From the NCBI GenBank assembly GCA_019057375.1, contig DXJF01000032.1:8560-72559 (forward strand): a DNA stretch of 64,000 nt. Reading direction: 5' to 3'. The notes below the pieces were generated by a model. The model was not told where the DNA came from. It ran no database searches and worked only from the letters and a program-made list of their open reading frames with translations. The translations under genes were made by a program, and so were the position numbers. Of the stretch, positions 1-64,000 are shown one piece after another. This DNA is from Candidatus Heimdallarchaeota archaeon. GTDB lineage: Archaea > Asgardarchaeota > Heimdallarchaeia > Heimdallarchaeales > Heimdallarchaeaceae. Within the stretch, counting starts at the first letter, position 1. Every line of letters starts with the position of its first letter.

Positions 1-159
1 TTTTGTAGCTCGATATACATTTCTCCCACCAACGTTACCTGAACCTATTTTTCTTAAATCTTCTCCAGTCTTAATTTTAGTAATTATCCAACTAAAAGGA
101 ATAGAACCTATTAAGTAAGAACTCAAAAAAACTAGAATATAAACTACAGAGATGTGCAT
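1..159 (-). CDS. plsY: Glycerol-3-phosphate acyltransferase PlsY, 5' part (runs off the window; not in ORF track)
   Basis: Manual translation from ATG at 159: [53 protein letters not shown]. It contains the PlsY N-terminal YLxGSIP and motif 1 DxRxxGSGNxGxxNxxR. Confidence 0.85.
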
Positions 160-237
160 AGCTTCGAAAACGTAATAGCTAGAATAAAAGATTTATGCGC
201 AAGCAAATTTTTATACATCTTAGCTACTCTTAAACCA

Positions 238-1623
238 ATGAATAACGATATCTCTCCAAATATCTTCCGAGCTTATGATATACGAGGAATTTACAATATG
301 GATATTTCAGCTCCTATAATGTATAAAATAGGTCTAGCCTTTGGAACATATGTTAAAAATACGCTAAAAGGAGAAGAAGTTGTAGTAGGAAATGAAATAA
401 GACAATCCAGTATTCCCTTGGTTTATTCTTTTATTTCAGGAGTAACAGCAACTGGAATTCATGTAGTTTACGTAGGTACAACAGCATTCGGGCAAACTCT
501 TTATGCTGGTTGGTATTTGGAAAAAACAGCAACAGCATACGTAACAGCAAGCCATCTTCCACCTGAATGGAATGGTATAAAATTTTATCATTCAGACGGT
601 GTTGGTTTTTCAGAAGAGGAATTAATGAAGATCAGAGATATAACTATAGATGAAAAATATTCTATGGTGGAATGGGGAGAAATTGGAAGTTCAATTTCCT
701 ATGAAATTCAGGGGAAATATGAGGAGTTTTTCAAACAGAAATTCAGTTTTACAAAAAAAATAAAAGTTGCATTAGATTGTGGTGGGGGTAGTACCACATT
801 ATCAGCCCCAAAAATTTTTTCATCTTTGGGAATTGAGATTACAAAAATCTATTGTGAAACTGATCCTACTTTCTCAGGAAGACCATCTGATCCTAAACCA
901 AAAAATCTAACTGAATTGGTTAAAGCCGTTACAAAGAATGGATGTAATTTTGGAGTAGCATTTGATGGAGATGGAGATAGAGCTGTGATTGTAGATGATT
1001 TGGGAAGAATTCTCTCTGCAGATCAAACAGGAATAATTATTGGTCAGTATGGCTTATCTAAGAAAGAAGGGACGATTATTGCAAACGTAGAATGTTCAAA
1101 ATCAGTTGCTGAACAGCTTGAACCTTTAGGTTATAAAGTTAAACAGATTCCTGTTGGACACACTTTTTTAACAATCGAAGCAAAAAACGAAAAATCTCCC
1201 TTGGGTGTTGAATCTAGTGGCCATATAATTTTGCCTGAATATTTCCTCTTTGATGATGCACTTGTTACACCCCTTAAGATTGCAGAAATACTTAATAGAG
1301 AAAAGATAAGATTGTCAACTTTAGTAGATAAAATCCCAACGTATCCCCTAAGAAAGGAAGAAATTCATTGTGACGATGAAATCAAATTTGCAGCAGTAGA
1401 TTTACTAAAGAAGAAATTACTATCAAAATATGAGGATATTAATACCATGGATGGGGTTAGAATCAACTTGAAAGAAGGTTGGGTTCTAATTAGACCATCT
1501 AACACTTCACCTGTAATTAGAATGACAATTGAAGCAGATAATGAGGAAACGATAGAAGAACTAGCAGTTGAATTTAAAGAAAATCTTATGGAATCAATAA
1601 TTGAGATTCAAACACGAAGGTGA
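238..1623 (+). CDS. Phosphoglucomutase/phosphomannomutase family protein
   Basis: FRAYDIRG, catalytic TASHLP, metal loop FDGDGDR and C-terminal IRPSNTSP. Start moved from 154 to ATG 238 because the longer ORF overlaps divergent plsY. Confidence 0.93.
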   Translation: MNNDISPNIFRAYDIRGIYNMDISAPIMYKIGLAFGTYVKNTLKGEEVVVGNEIRQSSIPLVYSFISGVTATGIHVVYVGTTAFGQTLYAGWYLEKTATAYVTASHLPPEWNGIKFYHSDGVGFSEEELMKIRDITIDEKYSMVEWGEIGSSISYEIQGKYEEFFKQKFSFTKKIKVALDCGGGSTTLSAPKIFSSLGIEITKIYCETDPTFSGRPSDPKPKNLTELVKAVTKNGCNFGVAFDGDGDRAVIVDDLGRILSADQTGIIIGQYGLSKKEGTIIANVECSKSVAEQLEPLGYKVKQIPVGHTFLTIEAKNEKSPLGVESSGHIILPEYFLFDDALVTPLKIAEILNREKIRLSTLVDKIPTYPLRKEEIHCDDEIKFAAVDLLKKKLLSKYEDINTMDGVRINLKEGWVLIRPSNTSPVIRMTIEADNEETIEELAVEFKENLMESIIEIQTRR

Positions 1624-1627
1624 AAGA

Positions 1628-2068
1628 ATGACTCTCCCAGATTTAGAATTCTATTGTCCATATATAGACAATTGTTATGAATGCTGTTTGGAAACAGAAA
1701 TGCCTCTAGGAGAAAGAGACATAACAAGAATTGAAAAATTAGGATTCCAAATTGATGAGTTTCTAGTAGAAAAAGAAGGATTTATGGTTTTAAGAAACAT
1801 AGATAATCGATGTTTCTTTCTAAAAGATAAAAAATGTTCTATCTATGAAGATAGGCCAGTAGGATGTAGATACTATCCTTTGATTTACGACCTTGAAACA
1901 GATGAATTTGTTATAGACGATTTATGTACTCATTTTCATGATTTTAATCCAAGTATCTATCAACCACTTCATGAACCAATAAGATATTTTATTTACATGC
2001 TTTTAAGTGAAAAAGAAATACGACTTGAAAAAACAAGAGAGGAAGAAAGAAAAAGAGAAGAAATTTAA
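1628..2068 (+). CDS. YkgJ family cysteine-cluster (Zn/Fe-chelating) protein
   Basis: CYECC, C-F-F-L, CSIYEDRPVGCRYYP pattern. Confidence 0.85.
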   Translation: MTLPDLEFYCPYIDNCYECCLETEMPLGERDITRIEKLGFQIDEFLVEKEGFMVLRNIDNRCFFLKDKKCSIYEDRPVGCRYYPLIYDLETDEFVIDDLCTHFHDFNPSIYQPLHEPIRYFIYMLLSEKEIRLEKTREEERKREEI

Positions 2069-2070
2069 GA

Positions 2071-3177
2071 TTAATCGTGGAATTTATCCTCCAATTTCTG
2101 AAGCACGTTTGGTAATGTTGTATATTCCATTTCACTCAAAGGAAGACGACCAGGTTCGAAAGGTCCATGCCTACGGATATATTCTGTAATTTCATTGACT
2201 CTTGCTCGCGTAGAATCAAAAGATGGATCATCGAATAAATCTACACCGCCTATGAATATACCGTTTTTCAATTGAAAACCTAGTCCAACAACTCTAGGGG
2301 GGCCATCAAATCGGACACATTGACTATATTCAAGTGAAACAGGCATAAGTGGTCCGCGATGAGAACCTCGCATCCAACCTGAAACCAAATGACCTAAGGT
2401 AAAAGCTTCAACTATCTCCCCTACAGCTGGAAAACCACTTTGGCTTCTAATCACTGCAACAGGATCATCTTTTCCTATATACTTACCAGCTATAAGAGAT
2501 AATTTATCTGTTGAAATAGCAGCTGCTCTTCCAAGATCGGGAGTTTTGCTATCAACGTACTTAACAACATATTTTCCTGGTGCACCAATTAATGCAAGTA
2601 GGTCATACATCTGTTCTGGGCAGCTTAAATCAACAAATTTGTTCTTGTAGACGTCCATAACTGAGAAAGTGAAACCTTCATGCAGTTTTGGATCTATAAT
2701 CAAACCAGCTGTATTGAATGGATTAGCAAACATTTGAAAAATAGGATAATTAAAAGCCCCTGGTTCTGTTTTATCCATCGCAAAAACTAATAGAGGCTCT
2801 GCTGGACGTTCTTCAAATTCAAATTCAGCACATCCAGGACCCATTCCTTTTATGTTTCCTGTGAAAGCATCTTTCAGCAAATCTTGTCCTGCACCATAGA
2901 GTCCTATCTCTCTAGCTTCCTTTCCAAGTGTCATAAAAGTATCCCAAGCAAGCTTGTGTATCGCTTCATTGTCAACTCCCTTATTGTGCGATAAGAGGAG
3001 TTCAGTATCATCACCAGCATTGAACACAACGAAATCAAGAATGACATTTTCATCTTTAGCTTTTTCCATTAGTTCTTCAGCTCTAACCATTAAAGGTTCA
3101 TAAACAGTTACATGACCAGGACTTGATCCTATGTCAGCTTTGAGTAAACTTATAGTAGTTTTGACCAAATAAATCAC
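2071..3177 (-). CDS. fbp: Bifunctional fructose-1,6-bisphosphate aldolase/phosphatase (FBPase class V)
   Basis: KADIG, GHV, GLYGAGQDLLKD, DKTEPGAFN, Schiff-base loop GKYIGKDDP, GWMRGSH, DGPPRV. True start may be TTG at 3168. Confidence 0.96.
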   Translation of the reverse strand: MIYLVKTTISLLKADIGSSPGHVTVYEPLMVRAEELMEKAKDENVILDFVVFNAGDDTELLLSHNKGVDNEAIHKLAWDTFMTLGKEAREIGLYGAGQDLLKDAFTGNIKGMGPGCAEFEFEERPAEPLLVFAMDKTEPGAFNYPIFQMFANPFNTAGLIIDPKLHEGFTFSVMDVYKNKFVDLSCPEQMYDLLALIGAPGKYVVKYVDSKTPDLGRAAAISTDKLSLIAGKYIGKDDPVAVIRSQSGFPAVGEIVEAFTLGHLVSGWMRGSHRGPLMPVSLEYSQCVRFDGPPRVVGLGFQLKNGIFIGGVDLFDDPSFDSTRARVNEITEYIRRHGPFEPGRLPLSEMEYTTLPNVLQKLEDKFHD

Positions 3178-3280
3178 CTAAACAAATAATACGGGTGGCT
3201 AATACATATTATGGATAGTTAGTTAAAAATTTTTCTCAATTTCTTCAACAGAAAATAAAAAGAGAAGAGTTGGAAAGTAT

Positions 3281-4198
3281 TCACAAATCTTCTATTTTAT
3301 GCCATAAATTGATTAAATCTTTAGAACCGCCAACAAAACCAGTTCTTTGATGCAAATAGTGCATTGATGTAAGTTTGTTTACGTCTAAGGGTTTTATATT
3401 CTCATACTTAATTTCGTGTCCATCGGCCGTTATGTAGAATCCTTCGCCATTAACTTTAGACAGAATATAAAGATAGGGGAGGATTTCATAACAGAACCTA
3501 AGTTTAGGTGCAAAATAACCAAAAACACCTGTTTTTTCAAATACATTATTCATGTCTTGGACCATACAGCCACCATATCTGTTCTTTCCTTTAATGTCTA
3601 ATGCGTCAACGAAGAGTTTCTGCTTTGCTGAATGGTCATTATACTTACCTCCAAGCCCGAACACTGGATTTTTACTGGGGCTAATATCCAGAGTATCTCT
3701 TATTACTCGAAAAGACTCTCCATCATGAATAAATTGAATGAACCCTAGATCTGTCGCTAAATCAAATCGCAAGAATAATGTGTAACTTACTGTCAAAGCA
3801 GCAATAGTATGCCCCTTTTGATCAATTACATTAACAATTGCTCCTGGACTTCGTGTCCTAATAATAGAAGAACCATCAATAAAATCACCTAAAATAATAA
3901 AATCACCTGTTCCTTCCATTATACTATTTTCATCTGTTTCTTCACCTAACAAGAGAGAGTAAAGATTATTGGGAATTCTTTGCATAAATAGTTCCTGTGT
4001 GGCAATATCTAGGCTTAACTGATCATCTCCAGACACGTTAATAACACCGGAATAATCATATTCTCCTAGAAGAAATGTTAGAATCTGTTTTGGTACATCC
4101 AAACTTATATTGATAATCTCTCTCAGTATTTCTCTTAGAGATTCAGGTTGAATTTCCTCAAGATATGCTTCAAGTGTATGATATTTTATTATAGACAT
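3281..4198 (-). CDS. Class I fructose-1,6-bisphosphatase-like protein (divergent)
   Basis: NVSGDDQLSLD, GEE, DFIDGSS, RYGGCMVQD, KLRFCYEILP correspond to class I FBPase motifs. Confidence 0.8.
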   Translation of the reverse strand: MSIIKYHTLEAYLEEIQPESLREILREIINISLDVPKQILTFLLGEYDYSGVINVSGDDQLSLDIATQELFMQRIPNNLYSLLLGEETDENSIMEGTGDFIILGDFIDGSSIIRTRSPGAIVNVIDQKGHTIAALTVSYTLFLRFDLATDLGFIQFIHDGESFRVIRDTLDISPSKNPVFGLGGKYNDHSAKQKLFVDALDIKGKNRYGGCMVQDMNNVFEKTGVFGYFAPKLRFCYEILPYLYILSKVNGEGFYITADGHEIKYENIKPLDVNKLTSMHYLHQRTGFVGGSKDLINLWHKIEDL

Positions 4199-4209
4199 TT
4201 TTTCAAATC

Positions 4210-5382
4210 CTAATATGTATTTGTTAGAAAGTTATCTAACATATATTTAAGACAAAGAGATGCGGTATCTTCCATTTTCAAGGCTTTGATAAAATCATTC
4301 ATATCTGATTCAGCTTTCACAATTATTGCTTGTTTGGCGTCCTCACTAATATTTTCAACCTCTTCAAAGAATTCTTTCCAAGCATATTTAGAATTCTTTG
4401 CGAATGTTTTATGTTCGTCTACATCAGGTTGCCCATATTTATCTAGCACCCATGTACGTATTTTTGTAAATAATTCAGGTTCATGTTTTTCGAGAATATC
4501 TTGTACTAGTCTTTGCCAAAAAGTACCTATGTTCCCTTTTGCTATACTTCCATGTGGAAAAGTTGATGCTATTACCTCAACTGGAGTTCCTGTGATTCCA
4601 TGTTGTGCAATTCTTGTTCTTATTCCCGATTTCTTGAATTCATCTACTATCTCAACTGTTCTTTGAACATTAATGCCTAGTTGTGGAACGACTTTGCCTT
4701 CAGCGTCTACACTTACACCATGTGTGGATCCATTCGCTATTGCTAGATAATCTATTATGATATCATTGTTAATTAAGGAGGAAACATAGTGGACTGCTTC
4801 TTCAACAGTTGTAAACTCTGTAATGCCGATTTCCCCTACTTCTCCTTCAATGCCATATGGTTTTTCAGCCATCGTTTCTTTGAGAAACTCAAACAAAACA
4901 AGACCTTTCGATAAAATATCACTTAATTGACCTTTTACAGTTTCTTCTTCTCCATTAAAGAGAAAAGAAGTATCAATAGCGTAACCAGTAAATCCTGCTT
5001 CAACTCGAGCTCTGATTTCTTTCATTAAATTAGACATTTCATCATCAGTACCTTTCTTTAAGGTCAAATGATCAGCATGTAATGAGTAGGCAAACCATTT
5101 CTCTTTTTCTGCTGCAGATTTACATCGTTGAGCAAATTTCTCTGGAGTATAACCAGTGTATCCTCCACTGAGTGACATTTCACTTAAAGCTAGTTCAAAT
5201 ATCACAACAGATTTTGATTGCTTTGCAGCTCTTAATATTCCACTGATAACTTCCTCAGTAGCACGAGGATTTATTGCGGCAATAATAGTTTCTACTCCCT
5301 CAACGCCCTTAGCTATATAGTTCAACGGCAAGGGATTCCGAGGTGTTTCAAAATAAGCGATAACTTCACTTTCAGGATTCAT
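4210..5382 (-). CDS. Class II (metal-dependent) fructose-bisphosphate aldolase family protein
   Basis: HADH, AIDTS, EGEVGEIG, AIANGSTHG, AQHGITG, KGNIGT. Confidence 0.88.
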   Translation of the reverse strand: MNPESEVIAYFETPRNPLPLNYIAKGVEGVETIIAAINPRATEEVISGILRAAKQSKSVVIFELALSEMSLSGGYTGYTPEKFAQRCKSAAEKEKWFAYSLHADHLTLKKGTDDEMSNLMKEIRARVEAGFTGYAIDTSFLFNGEEETVKGQLSDILSKGLVLFEFLKETMAEKPYGIEGEVGEIGITEFTTVEEAVHYVSSLINNDIIIDYLAIANGSTHGVSVDAEGKVVPQLGINVQRTVEIVDEFKKSGIRTRIAQHGITGTPVEVIASTFPHGSIAKGNIGTFWQRLVQDILEKHEPELFTKIRTWVLDKYGQPDVDEHKTFAKNSKYAWKEFFEEVENISEDAKQAIIVKAESDMNDFIKALKMEDTASLCLKYMLDNFLTNTY

Positions 5383-5515
5383 CTAACTACCCGTGGGACA
5401 ATTAAATAAAGGGTATTAAGAATTTATTTGTGTATCAATAGCGGGAAATTATACATATTCAAAACATATAGTAGAATTTTATAAGCAGCTATTACATTAT
5501 ATTTAATAGAATCAA

Positions 5516-7306
5516 ATGTCTCTGGGGAAAATTTGCAAGATTATGTTGTTGCTGACTATATTACTTGGAATAGGTTTTCATAGACCTTCAGCTGCAATTT
5601 TCGGAGAAAGTTCTAATGTTCAAGCAAATGATTTCACTAAGACAACAAAACCTCAAATATTTTTGATTCAAAGTGATCCAATTCATATCACCAATGATAA
5701 TAACTTCTCAGTTTTCCCAGGAAGTGGGACAAAAACAGACCCCTATAGATTAGAGAACTACAACATATCATCTGAAGTTCAAAATTTCGGAATAAACATC
5801 AGCGATACAACTAAGTATTTTGTTATTCAGAATTGCTTCATTAAAGTTAAACAAGTAGGGATGTGGATATCATGGATTGCACATGGTACAGCAGAAATAA
5901 GAAATAATACTTGTATTGAACATGACACCTATGGTATAGACCTCTGGGGTGCGCCGGGAACGTTAATAGATAATAATACTCTTACTTCAAATAGTTTAAA
6001 CGGGATAAGCTGTATAGACTCAGACGATGTAATTGTTTCGAATAATATACTTTCTCTAAACAAAAAAAATGGTGTTTCTATCCGATTTAGTGATGATATT
6101 ATTATCTCCAATAATCTTTGTGAACAAAACCAAGTTGGAATAGAGGTGTATTTTAGCCGTAATTCAATCGTAGAACAAAATTATTGTTTTGATAACAAAG
6201 AATCAGGAATTTATCTTTGGGAGATTAATACGGGTGACTTTCAACGAAATAAACTTTATGGAAATTTAGGTCCAGCCTTTCACTTCAAGGATTCAGAAGT
6301 TGTTCATCTCAAAGAAAATGAAGTAGTAAACAACACGATAGGATTCTACTTAGTTGAATCACATTATTTTGAAATCTATAATAACAGTATCTTAAGCAAT
6401 AGAAATAAAGGAATCTACTTATTGAACTCAATTGAATGTAAGATAACCTACAATTTTATAGAATTGAACACGGGATATGGTATAACGCTAAATTACTCTT
6501 CAAGTAATTTGATTCATCACAATAATTTTATTCAAAATAATCTTGGGGGATTAAGTCAAGCATACTCAATAAATGGGATAAATAATTTCTGGTATGAGGA
6601 TGAAATGGAAGAAGGTAATTTCTGGAATGAGTGGTTGGGATCTGGTGATTATTCTATTGAGGGGTTCTGGGGAGAATTTGATTTGTACCCTCTAGAAGAG
6701 CCTGTAAAAATACCACGAATTGAAATAGAAGAACAAAATTGGTATTTTTATATAATAATTATTATACTTCCATTAGGAGTTCTGATCTATATTATTTCAT
6801 TTTTCAGTAAAAAACGGAGAGTTGGGTTCGCTCATTACACAAAGGAAACATCAGACTATATCTATTTTAAAAGAAAAATTGCTTACAGCAAAGAAGTTGG
6901 GGTCGGATTATTTCGATTTGGAATGAAAGGAGGAGAAGTTGTCAAAGCAGATTTGGAATCCTTTGACATAAACTTGGATGAATTCATAGGTTTTTGCTAT
7001 GTTACAGTTGGTCAAGGTCATAGATATGAAACTGGTGTTTATGGGCCGCTTCCAGCACCTTCTATCATCAGTCACAGTATGATAATTTTTACATTCTGGG
7101 GTAAAGATGATGTGCAATCAGATCCACGATTTGAAGGAAAACAGTACTATCTAGTATCTGTGATTTTTCCAGAAAATAAAACAGAACACCTGATAAAAAA
7201 TGATGTCATGAATAAGAGGTTTCGTACCTACATCAAGAAATTCAAGTATCCAAATAGGTTGTCATCAGAGGAACTGAATTTCTTCAAAGAGATAGTGTTT
7301 ATCTGA
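5516..7306 (+). CDS. Secreted right-handed beta-helix (NosD/CASH-like) protein with one TM helix and a cytoplasmic C-terminal domain
   Basis: Signal peptide; repeated 22-residue xxNNxxxxNxxGIxL units; NNFxxN...N.W...GNFW cap; TM WYFYIIIIILPLGVLIYII; about 160 aa cytoplasmic alpha/beta domain. Confidence 0.8.
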   Translation: MSLGKICKIMLLLTILLGIGFHRPSAAIFGESSNVQANDFTKTTKPQIFLIQSDPIHITNDNNFSVFPGSGTKTDPYRLENYNISSEVQNFGINISDTTKYFVIQNCFIKVKQVGMWISWIAHGTAEIRNNTCIEHDTYGIDLWGAPGTLIDNNTLTSNSLNGISCIDSDDVIVSNNILSLNKKNGVSIRFSDDIIISNNLCEQNQVGIEVYFSRNSIVEQNYCFDNKESGIYLWEINTGDFQRNKLYGNLGPAFHFKDSEVVHLKENEVVNNTIGFYLVESHYFEIYNNSILSNRNKGIYLLNSIECKITYNFIELNTGYGITLNYSSSNLIHHNNFIQNNLGGLSQAYSINGINNFWYEDEMEEGNFWNEWLGSGDYSIEGFWGEFDLYPLEEPVKIPRIEIEEQNWYFYIIIIILPLGVLIYIISFFSKKRRVGFAHYTKETSDYIYFKRKIAYSKEVGVGLFRFGMKGGEVVKADLESFDINLDEFIGFCYVTVGQGHRYETGVYGPLPAPSIISHSMIIFTFWGKDDVQSDPRFEGKQYYLVSVIFPENKTEHLIKNDVMNKRFRTYIKKFKYPNRLSSEELNFFKEIVFI

Positions 7307-7446
7307 CTAACAGAACCTATGAGTCGGGAAATTGTTTTATGTAGACTTGCAAAAAAACGAGGTTTAAAGCATTTTTGAAAATCCACATACTTTTTATTTT
7401 AGAACATTTTTGTTGTCTTAGGTTAAATTTCAAAGCAAGTGATTTT

Positions 7447-8448
7447 ATGAAATATAGAAAAGTTGGAAAATCAGGATTAAAAGTTAGTGAAATTTCCTTA
7501 GGTTCATGGTTAACATATGGTGGATCAGTAGAAAATGAAGTAGCAAAAAAATGTATGACTGCAGCAATTGAAAATGGCATCAATTTTATTGATTCAGCTG
7601 AAATTTATGCAAAGGGAGGCGCAGAAATGATAATAGCTGATTTCCTCGCTGAAGAAACTTTCAATAGAAAAGATCTAGTCATTTCTAGTAAAGTTTTCTG
7701 GGCAATGAACGATTATGATGTTAATGATTGGGGATTAAGTCGAAAGAATATCATGAATGCAATTGAAGGTACTCTTGATAGATTGAATATGGATTACATA
7801 GACATTTACTTCATGCACAGATATGATTACATGACACCTCTAAGAGAAACTGTAGAAATTCTAGATGACTTGATAAGAGAAGGTAAAGTTAGATACTGGG
7901 GAACTTCAGTATGGACAGCTGCACAATTAGAAAGAGCAAACGCAATTGCTAAAGATATTAGAGCACATAAACCTGTTGTTGAACAGCCTTTATACAATAT
8001 GTTGGTAAGACACATAGAAATGGAAATCATGTCTGTAGCTAAAACTCATGGAATGGGATTCACAGTTTGGTCTCCTCTAGCTCAAGGTCTATTAACTGGG
8101 AAATATAATGAGGGTATTCCAGAAGGTAGCAGAGCTGATAAATCAGAATTTCTGAAGAAAAATCTTACTGAAGAGACAATTGAAAAAGTGAAAAAACTTG
8201 GTGAAATTGCTTCATCGATTGATATATCCATTGGTCAATTAGCTCTTGCCTGGATTCTACGAAGACCAGAAATCTCTTCTGCTATAATTGGTGCTACTAA
8301 ACCAGAACATATAATTGAAAATGTGAAAGCTTCAGATGTAGAACTATCTAAGGATACACTTGCTCAGATAGAAGAAATATTGGATAATGAACCTGAATGG
8401 CCTTTAACATATAAACCAAACTATTACTATAAAGATAAAATGAGATAA
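7447..8448 (+). CDS. Aldo/keto reductase (Kv-beta/YghZ-like)
   Basis: GKSGLKVSEISLGSW, DSAEIY, catalytic K in SSKVFW, YFMHR, WSPLAQGLLTGKY. Start refined to ATG 7447. Confidence 0.93.
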   Translation: MKYRKVGKSGLKVSEISLGSWLTYGGSVENEVAKKCMTAAIENGINFIDSAEIYAKGGAEMIIADFLAEETFNRKDLVISSKVFWAMNDYDVNDWGLSRKNIMNAIEGTLDRLNMDYIDIYFMHRYDYMTPLRETVEILDDLIREGKVRYWGTSVWTAAQLERANAIAKDIRAHKPVVEQPLYNMLVRHIEMEIMSVAKTHGMGFTVWSPLAQGLLTGKYNEGIPEGSRADKSEFLKKNLTEETIEKVKKLGEIASSIDISIGQLALAWILRRPEISSAIIGATKPEHIIENVKASDVELSKDTLAQIEEILDNEPEWPLTYKPNYYYKDKMR

Positions 8449-8511
8449 CTAATCTCTTCTTTTTTTCTCAAAACTCTTTTATAATCTCCTTAATCTAAAG
8501 ATTCATTGTAG

Positions 8512-9387
8512 GTGAATAGAATGGCTCTTTTATTTGGGAATAGACCTTTTGAATTTTCTGACTTCTTCTCTTTATTTCAAGATGGACAATTTGATATGTC
8601 TAAACTTAACTATGTCCAAATTGTGGAAAAAAATATTGATTCTGGTTTCAAACATATTGAAATAACTGGAGATCTTATTTATGTCCTACCAGGAATCTTA
8701 TCCCCTGAAACAATTTCTCGGTTAATAGAGCTAAAACAAGAGAAAAACATTTCCTATTCAGTTCATTTACCCTTGTGGGGAATAGAACCAGCAGCATTTT
8801 CTCCTCATATTAGAAAGGCATCAGTTGATAGTTTTGTAGATGTTATTGAGATAACAAAAGCTTTAGAGCCTCTATGCTGGGTTTTACATCCTACAGGAGC
8901 TTTAACAGTTGAATTCATGAACATGGGTCTTCCAGAATTTGCCAAAGGAATTATGATGCATCAGTTCACTTCTTATGCTGCAAATACTATAAAAGAAACC
9001 CTAGAACGGACAAATATTCCTTCAAGAAAACTTGCAGTGGAAAACATAGAATATCCATTTGAGCTCATGTATCCAATCATTCAGCAGATGGATTTGAGTA
9101 TCTGTTTTGATACAGGTCATTTATTAGCTGGTTTTTCAGGTCAAATTTCCGTTATGGAATTCATTGACAAATATTACGATAGAATAATTGAACTTCATTT
9201 ACATGATGGAAAGTTCCCCAGAATTGATCATAAACCCCTTGGAGAATATGATCTTCCTGTAAGAGAATTACTGCTGAAACTTCTTGAAAAGAACTTTGCT
9301 GGACCACTAGTATATGAACTTAATTTACAAGAAGCCATTCAGTCAATGGACTACATTAAAAACAATATTCCTGAAGTACTGGGTTAG
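8512..9387 (+). CDS. Xylose isomerase/AP-endonuclease-2 TIM barrel, CbiR-like phosphodiesterase
   Basis: SVHLP, VLHP, AVENIE, CFDTGH, ELHLHD, DH, YE metal ligands. Confidence 0.7.
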   Translation: MNRMALLFGNRPFEFSDFFSLFQDGQFDMSKLNYVQIVEKNIDSGFKHIEITGDLIYVLPGILSPETISRLIELKQEKNISYSVHLPLWGIEPAAFSPHIRKASVDSFVDVIEITKALEPLCWVLHPTGALTVEFMNMGLPEFAKGIMMHQFTSYAANTIKETLERTNIPSRKLAVENIEYPFELMYPIIQQMDLSICFDTGHLLAGFSGQISVMEFIDKYYDRIIELHLHDGKFPRIDHKPLGEYDLPVRELLLKLLEKNFAGPLVYELNLQEAIQSMDYIKNNIPEVLG

Positions 9388-9445
9388 TTTAATCTAAATT
9401 CTAACAAATGTAAAAACTTATTTGGTTCAGATATCATGGATAATT

Positions 9446-9856
9446 ATGGCACTTGTTATTTCCACAGAACTAAACGTTGGTTATGATAAATTCAGTGAAG
9501 TAGAAAAAGCTACTAGAGACATTTTAGTTGAATATGGATTTGGAATTCTAACAGAAATTGATGCTCAAGAAACTTTAAAGAAAAAAATTGATGCGGACAT
9601 TCGTCCATATAAGATCTTAGGAGCTTGTAATCCTCCTTTTGCTCATAAAGCAATAGTATTAGTACCTGAAATTGGTGCCCTACTTCCTTGTAATGTCATA
9701 ATATATGAAAACGAAAAAGGAAAAATCGTTGTCTCCGCATTGAATCCGAAGGAAGCCATGAGTGTGGTTAAAGTAGATAAACTCAATGAACTTGCAGATG
9801 AAGTTAACGAAATCATGAAAAAAGTAATAAAAGAGATTGAAAGTAAGTTCTCTTAA
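9446..9856 (+). CDS. DUF302 family protein
   Basis: GFGILTEID, YKILGACNP, IGALLPCNVIIYE. Confidence 0.9.
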   Translation: MALVISTELNVGYDKFSEVEKATRDILVEYGFGILTEIDAQETLKKKIDADIRPYKILGACNPPFAHKAIVLVPEIGALLPCNVIIYENEKGKIVVSALNPKEAMSVVKVDKLNELADEVNEIMKKVIKEIESKFS

Positions 9857-9860
9857 ACGT

Positions 9861-10511
9861 CTATTTTTCTCCTAAAAGGAAAATTCGAAATGGATGAACT
9901 CCAGGTTTCATTATCTCAGCGTCTACAACAGGATCATTTTTTACGAAATCTTCTGCTTCCTTTAGACTATTTGCAGTGAATATTGTTAAACCAAATTGGC
10001 CTTCAGCAAGAATTGGACCTGCAAGTAAAAGTTGTTTTTCATCAAACTTACTTTTCAAATGCTCAAAATGAATTTCCATTATTTTGCCTTCTTCTTCAGT
10101 CATATCATTAATGAATGTTGATCGTCCAGTTATTGTTCCCATATAGATTTTAGTTTCATCATCATATATTGATTCAATATCAAGAAACTCCTCTTCCAGT
10201 ACTTCTGGTACTTCTTCTTCAGTAACAAGTGAAGCTTTGAATTTGTAAAGAGAAACTTTGAGCAACCGGTTGTAAACATATGGATCATTTCTGATGATTC
10301 CTTTAGCTTCCTCTTCATTTTTTGATTGAATTATAACAAACTCGCAGAAATTATCAAGGGAAGTACCTGCAAAAACTAATTTGTTTTCTTTCTTTAAATC
10401 CTTTAGAAAATTCCAATGTTTAATGATTATATCGCTATAATCGTAAAAGGATTCTTTTAATTTTTTATCGGATAAATCATACAGAAAAATAAACTCATTT
10501 TCCTCTGTCAT
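9861..10511 (-). CDS. Tandem YciI-like (dimeric alpha-beta barrel) domain protein
   Basis: Two repeats of H..L......L..AG....A......DP.V. Confidence 0.8.
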   Translation of the reverse strand: MTEENEFIFLYDLSDKKLKESFYDYSDIIIKHWNFLKDLKKENKLVFAGTSLDNFCEFVIIQSKNEEEAKGIIRNDPYVYNRLLKVSLYKFKASLVTEEEVPEVLEEEFLDIESIYDDETKIYMGTITGRSTFINDMTEEEGKIMEIHFEHLKSKFDEKQLLLAGPILAEGQFGLTIFTANSLKEAEDFVKNDPVVDAEIMKPGVHPFRIFLLGEK

Positions 10512-10583
10512 ATGACTTTATATTTCATTTCAGATTTAATATCTTTTTGAAAGACCACGAAAAAGAGAAAAGGGAAAGAAAAA

Positions 10584-11837
10584 TTAGAATTTATCAGTGT
10601 CTTCTCTTGCCCATTCATCAGGATCATATTTAGGGGGCATACATCTAAGAGGTTTATCCTCATAGTATCCAAGTTCATATCTAGCCTGAATAATTTTCTG
10701 AATTTCATTGGTTCCCTCATATATAGTTGCACCACGAACATTTCTGTAATAACGTGCAACAGGATAGTCATCTGAAAAACCATATGCTCCATGAATTTGA
10801 ATAGCTCTATCAGCACACCTAACAGCTGCATTTGTGGCATACCACTTAGCAAGAGAAGTTTCTCTAGTATTTACCTTTCCTAAGTTCTTTGTCCAACCAG
10901 CTTTCCAAGTAAATAACTCAGCAGCTTCAATGTCGGAAACACTTTCAGCTATCATACCTTGAATGAATTGGTGCTGACCGATTTTTTTACCGAAAGTTTC
11001 ACGTTCGTTAGCATATTTTACAGCTGCTTCCAACGAAGCTTTTGCTCCGCCAACTGCACCACCAGCAACAGTATATCGTCCCCAATCAAGTGCAGCCATG
11101 GCAACCTTGAAACCTTCCTCAGGCAAACCAAGTAAGTTTTCTTTTGGAACAGGAGTATTTTCAAAATTAACCCATCCTGTTTCACCAGCTTTTACCCCCA
11201 TTTTATGATGAAGATTCCCTGATGTAACCCCACCAAAATCACGTTCAACAATGAAAGCTCTCATGCCTTTATGCCGAACATCTATTTCATAAGCAAAGAC
11301 AAGGAAAATATCAGAAGATTCAGTGTAGCTTATCCACATTTTTTCTCCATTAACAATCCACTCATCACCTTCAAGACGACAAGTAGCTTTCAATCCTGCA
11401 GGATCACTTCCAGCAGCTGGTTCAGTTAAACCATATGTGCTCATCTTCTCCCCTGAGGTTAAGATGGGTAGGTATTGTTTTTTTTGTTCCATATTACCCC
11501 ATTGCCATATAGTTGAACAGACTAATCCATTGTGAACTGACAAAATTACTCTAAATGAGGTGTCGATTCTTTCTAATTCTTCACAAGCTATAGCCAAAGC
11601 AATATAATCAAGACCTCCGCCTCCATATTTTACAGGGATACTAATACCAAGAAGACCTTGTTCTGCCATCTTTTTTAATATGGGTCTGTAAAAAGTATGT
11701 GCTTGATCCCATTCTTTTATGTTAGGAGCAATCTCTGCTTCTGCAAACTCTCTCACACTTTGTCTTACCATTTTATGAGTTTCAGATAACTCAAAATGAG
11801 GACCTATTTCGCTGAATTGTTCGTACATGTTTATCAC
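10584..11837 (-). CDS. Acyl-CoA dehydrogenase
   Basis: GLTEPAAGSD, NGEKMWI, RETFGKKIGQHQ, AIQIHGAYG, catalytic IYEGTNEIQ. Confidence 0.95.
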   Translation of the reverse strand: MINMYEQFSEIGPHFELSETHKMVRQSVREFAEAEIAPNIKEWDQAHTFYRPILKKMAEQGLLGISIPVKYGGGGLDYIALAIACEELERIDTSFRVILSVHNGLVCSTIWQWGNMEQKKQYLPILTSGEKMSTYGLTEPAAGSDPAGLKATCRLEGDEWIVNGEKMWISYTESSDIFLVFAYEIDVRHKGMRAFIVERDFGGVTSGNLHHKMGVKAGETGWVNFENTPVPKENLLGLPEEGFKVAMAALDWGRYTVAGGAVGGAKASLEAAVKYANERETFGKKIGQHQFIQGMIAESVSDIEAAELFTWKAGWTKNLGKVNTRETSLAKWYATNAAVRCADRAIQIHGAYGFSDDYPVARYYRNVRGATIYEGTNEIQKIIQARYELGYYEDKPLRCMPPKYDPDEWAREDTDKF

Positions 11838-11941
11838 ACTTTACAATAGTTAACAAAGTAGTGTTTTCTTGTTTCTTTAAAAGTTTCTGAATGAATATGA
11901 AGAAAAAAATATAGTTTGCTTTTAATTCTGAAGAATTATCT

Positions 11942-12373
11942 TTAATTGAAAGTTTCTTCAATTAGTGAAACAAAATAATCTTTTGAAAAACTGCTATCTT
12001 TTAATTCAACTAGATTCCATTTTCCACTTCTTATTGCATCAATTGCACCTACTTCTACTAATGTGCTTATATGATGAGAAACTGTGGATTGTGACAATTT
12101 GAGCAAGTGTTCTATTTCACAAGCACATCTAACTCCATTCATTATTAGCATGAGAATTAGTAATCTATTTTTATTTGCTAGTGCTTTGAATAACTTAAGC
12201 ATCTTATTTATTTTTTTATCCTTCATCATTGATGGCACTTGAACTTCAATTTTCTCTAATTCTTGTATTCTTTTCTTTGCTGCTTCATTCACAATACCTT
12301 GTTCGAACAGTTGACCGAGTTTCTGTTCTAGTTCTTTCATTGCATGTTCGTGTTTATAGCTAGTCATTGTCAA
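11942..12373 (-). CDS. arsR: ArsR/SmtB family transcriptional repressor
   Basis: FKALANKNRLLIL, RCACEI (alpha3 Cys site), LSQSTVSHHI HTH. Divergent from an ArsP-like permease. Confidence 0.85.
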   Translation of the reverse strand: MTMTSYKHEHAMKELEQKLGQLFEQGIVNEAAKKRIQELEKIEVQVPSMMKDKKINKMLKLFKALANKNRLLILMLIMNGVRCACEIEHLLKLSQSTVSHHISTLVEVGAIDAIRSGKWNLVELKDSSFSKDYFVSLIEETFN

Positions 12374-12458
12374 ACCACATTATATTTCAAGTGACATAAA
12401 AGTTTCTATTAAAACGAAAGTTTATTACAATTCTCGCTGGTCTAATCAACAAATTTAT

Positions 12459-12478
12459 ATATCGAATTTTTTCGATAT
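12459..12478. promoter_or_regulatory. Perfect inverted repeat ATATCGAA-N4-TTCGATAT overlapping a TATA-like TTTATATA; probable ArsR operator
   Basis: Read directly in the arsR/permease intergenic region. Confidence 0.6.
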
Positions 12479-12531
12479 GAGTTAATGGAGGAATTAGCTT
12501 AGCATCAGCATTTTGGTTAACAATTCTTTCA

Positions 12532-13878
12532 ATGCTACAGGGAGGATTGTTTTCTCTTGCTGATTATCTTTCACTTCATGTACTTCTATGTTTAATTCCT
12601 GCGTTCTTTATTGCTGGAGCAATGATTGTTTTTGTTCCAAAGGAGCTTATTGTGAAGTATATGGGAAAAGATTCTAGAAGGATTGTTGCATATCCAGTAG
12701 CAGCAATTTCAGGATTATTATTAGCTGTATGTTCATGTACAGTTTTGCCATTGTTTGCAGGTATTAAAAAGAAGGGAGCGGGTTTAGGCCCAGCAATGAC
12801 ATTTTTGTTCTCTGCGCCTGCAGTGAATATACTAGCTTTAACCTATACAGGGACACTTATCGGAATGGACATTGCAATTGCCAGAGCAATTCTAGCCCTT
12901 GCTTTTGCAATAATTATTGGTCTTATTATGGAATTTATATTCAGAGACAAAAAGAAAGAAATGATAGTTGATCTAGAAACAGATGAAGATGATGATACAA
13001 ATACTCAAACTGAGATTCAAGAGAGAAACAAATTAAATCTCAATACATTAGCAAGAGTAGCAATAATCATATCCATCTTAATTGTTGGAATACTAATTGC
13101 TTTCTTTAACAGAACTAATCTTCAAGCACTAGGGGTCAATAATCCACCTTTAATCCAAACTATTATCTGGGGCGTAGGTTTATCTTTACTAATCGCAAGT
13201 TTCTTCTTTGTCAAAAATACTAAAATCAATCTTTTTTCTGGATTAATCTATTTATTATTCACAGGAACCTCACAAATTAGTTACTTCTCAGTTACTGACC
13301 CCAGTAATAGTGTACTACCCGGATCTTTTGAATATTTCAAATCTGAAGCATTTAGAATCGATTTAGCAAACATGGGAATTAAGGCTGTTCTTTCAATCAT
13401 AGTTGGAATCGCGATTGTGGTGTATGTTGTAAAGAGATTTGATAAAGAAGATAGTAAAGAATGGATGAGGGAGATTTGGTTTTTCATCAAGAAAATTGTT
13501 CCTTATCTCATTATAGGAGTCTTTGTAGCAGGGATGCTCAAAGAATTAATTCCACCAGAGTTTATTCAGAATCTTGTTGGAAACAACTCAGTAGTTGCAA
13601 ATCTTATAGGAGTAACTTTTGGTGTAGTTGCATATTTCCCAACATTAATGGAAGTACCAATAGCTCAAATGTTTCTAGACCTTGGAATGGCTAGAGGGGT
13701 CTTACTTGCTTACTTGTTAGCAGATCCAGAACTGTCTATTCAGAGTATTTTAGTTACACGCAAATTTATTGGAGATAAGAAAAATTATGTTTACTTACTG
13801 CTAGTAATAGTCTTTACAGTTTTAGCAGGATTATTATTTGGTTTAATTGTTTCGAACGAACCAATAACATTTTTTTAA
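12532..13878 (+). CDS. DUF318/ArsP-like permease
   Basis: LLAVCSCTVLPLF, GPAMTFLFSAPAVN, YFPTLMEVP, PELS; multiple TM helices. Confidence 0.88.
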   Translation: MLQGGLFSLADYLSLHVLLCLIPAFFIAGAMIVFVPKELIVKYMGKDSRRIVAYPVAAISGLLLAVCSCTVLPLFAGIKKKGAGLGPAMTFLFSAPAVNILALTYTGTLIGMDIAIARAILALAFAIIIGLIMEFIFRDKKKEMIVDLETDEDDDTNTQTEIQERNKLNLNTLARVAIIISILIVGILIAFFNRTNLQALGVNNPPLIQTIIWGVGLSLLIASFFFVKNTKINLFSGLIYLLFTGTSQISYFSVTDPSNSVLPGSFEYFKSEAFRIDLANMGIKAVLSIIVGIAIVVYVVKRFDKEDSKEWMREIWFFIKKIVPYLIIGVFVAGMLKELIPPEFIQNLVGNNSVVANLIGVTFGVVAYFPTLMEVPIAQMFLDLGMARGVLLAYLLADPELSIQSILVTRKFIGDKKNYVYLLLVIVFTVLAGLLFGLIVSNEPITFF

Positions 13879-13895
13879 ATATTAGGTGAAAAAAT

Positions 13896-14141
13896 ATGTC
13901 AAATATGAAATTAATTCAAGTTGTAGGAAAAGGTTGTAAAAAGTGCGATAAGCAGTATGAATTAGTTCTTGAAGCAGTAAAAACAGCTGGAAAAGAAAAT
14001 GAATACAGAGTTGAACATTTTACAGATATAACCAAATTTGCTGATCTTGACGTTTTCTTGACACCAGCACTAAGAATAGATGGAAAGGTAGTAAGTGAGG
14101 GTAGAGTGATAGGCGTAGAGAAAATAAAGAATATGCTTTAA
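13896..14141 (+). CDS. Small thioredoxin-fold redox-active disulfide protein (MTH895-like)
   Basis: GKGCKKC and TPALRIDG; typical partner of DUF318 permeases. Confidence 0.88.
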   Translation: MSNMKLIQVVGKGCKKCDKQYELVLEAVKTAGKENEYRVEHFTDITKFADLDVFLTPALRIDGKVVSEGRVIGVEKIKNML

Positions 14142-14279
14142 GATATATAATAATCAATCAACCCAACTTTTTCAGAATAGGAACTAAATAGTGTTTGCTT
14201 CTTTGAAAAGAATTTTAACCTTTCAAATGAAATATATCTTTGGGGAACTTCGTAAATCATTCAATATAGGTTGAAAAAC

Positions 14280-14942
14280 ATGGCGGATGAAATTAAACAC
14301 TATGCTACTGGTTCAGTAATTCCTCTAGGGGATGGGTTCACAGGAAAATCAGTATTATCACGTCTAATTATTAATCCTGATGTTTCTGATGAAGAACTAA
14401 ATGACATACTTCTGAAAACTAAAAAATCCTACAATATTGAAATAGAATTTAGTAGTGAGGTCATAGAAGTAGATAGCTTACCAGTCACAACAACCTTGCA
14501 ATTCTACGTATTTCCAGGTCAAAGGCAAAAAGCTTCTTCTCGAAGTACAACTTTTAATGAAATTCTATCTGTTTTTGATTGTTTTCCAGCTTTGTTGAGA
14601 GTATCTGCATTATTATTAATTTATGATGTATCTCGGTTTAGCACACTTGAGTCATTAGAGATATGGTTGCGATTTGCAATCGTAAAAGAATGGATTTATG
14701 AAGACACTTTAATTTTACTTGTTCCAAATAAAGTAGATCTTGAAAAACCAAAACAAAAGGATATAGATCAAATAGTCTCAACAATTTATGAATATATAGT
14801 AGATCACAATCTACCAATTGATGTTAATCACATCAAAGCTATAAATTCCTCTTGTGTAACTCTTGAAGGGATTAATGAGATTAGAGAGGAAGTAGTAGAT
14901 TGGATAGCTCATCGAGGAATTCGCGGAGTTGGAATAAAGTAA
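14280..14942 (+). CDS. Ras/Rab-like small GTPase-fold protein with degenerate G2/G3
   Basis: G1 GDGFTGKS, G4 NKVD, LLIYDVS...LESLEIW. G3 reads YVFPGQ instead of DxxGQ. Confidence 0.78.
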   Translation: MADEIKHYATGSVIPLGDGFTGKSVLSRLIINPDVSDEELNDILLKTKKSYNIEIEFSSEVIEVDSLPVTTTLQFYVFPGQRQKASSRSTTFNEILSVFDCFPALLRVSALLLIYDVSRFSTLESLEIWLRFAIVKEWIYEDTLILLVPNKVDLEKPKQKDIDQIVSTIYEYIVDHNLPIDVNHIKAINSSCVTLEGINEIREEVVDWIAHRGIRGVGIK

Positions 14943-15114
14943 TTTTTAGCTAATTTTTCTCCACTAGAAATATAGGTCATTTCTACTGCCGAGAAGGTGG
15001 GAAGTTCTTGTAATGATACCCTTGTTAGAATGTCCCCCTCTTTGCAAAATAATGAAAATAGATATTTTCGGATTTAGGGGACGATTTAATAAATACTCTT
15101 ACTGTACATATTTT

Positions 15115-15708
15115 ATGTCTGAAGAAGAAAATATTCCTGAAATACCTGGAGTTGATCCTAACACAAACAAAGTTACACCATGCCAAGAGATTATCATAAA
15201 TGAGATTCCAACTGGTTCAATTATTGATATTGGAGCAGGAGGTGAAGGAGTTATTGCACAGGTTGGTGGGAAAAGAGTTACTGCAATAGATAAGCGTCAA
15301 TCTGAAATTGATGAAGCGAAAGATAAAGCTCCTGATGCAAATTGGATGGTAGCAGATGCACTGAACTTACCTTTTGAAAATGAGGAGTTTGACAATGCAA
15401 CTTCCTTTTTCTGCGGTATGTATATGTCCAATGAAGATAAGAAGAAATCAATTGAAGAGATTTATAGAGTATTATCATCTGGTGGAGAATTTTGGATTTG
15501 GGATTCAATATTTGATACAGATAAAGAGAGTTTCATAATTGTATTAGCAATATCTCTACCTGATAAAGAAAAATTCAGCACTGGTTATGGGGCTTCATTA
15601 AAATTTCAAAATGAAGAATTTTACATTGAATATCTTGAAGAAGCAGGTTTCAGTATAGAAGAAAAAGAAGTGCATAAATACTGGTTTTTTATCAAAGCAA
15701 AGAAATAG
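15115..15708 (+). CDS. Class I SAM-dependent methyltransferase
   Basis: IIDIGAGGEG, ADALNLPFENEEFD. Start refined to ATG 15115. Confidence 0.85.
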   Translation: MSEEENIPEIPGVDPNTNKVTPCQEIIINEIPTGSIIDIGAGGEGVIAQVGGKRVTAIDKRQSEIDEAKDKAPDANWMVADALNLPFENEEFDNATSFFCGMYMSNEDKKKSIEEIYRVLSSGGEFWIWDSIFDTDKESFIIVLAISLPDKEKFSTGYGASLKFQNEEFYIEYLEEAGFSIEEKEVHKYWFFIKAKK

Positions 15709-15842
15709 ATCACACACTCCTAATAATGTAAATTAGAAATTAGTTGTGATTTTTTGTTCCTTTTTTAAGTTTTTTTAGAAAAGATTATATGAGCACACAA
15801 AGACATATGTGATTACATATTATTGCACAAGGAGATTTGAAA

Positions 15843-16771
15843 ATGATAATTTCAAAGGGAACAATAGCTTCAATAATTATAATAACAATTGCAGGAATGG
15901 CTTTTACAGCAGGTTTTCTCCAAGAAGGGGTTTTATCGGATGTAGAGGAAGCAAGTGTTAAAGTTTCAGAAAAAGAATTTGTTTAGCAAGAATGGATTCA
16001 GGAATCAGAAAGATAATAGAAGATGATCGCGCAAGACTAAGGAGTGGATTTGATGAAGTTAGACGAGCTCAAGAAATAGCTCTTGAATTGGAAATAACTA
16101 ATGATACGCTTACTGATATTGAAAGAAACTTACTCATCAATAAGATCAGCAATGCGCTATATAATTATATTTCGTTTGCATATTTCACAGATATAGTAAC
16201 AATGTACAATCATTGGTATGTAGATGGTAATATTTCCGATTATTATTTTGCCACAGAACAAAGAGAAGGCTTCGATTTATTTTACTCAAAGGAGGAATTT
16301 GAAACTTTTAATGCCAGTAAACGTATTTTAAGGATACAAACAGACGTACAATTTTTTGGACACTTTTCGTTTGCAGAGTATATAATGTCGTTTGGTATCA
16401 CGCCAACTGAATTCTTAAGACCTAACGTTCATGAAAATTATGTGGAATTTCTAAAACAACCGTTATTTGCCCTTCAACAAGAAATAATTGATACAAAAAT
16501 CGTGATCTCTGAATTAGAGAATAAAGCAGGTCTTCATGGATATGGAGTATCTTTAATCACAATTTCTACAATTTTAGCAGCTGCAATGGCAACACAATTG
16601 AATGATAGGGATAGAGAAAGGGAGTTTTCTCAGGTTAAAGCAAAACTCTTCGATGATAAATCAATGATAGTTACTAAACGGAATAAAATTGCTATGCCAT
16701 TCTTATTTGTAGCTCTTATATTATCAGCACTTGGTTTATTACTACCGATTCTCTTTAGATTAATATTTTAA
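15843..16771 (+). pseudogene. Membrane protein apparently split by a 1-nt frameshift near 15962-15986
   Basis: ATG 15843 gives a TM leader (MIISKGTIASIIIITIAGMAFTAGFLQEGVLSD...) that stops at 15984-15986. The track ORF 15992-16771 is in another frame that is open back to 15962. Confidence 0.55.
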
Positions 16772-16866
16772 ATCCATTATTTTTCTTTTTTTCCTTTTCA
16801 TCTAAGAAATTTTCAAATCATACAGTCAAAGAGTATTTTTTTATACTATGTTTTTTTTCTTTCATT

Positions 16867-18138
16867 ATGTCTTCTTCAGAATATATCACATGTTTCTATT
16901 GTTCTGAATATTCAAGAATCGCAAATGATTATCCTATCAATTTTGCTTCTAAAGATGTGGATTCTTTTACACCTCGATGCTTCCTCCATTGGGAATATGA
17001 ATGCGGTAAATGTGGAGAGATGACTCATTTTAATGGGATTTCTTGGTGTTCCAGTTGTAAAGAGTTTACTTGTTTACGTTGCGTTGAGGAGAAAATGGAG
17101 AAAAAAGAATTTCTAATTTATGATTACTTTTACAAAATTCCTTGTCATAGTTGTGGAAAATACAGTCCAGCTTTAGATTTTGCAGAATATGAGGGAACAC
17201 ATCCTTTTCAAATTGGGGATCTTATCCCAGAAGAAGAGACAGTAGTTTGGATGCCCATCCATTTAGAAGAATTGAAATTTCAAACATTTCCTCATAAAGC
17301 ATGGGGATTGAAAAGAATACTTTCACTAGGAAAATATGTGGAATTTAAGAGACTTGATTCACTTGGTGATTATGACCCAAAGTCTACTTGGGATGCTTTA
17401 GCACCATTTTGGGAACCCCTTTTTCATGATGGAGGAGATTACCATCACAAATATAAGATTCTTCCAGAAGTATATCGTTTGCTTGATGTTATGAAAGATG
17501 AAAAAGTCCTAGATGTAGCATGTGGTGAAGGAAATGTTGCCAGAAATCTAACAAAACAAGGAGCACAAGTAATAGGTGTTGATATCTCTAAATTGGTTGA
17601 CTATGCAATCGAGAGAGAAAAAGAAGAAAAGTTAGGCATTAAATATTTGAAACTAAATGCTGAAAAACTAGCTAGTAAATTTACAGAAGCATCTTTTGAT
17701 AAAGCCATATGTAATATGGCATTAATGGACATAGAAAATTATAAAACAACAATTGAGCAAATTTCATATGTTCTTAAGGAAGATGGAATCTTTGTTTTTA
17801 GCATTACACACCCAGCTTTCGCTTGGCCAACATGTACTTCTTTTCGAGTTCCAAAAGGTAGTCAAAGAAACGAAGATAAACTACGATTAGTACTAGATTA
17901 TTTTGATGAAAGACCAACGCTTATTGATTATGGAAATGATACACCATCTCTTCAATTCCCCAGGACTATAAGTTCTTATCTTAATGAGTTGGTAAAAAAC
18001 GATTTAATTCTTATGGAGATGTGTGAACCACAAGCTTCAGAAGAACTTGTTAATAAATTTCCAAGAAATGCTTACATGGATGATGACATATACCCTGATT
18101 TTCTGATTATTAAAACTATCAAGAAATCAGAGTTTTAG
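16867..18138 (+). CDS. Cys-rich N-terminal domain fused to class I SAM-dependent methyltransferase
   Basis: Five CxxC pairs plus CxxH in the first 120 aa; VLDVACGEG and AICNMALMDI in the C-terminal half. Confidence 0.8.
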   Translation: MSSSEYITCFYCSEYSRIANDYPINFASKDVDSFTPRCFLHWEYECGKCGEMTHFNGISWCSSCKEFTCLRCVEEKMEKKEFLIYDYFYKIPCHSCGKYSPALDFAEYEGTHPFQIGDLIPEEETVVWMPIHLEELKFQTFPHKAWGLKRILSLGKYVEFKRLDSLGDYDPKSTWDALAPFWEPLFHDGGDYHHKYKILPEVYRLLDVMKDEKVLDVACGEGNVARNLTKQGAQVIGVDISKLVDYAIEREKEEKLGIKYLKLNAEKLASKFTEASFDKAICNMALMDIENYKTTIEQISYVLKEDGIFVFSITHPAFAWPTCTSFRVPKGSQRNEDKLRLVLDYFDERPTLIDYGNDTPSLQFPRTISSYLNELVKNDLILMEMCEPQASEELVNKFPRNAYMDDDIYPDFLIIKTIKKSEF

Positions 18139-18921
18139 TTTTAGTATGATGGGACAATGATCTGAACCCATAGCTTCAGAAAGCATACGAGATTCTGTTA
18201 CTTTGTCTATCAAATCTTCTGACACAAAGAAGTAGTCTATTCTCCAACCGACATTTCTATCTCTAGCTCCTATATTCCTCACAGACCACCAAGTGTAATG
18301 TTCAGGTTCTTTATTGAAATGCCGAAAGCTGTCAATAAACCCATGAGAAACTAGTTTGTCCATCCATTTACGTTCTTTTGGAAGAAATCCTGAAGTATCT
18401 TCATTTGTTTTTGGATGTGTTAAATCAATTTCCTTGTGAGCTGTGTTAACATCTCCACAGATAATTACTGACTTCCCTTGTTTTTTTAGATTAATCACAT
18501 GCTCCAAGAATACTTCATAAAAATCCATTTTGAATTTGAGTCTTTCAGCATTTAATTTGCCATTTGGAAAGTAGACATTAAGCAATACAAAGTCAGAAAA
18601 TTCTGTTTCAATCAGTCTACCCTCATTATTTAACCTTTCAACTGCTAACTTTGTGTTTACGCTTATTGGTTTAACCTTGGAATAAGTTACAACACCACTA
18701 TATCCTTTTCTTTCAGCTGATGACCAGTTACTTTGATATCCTTGAGGATTTAGTAACTTACCAGTTAATTGCTCTGGATGTGCTTTAGTCTCCTGAAGAC
18801 TTAAAAAATCTGGAGAAACCTTGTGTAACCAATCATTAAATTTTAGTTTTTCAGAAATTTCTTTCTTGGAAACAGCTCTTATCCCATTCACATTCCATGA
18901 AATCAAGGTAAGTTCTTTCAC
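18127..18921 (-). CDS. xth: Exodeoxyribonuclease III
   Basis: SWNVNG, LQETK, GYSGV, YFPNG, GDVNTAH, GWRIDY, SDHCP. Confidence 0.96.
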   Translation of the reverse strand: MKELTLISWNVNGIRAVSKKEISEKLKFNDWLHKVSPDFLSLQETKAHPEQLTGKLLNPQGYQSNWSSAERKGYSGVVTYSKVKPISVNTKLAVERLNNEGRLIETEFSDFVLLNVYFPNGKLNAERLKFKMDFYEVFLEHVINLKKQGKSVIICGDVNTAHKEIDLTHPKTNEDTSGFLPKERKWMDKLVSHGFIDSFRHFNKEPEHYTWWSVRNIGARDRNVGWRIDYFFVSEDLIDKVTESRMLSEAMGSDHCPIILKLKL

Positions 18922-19145
18922 AAGTTGGTTTCATTATTTGCGTCTTAAAGTTTGTGTGCTGGCCATTTTTTGAGCTTTAACCATTCAGCTAAAGCCTTGC
19001 ACCTCTCCCTTAACATCTTTAAGGAATAAACTAAATTATAGTCTAATCCAGTTACGTTATTTGACCAAATAGTTTAACCATTAATCGAATTAATTAAAAA
19101 AATCCTTTAATAAAGGGGTGATTATGTAATATTAGGTGCAAAAAA

Positions 19146-19268
19146 ATGGCAATGAAAATCAAAACTGGAAAAACAAAAAATCAGAAAATCAACCAAAGGT
19201 TAGAAAATGAATATAGTAGAATAAATCAACTAACTTTAGCTGCAAAAAATGGTGTATTTAACTACTAA
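19146..19268 (+). CDS. Putative 40-aa basic small protein (not in ORF track)
   Basis: MAMKIKTGKTKNQKINQRLENEYSRINQLTLAAKNGVFNY, preceded by AGGTG, the RBS-like motif seen before other genes here. Sits alone in a 455 bp gap. Confidence 0.4.
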   Translation: MAMKIKTGKTKNQKINQRLENEYSRINQLTLAAKNGVFNY

Positions 19269-19376
19269 CCTTTCTTTTCTTCTTCTATTAAAGAAAGAAC
19301 TTTTTCTTCAATTAACTCTCTAACTTTTCTACTTTCATTAACTGATTTGTCTTTACGATTATCTAAATACCAATTT

Positions 19377-20753
19377 TCAATTTTTCTTTGAAAATATTTG
19401 CTTGAAAATTGATGTTGCTTTTACTTTCTCATCCTTCAGAAATGGATCAAAGTCCCCTTTCCAGATTATTGGAAGACATAATAATATGAAAATTGCACAA
19501 ATAGGACCTAGCCAAACAAGCCCTACGTTTATTGTTTCACTTCCCACTACTTTAGTCCAATCACGCATAAAACCTGCTGTCACAAATCCAATTGCTTGAG
19601 CTATATTGAAAGGTAAACCTTTGAAACCTGTATAGAGTCCCGAACGATTTTCAGAAGTTTCTCTTTCATCTTTATCAGCAAAGTCTGCTAAAATCGCATA
19701 TGGGAAAAGATAAGCTGCTGAAATACCAAACACAACCCCAATACCAAAACCATACCCTTGAACAATGGGAGGAATAAGTGGGATTTTACCGATTAGTGGA
19801 GTTATTGGTATCCAAATTATCAGCCATGTGAAAGCAATTATCAATGACCATTTCTTACCAAATTTCTTTGCAAAGCTTCCCCAGAAAAGGAAACTTAGTA
19901 CAAAAACACAAAGCATTACTGCTGCAAAAAGAAATTTCTCTATAGCATTAACAACACCTATAACCTTTTCCAGAAAATCTAGAATTAAAGCAGACATGAT
20001 GGTAACACCAACATTGAGAATTGTAAATCCTCCAACCCAAATCATGTAATTTCGGTTACGAAGTGCAACTTTAATCTCACTCCAAGCATTCTTCTGCTTA
20101 GTTTCAACTTCCTTTTCCTTAATCTTCAATAATGCTGGCAAAAAGAATAGAAGTTCTAACACTGCAAAAAGAAGTGCGAAAATCAATAAATATTTCCCAG
20201 CATCACCATAGATACCTTGAGGATCTTCTCTAATGAAACCAGACATTACTAAAACAAAACCAGAACCAATTGCACCTCCAATTAAGTTGACTGTATTCAT
20301 TAAACCAGCTACCTGAACTCTTTCATCTTCCGAAGTTATTTCAGGCATCCAAGATTGGTAAGGAATCACGAGATATCCATAGAATAGATGGAACATTGAA
20401 TTCCATATTAACAACCAGATGAACTTCGTTGCTTGACTTCCTAGTGGAATGATAAATTGAGGCGTAAATAACATAACAAATGAAAAAGCTAATGCAGGAG
20501 CTCCTGTCCAGATAAAGAATTTTCTTCTTCCAAGTTTTGATTTTGATGATAGGGAATCAGAAACAATACCAACAACCACAGAAGAGAAACCTATTACTAT
20601 TTTTCCTATAGCGTTGCCTATGCCATTGAGAACAGGATCTAAATTCACTTGATTGGTATACATCCAGAAGGTTGCTACAAAAACCACATTCAGTAGAATT
20701 GTTGTACCCATTCTACATATCGAATAGTAGATTTTTTGTCTAACTGTAAGCAT
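19377..20753 (-). CDS. MFS transporter, glycoside-pentoside-hexuronide (MelB-like) family
   Basis: GIVSD...KLGRRK, PYQSWMPEIT, ADFADKDE...RSGLY; about 12 TM helices. Confidence 0.88.
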   Translation of the reverse strand: MLTVRQKIYYSICRMGTTILLNVVFVATFWMYTNQVNLDPVLNGIGNAIGKIVIGFSSVVVGIVSDSLSSKSKLGRRKFFIWTGAPALAFSFVMLFTPQFIIPLGSQATKFIWLLIWNSMFHLFYGYLVIPYQSWMPEITSEDERVQVAGLMNTVNLIGGAIGSGFVLVMSGFIREDPQGIYGDAGKYLLIFALLFAVLELLFFLPALLKIKEKEVETKQKNAWSEIKVALRNRNYMIWVGGFTILNVGVTIMSALILDFLEKVIGVVNAIEKFLFAAVMLCVFVLSFLFWGSFAKKFGKKWSLIIAFTWLIIWIPITPLIGKIPLIPPIVQGYGFGIGVVFGISAAYLFPYAILADFADKDERETSENRSGLYTGFKGLPFNIAQAIGFVTAGFMRDWTKVVGSETINVGLVWLGPICAIFILLCLPIIWKGDFDPFLKDEKVKATSIFKQIFSKKN

Positions 20754-20910
20754 AATTTCACCCTTCTGAAATAATGTTAGTAAGCGAACGATAATATAAC
20801 GGGAACGTTTTATTTAAGAGTTTATACCTAAATTATTACTCCATCCGAGATAATACGCCTTAAACCAAAGTTTTTTGTTTTGACATGAAATGTTTACTTG
20901 AAGTGTTTGG

Positions 20911-21795
20911 ATGTCAAATGATGAGATATTGAAAATAATTAAACTACTAGAAGACCCAAGTCCAGCTCTCCGCCAACTTGCATTGGAACAATTAGCTCCT
21001 TTTGGAAGTGAAGAAATTGCAAAACAGAAGATAATCCAGTCATTGAAAGATTCTGACCCTGAAGTTAGAATTTATGCAGCAGAAATCCTTGGGGATATAG
21101 TTGATAATCAAGCTTTAATTGCATTAAGTCAAGCACTAGAAGATGAAAATTGGGGCGTAAGGAAAGCTTCTATTGATTCTTTTGGTAAGCATAAAAACCC
21201 TGATACTCTCTCTTTCATCATTCACACATTAGATGATGAACACCCTCAAGTTAGATATTCCGCTGCTAAAGCGTTAAAGAATTTTGATGATATTGCTATA
21301 ATTGAACCATTATTTAAGAGATTGAAGGATGAAACTGAATCAGTCAGAGAAGAAGCTAAGACAACTATACTAAGATTTCCAATCAAAGTTCCAGCTTCCC
21401 TTGTAGCTAATTATGTTCTAGATTCTAATAAACTAGTTAAGGAAGTAGTTGTAGAGTTTCTAACTTATCGTGTAGAAGGTAATCCTGTTCCTCATTTAAT
21501 AAAAGCTTACGATGATCAAGATTGGGAAATTAGATTACAAGCTTTGCAAGAAATAAGAAAACTAATTGATATAGGGGAAATAGAGGATTCGAGGATTTAT
21601 GAAGCAAATTTAAGTGCTTTAGACGATACTCACCCAAGAGTAAGATTTGAAGCTATCAGCAACATAGGTATTCTAAGAGATCCAAATGCTATAGATGTTC
21701 TAGGGGAAATAGCTAGAAATGATGAAGATTCTAATAATAGATTGATGGCAACAGAAACAATGACAGCTATCAGAAGAACTATGAGATTAGAATAG
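20911..21795 (+). CDS. HEAT repeat protein
   Basis: Repeated L.D.....VR..A...LG units. Confidence 0.88.
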   Translation: MSNDEILKIIKLLEDPSPALRQLALEQLAPFGSEEIAKQKIIQSLKDSDPEVRIYAAEILGDIVDNQALIALSQALEDENWGVRKASIDSFGKHKNPDTLSFIIHTLDDEHPQVRYSAAKALKNFDDIAIIEPLFKRLKDETESVREEAKTTILRFPIKVPASLVANYVLDSNKLVKEVVVEFLTYRVEGNPVPHLIKAYDDQDWEIRLQALQEIRKLIDIGEIEDSRIYEANLSALDDTHPRVRFEAISNIGILRDPNAIDVLGEIARNDEDSNNRLMATETMTAIRRTMRLE

Positions 21796-21840
21796 ATAAA
21801 TTTCCCTAAAATTTTTATAATGAACACTTCAGTTGACTGT

Positions 21841-22089
21841 ATGAAACCACCAATTTGCATTATTTGTTACAAGGAATTCAGAGATTCAGATGAAGGAGGA
21901 TTAGTTTACTTTGGGAAAAGCAAAAGCGATGAAAGATGGATTAAAGCTATGAAAGTTGAAGGATTAACTGGTCATCCACCTTATGCAGATTGGTTCTGCG
22001 ACAAGCACTATGCGGCAGCTAAGGAATTATCACATCTAACAATATCAGAAGCTATAGAAATATTAAAAGTAAAATTTTCAGAGGAATAA
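21841..22089 (+). CDS. Small putative Zn-binding protein, paralog 1
   Basis: MKPPICxIC ... HPPY..WFCxxH. Start refined to ATG 21841 by alignment with paralog 2. Confidence 0.7.
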   Translation: MKPPICIICYKEFRDSDEGGLVYFGKSKSDERWIKAMKVEGLTGHPPYADWFCDKHYAAAKELSHLTISEAIEILKVKFSEE

Positions 22090-22095
22090 TATCGG

Positions 22096-22359
22096 ATGAA
22101 GCCACCAATTTGTGAAATCTGTTTAAAAAGATTTAATCACGCAGAGGAAGGAGGAATTATTAGTTTTAAGAAAAACAAATCTAATATAAAATGGGAGAAA
22201 AGAGTCAAAAAGAAGGGGATAGTTGAGCATCCGCCTTATATGGAATGGTTTTGTGGAGAACACTTTGATGCTGCAAAAAAACTAGAACACTTTCATCGGC
22301 ATGAAGCTCTAGAGGAACTGAGAAATCTATTTCTATTGGAAGAAGAATCTTTATCTTAA
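22096..22359 (+). CDS. Small putative Zn-binding protein, paralog 2
   Basis: Same motif set as 21841-22089. Confidence 0.7.
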   Translation: MKPPICEICLKRFNHAEEGGIISFKKNKSNIKWEKRVKKKGIVEHPPYMEWFCGEHFDAAKKLEHFHRHEALEELRNLFLLEEESLS

Positions 22360-22399
22360 TAAAAAATCACATTATGAAATAATATTCAAGTGAGTATTT

Positions 22400-22681
22400 A
22401 TGGCGAATATAGAAATTATTACTTTCACAAAAATCAAAGAGATCATAGGCAAGAAGAAATTCTCTTACGAAGCATCATCTGTAGGAAATCTACTCAATAA
22501 GATGTTTGAAGAATTCGGCGAAATTCTCAAAACTGAGATTCTCGACATCAATGGTGATGTTAAAAAACACTATCGAATAATTGTAAATGGCAGAAATATT
22601 AATCTTTTAGAGGGATTTAAAACAATATTAAATGAAGGAGATATGGTAGCATTTATGCCAACAATAGCTGGTGGAAATTGA
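22400..22681 (+). CDS. MoaD/ThiS/SAMP ubiquitin-like sulfur carrier
   Basis: IIVNGRNI...L.EGD.VAFMPTIAGG; close to tungsten AOR. Confidence 0.88.
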   Translation: MANIEIITFTKIKEIIGKKKFSYEASSVGNLLNKMFEEFGEILKTEILDINGDVKKHYRIIVNGRNINLLEGFKTILNEGDMVAFMPTIAGGN

Positions 22682-22732
22682 TTTTCGTGTTATTTTGAGT
22701 AAGTTTTTAACTGTCTGATACAATACAATATT

Positions 22733-24541
22733 GTGCCACTCAAGAAGTACAAATATAGGCTAAAAACAACTAAAATCAGATTTGTAGCTGTTTTTGTTTT
22801 AGTTTTTACCTTATTAGTACTCAGTATGCCAGTTACAATTTATAGTTCTGATGAGACGGTCATAGGAGGAGAATATTTGGGACCATCATGGTCAACTCCT
22901 TTTGGTAAAAACATCAAGGGATCCCCTTCTCTTGTTGACCTTGACAGAGACGGAGATATCGAAATTGTAGTTTTGACCACCAACTATGTTTTTTGTTTGA
23001 ATAACATAGGTACAATAAAGTGGTATCTTAATCTAGACACAACTCTTTCTGGAAAAATCAACTTTGCAGATCTAGATGAAGATGGAAAGATTGATTTATT
23101 AATCTCAGGAGAATCCTCACTAATCTGCATTAATCACAGGGGATCAATTCTTTGGGAATATTTAGCTGATTCTGAACTTAAGGACTTTACTCCTTGTATT
23201 TTTGATATCGATGGTGACATGCATTTAGATATTATTGTTTCGACAGCAAAAACTACAAGTCAACCTTTTGTCTTAAATCGAAAAGGAAAAATTGCATTTT
23301 ATTTTAATATAACATTACAATTTTCAGGATATTGGGCACTCTTCTTTGGTTCAGCTCCAATCATTGCAGATATTGATAATAACGGTATTTTAGATATTTT
23401 ATTAATCGGAAATGATTACAAACTTCATTCCTTTACTACTTCAGGTGAAGAGAAATGGATATCACAAACAATTAGAGGAGATTCTTTAATTGGAGTAGCA
23501 GATCTTGATGGAGACAGTACCGCAGAAATAATAGTTGGAAGCACTTTTCATCTGTATTGTTTTGATCATAATGGAGAAATAGAATGGTCGTATACACAGG
23601 AATTACAAAATAACAGAAGCAATATCATGAACTTCAATCCCTGCATTGCTGATATAGATAATGATGGTAGCCTTGAGGTCATATCTAGTGCTTATAACCC
23701 TTTGACAGGTGAAGGAAACATCTTTTGTTTAAATGAAACCGGACAACTTCAATGGAGATATAATTCTATAAATAGTCTAGGTAGTCCTTGTGCAATTGAT
23801 ATTGATAACGATAAAACTTTGGAGATTCTTTTCAGTGAAGGAAACGATAATTTTATGGGATTGAATCATCTGGGGGAATTATTGCTATTTCGGGAAGTTG
23901 AGGGTATACACACAGATCCTCCCTTGGTGGCAGATATTGACAAAGATGGTAAACTAGAAGTAATAATATCAAGAGTAAACAAGAAAGATGTGCATTGTTT
24001 TGAACTACTTGAGTCATTCAATTCTACTAGCTCCTGGTGGACCTATGGAGGAAGTTTTCAGCGACATGGAAGTCCAGATAGTGATGGGGATTATTTGAAT
24101 GATTTTGCTGAAATCAACTTATATAATACAGATCCTTACTTAAAGGACAGTGACGGAGATTTACTTTTAGATAGCTGGGAGGTAGAGTATTTCTTGGATC
24201 CACTTGAAAATAGTACTTATGATGATCCAGATAAAGATGGTTTTACAAATATCGAAGAATTCGAAAGAGCTTCAAACCCAAACAAATGGGATAACTGGGC
24301 AAGACTCTATGGAGGATATCTAATTCCAGCATGGTTACTAATTCTCGGGGTCTTAGTGTATAGTTGCATTAAACTAAAATCTATATCACCAAAAATCTGG
24401 AATTCATTAGTTACATTTTATATTTATCTTAGAGTGCGATTTGCACGAGACATAACTAAACAAAGAGAGCTTTACATCACAGATAGAGAATTTTTTGGTG
24501 ATGTAGAAGAGGCCTTGAAGGAACAAGAAAATGATTTATAA
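22733..24541 (+). CDS. FG-GAP/VCBS repeat surface protein with DxDxDG (TSP3-like) repeats and a C-terminal TM
   Basis: Seven D(L/I)DxDGxx(E/D)I repeats, DSDGD repeats, signal sequence, TM near the C-terminus. Confidence 0.82.
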   Translation: MPLKKYKYRLKTTKIRFVAVFVLVFTLLVLSMPVTIYSSDETVIGGEYLGPSWSTPFGKNIKGSPSLVDLDRDGDIEIVVLTTNYVFCLNNIGTIKWYLNLDTTLSGKINFADLDEDGKIDLLISGESSLICINHRGSILWEYLADSELKDFTPCIFDIDGDMHLDIIVSTAKTTSQPFVLNRKGKIAFYFNITLQFSGYWALFFGSAPIIADIDNNGILDILLIGNDYKLHSFTTSGEEKWISQTIRGDSLIGVADLDGDSTAEIIVGSTFHLYCFDHNGEIEWSYTQELQNNRSNIMNFNPCIADIDNDGSLEVISSAYNPLTGEGNIFCLNETGQLQWRYNSINSLGSPCAIDIDNDKTLEILFSEGNDNFMGLNHLGELLLFREVEGIHTDPPLVADIDKDGKLEVIISRVNKKDVHCFELLESFNSTSSWWTYGGSFQRHGSPDSDGDYLNDFAEINLYNTDPYLKDSDGDLLLDSWEVEYFLDPLENSTYDDPDKDGFTNIEEFERASNPNKWDNWARLYGGYLIPAWLLILGVLVYSCIKLKSISPKIWNSLVTFYIYLRVRFARDITKQRELYITDREFFGDVEEALKEQENDL

Positions 24542-24571
24542 AACAAATGAAATCTTTCTTCAGTAAATTCT

Positions 24572-25048
24572 CTAAGGAATAACTTCTGGTTTTTCTACAT
24601 CCAAATCCTTTCTTTTATACTCTGCAAATTCCTTTGTTGATTTGAAGTGCAGTGCTTCCTCAGGGCAGTATTTGACACATTGTGGGTTGCCATCACATAA
24701 ATCACATGTTATTGCAATATTTTTTTCTGGATTAAATCTCATAACATTAAATGGGCAGGCTTCCACACAAATTTTACATCCGGTACACAATTCTTCGTTT
24801 ATCTGAATAGCTCCAGTTATTGGAGATTTAGATATTGCTTTCTCTGGACATACTTCTATGCATTTCCCACATATAACACATACTTTAGGAATCGTAATCC
24901 CCTCTACTTCGTTCTTAATAACTTGGATTCTAGAGAGAAAAGGAGAGAAAACTTTCTCATGTTCAAAAGAACATCGTAGTTCACAAATCCGACACCCATT
25001 GCACTTTTCTTTTTGAGCGAATATTCTTTTTTTGATTTCTGAATTCAA
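24572..25048 (-). CDS. 4Fe-4S dicluster (DmsB/AOR partner) electron-transfer subunit
   Basis: CNGCRICELRC, CVICGKCIEVCP, CTGCKICVEACP, CDLCDGNPQCVKYCP. Confidence 0.92.
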   Translation of the reverse strand: MNSEIKKRIFAQKEKCNGCRICELRCSFEHEKVFSPFLSRIQVIKNEVEGITIPKVCVICGKCIEVCPEKAISKSPITGAIQINEELCTGCKICVEACPFNVMRFNPEKNIAITCDLCDGNPQCVKYCPEEALHFKSTKEFAEYKRKDLDVEKPEVIP

Positions 25049-25049
25049 T

Positions 25050-26963
25050 TTATTTCTCCTCCTTTACTAAATTAAAAATTTCTGCCGATTCAAGAAGATC
25101 TAATTTCCTTAACAAGGATTCCTTCGGTAATCCTGTTTCAAAATCCCATCCCCTCAATTCGTAATATTTCGGCAGCATTTTATCTAATTCTACATATTGG
25201 CCTTTTGCAGGTCCTTCAGACAAAGGTTCCTCAGTAAATCTCTTAGGAAGGTTATCTTCATTTTTGCCTATTCCTTCCCTTAAATTAAACAATCTTTCTA
25301 AATTGTATATTCGTTCCCCTATTAGAAGCAATTCATCAGAGGAGATATTTCTTCCAGTTGTGAGTGACAGAAAAATAGCCATATCTTCCGGTCTAACTGC
25401 ATATGCTGAAAAGCAAGTATACTTGCACATTTCTGCTGAATCAACTATTGCTCCAAAATTTTCATGCCAGACCACCATCCTTGGTTTTCCTTCATGAGAG
25501 TGAGGATCTACTGCTTTTTCAGAACCAAACCATTCCAAACCTTTTTCAGGTTCATAACCCAACAGCTCAAAATTAGGTAAAGCTGCTAGATGGTCTGCTC
25601 CTCTTGTAGCTGTTGCCCAGCCTAAACCAAAAGCTTTTGCTGTTCTAACATCATATGCAGGTGGTTCCATTCCTTTTATATGAAGTGCAAACTCTTCAGA
25701 CCCAGCATTTATTTTTTCAGAGAATCTCTTTGTTCCTTCAGCAAGATCGTTTCCAATTCCTTCACGAAAGGCTACTTTTTTTATTAGTTCAATTAAAGCG
25801 TCATCATTTCCCCATATTAGTTCTAGTCCATCAGTATCTTTTGATGACAAGATACCTTTTTCATAAGCCTCCATAGCAAATGCTATAGTATCTCCCAGTG
25901 AGATAGTATCCAGACCAAATTTATTGGCTAACTCATTCGCTTTTAGAATTGCTCCAAGATCACCAATTCCACATTTAGATCCTAAACAAACAACTGTTTC
26001 ATATTCGGGACTTCCACCTTTAGTTCCAGCATATTTCCCAGTTTTTACCTTGGAATACTTTCCACAATGAATGGGACATGCAAAACAGCTTTCAGACTTA
26101 ATTCTATATAATTCATCAAATGTTTCTGTGGAAATGTTCTCATATTGGTCAAATATTCCTGATTGGTTATTTCGAGTTGCTAGTCCTCCGCTTATATAAG
26201 CTAAATCAACTAAAAATGTCGTGCCATAATATGACAGACTTGGAAATGCAGGATCATCGTAAATTTTCTTAAGAGTTTCATCAACAAAATCATGGAATTC
26301 TAGTGGGTTAGCTATCTCTACTCCACCAGTTCCTCTAACAGCAATAGCTTTCAAGTTCTTTGAACCCATTACTGCTCCTAATCCAGTTCGAGCTGCAGCT
26401 CTGGATAGATTGTTCATTAGTGCTGCGTATTTAACTAGATTTTCTCCCCCTTGTCCTATGCATAGTATTTGAAAATTTTCAGATAACTCATTTTTTAATA
26501 TAGAATCAGTTTCCCAAGTATCTTTTCCCCAAAGATGAGATGCATCTCGTAATTCCATCTGGTCATCTTCAATGTAAAGGAATACTGGTTTTTCTGATTT
26601 ACCATGTAGAAAGACAGCATCGTATCCTGCATAAGCAAGTTCTGGAGCAAAGTGTCCTCCAGAATTTGCATAGCCAATCCCCCCTGTCAGTGGAGATTTT
26701 GCCGCAACAGTATATCTAGCTGTTGAAGGAGCAAATGTTCCAGTAAGAGGACCTAGACTTACGACAAGTATATTCTCTGGACTAAGAGGGTCAACATCTT
26801 GCTTTAAATTATCATAAAGATATTTAATCGCCCAACCTCGACCTCCTAAGTAATTCTCAATCAACAAAGGATCAGTTTCTTTTACAAGAAAAGATTGGGT
26901 TGTTAAATCTACAACTATGGTTTTACCTCTATATCCTTTATAGTGAGTTGTTGTGGAGTTCAA
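25050..26963 (-). CDS. aor: Tungsten-containing aldehyde:ferredoxin oxidoreductase
   Basis: YLGGRG, KSPLTG, GAVMGSKNLKAI, ESCFACPIHC, PEYET, GLDTISLG, YYELRGWD. Confidence 0.93.
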   Translation of the reverse strand: MNSTTTHYKGYRGKTIVVDLTTQSFLVKETDPLLIENYLGGRGWAIKYLYDNLKQDVDPLSPENILVVSLGPLTGTFAPSTARYTVAAKSPLTGGIGYANSGGHFAPELAYAGYDAVFLHGKSEKPVFLYIEDDQMELRDASHLWGKDTWETDSILKNELSENFQILCIGQGGENLVKYAALMNNLSRAAARTGLGAVMGSKNLKAIAVRGTGGVEIANPLEFHDFVDETLKKIYDDPAFPSLSYYGTTFLVDLAYISGGLATRNNQSGIFDQYENISTETFDELYRIKSESCFACPIHCGKYSKVKTGKYAGTKGGSPEYETVVCLGSKCGIGDLGAILKANELANKFGLDTISLGDTIAFAMEAYEKGILSSKDTDGLELIWGNDDALIELIKKVAFREGIGNDLAEGTKRFSEKINAGSEEFALHIKGMEPPAYDVRTAKAFGLGWATATRGADHLAALPNFELLGYEPEKGLEWFGSEKAVDPHSHEGKPRMVVWHENFGAIVDSAEMCKYTCFSAYAVRPEDMAIFLSLTTGRNISSDELLLIGERIYNLERLFNLREGIGKNEDNLPKRFTEEPLSEGPAKGQYVELDKMLPKYYELRGWDFETGLPKESLLRKLDLLESAEIFNLVKEEK

Positions 26964-27024
26964 GTTAATACTATATCACCATTTTAGAGGATATAAGCTT
27001 TACTTCATAATGCAAGATCAATAA

Positions 27025-27573
27025 TTATTTAGGGGTAATCTTAACTACTTCAACTAATTCAGAGAAGGATGTAAAATCAGCTGTTGCAGAATCATCAGTT
27101 TTAGGATTCCAACCAAATAACATCTTAGCAGCCTTAGGATATTTAGTTACATACCACTTAAACAAATCATTCTTTTGCTCAATGGATGCAAGTAATTCAA
27201 AACCTATAGATTGTTTTCTGAATCCAACTTTAATTCTAATATCTTGTGGATTTGCTAACATATTCTTGAGCCAATGTGCTTTCATCCCTCTACCCGCAAC
27301 AAAATGAATTACTCCATCTTTTTTTCTATATTCTACTGGAGTAATCCTTTTCTTACCTGTTTTTCTTCCTTTAGTGTATAGAAGCAAGAAGATTTTTCCA
27401 AAACCGAATAAAGGAAGAATATTCACTCGATATAAAGGAATGGTAAAGTATTTGTTTAGTCGCTTCCAAGTCTTGAGAGTCTTTGCTTGGGACTCTGAAT
27501 CTCCGAATAATAAATTGTACTCTGCGGAACCTGAACGAGGAAAATCAAAGATTTGATCAGTCATATTTAACAA
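27025..27573 (-). CDS. Deazaflavin (F420)-dependent nitroreductase family protein (DUF385/Ddn-like)
   Basis: LLLYTKGRKTGKKRITPVEY, W.KN.LANP. Confidence 0.8.
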   Translation of the reverse strand: MLNMTDQIFDFPRSGSAEYNLLFGDSESQAKTLKTWKRLNKYFTIPLYRVNILPLFGFGKIFLLLYTKGRKTGKKRITPVEYRKKDGVIHFVAGRGMKAHWLKNMLANPQDIRIKVGFRKQSIGFELLASIEQKNDLFKWYVTKYPKAAKMLFGWNPKTDDSATADFTSFSELVEVVKITPK

Positions 27574-27673
27574 GAACTCTTTACATTCAAAAAAATTGTT
27601 GTTCAGATGAAATTGAAAATATGAAATAGGGAAGAGTTATTTTTGCAGATATCAATCTACTATAGGGATTTCC

Positions 27674-28033
27674 TTGTTTACTGAAGAATTTGTCAGCGAA
27701 GAAGAGCTTCTTCTAGAAGAAGAAATTGAAGAGATATACCAGTATCATGGTGCTGAGTATGATGAACTTCCTTTCATTGAGTTCAAAGATCATGAGGAGG
27801 AGAATCATTCTGATTACCGTCTAACTCTATTCTTTGCATTATTATTAGCAATTACAGGAGCTGTTGTGCTCGGTTTCTTAACGCCCCGAACATATGGAGA
27901 AACATTAAATGATGTTTACTGGTGGACTCCTCTTATTGGTGGATTGATTGGAGCTTTTCTAGGAGGTTTTGTTGGTTTAATGATAGATTCTCTACTTTAT
28001 GGTAGGTCTAAAGGTAATCAACAAACATCATAA
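27674..28033 (+). CDS. Hypothetical 2-TM membrane protein with an acidic N-terminus
   Basis: ORF track; two hydrophobic helices. Confidence 0.55.
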   Translation: MFTEEFVSEEELLLEEEIEEIYQYHGAEYDELPFIEFKDHEEENHSDYRLTLFFALLLAITGAVVLGFLTPRTYGETLNDVYWWTPLIGGLIGAFLGGFVGLMIDSLLYGRSKGNQQTS

Positions 28034-28070
28034 TTATGAAGAATTTTAAAAACTAACAATCAGCAAAAAT

Positions 28071-28844
28071 TCATGTTTCTTTTGATGATTTAGTTAAGAA
28101 TCTATGACTCACATAATCTATATATCCATTATCAGATATGGTAGAATGAAGTTCAAACAGTTTGTCTCTATATTTTTCAACTGTAAATCCAGGTATTTCC
28201 CAAGGAGCCGCTAATAGATAAAAAACGATTGCACCAACATCAAAAAATCGAGTTATCGGAAAACACTCTTTCTTCTTGAGAATCTTAAATCCATTATTTT
28301 CTAATTGATTTGCTGCGAAATCTGCAGTCCATTCTGGATACTCACTCACTTTATCATTAAGGAAAAATTCTCTTAATCCATCATCATTGTGAGCTCCTAC
28401 TTGCTGAGTTAGAAAAATGCCTTCTTCTGAGAGTATTCTATGAACCTCAGTAGGAGAATAAGATTCATGTCTATTGATAATTAAATCAAATGAACCATCT
28501 TCAAAAGGTAGGTTCTCATCACCACTAATTTGAGTTACTTCTACTCCTAAGGGTTCTAGTCTTTTTTTTGCAATGGGAACATTTGGTTCATAAGCTTCAG
28601 TGGCATATGTTTTTTCTGGAAAAGGTTGTAACATTGATAGAAACTCTCCACCACCAGTTCCCATGTCAAGTAAGGAATTAGCTTTTCTTAAAACTGGAAG
28701 TATTTCTGAGGTATAACTCCATATTAATGGTGCTGTAACCATTCTATTATCAACATAGGAAAAATCCCATCCAAGAAAAGGTCTTTGGGCTTCTTTAATT
28801 AATAGTTCAAATGTTTCTTTACAACTTCTAGAATCATCATCCAT
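28071..28844 (-). CDS. Class I SAM-dependent methyltransferase
   Basis: GWDFSY, LLDMGTGGGE, LPFEDGSFDLIINRHE. Confidence 0.88.
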   Translation of the reverse strand: MDDDSRSCKETFELLIKEAQRPFLGWDFSYVDNRMVTAPLIWSYTSEILPVLRKANSLLDMGTGGGEFLSMLQPFPEKTYATEAYEPNVPIAKKRLEPLGVEVTQISGDENLPFEDGSFDLIINRHESYSPTEVHRILSEEGIFLTQQVGAHNDDGLREFFLNDKVSEYPEWTADFAANQLENNGFKILKKKECFPITRFFDVGAIVFYLLAAPWEIPGFTVEKYRDKLFELHSTISDNGYIDYVSHRFLTKSSKET

Positions 28845-28975
28845 ATTACAAACTTGAGAGACATATTAATGATTTTTATGTATGGAGAGACCATTTGTAT
28901 GCATTCAAAAATAGTGACTTAAATGGAAAAAGATCAAGAAATTTTATTAAAAAAATAGAATGAAAATAGAATAAT

Positions 28976-29368
28976 TTACTCTACTTTTACTTCTTTTTCA
29001 TATTTCCAAAAACCGTGTATGTTACAATAAGATGTTGCAATAAGCTTTCCTGGTTTGTCAGTTTTTAGTTGAAAAACTGTATAGGGTTCTGAATAAACAC
29101 CACTTGTATCGGGCCCTTTTATTGAAGCTCCATGAGCATCAAAATTGACTAAACCAAGTTGATATGGGTATTTTTCATCTTCTGGCCAGAACATTAGTTT
29201 TATCCAAGAAATATGATGTTCTGTTTTGTTAGGATGAGCAATTTCTTTTCCAACACTAACAGTTACAAGAGTTTTTTCACCAGCTTTAATGACATCTGTA
29301 ATTTCAATAACAGGTACATGTTTTTCTGTTTTCCAATCAGCTGTTCCATATAATTCCATGGGAATCAC
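28976..29368 (-). CDS. sor: Superoxide reductase (neelaredoxin, class II SOR)
   Basis: EKHVP, HPNKTEHHI, CNIHG iron ligands. Confidence 0.93.
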   Translation of the reverse strand: MIPMELYGTADWKTEKHVPVIEITDVIKAGEKTLVTVSVGKEIAHPNKTEHHISWIKLMFWPEDEKYPYQLGLVNFDAHGASIKGPDTSGVYSEPYTVFQLKTDKPGKLIATSYCNIHGFWKYEKEVKVE

Positions 29369-29440
29369 CTAACTCTAGAAAAAACATAGCTATAAATAAA
29401 TTTCTTGGAAAGACAAAAATAGAAGTAAATAGGAAAAAAA

Positions 29441-29938
29441 TTACTCGTCGTAATCTTGGTAAGTTGTTGTCAGGGGTTCATCTTCATCTTCAGTATTTTC
29501 ATCGTCATCGTCTAGTACTGCTGCTTCAAGAGGAACAGTAGATGATGCAACCACAGGTGTAGATTCACCACTTTCATGTGCTTTGATATCGGTTTCAGCT
29601 TCCTTAAGTTCAAATTCAAGTTTTTCTAAATCTTCTTCAACTTTGAGTATTTTTCTTTCAAGTTCTTTAAGCTTATAATCCCTTTCTGCAATAGAAGCTT
29701 CCTTTTTCTTTGCTGAAACTTCACTTTTCAAAGCTTTATCTGGTTGTCCTTGATTTTCAAACTCTGTTTTCTTGACAAGATTTTCTTCTCGCTCTCTGTT
29801 ATCTTTTGCTCTTTTTTTGTTTTCATTAGCAATCTTTTTCTTAAGATCTTGAAGGTTACCAAGCTTCTTGTAGATGTCTTCTTCAATGTCAAACTTTTTC
29901 TCTAAAAGCTTGAAATAATGAACATTTGACTCACTCAT
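29441..29938 (-). CDS. Coiled-coil helical-hairpin protein with an acidic tail
   Basis: Long charged helices around a GQPDKA turn; D/E-rich C-terminus. Start refined to ATG 29938. Confidence 0.65.
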   Translation of the reverse strand: MSESNVHYFKLLEKKFDIEEDIYKKLGNLQDLKKKIANENKKRAKDNREREENLVKKTEFENQGQPDKALKSEVSAKKKEASIAERDYKLKELERKILKVEEDLEKLEFELKEAETDIKAHESGESTPVVASSTVPLEAAVLDDDDENTEDEDEPLTTTYQDYDE

Positions 29939-30130
29939 AATAATCCAGTAAAGTAAGGAAGAACACATTTTTAAGTTTACTCAATTAGGGGACAAAAGTG
30001 TGAAAACAGTAAATTTGTGCTTACTTAGTAGCATGGTTATTCAATCGAGATAGAAAAGAAAAATTTAAGAATAAAGTAGAATGGAAAAAAGTGTAGAGGA
30101 TTAATCTACAAAAAAAATCAAAGAAGAGTC

Positions 30131-30254
30131 CGGGCTTTAGCTCAGTGGCTTAGAGCTCTCGGCTGTAGTCAATAGACACCCTTGTGAGCAATGATCAAGG
30201 TGTCAGCCGGTAGAGACCGAGCGGTCCCGTGTTCAAATCACGGAAGCCCGACCA
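30131..30254 (+). tRNA. trnY: tRNA-Tyr(GTA) with a 47-nt intron at position 37/38 (30169-30215) and encoded CCA
   Basis: Acceptor CGGGCTT/AAGCCCG (C1:G72), A73, D arm GCTC/GAGC, anticodon stem CTCGG/CCGAG with GTA at 30165-30167, T arm CCGTG-TTCAAAT-CACGG. Confidence 0.93.
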
Positions 30255-30256
30255 CT

Positions 30257-31012
30257 TCATCTTTTTCTACCAATTGCATAAAAAACTGGAATGAAAATAG
30301 TTCTTTTATTTTCATTAATTACCTCTTTTTCCACTATTAGTTTATTTCTAAATTCTTCTTTTGATATTAATTGAGATTCATATATAAGTCTCCATTCTTG
30401 TTCAATATTCATCAAGAGGTTTTCTTTATCCCATACTTGTGCAATTACACCGATTGAAGTATCAAGGTTAGCTGTTTCGAATAAAGTTCTGAGTTTTCTT
30501 CCCATAAAAGGATCAGCACCTTCACGCTTCAGATAATCTTTATGATACTTCCCCAAATTATATTCTGGGTACTCTAACCAACCCCCATAATCCGGTTCTG
30601 CTAAAGCTGCTACAAACCCTCGTTTCTTACACACTCTACTCATTTCCTTAATCGCTTTCTCAGGTTTAGATAACCACAGAAAGAGATATTGACAGAGCAC
30701 AATGTCAAACATACCAGATCTCATAGAGAGTTTCTCAACATTTTCCCGCTTAAAGTTAACATTTTTCACGTTCTCTTCTGCTAAGGAAAGCATGGATTTA
30801 TCATGATCAACTGCAGTAATTTTTGCTCGAGTTCTTTTCCTTAGTTCATCTGTAATAACACCTGTCCCACAACCCACCTCTAAAACTCTTTTAGCCCCTC
30901 GTAAGTTTATTTGAGGATATATTTTGTTCCTAACAGATTCAGTCCAGTTAGCTTGGCGGACAAATTGCTCATGGATTTGTGGACCCCAGTTAACGTCTTC
31001 ATTGTTTGTCAT
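30257..31012 (-). CDS. Class I SAM-dependent methyltransferase, coupled to the radical SAM gene
   Basis: VLEVGCGTG, FDIVLCQYLFLW, EPDYGG; ATGA overlap with the upstream gene. Confidence 0.88.
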   Translation of the reverse strand: MTNNEDVNWGPQIHEQFVRQANWTESVRNKIYPQINLRGAKRVLEVGCGTGVITDELRKRTRAKITAVDHDKSMLSLAEENVKNVNFKRENVEKLSMRSGMFDIVLCQYLFLWLSKPEKAIKEMSRVCKKRGFVAALAEPDYGGWLEYPEYNLGKYHKDYLKREGADPFMGRKLRTLFETANLDTSIGVIAQVWDKENLLMNIEQEWRLIYESQLISKEEFRNKLIVEKEVINENKRTIFIPVFYAIGRKR

Positions 31013-32313
31013 GAAAATGCTTCCTTACAAATATACGAGGGGGACGCATAATTCAAAGGACACCCACCTCCACAAATCTCCCTTTCTGGGCAATCTAAAC
31101 ATTCTTCCTGGAGGTAGTTCATTTTGCGAAGATTTTTAGATATCTTATTATTCCAAATCTTTCTCCATTTAGTTGTTAGTATATTTCCTAAAGGTTCAAA
31201 GTAGCTTTGACAAGGAAGTACAGCTCCATCAGGTTCAATAGCCATTGCGATATGAGCTGCTGAACACTGTTTCATCCCTAATCCTTTTTCAATAGGGTTG
31301 AAGTCACAATATCTTGTAGGGCTATACCAAATGAAAGACAGCTCTTTTTTCTCTGCAGTTTTTAGAATCCTTGTAAGAACTTCATCTAGTTCTTCAAGAG
31401 GGAGAGCTAATTCTTCTTGTTTTCCTCCACCGGATTTTATGATGCTATTTGCAGCAAAATGATCAATTCCCAAAGAACCTAAAAATTCAACTGTCTTTTC
31501 TATTTCTTTGACATTAAATGGAGTTAGGGTAGTATTTGTCATGATATAAACTGGAGTTGGGATAACATTCTTTATTCCTTGTACAGTTTCTTCCCATGCC
31601 CCTTTAACTCCACACAATTGGTCATGAATTTTTGAATCATGACTCTCTATTGTTAATTGAAAATGATCAATCCCGGCTGTAACAAGCTTATCTACTAGAG
31701 CCTTATTTTTTAGTTTTCGACCGTTAGTAATCAAGCCTGTTATAATCCCTAAATCTTCAGCATATTCCACCAAATCTGGTAGGTCTTTTCTTAGGGTAGG
31801 TTCTCCTCCTGTAAATGTAACATGTGGGATACCTATGTCCCACAGCTTATCTAGAACCAACTTCCATTCGTCTGTTGATAGTTCCTTAATTTCTCTTGGG
31901 GTTTCAACGTAACATTTGGTACATTTACTATTGCATTTGTATGTTAGAGCTAAATCCATCCTTAATGGAGCAGAGAAGGGAGTTTCGTTTAAAGGATTTA
32001 TATCTTGAGATAAGTGTTGAACAGGATCTATATCAGGTGTTGTCATAAGTTCATTAATAGATGTTTTAAGCTCACGAAGATCAATTTCTAACTGTTCAAT
32101 AGAAACTCTGTATTTCTTTTTCATTTCGAATAGAATATCAATATCTTCTTTTCCTTCAATAATCCGTGAAACAAAATCTGTTGCAGTTTTGTTTAGATGA
32201 AGGATTCTTGTGGCATTAACTAGTAATAAACCTGTTCCACCCTTTTCCTTTCTAAGATGCATTCGAGCTGTGGTATCAAGATTTCTTTGATGATAAACTC
32301 TATATTTACCCAT
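31009..32313 (-). CDS. PqqD/RRE-domain radical SAM enzyme with SPASM domain
   Basis: N-terminal RRE-like LNKTA segment; CNSKCTKC (CxxxCxxC); FTGGEP; ITNG; SPASM C-x(17)-PC and CLDCPEREICGGGC. True start ATG 32313 (434 aa). Confidence 0.93.
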   Translation of the reverse strand: MGKYRVYHQRNLDTTARMHLRKEKGGTGLLLVNATRILHLNKTATDFVSRIIEGKEDIDILFEMKKKYRVSIEQLEIDLRELKTSINELMTTPDIDPVQHLSQDINPLNETPFSAPLRMDLALTYKCNSKCTKCYVETPREIKELSTDEWKLVLDKLWDIGIPHVTFTGGEPTLRKDLPDLVEYAEDLGIITGLITNGRKLKNKALVDKLVTAGIDHFQLTIESHDSKIHDQLCGVKGAWEETVQGIKNVIPTPVYIMTNTTLTPFNVKEIEKTVEFLGSLGIDHFAANSIIKSGGGKQEELALPLEELDEVLTRILKTAEKKELSFIWYSPTRYCDFNPIEKGLGMKQCSAAHIAMAIEPDGAVLPCQSYFEPLGNILTTKWRKIWNNKISKNLRKMNYLQEECLDCPEREICGGGCPLNYASPSYICKEAFS

Positions 32314-33995
32314 TATCTTCCACCTCCAGCACAAGCGCAAGCACAAGCACATGCACAAGCACAGCCCCCTCCACTGTAACTTCTACCACCACTACTTGAT
32401 CTAGCTGGTGGAGGTCGAGTTATATTTTTCACAGAATCACGTAATGAGCTAGGTTTATGCACCAACCCAGACATGAAACTTTGGACAGGAGCTATTTGAG
32501 ATATTCTTCCCTGTCGACTTATTCGCATAAAAGGTCCTATACTTTTATGACTTCTGCGAGATATGCTTGAACCTATTGCATAATAATAGTAACTTCTCAC
32601 ATACCAACCAGGATAATAATAAGTTCCCCCATATTTTTCCAAACGCTGGTCATAATTTTCATCTACCATAATCCAAAGGAAGGCATTAAGCAATTCTGGA
32701 TTTGATTTACTCATTTCCTGCCATGCTTTATCTATTATTGATTCGTAATAATCCCTTGTTTTTCTAGCAGAAAAGCCTTTCATTTTTTTAGCAACACTTT
32801 TTATTTGAGCAACTAGTGCATTTTTCAAATCAGTTTGATGAACAGGTTCTTTGGGAATTGCTCCTGAAGCTGCTCCTCTTATCCACTTTTCATCTTCTTT
32901 GTTTCTTTTTCTTATACCAACAATCATTGTTTTATGTGGTTTTGAAAATTCAGCTATAGTTGCATCTGTAGCTGCAATATCTAATCTTAACTCAGGTTTC
33001 CTTGTTCTAATATTTAGATACCCTTTTTCCATTAATTCAAATAGCATTAAAGAAGCAACTTGCGTTAAAGGTCTTTCAAAAAGTAATGCAACTTCAGAGG
33101 GGGCTAGATCTTCTCTAATTCCTCCTCCCAATGAGCTAATAGAGGGCGGGAGATATCGTCTAGAGTTTCTTATTTTTCTAAATATGAATATAATCACAGC
33201 TAGTACAATTATACAAGCTATTGCAGTTGCTATGGGGTATCTTATCATACTGCCCCATACTAATAAAGTCCAAAACGAATTAAATGTTTTTGAATACTCT
33301 TCAGGAAATGCAACCCCAACTTCATAGCTGAAATAAGGTGTTCCTATTGATGAAAACTGTACATAAGGACCCTCAGGTGAACTTGCTACCTTGGTAAAAT
33401 CTGCTATATCTGCAATTCTATAATCAACTTCCGAAATATCTGTGAGATCTTCAGGAAAATAAAATCTAACAGTTCTATTAGTTGAGCCAAATGAATAATC
33501 TAACTCATACCATGTTTGATAAAATACAACTGAAGCTAAGCCTTCTTGATTATCACTGTAAACCATTTTAGGATTGTGACATTCAACCTCTAAGATTCCA
33601 GTTTGACCAGCATAAATATAACCTACTTCATCAAGCCAAATCTCTACACCGATATCAATGTATTCACTTTTTCTTATATCTGTTACTTCTATCCCATTTA
33701 ACCAAGCTCTTACAGATTTTAGCTGATAGTAAACATTAGGGAAACCAACATCAACTACATCTATTGCTTGACCTTCTGAAGGGTGGTTAACAAACTCAAA
33801 TCTATAATAAATGTCGATGGACCCATCATCAAGTATTGATATTTCAGTGTATATTGATGGAACCTCAAAGTAGTAAGCTTCCATTCTTGGATTAGACTCA
33901 GATATATCATTTTCTCTTGCTATTGAAAATGATGGTGATAAGCTGATAGTTAAAATTACAACACTAAAAACCACAAATATTTTTTTCAAAGTCAT
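32313..33995 (-). CDS. DUF2207-like single-pass membrane protein with a C-terminal (Cys-Ala)6-GGGR tail
   Basis: Signal peptide, ISILDDGSIDIYYRF beta-sandwich, TM helix, LAPSEVALL motif, Tyr-rich and Ser/Gly-rich segments, then SGGGCACACACACACAGGGR. Confidence 0.75.
   Translation of the reverse strand: MTLKKIFVVFSVVILTISLSPSFSIARENDISESNPRMEAYYFEVPSIYTEISILDDGSIDIYYRFEFVNHPSEGQAIDVVDVGFPNVYYQLKSVRAWLNGIEVTDIRKSEYIDIGVEIWLDEVGYIYAGQTGILEVECHNPKMVYSDNQEGLASVVFYQTWYELDYSFGSTNRTVRFYFPEDLTDISEVDYRIADIADFTKVASSPEGPYVQFSSIGTPYFSYEVGVAFPEEYSKTFNSFWTLLVWGSMIRYPIATAIACIIVLAVIIFIFRKIRNSRRYLPPSISSLGGGIREDLAPSEVALLFERPLTQVASLMLFELMEKGYLNIRTRKPELRLDIAATDATIAEFSKPHKTMIVGIRKRNKEDEKWIRGAASGAIPKEPVHQTDLKNALVAQIKSVAKKMKGFSARKTRDYYESIIDKAWQEMSKSNPELLNAFLWIMVDENYDQRLEKYGGTYYYPGWYVRSYYYYAIGSSISRRSHKSIGPFMRISRQGRISQIAPVQSFMSGLVHKPSSLRDSVKNITRPPPARSSSGGRSYSGGGCACACACACACAGGGR
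32328..32363 (-). repeat. 6 x 6-nt repeat encoding (Cys-Ala)6
   Basis: tgtgct tgtgca tgtgct tgtgct tgcgct tgtgct; all changes are synonymous. Confidence 0.95.
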
Positions 33996-34144
33996 TGTAT
34001 CTCCCCTTTTATTTTCGATTATGAATACTAAACTTTTTCCATTGCATTAGTGTATTCTGTTGAAAAGATACAAACCTATGTTTGACAGGTATATTGAATC
34101 TATATCGCTTCTTAATTGTAAAAGAGAGCGGGAAGTTTGCTTTT

Positions 34145-34852
34145 CTAGAAGAACAAATGCTCTTCAGCTTCTTTGTCCTTTTTTTTCTTTCTTCGTTTTC
34201 TTTTCTTAATAGGTTCTTCTTTAGGCTTAATAGGTTCATCCACATCAATTTCTTTATCTAGTTTAGTAGCTACCTCTGCCAAAGTTTTGTATAACAAAGA
34301 ACGCATTTTGAATTTTGTCTCTTCATCAAAAATAGTTTTTAAAGCAGTATAAACAGTTTGATTTGCATATTTAGGTATTATACTTAGAGCAATTTGTCTA
34401 GGATATACATCGTGGTCATTCTTGATGGTTTCCAAGATTAATTTTCTCATTACAGCTTTTTTTAGTTTCTTTCTTTCGTGCAATTTCCTAAGGGCAGCAG
34501 ATCTAACAACATCGTTTAAATCATTTTTCGAAATATTCAGAAGCATCTCATCAGTATCCGAAGTAGACATGTCACCAAGTGATTCAGTTATAGCTAATCT
34601 AACATTTCTATCTCTTTCATAAGCATAAAGCTCACTCAATTTTTGGGCTATATCACTATCTTCAAATTTTGTAACGGTCATTATTGCTTTAATGCGAATT
34701 TTATAGTATTTGTCATTCTCACTTACCTGAATAAGAAAATCTACCAAATTCTGATTTTTTTGTTCATTTCCTAATTTATCCAATAACTCAAATTTAGCAA
34801 AATCGGGAGAATTATTGAATTTCTTCATCATCTTAGCTAATTCTTGTTCCAT
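34145..34852 (-). CDS. HEAT repeat protein with a basic C-terminal tail
   Basis: VRLAITESLG and VRSAALRKL type repeats; KKRKRRKKKKDK tail. Start refined to ATG 34852. Confidence 0.75.
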   Translation of the reverse strand: MEQELAKMMKKFNNSPDFAKFELLDKLGNEQKNQNLVDFLIQVSENDKYYKIRIKAIMTVTKFEDSDIAQKLSELYAYERDRNVRLAITESLGDMSTSDTDEMLLNISKNDLNDVVRSAALRKLHERKKLKKAVMRKLILETIKNDHDVYPRQIALSIIPKYANQTVYTALKTIFDEETKFKMRSLLYKTLAEVATKLDKEIDVDEPIKPKEEPIKKRKRRKKKKDKEAEEHLFF

Positions 34853-34959
34853 TACATCTAAATTATAGTTTGTGCTTTTATAATTTACTAACAATCCAGT
34901 TCCAATTTTTCTTAAATTGGGGTTTTTATAACATGGTAAATGAAATATAATGACTCAAA

Positions 34960-35514
34960 TTGACCACGTTACAGGATACTGAAAATATAGAAAAAGAGGG
35001 CTTTGCCATCGTATATTTTGCTGATAGTGGTTTTGAGATTTTCGCTTCAGATTTAGACGATATAAAACTCGAAACAATGCTTACAACGTATCCTACATTA
35101 ATGGGAATCATGCAAAACCAAGAAATAAAGGGATTAGCATCAACAAAAATCAATGAAAAATCATTCTTGTTAGCTTTTGCTATAAACCTGAAAAACCTAA
35201 ATGCAAAGGATACAAGGTTAAAACTAAAGACAGCAACAATTATTAATTTTATTGTATCAAGAGAGATATATAAACAGCTAGTGGTTAACTTTGATGAATT
35301 CGAGAAGTTTCTAGAAAAATACTTTAAACCAATTGTTTTTCTCTTTGATCTTTATGCTGTAGACCTATCAAGAATAATACCTTTATTTCTTGAAAAACAG
35401 AAACGAGAGGAAAAACTGAAGAGAATAAAAGAGATAAAAAAGGATAATATCTCAATTGCAACAGAGTTTAACAAATGGTTAACTAGTACAATTTTTGAAA
35501 AGAAAAAAGGATGA
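34960..35514 (+). CDS. Hypothetical protein, possible longin-like alpha/beta domain
   Basis: Pattern similar to the cytoplasmic domain of 5516-7306. Confidence 0.55.
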   Translation: MTTLQDTENIEKEGFAIVYFADSGFEIFASDLDDIKLETMLTTYPTLMGIMQNQEIKGLASTKINEKSFLLAFAINLKNLNAKDTRLKLKTATIINFIVSREIYKQLVVNFDEFEKFLEKYFKPIVFLFDLYAVDLSRIIPLFLEKQKREEKLKRIKEIKKDNISIATEFNKWLTSTIFEKKKG

Positions 35515-35576
35515 TATTTAATGTTATTCCAATAATTTTATTACGTCCCTAAGCATTCGATGGTTAGTGACGTTTT

Positions 35577-36491
35577 ATGCTAGAAATAAGATTCCATGGC
35601 CGAGGAGGATCAGGCTCAGTTCTAGCTTCAAGAGCTTTGGCCAAGGCTGCTTTCTATGAAGGAAAATATGCTGTTTCTTTTCCTTCTTTTGGTGCTGAGA
35701 GAAGAGGATCACTTGTTCTAGCATTTGCACGTATTAATGAAAGAAAAATCTTCAGAAGAACCCAAATCTACACTCCAGATATTGTTGTTGTTCTTAATGA
35801 AGATATTCCAGAGTTAATTGATATTATCGAAGGATTAAAACCTGAAGGTATAGTTGTTTTAAATTCAACAAAAAAGCCAGAACAGATTATTTTGTCTAAA
35901 TCCACTAATGTAGGGGTTGTTGAAGCCACAAAAATTGCTCAAGATATTCTTGATGAACCCATAACAAACACTGCAATGTTAGGTGCCTTAGTAAAGAGTA
36001 CTGGTATAATATCTTTGGAAAATCTTGAGAAAGGAATTTTTTCAGTTTTCAAAAAAAGATTAGGAGAAACAATAGCAAGAAAAAATGTTGAAATCGCTCG
36101 AATTGCGTATGAAGAAACCATACTAGGAGTCTCACAAGCAGGTAAAACTTATGTTGAAATGCGTTCGTGGCTACCTACAGTTGATGAACTCCCGTTAGGA
36201 ACAATTCTTCCAAAATCAGCTCTTCCAAATGGACAAGAAATTGGTCCGGGTGCTGCAAAACGTAGGAAAACTGGAACGTGGAGTAAAGAAAAAGCAGTAG
36301 TTAATCAAGAAAAATGCATTGAGTGTCTCAAATGCTTGTTTCATTGTCCTGAGGGTACAATCTATAGAAATAATGGGAAAGTTAAAGTAAACAATATTTA
36401 TTGCAAAACATGTGGAATTTGTGTTGCTGTTTGCCCAGTTAATGCTATTTCAATAGAAGAAATAGAAGATTATACAGAAATCATACCTTGA
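35577..36491 (+). CDS. 2-oxoacid:ferredoxin oxidoreductase gamma-delta fusion
   Basis: EIRFHGRGGSG, FGAERRG and NTAMLGA (gamma); WS...AVVNQEKCIECLKC..CPE and CKTCGICVAVCP (delta). Confidence 0.9.
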   Translation: MLEIRFHGRGGSGSVLASRALAKAAFYEGKYAVSFPSFGAERRGSLVLAFARINERKIFRRTQIYTPDIVVVLNEDIPELIDIIEGLKPEGIVVLNSTKKPEQIILSKSTNVGVVEATKIAQDILDEPITNTAMLGALVKSTGIISLENLEKGIFSVFKKRLGETIARKNVEIARIAYEETILGVSQAGKTYVEMRSWLPTVDELPLGTILPKSALPNGQEIGPGAAKRRKTGTWSKEKAVVNQEKCIECLKCLFHCPEGTIYRNNGKVKVNNIYCKTCGICVAVCPVNAISIEEIEDYTEIIP

Positions 36492-37403
36492 TTATTTGTA
36501 TCTCTCCAAATCATCTCTTTCATTTTTGTTTTCAGAAAAAGTTGAATTTGAGCTAAAGGAAAATGTTTTGTTAGAATTTGATGATTTATTGCGTTCATTG
36601 AGATTTTTGAAATCTTCATCAAACTCTTCCTCGTATTCTTCTTTAAATTCTTCATCAAACTCTTCATCATATTCTTCATTAAACTGTGCATCATCTTGGA
36701 TGAAGTCAAAGCTACTTTCGAGGAATGAATAATCAAATTCTTGTATTTCTTGTGATTCTAAAACTAAGTTCAATAGTTTTTCTAATTCCTTTAAGGCTAA
36801 TAAAGAAGCATCTAAATCGACTTCGTATGTATTACAATAAGAAAGAATACTTAGAACAGGAAATCTATACGCGGTTCCTTCAGCAAGAAGGAAACTTATG
36901 GGACCTTTGATTGATAAATCATCTCTAAAGGTTCTCTTGGTACCAAAGAGTTCTGAATATTTTTTAGTAGGAATCAGAGTTACCCAAGAATCATCAGAAG
37001 AATTACGGACATCTTCTCTTAATCCACCTATTATGATGTAGCGCTTCGCCTCCCAAGACAGGATCTCTTGTGTTATCCATTTCCAAAAAGCATCAGGAAG
37101 AGCATTATAGCCAACAACAGGTATAGGTAATCTAGAAGTTACTAGTACAAACTTTTCTTTTGGGTCATCAGATTTTACATCAAGTTCATACATGGTAATG
37201 GGTGATTCCAGATTTCCTTTATGAAACCAACTAAGGTTCCCCCAAAAACCAATTGATCCAACCTTAAGTACTTCTACAATATGATTGAGAACAGTTGTTC
37301 CCACTGAACCATAACCAGAAAATCCCAAAATTACAGTAGTGTCAGAATCGATTTTTATTGCATCAAAAGACATCTGATTAAGAAACAGCCATGTATTCTT
37401 CAT
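36492..37403 (-). CDS. PAC2 family proteasome assembly chaperone with an acidic tail
   Basis: ILGFSGYGSVG, IIIGG, I.GPISFLL; D/E-rich C-terminus. Confidence 0.78.
   Translation of the reverse strand: MKNTWLFLNQMSFDAIKIDSDTTVILGFSGYGSVGTTVLNHIVEVLKVGSIGFWGNLSWFHKGNLESPITMYELDVKSDDPKEKFVLVTSRLPIPVVGYNALPDAFWKWITQEILSWEAKRYIIIGGLREDVRNSSDDSWVTLIPTKKYSELFGTKRTFRDDLSIKGPISFLLAEGTAYRFPVLSILSYCNTYEVDLDASLLALKELEKLLNLVLESQEIQEFDYSFLESSFDFIQDDAQFNEEYDEEFDEEFKEEYEEEFDEDFKNLNERNKSSNSNKTFSFSSNSTFSENKNERDDLERYK
36609..36683 (-). repeat. 12-nt period repeat encoding (F/Y)-x-E-E
   Basis: FNEEYDEEFDEEFKEEYEEEFDEDF. Confidence 0.85.
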
Positions 37404-37454
37404 TATCTGACAGCCAATTTTACTAGGTTAAAAAAGTGATGGTAAGGAAGTTAT

Positions 37455-39083
37455 TCAGCTCTCTTTTTTCTTATCTAATCGATCTTTATTTCTTCTCCTT
37501 ACCTTTGCTTTTTCAACAAATTCATCCTCTGCTGGCCAAAGGAATGTGGCTATAGATGTTAGCATTAGAAGAATGACGATAGGTACTAAAATACCTACAA
37601 TATTATATGCAAAATTATCACTAACGCCTGATACTCTGAAAACAACTAACAGCGCCAAACCACCAAGAATAATTCCAATAATTTCACTTATAGAAATAAT
37701 GGTTTGTTGAATGCTCATAGTTGCACCATGGAATTCTGCTTGTTTTTCTAATTCAACTTCTGTTTTTGAAACACTATTTTTTATATCTAAAGAACTACTA
37801 TCGCCAAGCCTTCCACTGATTGCTGGAAAATATGCTGAGCTCATCAAAACAGCTACTCCTAGTAATAGTAGTATCCAAATATTACTATAGAGACCATTAG
37901 GGTCGAATTCAGAAGAGGGATCGTGCCAAGGCTGTCCTCCTGTTAGAAGGTTTGTAAAGAAAGCAATACCTATTCCTGCTACAAGCAAAATCAACCCCAT
38001 TACTCCAATAGCTAAAGTTTTCTTTCTTCCAATTTTATCTGCAACCCACCCCCATAAAAACATTGGAAGACCCATGGCTAGAGTTATTCCTACTGTTGCA
38101 TAACTAGCAGTACCTGGCGTAGACTCAATTGATAAAATTAGGAAACCCCAATTGTTTAACACTCCTATAATTGATGCCGTCCCAATTAAAGGTAAAATAA
38201 TTCCTCGCCTGCGTTTATTTGTCATCATTCGCCAAGATGTGGCTAATTCCTTCTTTATACTGTACTTTTCTTCCTTTACAACTGATTTTGTTTTATCAAC
38301 CATGAAGTAAACAACAACAGCTGATATAATTATCGCGAAACCAAAAAGAAGATAGATGTATGCCAGTCTTCCTGGATTTACTGGATCCCAGAAATTAATG
38401 AATTTACTTGCTGTAATTTCATCAAATCCAAATACAATTCTGTTTTTACCTCTATACCATCTAACCTTTTCATCAATCCCCACAATTTTATCATAAAGTA
38501 ATCCTGCAAGGATAACACCAACTGAACGCCCAACAGTGACAGCAACATTATAAAATCCAATCCTAGTTGCTCGGTTTTCATAAACAGAGAATCTAGAGAT
38601 GTAACCGTAAGAAGCATTTACTTTGCACGACCCAGCTAAACCATGAAGGAAATGATAAAGACTCATACCAAAAATCAGTAACCCATTTGTTAAGGGAATT
38701 ATTCCTATCCATCCGAGCCAATTTAGTGCACAAATTCCATAGCCACCTAGGATCAACCCCCCAGCTGCTGTACCGAATAAAATCCACCTTTTAGCATCTG
38801 AAGTATCTGATTTGAAACCAAAAAACCCTGAACTAAAAATAACAGCAAGTGCATAAGTTATTTCAACTACAATCACAGAGATATTAGCTGCCCAACCCTC
38901 CATACCCAAGTGCTCCCAGATGAAGATTGGCATTAAAACAGTAGTACTACCAAATGCTACACGTAAAAAGAAAGTTGATATCAAAATACCAATAAGAGAT
39001 AAGTTTGGATGAGGAAGTTTATACAAACTTTCTTCGCGCTCAGCAGAAGAATCAGAGTTTGTTTTTGGAGCATCTTCACTCAT
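37455..39083 (-). CDS. MFS transporter
   Basis: GWVADKIGRKK, RATRIGFYN; multiple TM helices. Confidence 0.85.
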   Translation of the reverse strand: MSEDAPKTNSDSSAEREESLYKLPHPNLSLIGILISTFFLRVAFGSTTVLMPIFIWEHLGMEGWAANISVIVVEITYALAVIFSSGFFGFKSDTSDAKRWILFGTAAGGLILGGYGICALNWLGWIGIIPLTNGLLIFGMSLYHFLHGLAGSCKVNASYGYISRFSVYENRATRIGFYNVAVTVGRSVGVILAGLLYDKIVGIDEKVRWYRGKNRIVFGFDEITASKFINFWDPVNPGRLAYIYLLFGFAIIISAVVVYFMVDKTKSVVKEEKYSIKKELATSWRMMTNKRRRGIILPLIGTASIIGVLNNWGFLILSIESTPGTASYATVGITLAMGLPMFLWGWVADKIGRKKTLAIGVMGLILLVAGIGIAFFTNLLTGGQPWHDPSSEFDPNGLYSNIWILLLLGVAVLMSSAYFPAISGRLGDSSSLDIKNSVSKTEVELEKQAEFHGATMSIQQTIISISEIIGIILGGLALLVVFRVSGVSDNFAYNIVGILVPIVILLMLTSIATFLWPAEDEFVEKAKVRRRNKDRLDKKKES

Positions 39084-39241
39084 ATTGACTTATCCCGTAA
39101 TTTATGAAGAAAAGAGTTTGTGAGTGATATTAAAATTTATGGTTTAAATGTAGGTAAGAGCTCATTAAAATTTGAATAAATTTCTTTTTGTTAATCACTT
39201 TATTATAAAAACAAAATAGCTTATTGTCACACGCAGTAGCG

Positions 39242-39298
39242 TAAAGTATTTAAGAAAGGCATAAAGTATTTAATATTGTAGTTACATAAAGTAATCAA
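39242..39298. promoter_or_regulatory. Three direct repeats TAAAGTA(T/A)T(T/C)AA in a divergent intergenic region
   Basis: TAAAGTATTTAA at 39242 and 39262; TAAAGTAATCAA at 39287. Confidence 0.5.
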
Positions 39299-39326
39299 TA
39301 ATAGTTATAGATGGAGAATAAAAAAA

Positions 39327-39755
39327 ATGAGCAGCGAAAAGCAATCAGTAACGATCGCAAAGATGGTGAAATTAGAGGCTGAAAAGCCAATTGAACTACC
39401 AGAAGAATTCTTATCAGCCCTTAAACCAGATGGCAAAACATTTGCAGTACTTATATTAGCACCTAATACAAGAATTATTAGGATTATTCCTACAAGTACT
39501 AATGAAGTAGCCAAGATTAATATCAACATCGGAAAACTCTCTCCAGATTTCCTTCGTAAAATGGGATCCATCTTCATCAGGCTTGGTATTAAAACACTTT
39601 ACAGCACCGGTTTATGCTTTACTCAGTCAGCCTGCGTATATGAGGGTTACATCGATTCTGATGAACTTAAAGAAGTTAGCATTGACCAGATTAAGGATGA
39701 ACTCGAGAGAATCGAAGGCGTTTCGAGCGTCGAAGTTGATGCCTTAACTGCCTAG
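39327..39755 (+). CDS. AbrB-like plus ACT domain regulatory protein
   Basis: N-terminal I.LPEEF swapped-hairpin-like segment; C-terminal beta-alpha-beta ACT pattern ending L..IEGVSSVEV. Confidence 0.6.
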   Translation: MSSEKQSVTIAKMVKLEAEKPIELPEEFLSALKPDGKTFAVLILAPNTRIIRIIPTSTNEVAKININIGKLSPDFLRKMGSIFIRLGIKTLYSTGLCFTQSACVYEGYIDSDELKEVSIDQIKDELERIEGVSSVEVDALTA

Positions 39756-39770
39756 AGGAGCGAACCATCG

Positions 39771-40484
39771 TTGGTTCGACGGAGAGTAAAGGAAAAACGT
39801 CTCACTTTGCTGCTCCATCCATTACGTAGAGAGCTTTACCGTCTTGTGTGTGAGACCCCAGGTGTATATTTTTTTGAATTATCTAGTGCTTTAACTGCAC
39901 CTCATGGTACTATTAATTGGCATTTAAGAAAACTAGAAGAAGCTATGCTTATTAAATCTATCAAATTTGGTGGAAAAAGAGTTTATTTTTCTAGAACTTT
40001 ACGTTCTGAGGATGTGGAAAAAGCCTTTGTTGTTCTCAAACATTCTACAGCAAGGAAAATCTTTGCTTACATTTTGAACAATGAAGGATGTCATCAAACT
40101 CTAATAGCTAAATCCTTAGGAATTCATCATGACACAGTTCGTCATCACACAGATAGAATGGTACAAGCTAACTTAGTATCAAAATTTAACGTAGGTAGAA
40201 AAACTTGTTATAAACTGGATGAAGTGGGTTTAAAAATACAAGAGGAGAGCATCAATACTATCTCTAATACATATGTAGCAGCTCTAATGGATATTCTTGA
40301 AGAAAACTGTTTACATCCGGAAATAGAGGAAGTTTCCAAGGATCACTTGACAGTAAGGATAGAATGTCCAGGGTCAACTGATGCAACTTTTACAATATCC
40401 CTTTCTCAGTGGACATTTGATGAAGAATGGGAGGAAACTATACAAACTGATATTGAAAAAGAAAAAATTGAGGAAGCAACTTAA
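39771..40484 (+). CDS. Tandem winged-HTH transcriptional regulator (COG3398-like)
   Basis: Two R..I...I...PG/G.H....L.....T..WHL..L units. Confidence 0.8.
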   Translation: MVRRRVKEKRLTLLLHPLRRELYRLVCETPGVYFFELSSALTAPHGTINWHLRKLEEAMLIKSIKFGGKRVYFSRTLRSEDVEKAFVVLKHSTARKIFAYILNNEGCHQTLIAKSLGIHHDTVRHHTDRMVQANLVSKFNVGRKTCYKLDEVGLKIQEESINTISNTYVAALMDILEENCLHPEIEEVSKDHLTVRIECPGSTDATFTISLSQWTFDEEWEETIQTDIEKEKIEEAT

Positions 40485-40580
40485 TCTAGAAACATTTTTT
40501 GTTTTTCCGTTAGTTTTAATTTCTATCATTAAAATACTTTTATAAGGGAATTTGTCACATAATCTTAAGGAGTGTTAGAT

Positions 40581-41594
40581 ATGAGTTCTAAGGAGAAAAC
40601 CAAATCTCGAAAGAGCACAAAGACTTCAAAAACTAGTTTGAAAACAATTTCAACAAAAATTAATGAAATTTACACTAATATGAGTAGAGTGATTGTAGGT
40701 CAAAAAGAGGTAATTAACGCTATGATTACTGCTGTTTTAGCAGACGGTCACGTTTTACTTGAAGGTGTACCAGGAATAGCAAAAACTTTAATGGTTAGAG
40801 CACTTGCAAAAGCAATATCAGCAGATTTCAAAAGAATACAATTCACACCAGATCTGATGCCTTCTGATGTTACAGGAGTAATGGCTTTTAAACCAGAAAC
40901 GGGAGATTTTTACTTCAAGGAAGGACCGGTATTTACAAACTTGTTACTTGCAGACGAGATTAACAGAGCACCACCAAAAACACAAGCAGCGATGTTAGAG
41001 AGCATGCAGGAAAAACAAGTAACAATAGAAAAACAAACAACAGCTCTACCAGATCCGTTCATAGTTTTCGCAACTCAGAATCCAATTGAAACCGAAGGAA
41101 CTTATCCTTTACCTGAAGCACAGATCGACAGATTTGCATTCAAGGTTTTAGTATCCTATCCCACTGAAGACGAGGAAACTGAGATAGTCAATCGTTTCAC
41201 TGGAGAGTATGATTCTTATGACATACTGGATGAAATTGTTCCAGTACTAACTGCTGCTGAAGTAATAAGTTTACAAAAGGTTGTTAGAAAAGAAGTTAGT
41301 ATTTCTGAAGAGCTTTCTAAGTATATTGTTAGAATTGTCACTTTAACTAGAGAAAGTGAGGAGGTTTACATGGGTGCTAGTCCACGAGCTAGTCTTTGGA
41401 TGACCATCTCAGCCAAAGCATCAGCAGCTATGGATGGAAGAAATTATGTTAATCCTCTTGATATTCAAAAAGTGGCTAAAAATGTTCTTCGTCACAGAGT
41501 TCTCATTAAACCTGAGTATGAATTCGACGGGACCACTTCGGAGATAATCATTGACAGGATTCTAAAACATACTCCCGCTCCAAGCATTCAATAA
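40581..41594 (+). CDS. moxR: MoxR family AAA+ ATPase (MoxR-proper type)
   Basis: [63 protein letters not shown]. Confidence 0.96.
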
Positions 41595-41609
41595 TAGAGA
41601 TTGAGATTC

Positions 41610-43790
41610 ATGAAGCTAAATCGTAAGTATTTCTTACTAATCGTTATTTGTTTAGAAATGGTTATGTTAGTGGGGGGGAGTATCTACATTATCAATGCTA
41701 AAACCAATAATGTAGTCGCACAAGAAACTGATTTCACTGTCGTAATTTCTAAAGATCAGTATTATTTCAAAAACGATACAATGAGAACAGATGGCTATAT
41801 CTATTGGGTTGACTTAAACTCTCCTGGTGGATACCTAACCATCTATGGGAATACTTCCGACATGTATGAAATAGTCTTTTGGGATGGCATCGGTGATATG
41901 AATGAGGATCAAGATTATTTTCTTGAACCCGACAGAATAAGGGTGTTACCAAGAACAACTGGATTAAACTATAGAATTAGGAGCAATTATTATCCTGATT
42001 ATTTCCTTGATACCAACTTTGTAGTAATATTTGACACTTTTTGGGCTCAATTTAGTTATCTAACTCCCGATGGAGACGAAAGATATTCTCCAGTAACATA
42101 TCATAATAAACAATTATTACCCGAGGATGCTGGTCTAGTGAGTTTTGCTCCCACCGATAATGCAGTAATTGTTAAAGAAGGGGACTCTTTTGGAATAACA
42201 TGGGATTATGAAGAAAGAGCAATGGACCCATTCCATGAACCGTTGACATATGAAATTACTTACAATTTTGATCCAATTTATCTACAGTTTACAGAACAGA
42301 TGTTTGAAAACCAATCTCAACAACAAGAGATTGAACAAGTTGAGAGTTTGTTAAATCTATTACAAATTTACTTTAAACTTATTGCATTTATTGCGATAGC
42401 AATTAGCATATTTGCTGCACTCTTTGGTTATTTAAGAGCTAAAAGGAAATTCAAATCCAAGCTTAATGAAGCACGAAGTATGCCTAAAAAGATGTTAAAA
42501 GATATTGAAGCTGAAATAGACCCCCGGAAAAGAGTATCATCACTCTTCAACGCTTTCTTTATCTTACTTTTAATCTCTCCAGCACTTTATACGAATCAGC
42601 AGATGACAACTGATATGGATGTTGTAGCAAATAATAAAATGGTTACAATAGAGGGATATACTCCCATCATGACAAGTGAAAGAGATATTAGGTATGAAGC
42701 CTCTATCGAACTGGGAGAGGATGGAATTGCATTTGAGACAGTTATTATGGAATTACCTTTTACAGTGGATAATTTCAGTATTTGGGCTGATACAAGTTCA
42801 GTTTTAGAATTCAGAGCATATAATGAATTTCATGCCCCCCTATCTTATCAACAATTCAGTGATAAATATGTAATAAGAAATCTTCAAGGCTTTATTGAGT
42901 ATGAAATAGTACGACCTTATACATATTATAACAATAGCAATATCCTAGTATATCTTGATTATTTCTGGTTATTATTCGTCGATCCTGTATTGCAAGATGA
43001 ATCTCTACCACCAATTTATTCAAAGGCAGATATCAAATTTACAGTTATTGTTCCAGAGGGGGCAATATTATACAGTGCATCACCTGAAAGCATTCTAACT
43101 CTAAGTCAAACTCCAGAAGGTAGAAGAAAAGTAACTTTCATTGATGAAGATAGAGATATTGATCCTTATCATGATTTGTTTTCAACGCAAATTACTTATT
43201 CATTTATTGATGTAATTGAAGCAATAGAAAATCAATCTGCTAGATTTGAACACTTCAGAGTTGAAACAAAAATATCTGAAGAGCAGAGGGCTTCTTTAAG
43301 TAGAAATCTTATATTTATCAGTTTATTAGGTTTGATTGCACCTATTCTAGCTTTTCTATTAACATATTTTATTGTTCGAAGAAGAATGTTAAGAAAAATT
43401 CAAGAAGAGGAGCAAAAATATGAAATGCTTGTTTCAGTTGAAGAAATACAATTACAGGCTATGAATAGAGCTAAGGAAATAGATGCTTCATCAGAACCAT
43501 GGAAAGCAATGTTGGGTGAGTACTGGGAATTATTGGGATATATTAGTAGGATTGTACCAGTAAACTTACTAGCAGCGCCTGAAGAAATCCATGAGAGAAC
43601 AGACAGACAATATATTCCTTCCAACCTTATTACTGAGACTTTAGAGATTCTCTCAGTAGGGGGAGCACTTTCAAACAGCTGGATAAGCGATGAGCAGATC
43701 TACTATAATAAACAACAAGCTCGAGATTATTTAGAATCCGTAATGAAATTAATCGAGAAAATAGAAAAATGGAGAAAAGATCAAAAATGA
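41610..43790 (+). CDS. Membrane-anchored protein with two duplicated extracellular beta-rich modules
   Basis: Four hydrophobic segments; internal repeat D.FW..F ... PE.A.L.S..P ... R..DP.H....ITY.F. Confidence 0.7.
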   Translation: MKLNRKYFLLIVICLEMVMLVGGSIYIINAKTNNVVAQETDFTVVISKDQYYFKNDTMRTDGYIYWVDLNSPGGYLTIYGNTSDMYEIVFWDGIGDMNEDQDYFLEPDRIRVLPRTTGLNYRIRSNYYPDYFLDTNFVVIFDTFWAQFSYLTPDGDERYSPVTYHNKQLLPEDAGLVSFAPTDNAVIVKEGDSFGITWDYEERAMDPFHEPLTYEITYNFDPIYLQFTEQMFENQSQQQEIEQVESLLNLLQIYFKLIAFIAIAISIFAALFGYLRAKRKFKSKLNEARSMPKKMLKDIEAEIDPRKRVSSLFNAFFILLLISPALYTNQQMTTDMDVVANNKMVTIEGYTPIMTSERDIRYEASIELGEDGIAFETVIMELPFTVDNFSIWADTSSVLEFRAYNEFHAPLSYQQFSDKYVIRNLQGFIEYEIVRPYTYYNNSNILVYLDYFWLLFVDPVLQDESLPPIYSKADIKFTVIVPEGAILYSASPESILTLSQTPEGRRKVTFIDEDRDIDPYHDLFSTQITYSFIDVIEAIENQSARFEHFRVETKISEEQRASLSRNLIFISLLGLIAPILAFLLTYFIVRRRMLRKIQEEEQKYEMLVSVEEIQLQAMNRAKEIDASSEPWKAMLGEYWELLGYISRIVPVNLLAAPEEIHERTDRQYIPSNLITETLEILSVGGALSNSWISDEQIYYNKQQARDYLESVMKLIEKIEKWRKDQK

Positions 43791-44461
43791 AAACCAAATT
43801 AAAAATCTTCTATTTTATGGTGATATCGCTTCTTATTGCGAGTATATTTCCAATTTATCATTCAGTTGGGCAAGAAGGTGTGTATACTTCCCCCACATAT
43901 TCATTTGAAATAGATGAAAATACTAATTTCACGGTCGTTTCTCAAGCACCTCTCACTTGGCAACAAAATCAATATGAAAATATAACAGTCATAATAAAAA
44001 CTTCAGGATTAGCAGTAGGTGAGAATCTCTCGTTAACTTTAGTTTCTTTCTTCTTTAATTATCCAGAAGATCCAATTCCTCACTCATCTGGTTCAAAAAT
44101 AATAAACCAAAACCTTACACAAATAGATCAAATCTATGAATTTAATAAAACATTTGTCCCACCAGATGAAGAGAGATTCAATATAACCATCAAGATTATT
44201 GCTAATAGTACTGGAGTTCCTGCTGCTCAAGAGTTTTTTGCTCAATTTCCTGGAGATGAAACATATATTGAAGTTGAAAAAAGTAAAGCGTTACCCGTAA
44301 TCAATCTTCCAGGCTTTCCCGATCCACAGACTTTCGTTAGATGGATATTCATTTTTCTTGTAATTATTGGGATTATATCTCTACCATCTATCTTTGTAGC
44401 ATATACGAAAATCCAGGAAAAGGTGAAAGGTAGAAAAACGAAAGGAGATGATAAGAAATGA
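43787..44461 (+). CDS. Secreted single-pass membrane protein (Ig-like fold possible)
   Basis: Signal peptide, N-glycosylation sequons, C-terminal TM and basic tail; ATGA overlap with the previous gene. Confidence 0.7.
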   Translation: MKTKLKIFYFMVISLLIASIFPIYHSVGQEGVYTSPTYSFEIDENTNFTVVSQAPLTWQQNQYENITVIIKTSGLAVGENLSLTLVSFFFNYPEDPIPHSSGSKIINQNLTQIDQIYEFNKTFVPPDEERFNITIKIIANSTGVPAAQEFFAQFPGDETYIEVEKSKALPVINLPGFPDPQTFVRWIFIFLVIIGIISLPSIFVAYTKIQEKVKGRKTKGDDKK

Positions 44462-46050
44462 GTTCTGAAGAAACTACAACTCCGCTTGAAAGATCCATGA
44501 AGAAGATGGATGTTCTAATGAGATCATTTGGAATGAGAACAAGGGTGTTCAAAGGTGCATCTAGAGCAGTAGTAAAAGGTACTCGAAAACTCTATCCTTA
44601 TGAGCTGAATGCTACATTAGTAGAGACAGCTAGAGGGGTTGGAATTCGCGTTAGACTTGAAAAGATTTGGTACACATTCCTCAAACTCACCCCGTTCTTA
44701 ATTGTTATACTCTTTTCTATCTTACAGGCAACAGTTCCTGCAGCAGGAGAAAGTATTGCAAGTGCGACAGGAGTAAATTTGTTTTTACTTCTTTTAGGAA
44801 CAAATCCAAGTGGTTTAGGTATTTGGATAGCGCTACCGATTATAGGATTAATAATTGTTGGTGCAGAGATTCTAGAAAGAATCATTCGTGCAAAATATAT
44901 TCAAGATCGAATGCCTAGATTTCTCAGTGGAGCTGAGTGGACAGTTTCTGAACCACCAGTAGTTCTAGATCTCATTAGTTCTGCAAATAATCTATTCTGG
45001 TTAATGTATGTTGTACTAATTATTAGCTTTGCACCAATGTCCTTCCACGGAGATATATTTACTAAATTCTTAGAAGTATATGAAGTAGATGCGGGGGCGC
45101 TGATTGAAACTACAAAGTTTATTTCAATCTTGAATATAGGGTTTCTAGGTGGACTTTTGTTTGCGGTTCTTTATCAAAATTATGAAAAATTCAGAGGTAG
45201 TCTCGACAGACAACAGCTAAGACAAGATATCAAATTTGAGAGCCAAACAAGACAAATGTTTCAGGTCGCAATCGGAGCAACAATGTTTGCATCACTAATG
45301 CTAGTTGGATATTATTTCACATTTTGGTCAGGAATTACTGTAATTCAAGTTTTGATATTTTATGCAGTTACAATAATATCAAGTGTTCTTGGTGTATGGT
45401 TATTCTGGCAAAAAGAAGGCTATATCTTCATCACAATGGCAATCTGGTTCTTCCTAAGTGCAGTAGTAATGATTTTTATGAATGCCAACAATCCATCTTA
45501 TTCATGGATGATTATTTGCAACTTGTTCCTTATTGTTCTAGTAGTAGTTTTATCTCTGAATAGATATTTTACGAAAAATTTAGAACAGAAAGGAATTCAT
45601 GAACCAAGCTGGATGTATAACTTCTTCCCATTATTTGCATTTATTTCAATACTAATCAAAAAGAAAGTTAGAATATCGAGAGGTGTGGACAAAGAACTTG
45701 ATGAGATTCTAGAGGAGGAAATGAAGGATAGAGCAAAAGAGAAAGAACCGCTAGTTATCGACATGGATAAAATTAAGAAGAAAGGAAAAGAATCTATAAA
45801 AATTATCCAAACCTATCAGAAACTGCTCTCTAGAATTGTCAAGGGGGAGGTTAACATTGTATCTCTGGTTGGTCTAAATAATCTTGTCTTAGATATAATT
45901 AAAGATGATAGAAAATTACACAAGGAAGCTATTCAAGTTTTCAAAGTAGTTGATAGTTTACTTTGGGATGATAATTATGTTTTGAAACAAGGTGAAAATA
46001 TTCTAACTTCTGCAGCAAACATCTATGAAGAACTTGTAAAACGAAGGTGA
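44458..46050 (+). CDS. Polytopic membrane protein of unknown function
   Basis: About 9-10 TM helices with soluble termini; ATGA overlap. Confidence 0.7.
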   Translation: MSSEETTTPLERSMKKMDVLMRSFGMRTRVFKGASRAVVKGTRKLYPYELNATLVETARGVGIRVRLEKIWYTFLKLTPFLIVILFSILQATVPAAGESIASATGVNLFLLLLGTNPSGLGIWIALPIIGLIIVGAEILERIIRAKYIQDRMPRFLSGAEWTVSEPPVVLDLISSANNLFWLMYVVLIISFAPMSFHGDIFTKFLEVYEVDAGALIETTKFISILNIGFLGGLLFAVLYQNYEKFRGSLDRQQLRQDIKFESQTRQMFQVAIGATMFASLMLVGYYFTFWSGITVIQVLIFYAVTIISSVLGVWLFWQKEGYIFITMAIWFFLSAVVMIFMNANNPSYSWMIICNLFLIVLVVVLSLNRYFTKNLEQKGIHEPSWMYNFFPLFAFISILIKKKVRISRGVDKELDEILEEEMKDRAKEKEPLVIDMDKIKKKGKESIKIIQTYQKLLSRIVKGEVNIVSLVGLNNLVLDIIKDDRKLHKEAIQVFKVVDSLLWDDNYVLKQGENILTSAANIYEELVKRR

Positions 46051-46054
46051 ATTA

Positions 46055-46996
46055 ATGTCAGTAGCAGGTGAACTAAAAACTGTGAAAGAGAAGAAAGATA
46101 GCGTTAAAATTCCTCTAAAGAAGCTAAGGAGATTGGAGATTCTTGCAAAAGAGAAAACTACTAGCTTCCTTCAAGGACATAGACGATCCATCTTTCGAGG
46201 ACCTGGTACTGAATATGCAGATTTAAGAGAATATATTGAGGGCGATGATCTCAGATTTGTAGATTGGAACGCATCATCCAGAGTTCCATTCAAATTAATA
46301 GTTAGGGACTATGAACAAGAAAGGAATACAAATGTTATATTAATGTTAGATACCAGTTATTCTATGTTATTGGGTGAACCAAATCCCAGAATTAAAATGG
46401 CAGTTGAAGCAATTGCCACCCTTGCATATACTGTTATGAATAACAGAGATAATTTTGGATGGGTATCTTTCTCAGAAAAAATACACAAATATATTCCTGC
46501 TAGAGGTGGAAAAACACACCTTTATCATATTTTCAATGAAATGTTGAAAATAGCTCCATTTGGTAGTACAAATATAGGTGAAACTGTAAAAGAAATTGCC
46601 TTAGCTCAGAAGAGAAGATCAATTATAATAGTACTTACAGACCTTCATAGTAATCTTGAAGAAGCAATGGATGGGTTCAAGGTTGCCAATGTTAAGCATC
46701 ACGATTTTAAACTATTTCATATTCATGATCCGGAAGAATTTTTGTTTCCTAAAAACCCTAGACAAGTAAAATATCAAGACCCTGAAACAGGAGAAATAAA
46801 AATTGTTAATTTTAGTAATTTACTTGAAAGAGGAAAGTTCATGTATGAGCTCGGCCTCGAGATTAGAAAAATTAATGAATTTAAGCGAGAAGTTAGAGGT
46901 TTAAATATAGAAGTGATAGATGCGCCAACAACTGTTCTAACAGAAAAACTATTGCTTACTTATTTTGGTTCAAAGAGGAGAGGACTAGTAAGATGA
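46055..46996 (+). CDS. DUF58 family (vWA-like) MoxR partner
   Basis: G.H.S..RG.G.EY..LREY..GDD.R.VDW.ASSR, EQER, MIDAS-like LDTSYSM, LTD. Confidence 0.93.
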   Translation: MSVAGELKTVKEKKDSVKIPLKKLRRLEILAKEKTTSFLQGHRRSIFRGPGTEYADLREYIEGDDLRFVDWNASSRVPFKLIVRDYEQERNTNVILMLDTSYSMLLGEPNPRIKMAVEAIATLAYTVMNNRDNFGWVSFSEKIHKYIPARGGKTHLYHIFNEMLKIAPFGSTNIGETVKEIALAQKRRSIIIVLTDLHSNLEEAMDGFKVANVKHHDFKLFHIHDPEEFLFPKNPRQVKYQDPETGEIKIVNFSNLLERGKFMYELGLEIRKINEFKREVRGLNIEVIDAPTTVLTEKLLLTYFGSKRRGLVR

Positions 46997-48855
46997 AATA
47001 CGTTCGAGTCAAGTCTCTATTTGTTCTACTGTTAATCATAACCTCAAGCAATTTCATAATTATCACAACTTTTGAGTACGCAATTGCTGGGAGTCCTAGC
47101 TCAGGAGATATTCCCCCTCCAGATGGAGGAGGTTCAGATACAAGTGGTGGGGGTTCTGCAGGAGGATTATATATGAATTATAGAATTCCTTTAGTAATAA
47201 AATCTGGACCATTTGCTCCGACTTTAATAACAATCAATACATTCTATGATGGTGTTCCGATAATCTTCGGTTTCGAATCCATAGAACATGGAAATGAGAC
47301 CATATTAAATGCAAATGAAACATTAATAATCAACCCTTTGCTTGAACCTAATTTAACTAATGGGTCTTTAATACAAACTTTTGCACCACTTCAGATAAAT
47401 GTGTATCATCCATTTAGTAATTCATCTTTTGATGATACGTTCTCATATTCAACTCTTGTTATGTCTATGTGGGGGAAGCAGTATCAAAGTCAATATGACA
47501 ATATGAAAGCAATGATAGTAGCTGGAATCAACTTAACAGATGTCACAGTCACACATCCAGGAGAGGAAGCAGAATTTTATAATTTACCGATTATAGGTGA
47601 CATATTAGAACTAGATGTACAAAAAGGAACAATAGTAGAAGCAAATGCACCCATAGGTGTGGTATTTTATTCTCTCTCAACTACTGGAGGATCATTTGCA
47701 TATACTGCAATTCCTCGCTTTTTATGGGGTAAAAGATACTATGGATATCCAGCTCAAGATATTGACTCTATACCCCTATTACAGGGTAACACTGAACTAA
47801 CTTTATCTACAATAGGTGAAGGAGAAGATATACATCCTATAACAAGTAATCTGAATGATCCATTAACGAATTTACCTGAAAACGGAGTGATAACACTTTC
47901 TAATAGTGGTCTTGCTTCTGGTGAATTTTATTTCAATATTACTAGTAATTATATTAATTTTTCATTAACAGTAATGTACGACTATACTATTGATGGAACG
48001 GCTCATAAAGCAACAATTCAGTACATGGCATCAGAGAAAATGACTTATGCTGAATTTTATTATTCAGCTTTAAGTTATACAAATCAAGAATTAGGTATTA
48101 TTGTTCATAGAGAAGAATCTTGGATAATTCCAGTTATATCAGATGATAATGGAACCATTTACTATGATTTAGGAGGATTTGTTGAAAAGAATCTTGGCGA
48201 TTCATTAACCTATATCTGGAACAATTCTCTTGGTATCATTGGGAATGGTTCATTTCATGGTTTTCTATTAACCTCGCCCCCAGAATCAGCAATTTGGAAC
48301 AGTTCTGCTAACAATCTTTTCCCACTTAATCTAATATCATACTTCGAAAACACAACCACATTCTTTCCGTCTTGGTATAGATTCCCTAACATAAATGTAA
48401 GAGAAGTAATTGTAAGTCCAACAAATCTTACAGAATTCAGGAGACTTCAATTGGATATAATGGTTCAGAATAATGGTTCAGTACCTTCTGCTCCTTTTTG
48501 GGTAAGGGTAGTTGTCAATGATACAATAAGAATCAACAAAAAAATTGAAGGGGGACTTGACATAATGGAAGCGATCCCAATCATTTTTGAAGAATTTCAG
48601 GGGTTCGGATTGAAGGTTTGGAATATTTCCATTTTTACAGATTCTGAAAGTCAAATATATGAGCTTTACGAGTTTGATAATTCTTATCAATTATTTATTG
48701 AAGTAACTAGAAATTGGAATATAGTTTATACTGGAATTGCAATAGCTGTTGTGATAGTATCTTTCATCATTTATAAAATTACAAAAAGATTAAGAAAATC
48801 AAGAAAGAGAAGAAAAACACAGTTTGATGTAATACTGAGTGATATTGAGGTTTAA
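46993..48855 (+). CDS. Surface protein with Gly/Pro/Ser linker, beta-rich body, CARDB domain and C-terminal TM
   Basis: Signal peptide, PSSGDIPPPDGGGSDTSGGGSAGG, V.N.G...S..F.V.V...D.....E..E.DN CARDB pattern, TM and basic tail. Confidence 0.72.
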   Translation: MKYVRVKSLFVLLLIITSSNFIIITTFEYAIAGSPSSGDIPPPDGGGSDTSGGGSAGGLYMNYRIPLVIKSGPFAPTLITINTFYDGVPIIFGFESIEHGNETILNANETLIINPLLEPNLTNGSLIQTFAPLQINVYHPFSNSSFDDTFSYSTLVMSMWGKQYQSQYDNMKAMIVAGINLTDVTVTHPGEEAEFYNLPIIGDILELDVQKGTIVEANAPIGVVFYSLSTTGGSFAYTAIPRFLWGKRYYGYPAQDIDSIPLLQGNTELTLSTIGEGEDIHPITSNLNDPLTNLPENGVITLSNSGLASGEFYFNITSNYINFSLTVMYDYTIDGTAHKATIQYMASEKMTYAEFYYSALSYTNQELGIIVHREESWIIPVISDDNGTIYYDLGGFVEKNLGDSLTYIWNNSLGIIGNGSFHGFLLTSPPESAIWNSSANNLFPLNLISYFENTTTFFPSWYRFPNINVREVIVSPTNLTEFRRLQLDIMVQNNGSVPSAPFWVRVVVNDTIRINKKIEGGLDIMEAIPIIFEEFQGFGLKVWNISIFTDSESQIYELYEFDNSYQLFIEVTRNWNIVYTGIAIAVVIVSFIIYKITKRLRKSRKRRKTQFDVILSDIEV

Positions 48856-48858
48856 TAA

Positions 48859-51123
48859 ATGACTTTGCCAGAGCCTGAACAAGTGAAGAACTTTTCTACA
48901 AGAATAAGGCAATTCCTCAATAAATTTTGGAAGAATTTTAAAGCTAAAGGTGTCTTACCAAAGGACCAATATGAATCATTTAGTGTAATTCTAGGAAGAG
49001 ACTTAATTTTTATGGATTGGACTATTCAATTTGGTGGTCAACTTCTAGGTATTCTTTTAGGAGCTTTGGTAAGCTTTCTAGTTGGTGCAAATCTCTTCAA
49101 AGATCTCTTTGGGCAAACTGAATCTATAAATCCAAACTCCTACATCTCACTTTATGTTGGTACTTTACTAGCAGTTGTAGGTTTATCTGTATATTATATA
49201 ATGAAACTTGGGATTAGAATTAATACACCTAAAAAAATAGCTAAAAATAAATTCAACATAGCCAAAGTAGCATTTTTTGGTCTTTCATTTGTTTTTGGTC
49301 TATCTTACTTGTATAATACTTTCTTGGAACCAGCTGTTAACAAAATTGCCGGTATTGCGAATCCTTTTGATCCAAACGGTAATGGAGGAGATCCTGGAAA
49401 TGGAGGTGGTGTTGATTGGCAGTCAACAAATCAATACATAATTCTTATAGCTTCTATTTTAGCAGTAGCAGCAGTATTTGCTCTTCTTTATTCTGGAATA
49501 ATGTATTCGTTGAACAAGAAAGTTGGAACGATAGATGGAGTAGCAATTGTTGCGGCATCTACATTATTGATGTTCTATTTATTATCACAGTTTTCAATGC
49601 CTCAATATCTAATCGAGGCATTTCAAACTAAATCTTATTCACTTCTCTTACCTTTGTTAAATGATATTCTATATTATTCTCTTATTGCATTTGTAACGAT
49701 AATGGTTTATCATCTAAGTAGGAGAATTGAGTTATCTATCATCATATTGTTCCTTGGTTTTGCATTTGGATATGAATCCACAAATATTGTTGAATTTCTT
49801 ATTATTTTAAAATGGGATTTTCCCGAGAAATCATATATATCAGCTACCTTAATCAAAACTTTGCAAGGGTTACAATATGCAGGTTTAGCAGGAATGATTG
49901 CATATCCTCTAGTTTTCTATAGAGACACAGCTGCATTCTTTAAGAAAGCATATGTAACAATCAGAAATCAGGGAATGGTTTTATTTGGATTCTTCCTAGT
50001 AGTTCTTCTAATCGAAATAATATTGCAATTTGTTTTTACATACTTAGGTATTTTATTCTCACTTATTATTTTCATTGTTCTAGTTGGTTTAGTTAATTCA
50101 CTTATTACGAAAAAATATGGAAAGCAAAGCTTTACTGGACTGTTGTCAACAATGTCTAAGGCTACTCTCCAGATGGGGGAATCTGTGATTCCTACATTGA
50201 AAAAACAAACAAAATTTCTTGAGGAAAAATCGATTAGAAGAAGATTGACAGCCGTGATTTTAGGAACTACAATTCCATTGGCTCTATATTTTGGTACTAT
50301 GTATCTAACGACAGCGATAACTGAACAAACAGTTATTGGTACAACAGTATTTCTGTATACAGCTGTTCCTATTTCTATTGGGTTCATCGCATTTTCATTG
50401 AGTTACTTCTGGGTTAAGAATCCAATTATAAGAAGCAATTTTAATTATCAATATCCTCTAAAAATAGCTGGATTGATTGGAGGAATTTTTTACTTCTTCT
50501 ATGCAGTTAATGGTTTAATATATAACAGAGTGGGAGTATATCCATTAATTGCTCTTTTCTATGTTCCAATAGTTTTAGTAGCTATTTTTAGAAAAGATAA
50601 ACTAGGTACTTTGTTACTCTCTTTAGCAGGTGATAATAAAGATACAGCACTAAAAGAGCTACTCCTCAGGAGAGATTTAGATATTCCTTCTTTAGATGAG
50701 AAATTTTACAAATCTCCACCATACCTAAAAACTTGGCTTGCCATGATTTTAACAAAACGAGGAGAAAAAGCTCAAACTTCTCAGAATCTTGTATCAATGC
50801 TAGCAAGTAGCTTTCCATTAGAAAGGGCAACAGGTGCTTTGTGCATACTTTATCTAAATGATAAAGAAACTATGGAAAGAGTAATTAAAATTCTTGAAAG
50901 TGATTCCGATCCTAGAGTTAGAGACGCCATAGCCTATGGTATTAGATATTTTGAGGATCTTCCTGAAGAAATTTACAAAAGAATCATCGACTCCCAACAC
51001 TATGAAGATGATGCTAAAGTACTTGAAACACTGAAAGAAACCATTTCTTCTTTGGATATTAGGTTCTCTGCCGAGGAACAAGAAAAGGAAGTGGAATTAG
51101 AAGAGTATTTTGAAGAAATTTAG
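48859..51123 (+). CDS. Large polytopic membrane protein with a C-terminal HEAT-like domain
   Basis: About 15 hydrophobic helices; ERATGALCIL and DPRVRDAIAYGI HEAT units. Confidence 0.7.
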   Translation: MTLPEPEQVKNFSTRIRQFLNKFWKNFKAKGVLPKDQYESFSVILGRDLIFMDWTIQFGGQLLGILLGALVSFLVGANLFKDLFGQTESINPNSYISLYVGTLLAVVGLSVYYIMKLGIRINTPKKIAKNKFNIAKVAFFGLSFVFGLSYLYNTFLEPAVNKIAGIANPFDPNGNGGDPGNGGGVDWQSTNQYIILIASILAVAAVFALLYSGIMYSLNKKVGTIDGVAIVAASTLLMFYLLSQFSMPQYLIEAFQTKSYSLLLPLLNDILYYSLIAFVTIMVYHLSRRIELSIIILFLGFAFGYESTNIVEFLIILKWDFPEKSYISATLIKTLQGLQYAGLAGMIAYPLVFYRDTAAFFKKAYVTIRNQGMVLFGFFLVVLLIEIILQFVFTYLGILFSLIIFIVLVGLVNSLITKKYGKQSFTGLLSTMSKATLQMGESVIPTLKKQTKFLEEKSIRRRLTAVILGTTIPLALYFGTMYLTTAITEQTVIGTTVFLYTAVPISIGFIAFSLSYFWVKNPIIRSNFNYQYPLKIAGLIGGIFYFFYAVNGLIYNRVGVYPLIALFYVPIVLVAIFRKDKLGTLLLSLAGDNKDTALKELLLRRDLDIPSLDEKFYKSPPYLKTWLAMILTKRGEKAQTSQNLVSMLASSFPLERATGALCILYLNDKETMERVIKILESDSDPRVRDAIAYGIRYFEDLPEEIYKRIIDSQHYEDDAKVLETLKETISSLDIRFSAEEQEKEVELEEYFEEI

Positions 51124-51169
51124 TTTTTCGCAATTACTTTTTCACTTACTTAAGAAAAGAAGAAGAGAA

Positions 51170-51856
51170 TTACTTCAGAATTATTCTTGCATCTACAGGG
51201 AATAATCCATCCTCATTTGCTATTATTGGATTAATATCCATTTCCGCAATATACTCCTTATATTTCCATGCTAATTCTGAAAGTTTTACAATCAAATTAG
51301 AAAGATCTTCTTTATTCACCTTTGGCATTCCTCTGAAACCTTCTAACAAAACCCTTGCATTGATTTCTTCAATAGCTTGTAATGCTTGAGGTTGAGTTGT
51401 TGGACATAAACGAAAGACCACATCTTTGATTGCTTCAACCATGACTCCCCCTACTCCAAATAGAATAACAGGACCAAATGTTGGATCAGTATTTGTTCCT
51501 ATAATCATTTCAAGACCTTTACCAACCATTTTTTCAACAAGAATACCCGCAACATCAACACTTGAGAATCTTTTCATAAAATCATCAAATGTTGATTTTA
51601 CTTCCTCTTCTGATTGTAGATCTATTACAACTGCGCCATAATCTGTTTTATGTAAAACTTCAACCGACATCAATTTCATAACTACAGGATATCCAAATCT
51701 GCCTGCTGCTTCAATAGCTTCTTCTTTTGTTTTCACTAGAGATGAAGGAGGAACAATTATTCCCATTTTTCTCAATATCATTTTTGCTTCATGTTCTAGA
51801 ACAGCTTTCCTCTGTTCTGATTGGATTACTGTAAGTATTTCTTTTATTCCACTCAT
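51170..51856 (-). CDS. acdB: Acetate-CoA ligase (ADP-forming) beta subunit, ATP-grasp
   Basis: EHEAK.IL, GYPVVMK, HKTD.G.V, DPTFGPVILFG.GG, EMDINP, DARI. Confidence 0.93.
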   Translation of the reverse strand: MSGIKEILTVIQSEQRKAVLEHEAKMILRKMGIIVPPSSLVKTKEEAIEAAGRFGYPVVMKLMSVEVLHKTDYGAVVIDLQSEEEVKSTFDDFMKRFSSVDVAGILVEKMVGKGLEMIIGTNTDPTFGPVILFGVGGVMVEAIKDVVFRLCPTTQPQALQAIEEINARVLLEGFRGMPKVNKEDLSNLIVKLSELAWKYKEYIAEMDINPIIANEDGLFPVDARIILK

Positions 51857-51858
51857 TT

Positions 51859-53280
51859 TTAGTCCTCCATTTTGATAGATCTTGGATCCACCCCATGTTT
51901 TTGAAGATATTTAGTATAGCCAGTAAGCATACCTAATGCTCTGACAGCTCTACCAGGACTTTCAAATGCGGGTAAATCTTCTTTTAATAATTCTGCAGTT
52001 GCATAATCTGCCTCTTCGCCTCCAACTAAAGCCGTTACAAAGGGTTTTTCTTTTCTCTTAGCTAATTCTTTTGTAATTTTGATATATTCTTCTATATCTA
52101 AATCAGGTATAACTGGAATACAGATATTAACAATTGAATCAACATTTGGATCATCATAAACTGCTTCTAAAGCAATTCGATAATCTTCTGCTGTTGCACT
52201 TCCAGTTATATCAATTGGATTTCCAGTTGCATAAAATGATGGAAAAGTGTCATCGAGTTTTTTCTGTACATCAGCTGAGAACTTAGCAAGTGTAAGACCA
52301 CAATCAGAAACCATATCTGAGGCCATTACTCCAGCTCCACCACCATCTGTTACAATCGCTACTTTATTTCCCAATGGCAAAGGTTGAGTTCCAAATACTA
52401 AAACACAATCTTCTAATTGGTCCCATGTAATTACTCGGATTATTCCTGCATCACTTAGTAAGTCATCCACTATTACATCATTAGCTGACAATGCCGCAGT
52501 ATGTGAGGCTCCTGCTTTTGCACCAGTTTCAGTACGGTTTGCTTTAATTCCCATAATAGGTTTTTTTAGAGATATTTCTCTTGCTTTTTGCATGAATTCT
52601 CTGCCATTTTTGAAGTCTTCCAGATAGATAATAATCATTCTTGTATCAGGGTCTTGTCCAACATATTCTAAAGAATCAGTTTCGTTAATGTCACTTGCAT
52701 TTCCATATGAAATAAATTTGGAAACCCATTTACCAGAACCTAAACGAGAGAGCTGATCAATGAAAGCAGCACCAAAAGCTCCACTTTGAGTGAATATTGA
52801 TACAGGTCCGTTAGTTGGTCTTTTTAATTTACTATCTGGTAAAAACATTGTATCATAACCAAGAGCTGGTGAGTATAAACCTAAGCAATTTGGTCCAATA
52901 ACATTAATTTCAAACTCCCTCATAATATCGAACAATTGTTTTTGAAGTTTGATTCCTTCATCCCCAATTTCACTAAAACCACCAGTTGTAACAATTATGT
53001 TCTTTATACCTTTTTTTCCACATTCTTGTAAGGCAAAAGGAGCATATCGAGCTGGAACGATAATGCATGCAGCATCAATTGAATCATCTATCTCTAAAAC
53101 TGATTTGTATAATTTATTATTATATAGCTCTCCACCTTTTGGGTTAACAAGATACGTTTTCCCAGGAAAAAAGTGTACAAAATTATATGCTACTACATTC
53201 CCAGGTTTATTGGGAGTGGTAGAAGCACCTACAACACAAAATGATTTGGCGTTAAAGAATTTCTCTAGCCTCGCTTTCAT
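51859..53280 (-). CDS. acdA: Acetate-CoA ligase (ADP-forming) alpha subunit
   Basis: VVGAS, GPNCLG, QSGA, phospho-His SHTAAL, GGAGV, NPIDITG. Confidence 0.93.
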   Translation of the reverse strand: MKARLEKFFNAKSFCVVGASTTPNKPGNVVAYNFVHFFPGKTYLVNPKGGELYNNKLYKSVLEIDDSIDAACIIVPARYAPFALQECGKKGIKNIIVTTGGFSEIGDEGIKLQKQLFDIMREFEINVIGPNCLGLYSPALGYDTMFLPDSKLKRPTNGPVSIFTQSGAFGAAFIDQLSRLGSGKWVSKFISYGNASDINETDSLEYVGQDPDTRMIIIYLEDFKNGREFMQKAREISLKKPIMGIKANRTETGAKAGASHTAALSANDVIVDDLLSDAGIIRVITWDQLEDCVLVFGTQPLPLGNKVAIVTDGGGAGVMASDMVSDCGLTLAKFSADVQKKLDDTFPSFYATGNPIDITGSATAEDYRIALEAVYDDPNVDSIVNICIPVIPDLDIEEYIKITKELAKRKEKPFVTALVGGEEADYATAELLKEDLPAFESPGRAVRALGMLTGYTKYLQKHGVDPRSIKMED

Positions 53281-53329
53281 TAGCTATCAGAAACAAGAAA
53301 TATTGTTTTGTTAAAAATTTTTGGAATAA

Positions 53330-53461
53330 TACTACAAAAATCTTTTACATATTTCTAAACAATACTGTATTCATTGCGAAACCTCGAATAATGCAGTAGA
53401 TACATTATGTATAAATTGTGGAGCAAAATTAATAAATAAACTCCATTTTCTCTTTCATTAA
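53330..53461 (+). pseudogene. Start-less zinc-ribbon reading frame (probable gene remnant)
   Basis: Translates to YYKNLLHISKQYCIHCETSNNAVDTLCINCGAKLINKLHFLFH; no ATG after the in-frame TAA at 53327. Confidence 0.4.
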
Positions 53462-53498
53462 AGAGAAAGCTGTCAAACACAACTTTTTTTATTCTTTC

Positions 53499-54698
53499 AT
53501 GTCTTTTTCAAGTATGGCTAAAGAGTTTTCAATCCCTGCATATTGGAAAATTCCATATCAAGAAGAAATGACAGGAAAAATAACTAAAATTAGAGGAAAG
53601 GAAGTACAGTTCAGTCAGAAGTTCTTTTATCCGGGAGGAGGGGGGCAATTATCAGATAGAGGTACTATTGTTTATGCTGATAAGGAATTTCCAATAATTA
53701 ATGTCTATAAAGACGAAGAGGGAATTTGGCATGAAATAAAATCTAAAGGAAATATTGAATTTGAGATAGGAAAAGAAATACTTCTAAAATTAGATTGGAA
53801 AAGAAGATATTCATTTATGAAAGCACATTCTTCGCAACATCTCATATCTCATATTCTAGAAGAGATTTATCAATGTAGAACTCTAAAAGCTAATTTTGAG
53901 GAAGGGAAGATTGATATTGAAACTTCTATAAAATTATCACTTGAGCAAGTGATAGAGGCTTTAGAACAAACAAATGATATTATAAGTTCGGGAACTAAAA
54001 TCAAATCGATTGTTGTAGATCAAGAGGAATATAAGAAAAAATTCAAACAAAGGACAAGAGGAAAGACCTCAGATGAAGAAACTGTTAGACTCATTCAACT
54101 TGGTGAAGATGAAGGATTTGATTTAGTCTGTTGTGGAGGTATACATGTGAAGAATCTTTCTGAAGTCAAGGGAATAGTTCTTGAAAATCTAAAGGGTTAT
54201 ACTCTCAAACTTCTAGTTGATCAATATGGCTTTACATTTGCAAATCAACAAAGAAAAATGATGATTGCTTTAGAAGAGCTAACTCAAAAGAAAGATGAGA
54301 AACTTGTTAAGATGATACAAAATAAACTTAACAACTTCCATGTCCTACAATCAGGAAATGTAAAATTACTTAAAATGATTTTTAGTAATCTACAACATTG
54401 GAAGATAACAATCAATGGCTTATCATGCATTTTCTTTGAATTACCAGAAATTGATCGTCAAGCAATTCAATCTGCGGCTAAAGAGATGATTGAAGGATTT
54501 CTTGTAGTTATAATAGGAAAGAACGAAATTCTTTACATTTTATCTTCAGATGAAAATATTCCAGCAAATGAAGTAACTAAGAAGCTTCTAGAAATTACAG
54601 GAAATAAAGGTGGAGGAAATAAAGCTTTTGCACAAATATCTATACAAAAAGTAGAAAATCCACTAAAACTAGTTGAAGATGTAATAAAAAGTTTCTAA
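53499..54698 (+). CDS. alaX: Stand-alone alanyl-tRNA editing protein (AlaX) with a C-terminal DHHA1/C-Ala-like domain
   Basis: FFYPGGGGQLSDRG, HSSQH, CCGGIH, GNKGGGNKAFAQ. Confidence 0.88.
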   Translation: MSFSSMAKEFSIPAYWKIPYQEEMTGKITKIRGKEVQFSQKFFYPGGGGQLSDRGTIVYADKEFPIINVYKDEEGIWHEIKSKGNIEFEIGKEILLKLDWKRRYSFMKAHSSQHLISHILEEIYQCRTLKANFEEGKIDIETSIKLSLEQVIEALEQTNDIISSGTKIKSIVVDQEEYKKKFKQRTRGKTSDEETVRLIQLGEDEGFDLVCCGGIHVKNLSEVKGIVLENLKGYTLKLLVDQYGFTFANQQRKMMIALEELTQKKDEKLVKMIQNKLNNFHVLQSGNVKLLKMIFSNLQHWKITINGLSCIFFELPEIDRQAIQSAAKEMIEGFLVVIIGKNEILYILSSDENIPANEVTKKLLEITGNKGGGNKAFAQISIQKVENPLKLVEDVIKSF

Positions 54699-54709
54699 GC
54701 TTAATTTGC

Positions 54710-55708
54710 TTAAAAGAATACATCGTCTCTTGGTGCTATGTAAGTATAAGTTATTGGGTCAGATTTCTCATTTTTCTGAACTTTGTTTTCATCTATTAGT
54801 TTATTCAGATGGGCAGTCATGTTAGTTTTTGGTGCCAATATAGAATAGGGATGATACCAAACGATACCTTGAGAATTATGAACTCTTTCTATAAGTTGAT
54901 TCATAGTCAGATATTTTTGTTCTGTCATCGCCATTTCTAGTTGATTTTCAAATTGATGAAATGCTTCCTTTACATCATTTACGTAAGGTATAACATGTCG
55001 ATTTTCTTGATAATTGTCATGAGCAGGACATATCATGGAAATTTCTGCTTTTTCGAGAAACTCGATATTTCTCAACCACACTTTATAAGAACCTGAATAA
55101 TCAATTAAATAGCTGCTAGAGAGAGCAGGATACAAGTTGAGTGCATCACCAGTAAACATGGTTCTTTCCGCAGTTGCAAAAAACATACTGTGACCTTTAC
55201 ATATCCCATCAAAATTTATTACCATCAATTTTGTATCATCGATTTCAAATTTTTCTCCATCTTTGAAATAAATATCTGGTTTGAATGAATCTAAATCATC
55301 GAATGGGTCTTTCTTAACGGCAAAGTATAATTTCTCCTTTCTTGTGAAATTGAAATTATCCGCTTTAATTAAATTATTAGGGTCATCCATTAGAGATTTA
55401 CATTTTTCATTAATAGCGACTTGGGCATTAGGAAATATTTTCTTTAGTTTGTACACTCCCCCCATCACGTCAGGATAGGGATGTGTAAGGAAAATAAATT
55501 TTACATCTTTTGCATCTTTTCCCTTATTGAAAATTGCTTCTAGAAATGTGTTCTCTATGCTTCCTCTTCTTCCAGTGTTGATTATTGCAAAGGAATCTTT
55601 ACCTAGCAAATATCCTCTATTACGTTCTCCCCCATCTCCAGAGGGACCATCTATTATTGTAATTCTTTCATTTATCGTATGAATTGGATCAGATATCATA
55701 TTAGACAC
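54710..55708 (-). CDS. Metallo-beta-lactamase fold protein with degenerate metal ligands and a C-terminal winged helix
   Basis: THPYPDVMGG, GICKGH, FTGDAL, PAHD. Confidence 0.78.
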   Translation of the reverse strand: MSNMISDPIHTINERITIIDGPSGDGGERNRGYLLGKDSFAIINTGRRGSIENTFLEAIFNKGKDAKDVKFIFLTHPYPDVMGGVYKLKKIFPNAQVAINEKCKSLMDDPNNLIKADNFNFTRKEKLYFAVKKDPFDDLDSFKPDIYFKDGEKFEIDDTKLMVINFDGICKGHSMFFATAERTMFTGDALNLYPALSSSYLIDYSGSYKVWLRNIEFLEKAEISMICPAHDNYQENRHVIPYVNDVKEAFHQFENQLEMAMTEQKYLTMNQLIERVHNSQGIVWYHPYSILAPKTNMTAHLNKLIDENKVQKNEKSDPITYTYIAPRDDVFF

Positions 55709-55711
55709 CGT

Positions 55712-56542
55712 TTATCTTGCTTCTGCTAATATCGCAGCAACAGTTTTACTTACTTTCTTCATCTTATCAATTTCTTTTGATTTCTCTAACTTATGCTTCT
55801 CATATTTCTTTTCTGAAATCTCACCAGTTTGTGAGTTTACATATAGAACTTCTAAATCTCTTTGTAATGATTTCATCTTATTTTCAAGAGCATCAAAAGT
55901 TTTGCGCATTTTAGCCAATTCTATATTGAGTTTAGTTGTAAGATTTTCTATGTTCTTTTTGAACCTTGTTTCCATTTCTTCTAAAGTAGCTCTACTAACG
56001 GCTTTATCTCCTTTAAGTCCAGAGAGTTTTTTGAGCTTCGTGCGTTCATTATTTCTATCTTCTATGATTTCTTCAATTGGCAAAATTGCAGAGAAGTTTT
56101 TAAATTCGTTTTCTTCAGAAATAACCAAATCTACTTCTTCTTTTAACTGCTTGATTCTGGGTAGAGCTTCATCTTTAGGAATTAATTTATTCTTTACCCT
56201 ATCTAGTAATTTATCGATTTCTGCATTAATATCAGTTCTTTTTTTCAAAAGAGCGTTAAAATCATCTCTCTTTACTATAACATCTGCTATTCTCTCTACT
56301 AGTTCATCATCAGTTAATTCTTTTATCTCCTCCTCCTTCTCTTCCACTTCAATTTCTTCAGGTTCCAATGGTTCATAAATCATACCAGTGGGAGAAGTAG
56401 GATCTACCGTAGCAATTTCAATGACTTCTTTGGACTTAACAATTAGTTCCGGTTCATCCTTATGTAGCAATCTTGCACCACATTTACGACAAAAGTTCCA
56501 ATGAGATTGTACTGGGTTTCTACAGTAATGACACTCATTCAT
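55712..56542 (-). CDS. Zinc-ribbon plus coiled-coil protein (CdvA-like coiled coil possible)
   Basis: CHYC...FCRKCGARL, then long coiled coils ending LEVLYVNSQTGEISEKKYE. Start ATG 56542 follows AGGTG. Confidence 0.65.
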   Translation of the reverse strand: MNECHYCRNPVQSHWNFCRKCGARLLHKDEPELIVKSKEVIEIATVDPTSPTGMIYEPLEPEEIEVEEKEEEIKELTDDELVERIADVIVKRDDFNALLKKRTDINAEIDKLLDRVKNKLIPKDEALPRIKQLKEEVDLVISEENEFKNFSAILPIEEIIEDRNNERTKLKKLSGLKGDKAVSRATLEEMETRFKKNIENLTTKLNIELAKMRKTFDALENKMKSLQRDLEVLYVNSQTGEISEKKYEKHKLEKSKEIDKMKKVSKTVAAILAEAR

Positions 56543-56611
56543 CCTTAACACCTAAACTACCTTTGTACATCATGCTTAAAAAAGATATCATTATTTAGAG
56601 TCTGAAAATAG

Positions 56612-57166
56612 ATGAAAGTTGTAATCTGTTCCACCAATCCAGTTAAAATTGAAGCAGTAAAAGAAGCTTTTAGTTCATTTTTTGAAAATATACTTTATTT
56701 TCCTCTCGAAATGAGCAATCATAAGGAAATTTTAAGACAACCTCTGTCTTCTAAGGAAACACTTAGTTCAGCAGTAAAACGGGTTCAGGTTGCTAGAAAA
56801 GAAGAAACAGCAGATTTTTTTGTTAGTATGGAAGGTGGTATGGATTGTGATGATCATGGCGCTTTTCTAACTTGGTATGTATGTGTAGGTAATAACTCAG
56901 GTAGAGATTCAATTGCAGGAGGAGGTAGAATGCCTCTTCCAAAGTTAGTTTATGAGGAACTAGTGAACAGTAGAACTTTGGAACTAGGGGATATAATGGA
57001 TAGACTAACAAATGAAGAAAATGTTAAACAAAAGGGTGGTAGCACAGCTATATTTACAGGAAATAGAATATTCAGAAAGGACGTTTTTACAAGAGAACTG
57101 ATTATTGCTTTAATACCTTTTACAAGTGATATTTTTCAAAAAATAGAAAGAGAAGAGAAAATCTAA
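56612..57166 (+). CDS. yjjX: Inosine/xanthosine triphosphatase (YjjX/DUF84)
   Basis: STNPVKIEAV, QPLS, EGG, ELGD.MD, KQKGG...I.T.....R. Confidence 0.9.
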   Translation: MKVVICSTNPVKIEAVKEAFSSFFENILYFPLEMSNHKEILRQPLSSKETLSSAVKRVQVARKEETADFFVSMEGGMDCDDHGAFLTWYVCVGNNSGRDSIAGGGRMPLPKLVYEELVNSRTLELGDIMDRLTNEENVKQKGGSTAIFTGNRIFRKDVFTRELIIALIPFTSDIFQKIEREEKI

Positions 57167-57293
57167 ATTAGTAAAAGCAATCTCTACGACTCTTTGGGTA
57201 TAAGATTATCTAAACCAAAAAATTAGTGTACAAAAAATCACACTTATAAATGCAAAACTCAAATACACTCAACCAATAATTATTGTGATTATA

Positions 57294-57539
57294 ATGAAAG
57301 ATAAAGTTCAAGCAACATTAAACGAAATCCGTGTAGCACTACAACAAGATGGTGGAGACATTGAACTTGTAGATGTAGAAGAAGATGGTACAGTAAAAGT
57401 AGAATTACAAGGTGCATGTAGAGGGTGTCCTTATAGTCAAATGACTTTAACTGGTTATGTAGAAAAAGTACTAAAGGAAAGAGTTCCTGGAGTTAAAGAA
57501 GTAGTTAATGTGAATCTTGAAGCTTTGAGAACAGAGTAA
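57294..57539 (+). CDS. NifU-like (Nfu) Fe-S carrier domain protein
   Basis: IR..LQQDGGDIELV, LQGACRGCP.SQMTL. Confidence 0.92.
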   Translation: MKDKVQATLNEIRVALQQDGGDIELVDVEEDGTVKVELQGACRGCPYSQMTLTGYVEKVLKERVPGVKEVVNVNLEALRTE

Positions 57540-57605
57540 CAGTTACACAAACTTTTTTATCTTAATCTCCGTTGTTTTTTTATTATAGCTTGCAGATGAT
57601 TATCA

Positions 57606-60149
57606 ATGACAGATTCTTTACCTCCTGAAATAGCTGCTCACAGAAACCGCATCAGTCCAGATTTAGCAGATTTTATTATTAAAGCACTTCAAGGCGAATT
57701 TACATCCGAAGCCTCTAAACAAATAGGGAGAATTTTATGGAATGTTATTGATGATCCTGTCTATGAGAAAGATGAGGAATTAAGGTATCTAGCAAGCAAA
57801 ATAGGCGTAATAACAGGGCAATATGATCTAGCAATCAAAGCGATTACAGATGACATTATAGGTACAAAAGTATGGGGGAGTGTTGCTCTTTTCGAAATTG
57901 GTGAGGTTGATGAAGCTATCTCTACTTTACAGCAAATAATAGAAAAGGAAACATCAGACTTTATGCCTCTTATAGAAGCCATTTTCTGGTTAGTATATCT
58001 GAAGCATTTAATTGGTGATTCAGAAAATATTGACAGCTACAAAACCATCTTAGAGGATATTTTTGATCCTCGAAATACGAGAAGAATACATCAACAAATT
58101 CAAGACATAAAGGATTTCACTGAAGGATTGATTGATCTTCAATCTGCAAGTAATATAGCTGGTATAAAGAAAATTGAAGAGTTTATTCACAAAAGAAAAA
58201 ATGCAGGAGATCAGTTTTGGCAGCTAATTGGATTATTAATACTTGGGGAACAACAACTTGATTCCTCTGATTATATTGCCTCAAATAAGATATATGTTCA
58301 AGCAAGAGTTTTAGCAGAAAACATATCTAATGTTCCTCTAATAGGAGCTGTTGATATCGGTTTAGCTCATGTTCATTATCTCAAAGGAGAACTAAAAGCG
58401 GGGAATATACTATCTGCACAAACAAATGATAAATTACAGGGAATTTCTCAATATTATCTAGCAAAAGGACATTTTGTTAGAGGTCAGATAATGATTAAAT
58501 TAGGTCATCATAAGATGGCAAGAGAAAGCCTTAATGTTGCTTATTCACTTGCTAACCAATATCGTGATTACAATAAATCATTCATAACTCTTTTAGCTAT
58601 TGCAGAAAGCTATGCAATTACCAATGAAAAGGATAAGGCTCAAGAGATTTTTGATAAAGCCTACAATCAAGTCGTAAATATAGGGAACAAAAGGCAATTT
58701 GCTCAAGCATTGGTGCAAATTGCTACCAGTGATTATAGGCAGGGAAAGTTTGATTCTGCATTAAAACGAGCAGATCAAATTGAAACATTATCAGAGGAGA
58801 TACAATATCAAAAAGGAAAAACCGATGCTTTACGGCTAAGATCTCAAATTAATATAACTCGAAATAATGAAATAGATAGAAATATCTTTACTCTTCTTGC
58901 TTGCCAGATTCTATATTTGGAAGTTGGTGATGAGGATAGTAGTGCTAACTGTGATATCTTAATAGCTGAGGGTTATACAAAGCTAGGTAATTCCCGAAAA
59001 GCAGCAATCCATTTAAATAATGCAAAAAACTTCTTCTTAAGAATTTCAGATAGTATGAAAATTGCAGAAATTAAAGAACTTCAAGCTTCATTTGATATAA
59101 ATGATGGTAAATTCGATGAAGCTTTAGTTAAGCTAAGATCCTCTTATAGTCATTTCTCTGATGTGTTTGATCGTAATAAACGTGTAGGATGTTTACGAAA
59201 AATAGCAGATATTTTAGCTCTGAAAGGAGATTTCAGAGAGAGTTTAGCAAGATATACGAAGGTACAAGGTCTCATAAGTGAAAACAATGATATGCTTGAT
59301 AATGTTATACTCCAGCTCAACAAAGCTAGAATTAGTCAGTATGCAAACAAAACTGATATTGCTAAAGAGAGCTACAAATTTGTAGAGAGGTATTTAAGAG
59401 AAAATAAACTTAAAAATTTATTGGGACAAATTTTGGTTGAAAAAACACTAATGTATATTCTTGAAGATAATGAAGAGCTTACAACTGAAATAATGTCTCA
59501 GATTCAAGAATTAACCAAAGAGGGTTATGAGGACTTCAAATACTGGTTATGTTATCTTGAAGCCCTTAAGGATATAAAAGCAGGAGAGTATGTTAAAGCT
59601 TATTCTGACCTTACAAGTATTCTTCAACAAACTTTGGAAAAGAAAAATATTATTTCAATAGGAATTCTATTCAATCTAATTCGTCTCGTGATTGAGATAA
59701 ACTCAGAAAATCTTGCAGATTTGTTTGTTTATCAGGAAGTAAATAACTACATCGTTCTACTTAAGGGGATTGTTACTGAAGGAAACTTCTACTATCTAAG
59801 AGGAATTACTTTTTTGGTCGATTTATTATGGCAATTCATGTCTAAAATAGAGAGTGACTATAATGAAATAGTTGTTCAAGCTTCTGAATATTTTGCTAGC
59901 ACAGGAATAGAAGAGTTTGGGAATCTACTTCTAACATTACAGTATAATATAGGAGATTGGGAAGGGCAAACTGAATCCAGAATTAGAACAATTTTAGGGG
60001 CCCCAAAATCTTATGAATCTCCAAAAATAGCATTGTTAGAAATTCTTGAGAAGTCCAATAAATCACTATTTATAGAAGAAATTCTAAGAACAGAGAACAG
60101 ATTCTTAAAAGAGATTAAATCCATGAAAGAAGTTAAAGATAAAAAATAG
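57606..60149 (+). CDS. Large TPR-like helical repeat protein
   Basis: Repeated G.Y..A...Y..A.....G....A..L..LG units. Confidence 0.78.
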   Translation: MTDSLPPEIAAHRNRISPDLADFIIKALQGEFTSEASKQIGRILWNVIDDPVYEKDEELRYLASKIGVITGQYDLAIKAITDDIIGTKVWGSVALFEIGEVDEAISTLQQIIEKETSDFMPLIEAIFWLVYLKHLIGDSENIDSYKTILEDIFDPRNTRRIHQQIQDIKDFTEGLIDLQSASNIAGIKKIEEFIHKRKNAGDQFWQLIGLLILGEQQLDSSDYIASNKIYVQARVLAENISNVPLIGAVDIGLAHVHYLKGELKAGNILSAQTNDKLQGISQYYLAKGHFVRGQIMIKLGHHKMARESLNVAYSLANQYRDYNKSFITLLAIAESYAITNEKDKAQEIFDKAYNQVVNIGNKRQFAQALVQIATSDYRQGKFDSALKRADQIETLSEEIQYQKGKTDALRLRSQINITRNNEIDRNIFTLLACQILYLEVGDEDSSANCDILIAEGYTKLGNSRKAAIHLNNAKNFFLRISDSMKIAEIKELQASFDINDGKFDEALVKLRSSYSHFSDVFDRNKRVGCLRKIADILALKGDFRESLARYTKVQGLISENNDMLDNVILQLNKARISQYANKTDIAKESYKFVERYLRENKLKNLLGQILVEKTLMYILEDNEELTTEIMSQIQELTKEGYEDFKYWLCYLEALKDIKAGEYVKAYSDLTSILQQTLEKKNIISIGILFNLIRLVIEINSENLADLFVYQEVNNYIVLLKGIVTEGNFYYLRGITFLVDLLWQFMSKIESDYNEIVVQASEYFASTGIEEFGNLLLTLQYNIGDWEGQTESRIRTILGAPKSYESPKIALLEILEKSNKSLFIEEILRTENRFLKEIKSMKEVKDKK

Positions 60150-60159
60150 ATTTTAACTA

Positions 60160-61452
60160 TCATTTCACTGAATGCAAAAAATCATCTATAATTTGTTTTG
60201 ATAATCCAAGGTAATTCATCGGATCAAGAATATCTTCAATTTCTGTGGACGAAAATATTTCTGCAACTATGGAGTTTGTTTTTGCTGCTTCTATAAAGTC
60301 TTCTTCATTTGATAATTGTTTGAGTAATTCATGTGCTTTCTGCCTTCCCATTTTGTCTGATAAACGAATCATTAGATGTTCTGCACATTGAGCTCCTTTC
60401 CGAAGATAGAGATTCTCTTTTATTTTTGGAATATTAAAATGCAGATTCTTCAAAATATCATTCATCTGTAGTAAGATATAATGGGTTAAAATCGAAGTTT
60501 CAGCAAAAACAACTCTTTCTGCACTTGAATTTGATAAATCTCTTTCATGCTCCAAACCCACGTTTTCTAGAGTAGGTTGTATTTTGCTTCGAATTATCCT
60601 AGCTAAGCCACAAATTCTTTCACTCTTTTCAGGATTCTTTTTTTGAGGCATAGTTGAAGAACCTACTTGCGTAATGCTAAAAGATTCTCTAATTTCATTA
60701 ATTTCGGTTCGTTGTAAATTTCTGATTTCTTTTGCGAAATGCTCTAAGACAGTAGCAATAAGTGCAAGACTGTAAATATAATTTGCATGAATTACTCTAG
60801 AAATTACCTGTGTAGTAATTGGTTGCTTCTCTAAATCTAGTTTTTCAAGAATTATCTTTTCAACTTCTTGGGTTCCATAGGATGCATAAGTTCCCACTGC
60901 TCCTGAAAATTTACCATAAGCAACTTTAGATCCTTCCAACGTTTTTTTCGCTAAAAGTAATTCATTTAGAAAATTCCCAAATTTCATTCCATAAGTTGTT
61001 GGTACCGCATGTATTCCATGTGTTCTCCCAATGCATGCCAATTCCTTATGCTCTTCAGCTAATTTAGTAACTATTTCAATTGTATTTTCTAAAGCGCTCA
61101 TAATCACTTTTTTAGCTTCTCTGAGTTGTAATCCTCTCATAGTATCCTGTATATCATAAGAAGTAGCTCCAAGGTGGATGTACCCACCATACTCACCACA
61201 TTGTTCAGAAATTGCAAGGACGAGACTCATAAGATCATGGTGGATTTCCTTCTCTATTTCTTTAGCTCGTTCCAATTTAACAAATTCAGGTATGCATTTC
61301 AATTGAATAACATCATTAGCTTCTTTTGGTATCTTTCCAATCTTGAAATTAGCATCAGCCAATTCCTTCTCTATTAACAGTTGTAATTCAAATTTTCTCT
61401 GTGATGAAAAAACATCATTTAAGCTAGTCTTATACCTTTCAATTTCGAGCAT
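60160..61452 (-). CDS. purB: Adenylosuccinate lyase
   Basis: HDLMS, HLGATSYD, GRTHG.HA.PTT.G, signature GSSTMPQKKNP, HERD.SNSSAER. Confidence 0.95.
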   Translation of the reverse strand: MLEIERYKTSLNDVFSSQRKFELQLLIEKELADANFKIGKIPKEANDVIQLKCIPEFVKLERAKEIEKEIHHDLMSLVLAISEQCGEYGGYIHLGATSYDIQDTMRGLQLREAKKVIMSALENTIEIVTKLAEEHKELACIGRTHGIHAVPTTYGMKFGNFLNELLLAKKTLEGSKVAYGKFSGAVGTYASYGTQEVEKIILEKLDLEKQPITTQVISRVIHANYIYSLALIATVLEHFAKEIRNLQRTEINEIRESFSITQVGSSTMPQKKNPEKSERICGLARIIRSKIQPTLENVGLEHERDLSNSSAERVVFAETSILTHYILLQMNDILKNLHFNIPKIKENLYLRKGAQCAEHLMIRLSDKMGRQKAHELLKQLSNEEDFIEAAKTNSIVAEIFSSTEIEDILDPMNYLGLSKQIIDDFLHSVK

Positions 61453-61518
61453 ATTACCACCTTACACTACAGTAAAGATATTTAGTATATTATAAAGCTG
61501 TCCGATACTAAATACATC

Positions 61519-62844
61519 TTATTGTTTCAATCTCTTCTTCTTTCTTACCGCAAGTGTGAGTACTGCAAGGAATGCAAATAAGTAAGCATAGTTTGAATGA
61601 TTTGTTGGTATATTGGGTACTAATTCGAAATTATAAGTTTGAGAATCTACACTTAAACTTGTTTCATTTAGAATTGTAAATTGAGTGAATCCTCTGTTAA
61701 AAAGGGGTTCTTGACGGTGATAAAGAGTCCCTCCATCTAGGTATAAATCTTCTTCATGTACATGCCCATAAAGAGCAACTTCTACTGGAAATCGTCTAAG
61801 AAAACTTGAAGCTTGACCGTGATCCCCTAATGGAAAATCATAGTGATAATACAGAATAGTTGCTTCATCGCTGTTTTGAGTTAATATTTGGTTAACTTCT
61901 TGAAATTCTTCAGAATCAAGTCCTTCAAACGATGAACCAAAACCTACCATGGTCCAATCCAGATATGTAAAGTTTTGATAACGAATAGGTCCAAGGTAGT
62001 TATACCAATTAACTTCTAATGTATCAGGAATCATGTTACTTTGAGAGAATTCATGATTCCCATGTATATAATACACAGGAAGATCAAGTGTGTCTAAAGC
62101 CCAAAGTCCAAGACGAAGCTGAATCTCTCCTCTCATATGCTCACCAGTCACAGGATTAAGAAAATACAAAGTTGGACCTTGTATTAAATCACCAGTAACA
62201 ATTACAAAATCTGGATTTAACGCTTTAATTTTAGCTAATTCTTCTAGATTGACATCTGAAGTATTAAAGTCTGAATAATATGAGGGGAAATGAGGATCAG
62301 ATATGTGTACAAATGTAAATGGATATGTCTTTTCCTCAATTATTTTTACTGCATGAGTCTGATAATCAGATCCTTCGCTACAATTTAATTGTAAATCATA
62401 TAGTCCCTCTTCCATTTGAGTTGGTAAGGTCTCAAAATACCATTTTTCATCAACATAATCAGATGAAATTATATTAAGTATTTGAGATGAATTTGTTTTG
62501 TGTAAAGTGAAATTCCAATCTGATGCGTTAGAAGAGCCAGTTGTAATTATATTCAGTTTTTCATTAAAAACAATTATAGAGGGGTTAGCTTTGTTTGGAT
62601 ATTGTATCATTCCAAAGAATCTAGCTACTAGAGTGTATCTTGGGTTCTGTGTTTCGTTAAAGAATTCCGTAGGTGAATTGGCAAAATAATTAAAACTAGG
62701 GTAATAGTCTTCTGGTTTTTCCTGTTTTGACAATATGTTTTGATGCGGAAGAATTAAACTCACTGTAAGAAACATAATAGCTAAACTCAATACAAATGAC
62801 TTGGATTTCATTTTATCAGATAAAAGAGATAACTCAGTATTCAA
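61519..62844 (-). CDS. Secreted calcineurin-like metallophosphoesterase with a C-terminal TM anchor
   Basis: HISDPH, TGDL, GNHE, GHVH; signal peptide; TM plus RKKKRLKQ. Confidence 0.85.
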   Translation of the reverse strand: MNTELSLLSDKMKSKSFVLSLAIMFLTVSLILPHQNILSKQEKPEDYYPSFNYFANSPTEFFNETQNPRYTLVARFFGMIQYPNKANPSIIVFNEKLNIITTGSSNASDWNFTLHKTNSSQILNIISSDYVDEKWYFETLPTQMEEGLYDLQLNCSEGSDYQTHAVKIIEEKTYPFTFVHISDPHFPSYYSDFNTSDVNLEELAKIKALNPDFVIVTGDLIQGPTLYFLNPVTGEHMRGEIQLRLGLWALDTLDLPVYYIHGNHEFSQSNMIPDTLEVNWYNYLGPIRYQNFTYLDWTMVGFGSSFEGLDSEEFQEVNQILTQNSDEATILYYHYDFPLGDHGQASSFLRRFPVEVALYGHVHEEDLYLDGGTLYHRQEPLFNRGFTQFTILNETSLSVDSQTYNFELVPNIPTNHSNYAYLFAFLAVLTLAVRKKKRLKQ

Positions 62845-63070
62845 AAAGATTCTGTAAAGACAATGGGTTGTGAGAAAATCCTTTTTTGATTTCCTTCATG
62901 AATTAAATGCAAGATATCCAAAAAATTAAACATCTGAACAGATGGTTCTCTTACATTAATTTCTGATGACCAGGGCAATTTCCTCAATTTAATAACATCA
63001 ATCTTCGCAGATTCAAACATTGAATAATCAATATTTTTTTTTATTACACCTTTCGTTGGATCTAACTTCT

Positions 63071-63385
63071 CTACCTGTAATAACTCAGGGAAAAGAAGGA
63101 GGAGTATTTTGCAAAATACTCTGGAAGGATTTGAGCACTATCAATTCTTATTTCCCCATTTTCCTTTGAATAGTATTTATCTAAAATATTCATGATTTTT
63201 TCAATTATAGAATTGATACTTCTTTGATTATAATCGTTATATTGTTCATCAGATAGATGATTTTCTTCTACAGATAATAGCAAATTTGAATTGTCTTTCT
63301 CATTTGTAATTATTGAAACATTTACTTTGGAGAAGGAGCTCTTGATAGTTTCAGTTTGCTTATTCTTTGTTCTTCCAATAGAAGA
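63071..63385 (-). other. Open frame without a convincing start; possible gene fragment
   Basis: The frame is open from the TAA at 63386 to 63071. The only start is a TTG at 63283. No motif recognised. Confidence 0.3.
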
Positions 63386-63499
63386 TTAAAGTAACAATAA
63401 TTTTAGAAGTAAAAACAAAAGAGGGTAAGACTCAAGAAGTAAAAGTTCAAGGTATATTGGGGGTTCCTGATATATAAAAAAAAAGAAAAAGAAGAAGAA

Positions 63500-64000
63500 T
63501 TAGGAAAACCCTCCTCCCCCACCCGTAGAAGGAATGCTGTTTGGATCATTAGGGTCTGAAGGATTCAATGGGCCTATACCATTTATCTCTAAATAATCAC
63601 TCCATCCATCTCCATCAGTGTCTGAACTGTATGGATTAGTGAAGTATATTGTAACCTCTTCATAATTGGTTAACGCATCTCCATCAGGATCTAAATTTGC
63701 ATCATTGACAAATGGATCTGTTCCATAAACTATCTCTTCCAAATCGTTCATGCCATCATTATCCGTATCTGAATCATGTGGATCCGTACCTATCCAATAT
63801 TCCTCAAAATTTGTTAACCCATCTCCATCAGCATCCTCTGAAGAATCATGAACAAGAGGATTGAAGTTCATGTTGATTTCCCATCCATCGGGCATGCCAT
63901 CACCATCCGTATCAGCTATCCAAGGATTGGTGTTGTACGTTAAAACTTCCTCTCCATCGGATAATCCATCATTATCTGTGTCAGAATCTTGAGGATCACA
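63500..64000 (-). CDS. Thrombospondin type-3-like Ca-binding repeat protein, 3' part (runs off the window)
   Basis: The frame is open to base 64000 (CDPQDSDTDNDGLSDGEEV...). About seven D.D.DG..D..E...GTDP repeats; ends PSTGGGGFS. Confidence 0.85.
   Translation of the reverse strand, partial: CDPQDSDTDNDGLSDGEEVLTYNTNPWIADTDGDGMPDGWEINMNFNPLVHDSSEDADGDGLTNFEEYWIGTDPHDSDTDNDGMNDLEEIVYGTDPFVNDANLDPDGDALTNYEEVTIYFTNPYSSDTDGDGWSDYLEINGIGPLNPSDPNDPNSIPSTGGGGGFS

Follow-up and report, generated by a model that had tools for sequence, protein, structure and literature searches.

What is the function of an alternating Cys-Ala repeat at the extreme C-terminus of a large archaeal membrane protein? This question is raised by a gene within a stretch of 64,000 nucleotides from Candidatus Heimdallarchaeota archaeon (hereafter the window), whose product of 560 amino acids ends in SYSGGG-(CA)6-GGGR. 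The first-pass annotation of this DNA had proposed that the repeat is selected at the protein level, replaces the Gly-only tail of DUF2207-like proteins and lies in the cytoplasm. We therefore examined the tail protein, its relatives and its neighboring genes.

Architecture of the tail protein

Translation of the gene terminates in NITRPPPARSSSGGRSYSGGGCACACACACACAGGGR, followed by the stop codon, and the protein can be divided into the following features:

32313..33995, minus strand: tail protein gene, 560 aa, single-pass membrane protein and distant DUF2207 relative (translation, profile search)
33918..33995, minus strand: N-terminal signal or anchor segment, residues 1-26 (hydropathy; helix 2-18 in the AlphaFold model)
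33303..33869, minus strand: predicted extracellular β-sandwich, residues 43-231 (AlphaFold model, pLDDT 95-98)
33177..33239, minus strand: single transmembrane (TM) helix, residues 253-273, followed by RKIRNSRR (hydropathy and AlphaFold model)
32418..33161, minus strand: predicted cytoplasmic winged-helix and helical domain, residues 279-526, including a Tyr-rich segment (AlphaFold model)
32406..32432, minus strand: leader-like motif VKNITRPPP, residues 522-530, the local form of (V/I)TxxTNPxP
32364..32405, minus strand: Ser/Gly/Arg linker ARSSSGGRSYSGGG, residues 531-544
32328..32363, minus strand: (Cys-Ala)6 repeat, residues 545-556
32313..32327, minus strand: GGGR end, residues 557-560, and TAA stop codon

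A hydropathy scan detected two hydrophobic segments only (i.e., residues 1-26 and 253-273), and in the AlphaFold model a single TM helix joins the β-sandwich ectodomain to the helical domain. Judging from both, the tail is predicted to be located in the cytoplasm, in agreement with the topology proposed earlier. The cytoplasmic domain contains the conserved elements YLPP, KMKGFS and W441. The Tyr-rich segment (YYYPGWYVRSYYYY) and the Pro/Ser/Gly/Arg linker that had been described are present in the translation as stated, and the Ser/Gly/Arg linker varies in both length and sequence among homologs. Overall, Cys accounts for 1.4% of the residues, and the CA repeat spans 12 of them. For the ectodomain, Foldseek matches were ribophorin I/OST1 (E 1e-8, TM 0.28) and the N-terminal domain of M1 aminopeptidases. 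Membership of the ribophorin I family (PF04597) was rejected, as no Pfam HMM matched the tail protein and the resemblance is one of fold only; another gene, on contig 43 of this genome, does match PF04597 with 62.5 bits.

The relation to DUF2207 became apparent from the comparison of profiles. The Pfam model of DUF2207 (PF09972) did not match the tail protein (P0001) even at E<=10, nor did it match P0012 or P0016, and it yielded 0 matches across the genome that holds the window. Likewise, neither Pfam nor NCBIfam assigned a family to the tail protein or to isolated tails. However, hhalign of a 133-sequence family profile against nine Asgard PF09972 proteins gave a probability of 99.2% (E 3.3e-19) over 296 aligned columns, which cover the ectodomain, the TM helix and the winged helix. 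Atlas clusters with DUF2207 domains are also fold neighbors of the tail protein (TM ~0.4). The description as 'DUF2207-like' is thus borne out although the Pfam model itself is silent. Members of DUF2207 (PF09972/PF20990, YciQ-like) share with the tail protein the signal, the β-sandwich ectodomain, the TM helix, the cytoplasmic winged-helix, a W/Y-rich segment and a low-complexity C-terminal tail; what sets the tail protein apart is its (CA)n-GGGR tail and its radical SAM partner. Among ten true DUF2207 proteins of Asgard archaea that we examined, nine carry tails consisting of Gly/Ala only. The replacement of a Gly-rich low-complexity end, as typical of DUF2207, by (CA)n-GGGR therefore holds for the family, as had been suggested for this single protein. 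We know of no role for the Gly-rich tails of DUF2207 proteins.

Conservation of the Cys-Ala tail

At the DNA level, the 36-nt repeat reads TGT GCT throughout, except for GCA as the second Ala codon and TGC as the fifth Cys codon. Both deviations from a perfect (TGTGCT)6 are synonymous, as the first-pass annotation had noted. The pattern TGYGCN x4 occurs at a single site in the 3.47-Mb genome, which is the tail repeat, and the reversed control pattern gave 0 matches. Such a near-perfect hexanucleotide repeat could be a recent (TGTGCT)n slippage microsatellite devoid of function, and we turned to the relatives of the protein to judge this explanation.

The family comprises 1189 cluster representatives at E<=1e-3. 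In the databases, homologs bear generic names only ('radical SAM protein', 'conserved membrane protein of unknown function'). Tail statistics were drawn from 82 loci with the family (89 tails) and from ~146 cluster representatives. Across these, the tails follow the pattern (CA)n[G/S(CA)n]GGGR, and (CA)n...CACACAGGGR ends all full-length relatives. Ala occupies the middle of C-x-C in 701 of 713 cases (98%), GGGR is terminal in 137 of the 146 representative tails, and C547-A556 are invariant or at least 90% conserved in 133 sequences. Codon usage behaves differently: Cys is encoded by 343 TGC and 271 TGT codons in the 89 tails, and the same set of 82 loci employs all four Ala codons and both codon families of Arg. 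The tail is invariant across Asgard archaea, Methanomassiliicoccaceae, Thermococci, Chloroflexota, Acidobacteriota and others, and the family is also present in the cultured Anaerolineae Bellilinea, Ornatilinea and Leptolinea.

Identical residues are hence specified by scrambled codons at 82 loci in several phyla of both domains, the number of units varies in frame only, and the adjoining GGGR is invariant. These observations rule out the functionless microsatellite, to which we assign practically no probability. Scrambled codons combined with fixed residues instead indicate purifying selection at the protein level, and at the level of the compared sequences it is directly shown that such selection, and not slippage, maintains the tail. 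The claim of protein-level selection thereby stands: tail residues are constant in the 89 tails while codons are mixed, all full-length relatives retain the Cys residues, and the frame of the repeat is constant across homologs. The number of CA units, which the earlier annotation had suggested comparing among homologs, is not conserved. Tails contain 2-10 Cys, most commonly seven arranged as CACACACA-G-CACACA, and the count of six is a lineage feature. The core of 16-19 residues ranks with the most conserved short sequences across both prokaryotic domains.

It had also been proposed that the segment upstream of the repeat acts as an internal leader. A conserved motif, (V/I)T-x-x-T-N-P-x-P, is found there: T526 is at least 90% conserved and P528 invariant in 47 aligned tails, and T-x-P occurs in 86 of 146 representatives at a median of 16 residues ahead of the first Cys. 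However, the motif is present in just ~50-60% of tails.

A radical SAM enzyme and a methyltransferase encoded with the tail

The tail protein gene is followed by two further genes:

31009..32313, minus strand: radical SAM/SPASM enzyme with a putative RRE, 434 aa (Pfam Radical_SAM 3e-25, SPASM 6.7e-10)
32029..32313, minus strand: N-terminal RRE-like domain of the enzyme, residues 1-95 (PqqD match, model, SuiB alignment)
31912..31935, minus strand: CxxxCxxC radical SAM cluster motif, C127/C131/C134, invariant in 36 orthologs
31027..31308, minus strand: SPASM region with C336, C350, C368, C405, C408, C414, C418 and C429
30257..31012, minus strand: class I SAM-dependent methyltransferase (Pfam Methyltransf_11 2.2e-21)

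The three genes are translationally coupled. The last base of the TAA stop codon of the tail gene is shared with the ATG of the enzyme gene (TAATG), and the stop codon of the latter overlaps the start of the methyltransferase gene (ATGA). In 72 of 76 evaluable loci an ortholog of the enzyme lies within the locus of the tail gene, immediately downstream in 63; four loci lacking a nearby enzyme have an ortholog elsewhere in the genome (E<=1e-178). Moreover, tail protein and enzyme track each other by family across 201 Asgard genomes, each being present in 19 of 21 genomes of one family (f1), in the same 6 of 10 genomes of a second (f5) and in 4 of 40 genomes of a third (f13). An ortholog of the methyltransferase was found in 9 of 10 archaeal and 38 of 51 evaluable bacterial loci.

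Composition of the cassette varies beyond these genes. Cassettes of Anaerolineae contain a second radical SAM protein with a clear PqqD domain (1.5e-6), which we found in 35 bacterial and 0 archaeal loci. In Bellilinea, a hemerythrin gene follows the cassette. Bacterial loci commonly encode a 2-TM Zn-ribbon protein upstream; no counterpart was detected in the window, and a search of the 89%-complete genome with a single Promethearchaeota query also did not find it, a result that does not imply its absence. A HEAT-repeat gene upstream was rejected as a cassette member, being syntenic in the closest Heimdall relatives only. Across the loci examined, the cassette has no conserved peptidase or transporter.

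The enzyme resembles maturases of peptides. In the model, residues 6-91 of its N-terminal domain form four strands followed by three helices, and the full-length model matches the RRE-bearing SuiB (TM 0.71). The PqqD Pfam match to this domain (E 0.0044, 17.8 bits) lies below the gathering score of 23.4. Among solved structures, the peptide maturases SkfB, PqqE, SuiB and CteB are closest to the enzyme. All 70 NCBIfam matches remained below their cut-offs, including those to PqqE, NirJ2, AhbD, SkfB, GeoRSP and ACGX; the best scores reached 145 bits (cut-offs of 381 for PqqE and 500 for NirJ2), and the StsB model (NF045574) gave 8e-26 with 90.9 bits against a cut-off of 625. These scores do not favor thioether synthases over PqqE, NirJ2 or AhbD. 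In the SPASM region, conservation amounts to 97-100% for seven of the Cys residues and to 64% for the eighth. CteB reportedly uses an open iron for the substrate Cys; the eight Cys of the present enzyme could ligate both auxiliary clusters fully, leaving no open iron for this purpose. A complex prediction that combined the enzyme (36-row alignment) with the C-terminal 90 residues of the tail protein (47-row alignment), SAM and three 4Fe-4S clusters scored 0.03 (mark 0.32) and is uninformative on the pairing of enzyme and tail either way.

In a sister system of the Loki type, a diverged enzyme, which scores 96 bits against the ACGX model (cut-off 400), is paired with a different Cys repeat, (CHSA)n. 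Core and maturase co-vary between the window-type and Loki-type systems, as is the case in RiPP systems.

A proposed modification of the tail and its relation to known systems

The enzyme acting on the tail, the type of reaction and the role of the modified tail are what we infer here. We consider the tail a probable target of a so far undescribed protein modification. We further favor, with reasonable though limited confidence, that it serves as the in-cis substrate of the radical SAM enzyme, most likely for thioether crosslinks. According to this proposal, (Cys-Ala)6-GGGR would be a protein-tethered 'core peptide' that a DUF2207-related protein with one membrane span presents in the cytoplasm. 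It would be modified in cis by the radical SAM enzyme, whose gene overlaps that of the tail protein and whose RRE-like domain would bind the peptide, and a second step would fall to the co-transcribed class I methyltransferase. As chemistry, a thioether of the sactionine or ranthionine type between a Cys sulfur and an Ala or Gly carbon would be likeliest. Because the cassette lacks a protease or exporter, the product would stay attached to the membrane protein, where it might bind metal or carry redox chemistry. In favor of the proposal are the conservation of the tail residues, the coupling and co-inheritance of the tail and enzyme genes, the type of enzyme, the second radical SAM protein of Anaerolineae, the Loki-type sister system and the published precedents described below. 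Against it stand the C-x-C spacing and the His of the sister tail, the PqqD score under its gathering score, the leader-like motif confined to ~59% of tails, the NCBIfam scores and the eight Cys of the SPASM region.

Metal binding by the tail as such is the main rival: the tail would be an unmodified or just methylated cytoplasmic comb for metal or Fe-S, while the enzyme acts elsewhere or uses it just for docking or for the handling of clusters. Alternating C-x-C is a classic metal-binding spacing, and 5-8 thiols of this kind resemble metallothionein motifs. The Loki-type tail combines Cys with His, the hemerythrin gene of Bellilinea would fit, and in the study of CrpA, a role in metal binding is likewise suspected for the Cys-rich protein (PMC13692751). 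Nevertheless, we regard this explanation as rather unlikely. Metal sites tolerate a variable x, whereas here x is almost always Ala and the non-ligand GGGR is fixed, which is more than a plain thiolate metal site would need. The strict co-inheritance with a putatively RRE-bearing maturase (two in Anaerolineae) would also be left unexplained. Both readings are compatible insofar as a modified tail could still bind metal.

The tail might alternatively be a lipidation or CaaX-like site, its Cys S-acylated or S-alkylated and its C-terminus or thiols capped by the methyltransferase. A flexible linker holds it close to the membrane, and the co-transcribed methyltransferase weakly matches the lanthipeptide methyltransferase LahSB (1.7e-7, generic fold only), which is one of its few relatives of solved structure. 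LahSB reportedly methylates a peptide C-terminal carboxylate. However, the cassette contains no conserved prenyl-, acyl- or lipid-transferase, no lipidation catalyst of the radical SAM/SPASM class is known, and GGGR rather than Cys is terminal, which makes lipidation highly improbable.

Extending the crosslinking proposal, the radical SAM/SPASM enzyme and the methyltransferase may constitute a widespread, unnamed system of anaerobic archaea (Asgard lineages among them) and bacteria that builds a new covalent structure on the CA tail, yielding a membrane-tethered prosthetic group or metal site. For instance, thioethers linking Cys to Ala or Gly could form a ladder across a CACACA-G-CACACA hairpin. 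This extended version is speculative, and we consider it possible but doubtful. If true, it would provide the first function for the low-complexity tails of the DUF2207 superfamily.

To our knowledge, nearly all described cases of radical-SAM peptide chemistry concern small peptides that are secreted. In the present case, a large membrane protein apparently provides its cytoplasmic end as the substrate, which ties this chemistry to the DUF2207 superfamily in a system that spans more than 1000 cluster representatives. No Pfam or NCBIfam model covers the CA-tail/radical SAM system, and literature searches on Cys-Ala repeats, DUF2207 with radical SAM and Asgard RiPPs retrieved nothing on it, only PCR primers and unrelated papers. 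Its occurrence in cultured Bellilinea, Ornatilinea and Leptolinea makes the proposal immediately testable.

Several described systems share parts of this arrangement. Sacti- and ranthipeptide systems likewise combine CxxxCxxC and a SPASM region of at least seven Cys with a co-inherited Cys core beside the enzyme; in our case a small free precursor is missing, and a membrane protein of 560 aa carries the core at its C-terminus. The alternating Cys with two-residue spacing is shared with the C-x-C of metallothioneins, from which the tail differs as a single short cluster that ends a large protein, has a fixed Ala and is linked to a maturase. Closest in motif is StsA/StsB(/StsC) of Streptomyces sparsogenes, where the alternating C-x-C-x-C likewise serves as donor and StsB, a radical SAM/SPASM enzyme as in the window and itself RRE-dependent, crosslinks the CxCxC core into a hairpin thioether ladder (PMC10288494). 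StsA, however, is made as a small, free precursor that has a leader at its N-terminus and an acceptor arm of the form G-x-G-x-G; the tail has no such arm and offers only Ala, one Gly and GGG.

Whole-protein substrates are recent and rare, namely the γ subunit of quinohemoprotein amine dehydrogenase (QHNDH) and, in 2026, CrpA. In QHNDH, the radical SAM enzyme QhpD introduces intra-chain crosslinks into the protein substrate QhpC, which is retained in the final protein (PMC7876137). QhpC differs as a small soluble subunit of a periplasmic enzyme with Cys-Asp/Glu links and a quinone cofactor, and lacks a CA repeat, membrane anchor and methyltransferase. In Methanococcus voltae, CrpC installs thioethers in the 29-kDa archaeal protein CrpA (PMC13692751), and this pair is alike in joining an archaeal radical SAM/SPASM enzyme, which in CrpC has an RRE, to a full-size neighboring protein with Cys repeats. 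CrpA is soluble and consists of ten 17-residue C-x-x-Q/D repeats with at least 10% Cys; in contrast, the tail protein has 1.4% Cys and a 12-residue CA repeat, is anchored in the membrane and comes with an additional methyltransferase. The screen employed in the CrpA study (at least 5% Cys for proteins >250 aa; PMC13692751) would therefore miss the tail protein.

Conservation of the Cys-Ala tail

The window has these features at and around the tail gene:
32313-33995, minus strand: gene of the 560-aa tail protein; its translation has the C-terminus ...NITRPPPARSSSGGRSYSGGG-CACACACACACA-GGGR*
32328-32363, minus strand: CA repeat, codons TGT GCT TGT GCA TGT GCT TGT GCT TGC GCT TGT GCT
34145-34894, minus strand: HEAT-repeat protein gene, upstream of the tail gene

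The CA repeat of the window is a perfect hexanucleotide repeat broken solely by two synonymous changes, and a genome-wide pattern search of the 3.47-Mb genome found no second (Cys-Ala)4 coding pattern. A word-based search returned 17 relatives of the tail protein, of which all full-length ones terminate in (CA)n[G(CA)3]GGGR. Searched with a profile, 1.84 billion representatives yielded 1189 matches at E<=1e-3, 429 of them reaching E<=1e-30; the tail is present in the best 150 matches, truncated fragments excepted. On genome contigs, relatives are encoded at 295 loci, and all 82 family-carrying loci examined (82/82) encode the tail. Among 146 cluster representatives, 137 tails finish in GGGR, and the middle residue of C-x-C is Ala at 701 of 713 positions. 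Across loci, the residues stay constant while the codons vary: Cys is encoded by 343 TGC and 271 TGT, Ala by each of its four codons and Arg by codons of both its families. Thus, the tail is selected as a protein, as the first-pass annotation had proposed. An origin of the repeat by slippage was excluded, the codons being mixed and the residues constant across loci.

The six Cys residues stressed in that annotation are not the conserved quantity, as Cys number per tail runs from 2 to 10 with a mode of 7. The most frequent form is CACACACA-G-CACACA-GGGR; the uninterrupted (CA)6 was seen in Heimdall loci and at single loci of Methanomassiliicoccaceae and Thermococci. One bacterial contig carries two tandem tail-protein paralogs (L001 6001-7650 and 7598-9331, plus strand), the second of which has a longer Gly linker and its first Ala replaced by Asp (CDCACACAGCACACAGGGR). 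Two tails were also found at several further loci.

Architecture of the carrier protein

The tail protein has no match in Pfam or NCBIfam. Its hydropathy profile shows only two hydrophobic segments, residues 1-26 and residues 253-273, and RKIRNSRR follows the second. The AlphaFold model, built on a 133-row alignment (mean pLDDT 85), comprises a β-sandwich ectodomain (residues 43-231), one long transmembrane helix and a cytoplasmic winged-helix plus helical domain, with residues 541-560 disordered. Judging from these hydrophobic segments and the domain layout of the model, the tail is predicted to lie in the cytoplasm, in agreement with the earlier proposal.

A Foldseek search retrieved ribophorin I/OST1 (E 1e-8, TM 0.28), as well as M1 aminopeptidases, matched in their N-terminal domains. 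By fold, the ectodomain (33303-33869, minus strand) is similar to the lumenal domain of ribophorin I/OST1 of eukaryotes, a similarity that by extension applies to DUF2207 relatives. A separate gene of the same genome (contig 43, 4173-4916; L090) matches Pfam Ribophorin_I at 62.5 bits. Neighbors in the ESM Atlas included unnamed Chloroflexota clusters and clusters with DUF2207/DUF2207_C, at a TM of about 0.4.

As PF09972 has no match in the window's genome, nine proteins with a PF09972 match, drawn from other Asgard genomes, served as the comparison set. These are 590-620 aa long and have a W/Y-rich segment followed by terminal runs of Gly/Ala only. Profile-profile comparison with the CA-tail family gave a probability of 99.2% (E 3.3e-19) over 296 aligned columns covering ectodomain, transmembrane helix and winged helix. 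On this sequence comparison, the original framing holds: the tail protein is a distant relative of DUF2207 with a Cys-Ala tail in place of the Gly-only one.

Linkage to a radical SAM/SPASM enzyme

Two genes follow the tail gene, and a tRNA-like gene lies head-on to the second:
31009-32313, minus strand: radical SAM/SPASM enzyme
30257-31012, minus strand: class I methyltransferase
30130-30254, plus strand: tRNA-like gene, two bases from the methyltransferase stop

The tail gene stop and the ATG of the enzyme gene (434-aa product), directly after it, have one base in common (TAATG), and the enzyme stop overlaps the methyltransferase start (ATGA). The HEAT-repeat gene probably stands outside the cassette, since its synteny is limited to the closest Heimdall relatives (L006, L007 and L009). 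Neither ARAGORN nor Rfam at gathering threshold reports the tRNA-like gene. Its recognizable parts are an acceptor stem, the T-arm CCGTG-TTCAAAT-CACGG and an encoded CCA; roughly 45-50 nt are inserted in the anticodon arm or close to it. RNAfold gave a cloverleaf-like fold (-45.7 kcal/mol), and the gene is probably an intron-bearing archaeal tRNA-Tyr, with a GTA anticodon as read by eye.

In 36 orthologs, the enzyme carries CxxxCxxC (C127/131/134) and, in the SPASM region, seven Cys kept at 97-100% and an eighth at 64%. All 70 NCBIfam matches (70/70) fell far under their cut-offs, the best being PqqE and NirJ2 at 145 bits. Among its solved relatives, SkfB (3.6e-27), PqqE and SuiB are the closest in sequence, and SuiB (TM 0.71), SkfB and CteB align with the whole of the enzyme model (pLDDT 84). 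Residues 1-95 are modeled as strands followed by three helices, and match PqqD weakly (E 0.0044, under the gathering score); this N-terminal domain is likely a RiPP recognition element (RRE). The methyltransferase is generic, with four solved relatives; one, the lanthipeptide methyltransferase LahSB (1.7e-7), is a tentative lead.

Linkage was counted over 80 genome loci. Of 76 loci that could be evaluated, 72 contain an enzyme ortholog, 63 of them directly downstream of the tail gene; in four genomes it is non-adjacent, yet encoded elsewhere (E<=1e-178). The methyltransferase accompanies 9/10 archaeal and 38/51 evaluable bacterial loci. Among 201 Asgard genomes, the distributions of tail gene and enzyme follow one another from family to family: they occur in 19/21 and 19/21 genomes of family f1, 4/40 and 4/40 of f13, and 1/1 of f27; in f5 each occurs in 6/10, the same genomes carrying both. 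All f16 genomes (19/19) encode the enzyme; a tail protein was identified in 10/19 of them. Thirty-five Chloroflexota loci, out of 70 bacterial ones, and no archaeal locus encode a second radical SAM protein, which sits between SPASM enzyme and methyltransferase and whose PqqD/RRE domain is clear. Upstream of the tail gene, 65/69 evaluable bacterial loci and some of the archaeal loci encode a small protein that has two transmembrane helices and, at its C-terminus, a C4 zinc ribbon; with the queries used, this protein was found neither in Heimdall loci nor in the window or its genome. No conserved peptidase or exporter belongs to the cassette in the neighborhoods of the compared loci. Examples from other genomes are:
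L043 9936-11201 and 11954-12427, plus strand: second radical SAM protein and hemerythrin, the latter after the cassette, in Bellilinea caldifistulae
L001 5578-5967, L002 412-813 and L043 6522-6896, plus strand: zinc-ribbon protein
L086 5223-7349 and L087 4929-7115, plus strand: (Cys-His-Ser-Ala)n tail proteins
L086 3206-4630 and L087 2804-4336, minus strand: diverged radical SAM/SPASM enzymes

The last two entries represent a sister system of Asgard family f10. Its protein of about 710 aa has the cytoplasmic domain in common with the tail protein and ends in (Cys-His-Ser-Ala)n; nearby are encoded a more diverged enzyme (about 350 bits) along with a metallophosphoesterase and a 2-TM/winged-helix/Zn-ribbon protein. 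A different Cys repeat thus stands beside a diverged enzyme, so that core and enzyme change together, as in the precursor/maturase pairs of RiPP systems.

Proposed role of the tail and known systems

We favor, with some reserve, the tail as an in-cis substrate of the radical SAM/SPASM enzyme, because Ala and GGGR are fixed though non-ligand, co-inheritance with an RRE-type peptide maturase is strict, and published precedent exists. Thioether crosslinks are a tentative candidate for the modification, carrying roughly half of the confidence given to the substrate role. A hairpin of CACACA-G-CACACA, or of (CA)6 with a two-residue turn, would place each Cys opposite an Ala. The main rival, free-thiolate metal binding by the tail, is compatible with the substrate reading and seems rather unlikely to us; the His added in the (CHSA)n tail also fits a metal site. 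Lipidation is very improbable, as a conserved transferase is absent. The suggested internal leader stands in part: a real motif, (V/I)T-x-x-T-N-P-x-P, lies upstream of the first Cys by a median of 16 residues, but is confined to 51-59% of tails.

Neither the tail nor the carrier or enzyme family is covered by a Pfam or NCBIfam model or by the literature searched, and public names of homologs are generic. Among known systems, StsB converts a C-x-C-x-C core into a hairpin with three sactionines (PMC10288494), CrpC introduces crosslinks into an archaeal protein of 29 kDa (PMC13692751), and the QHNDH protein substrate is crosslinked by a radical SAM enzyme (PMC7876137). Compared with known radical-SAM maturation of Cys-rich cores, we propose the same class of chemistry; what would be new here is that a membrane protein carries such a core in its tail.
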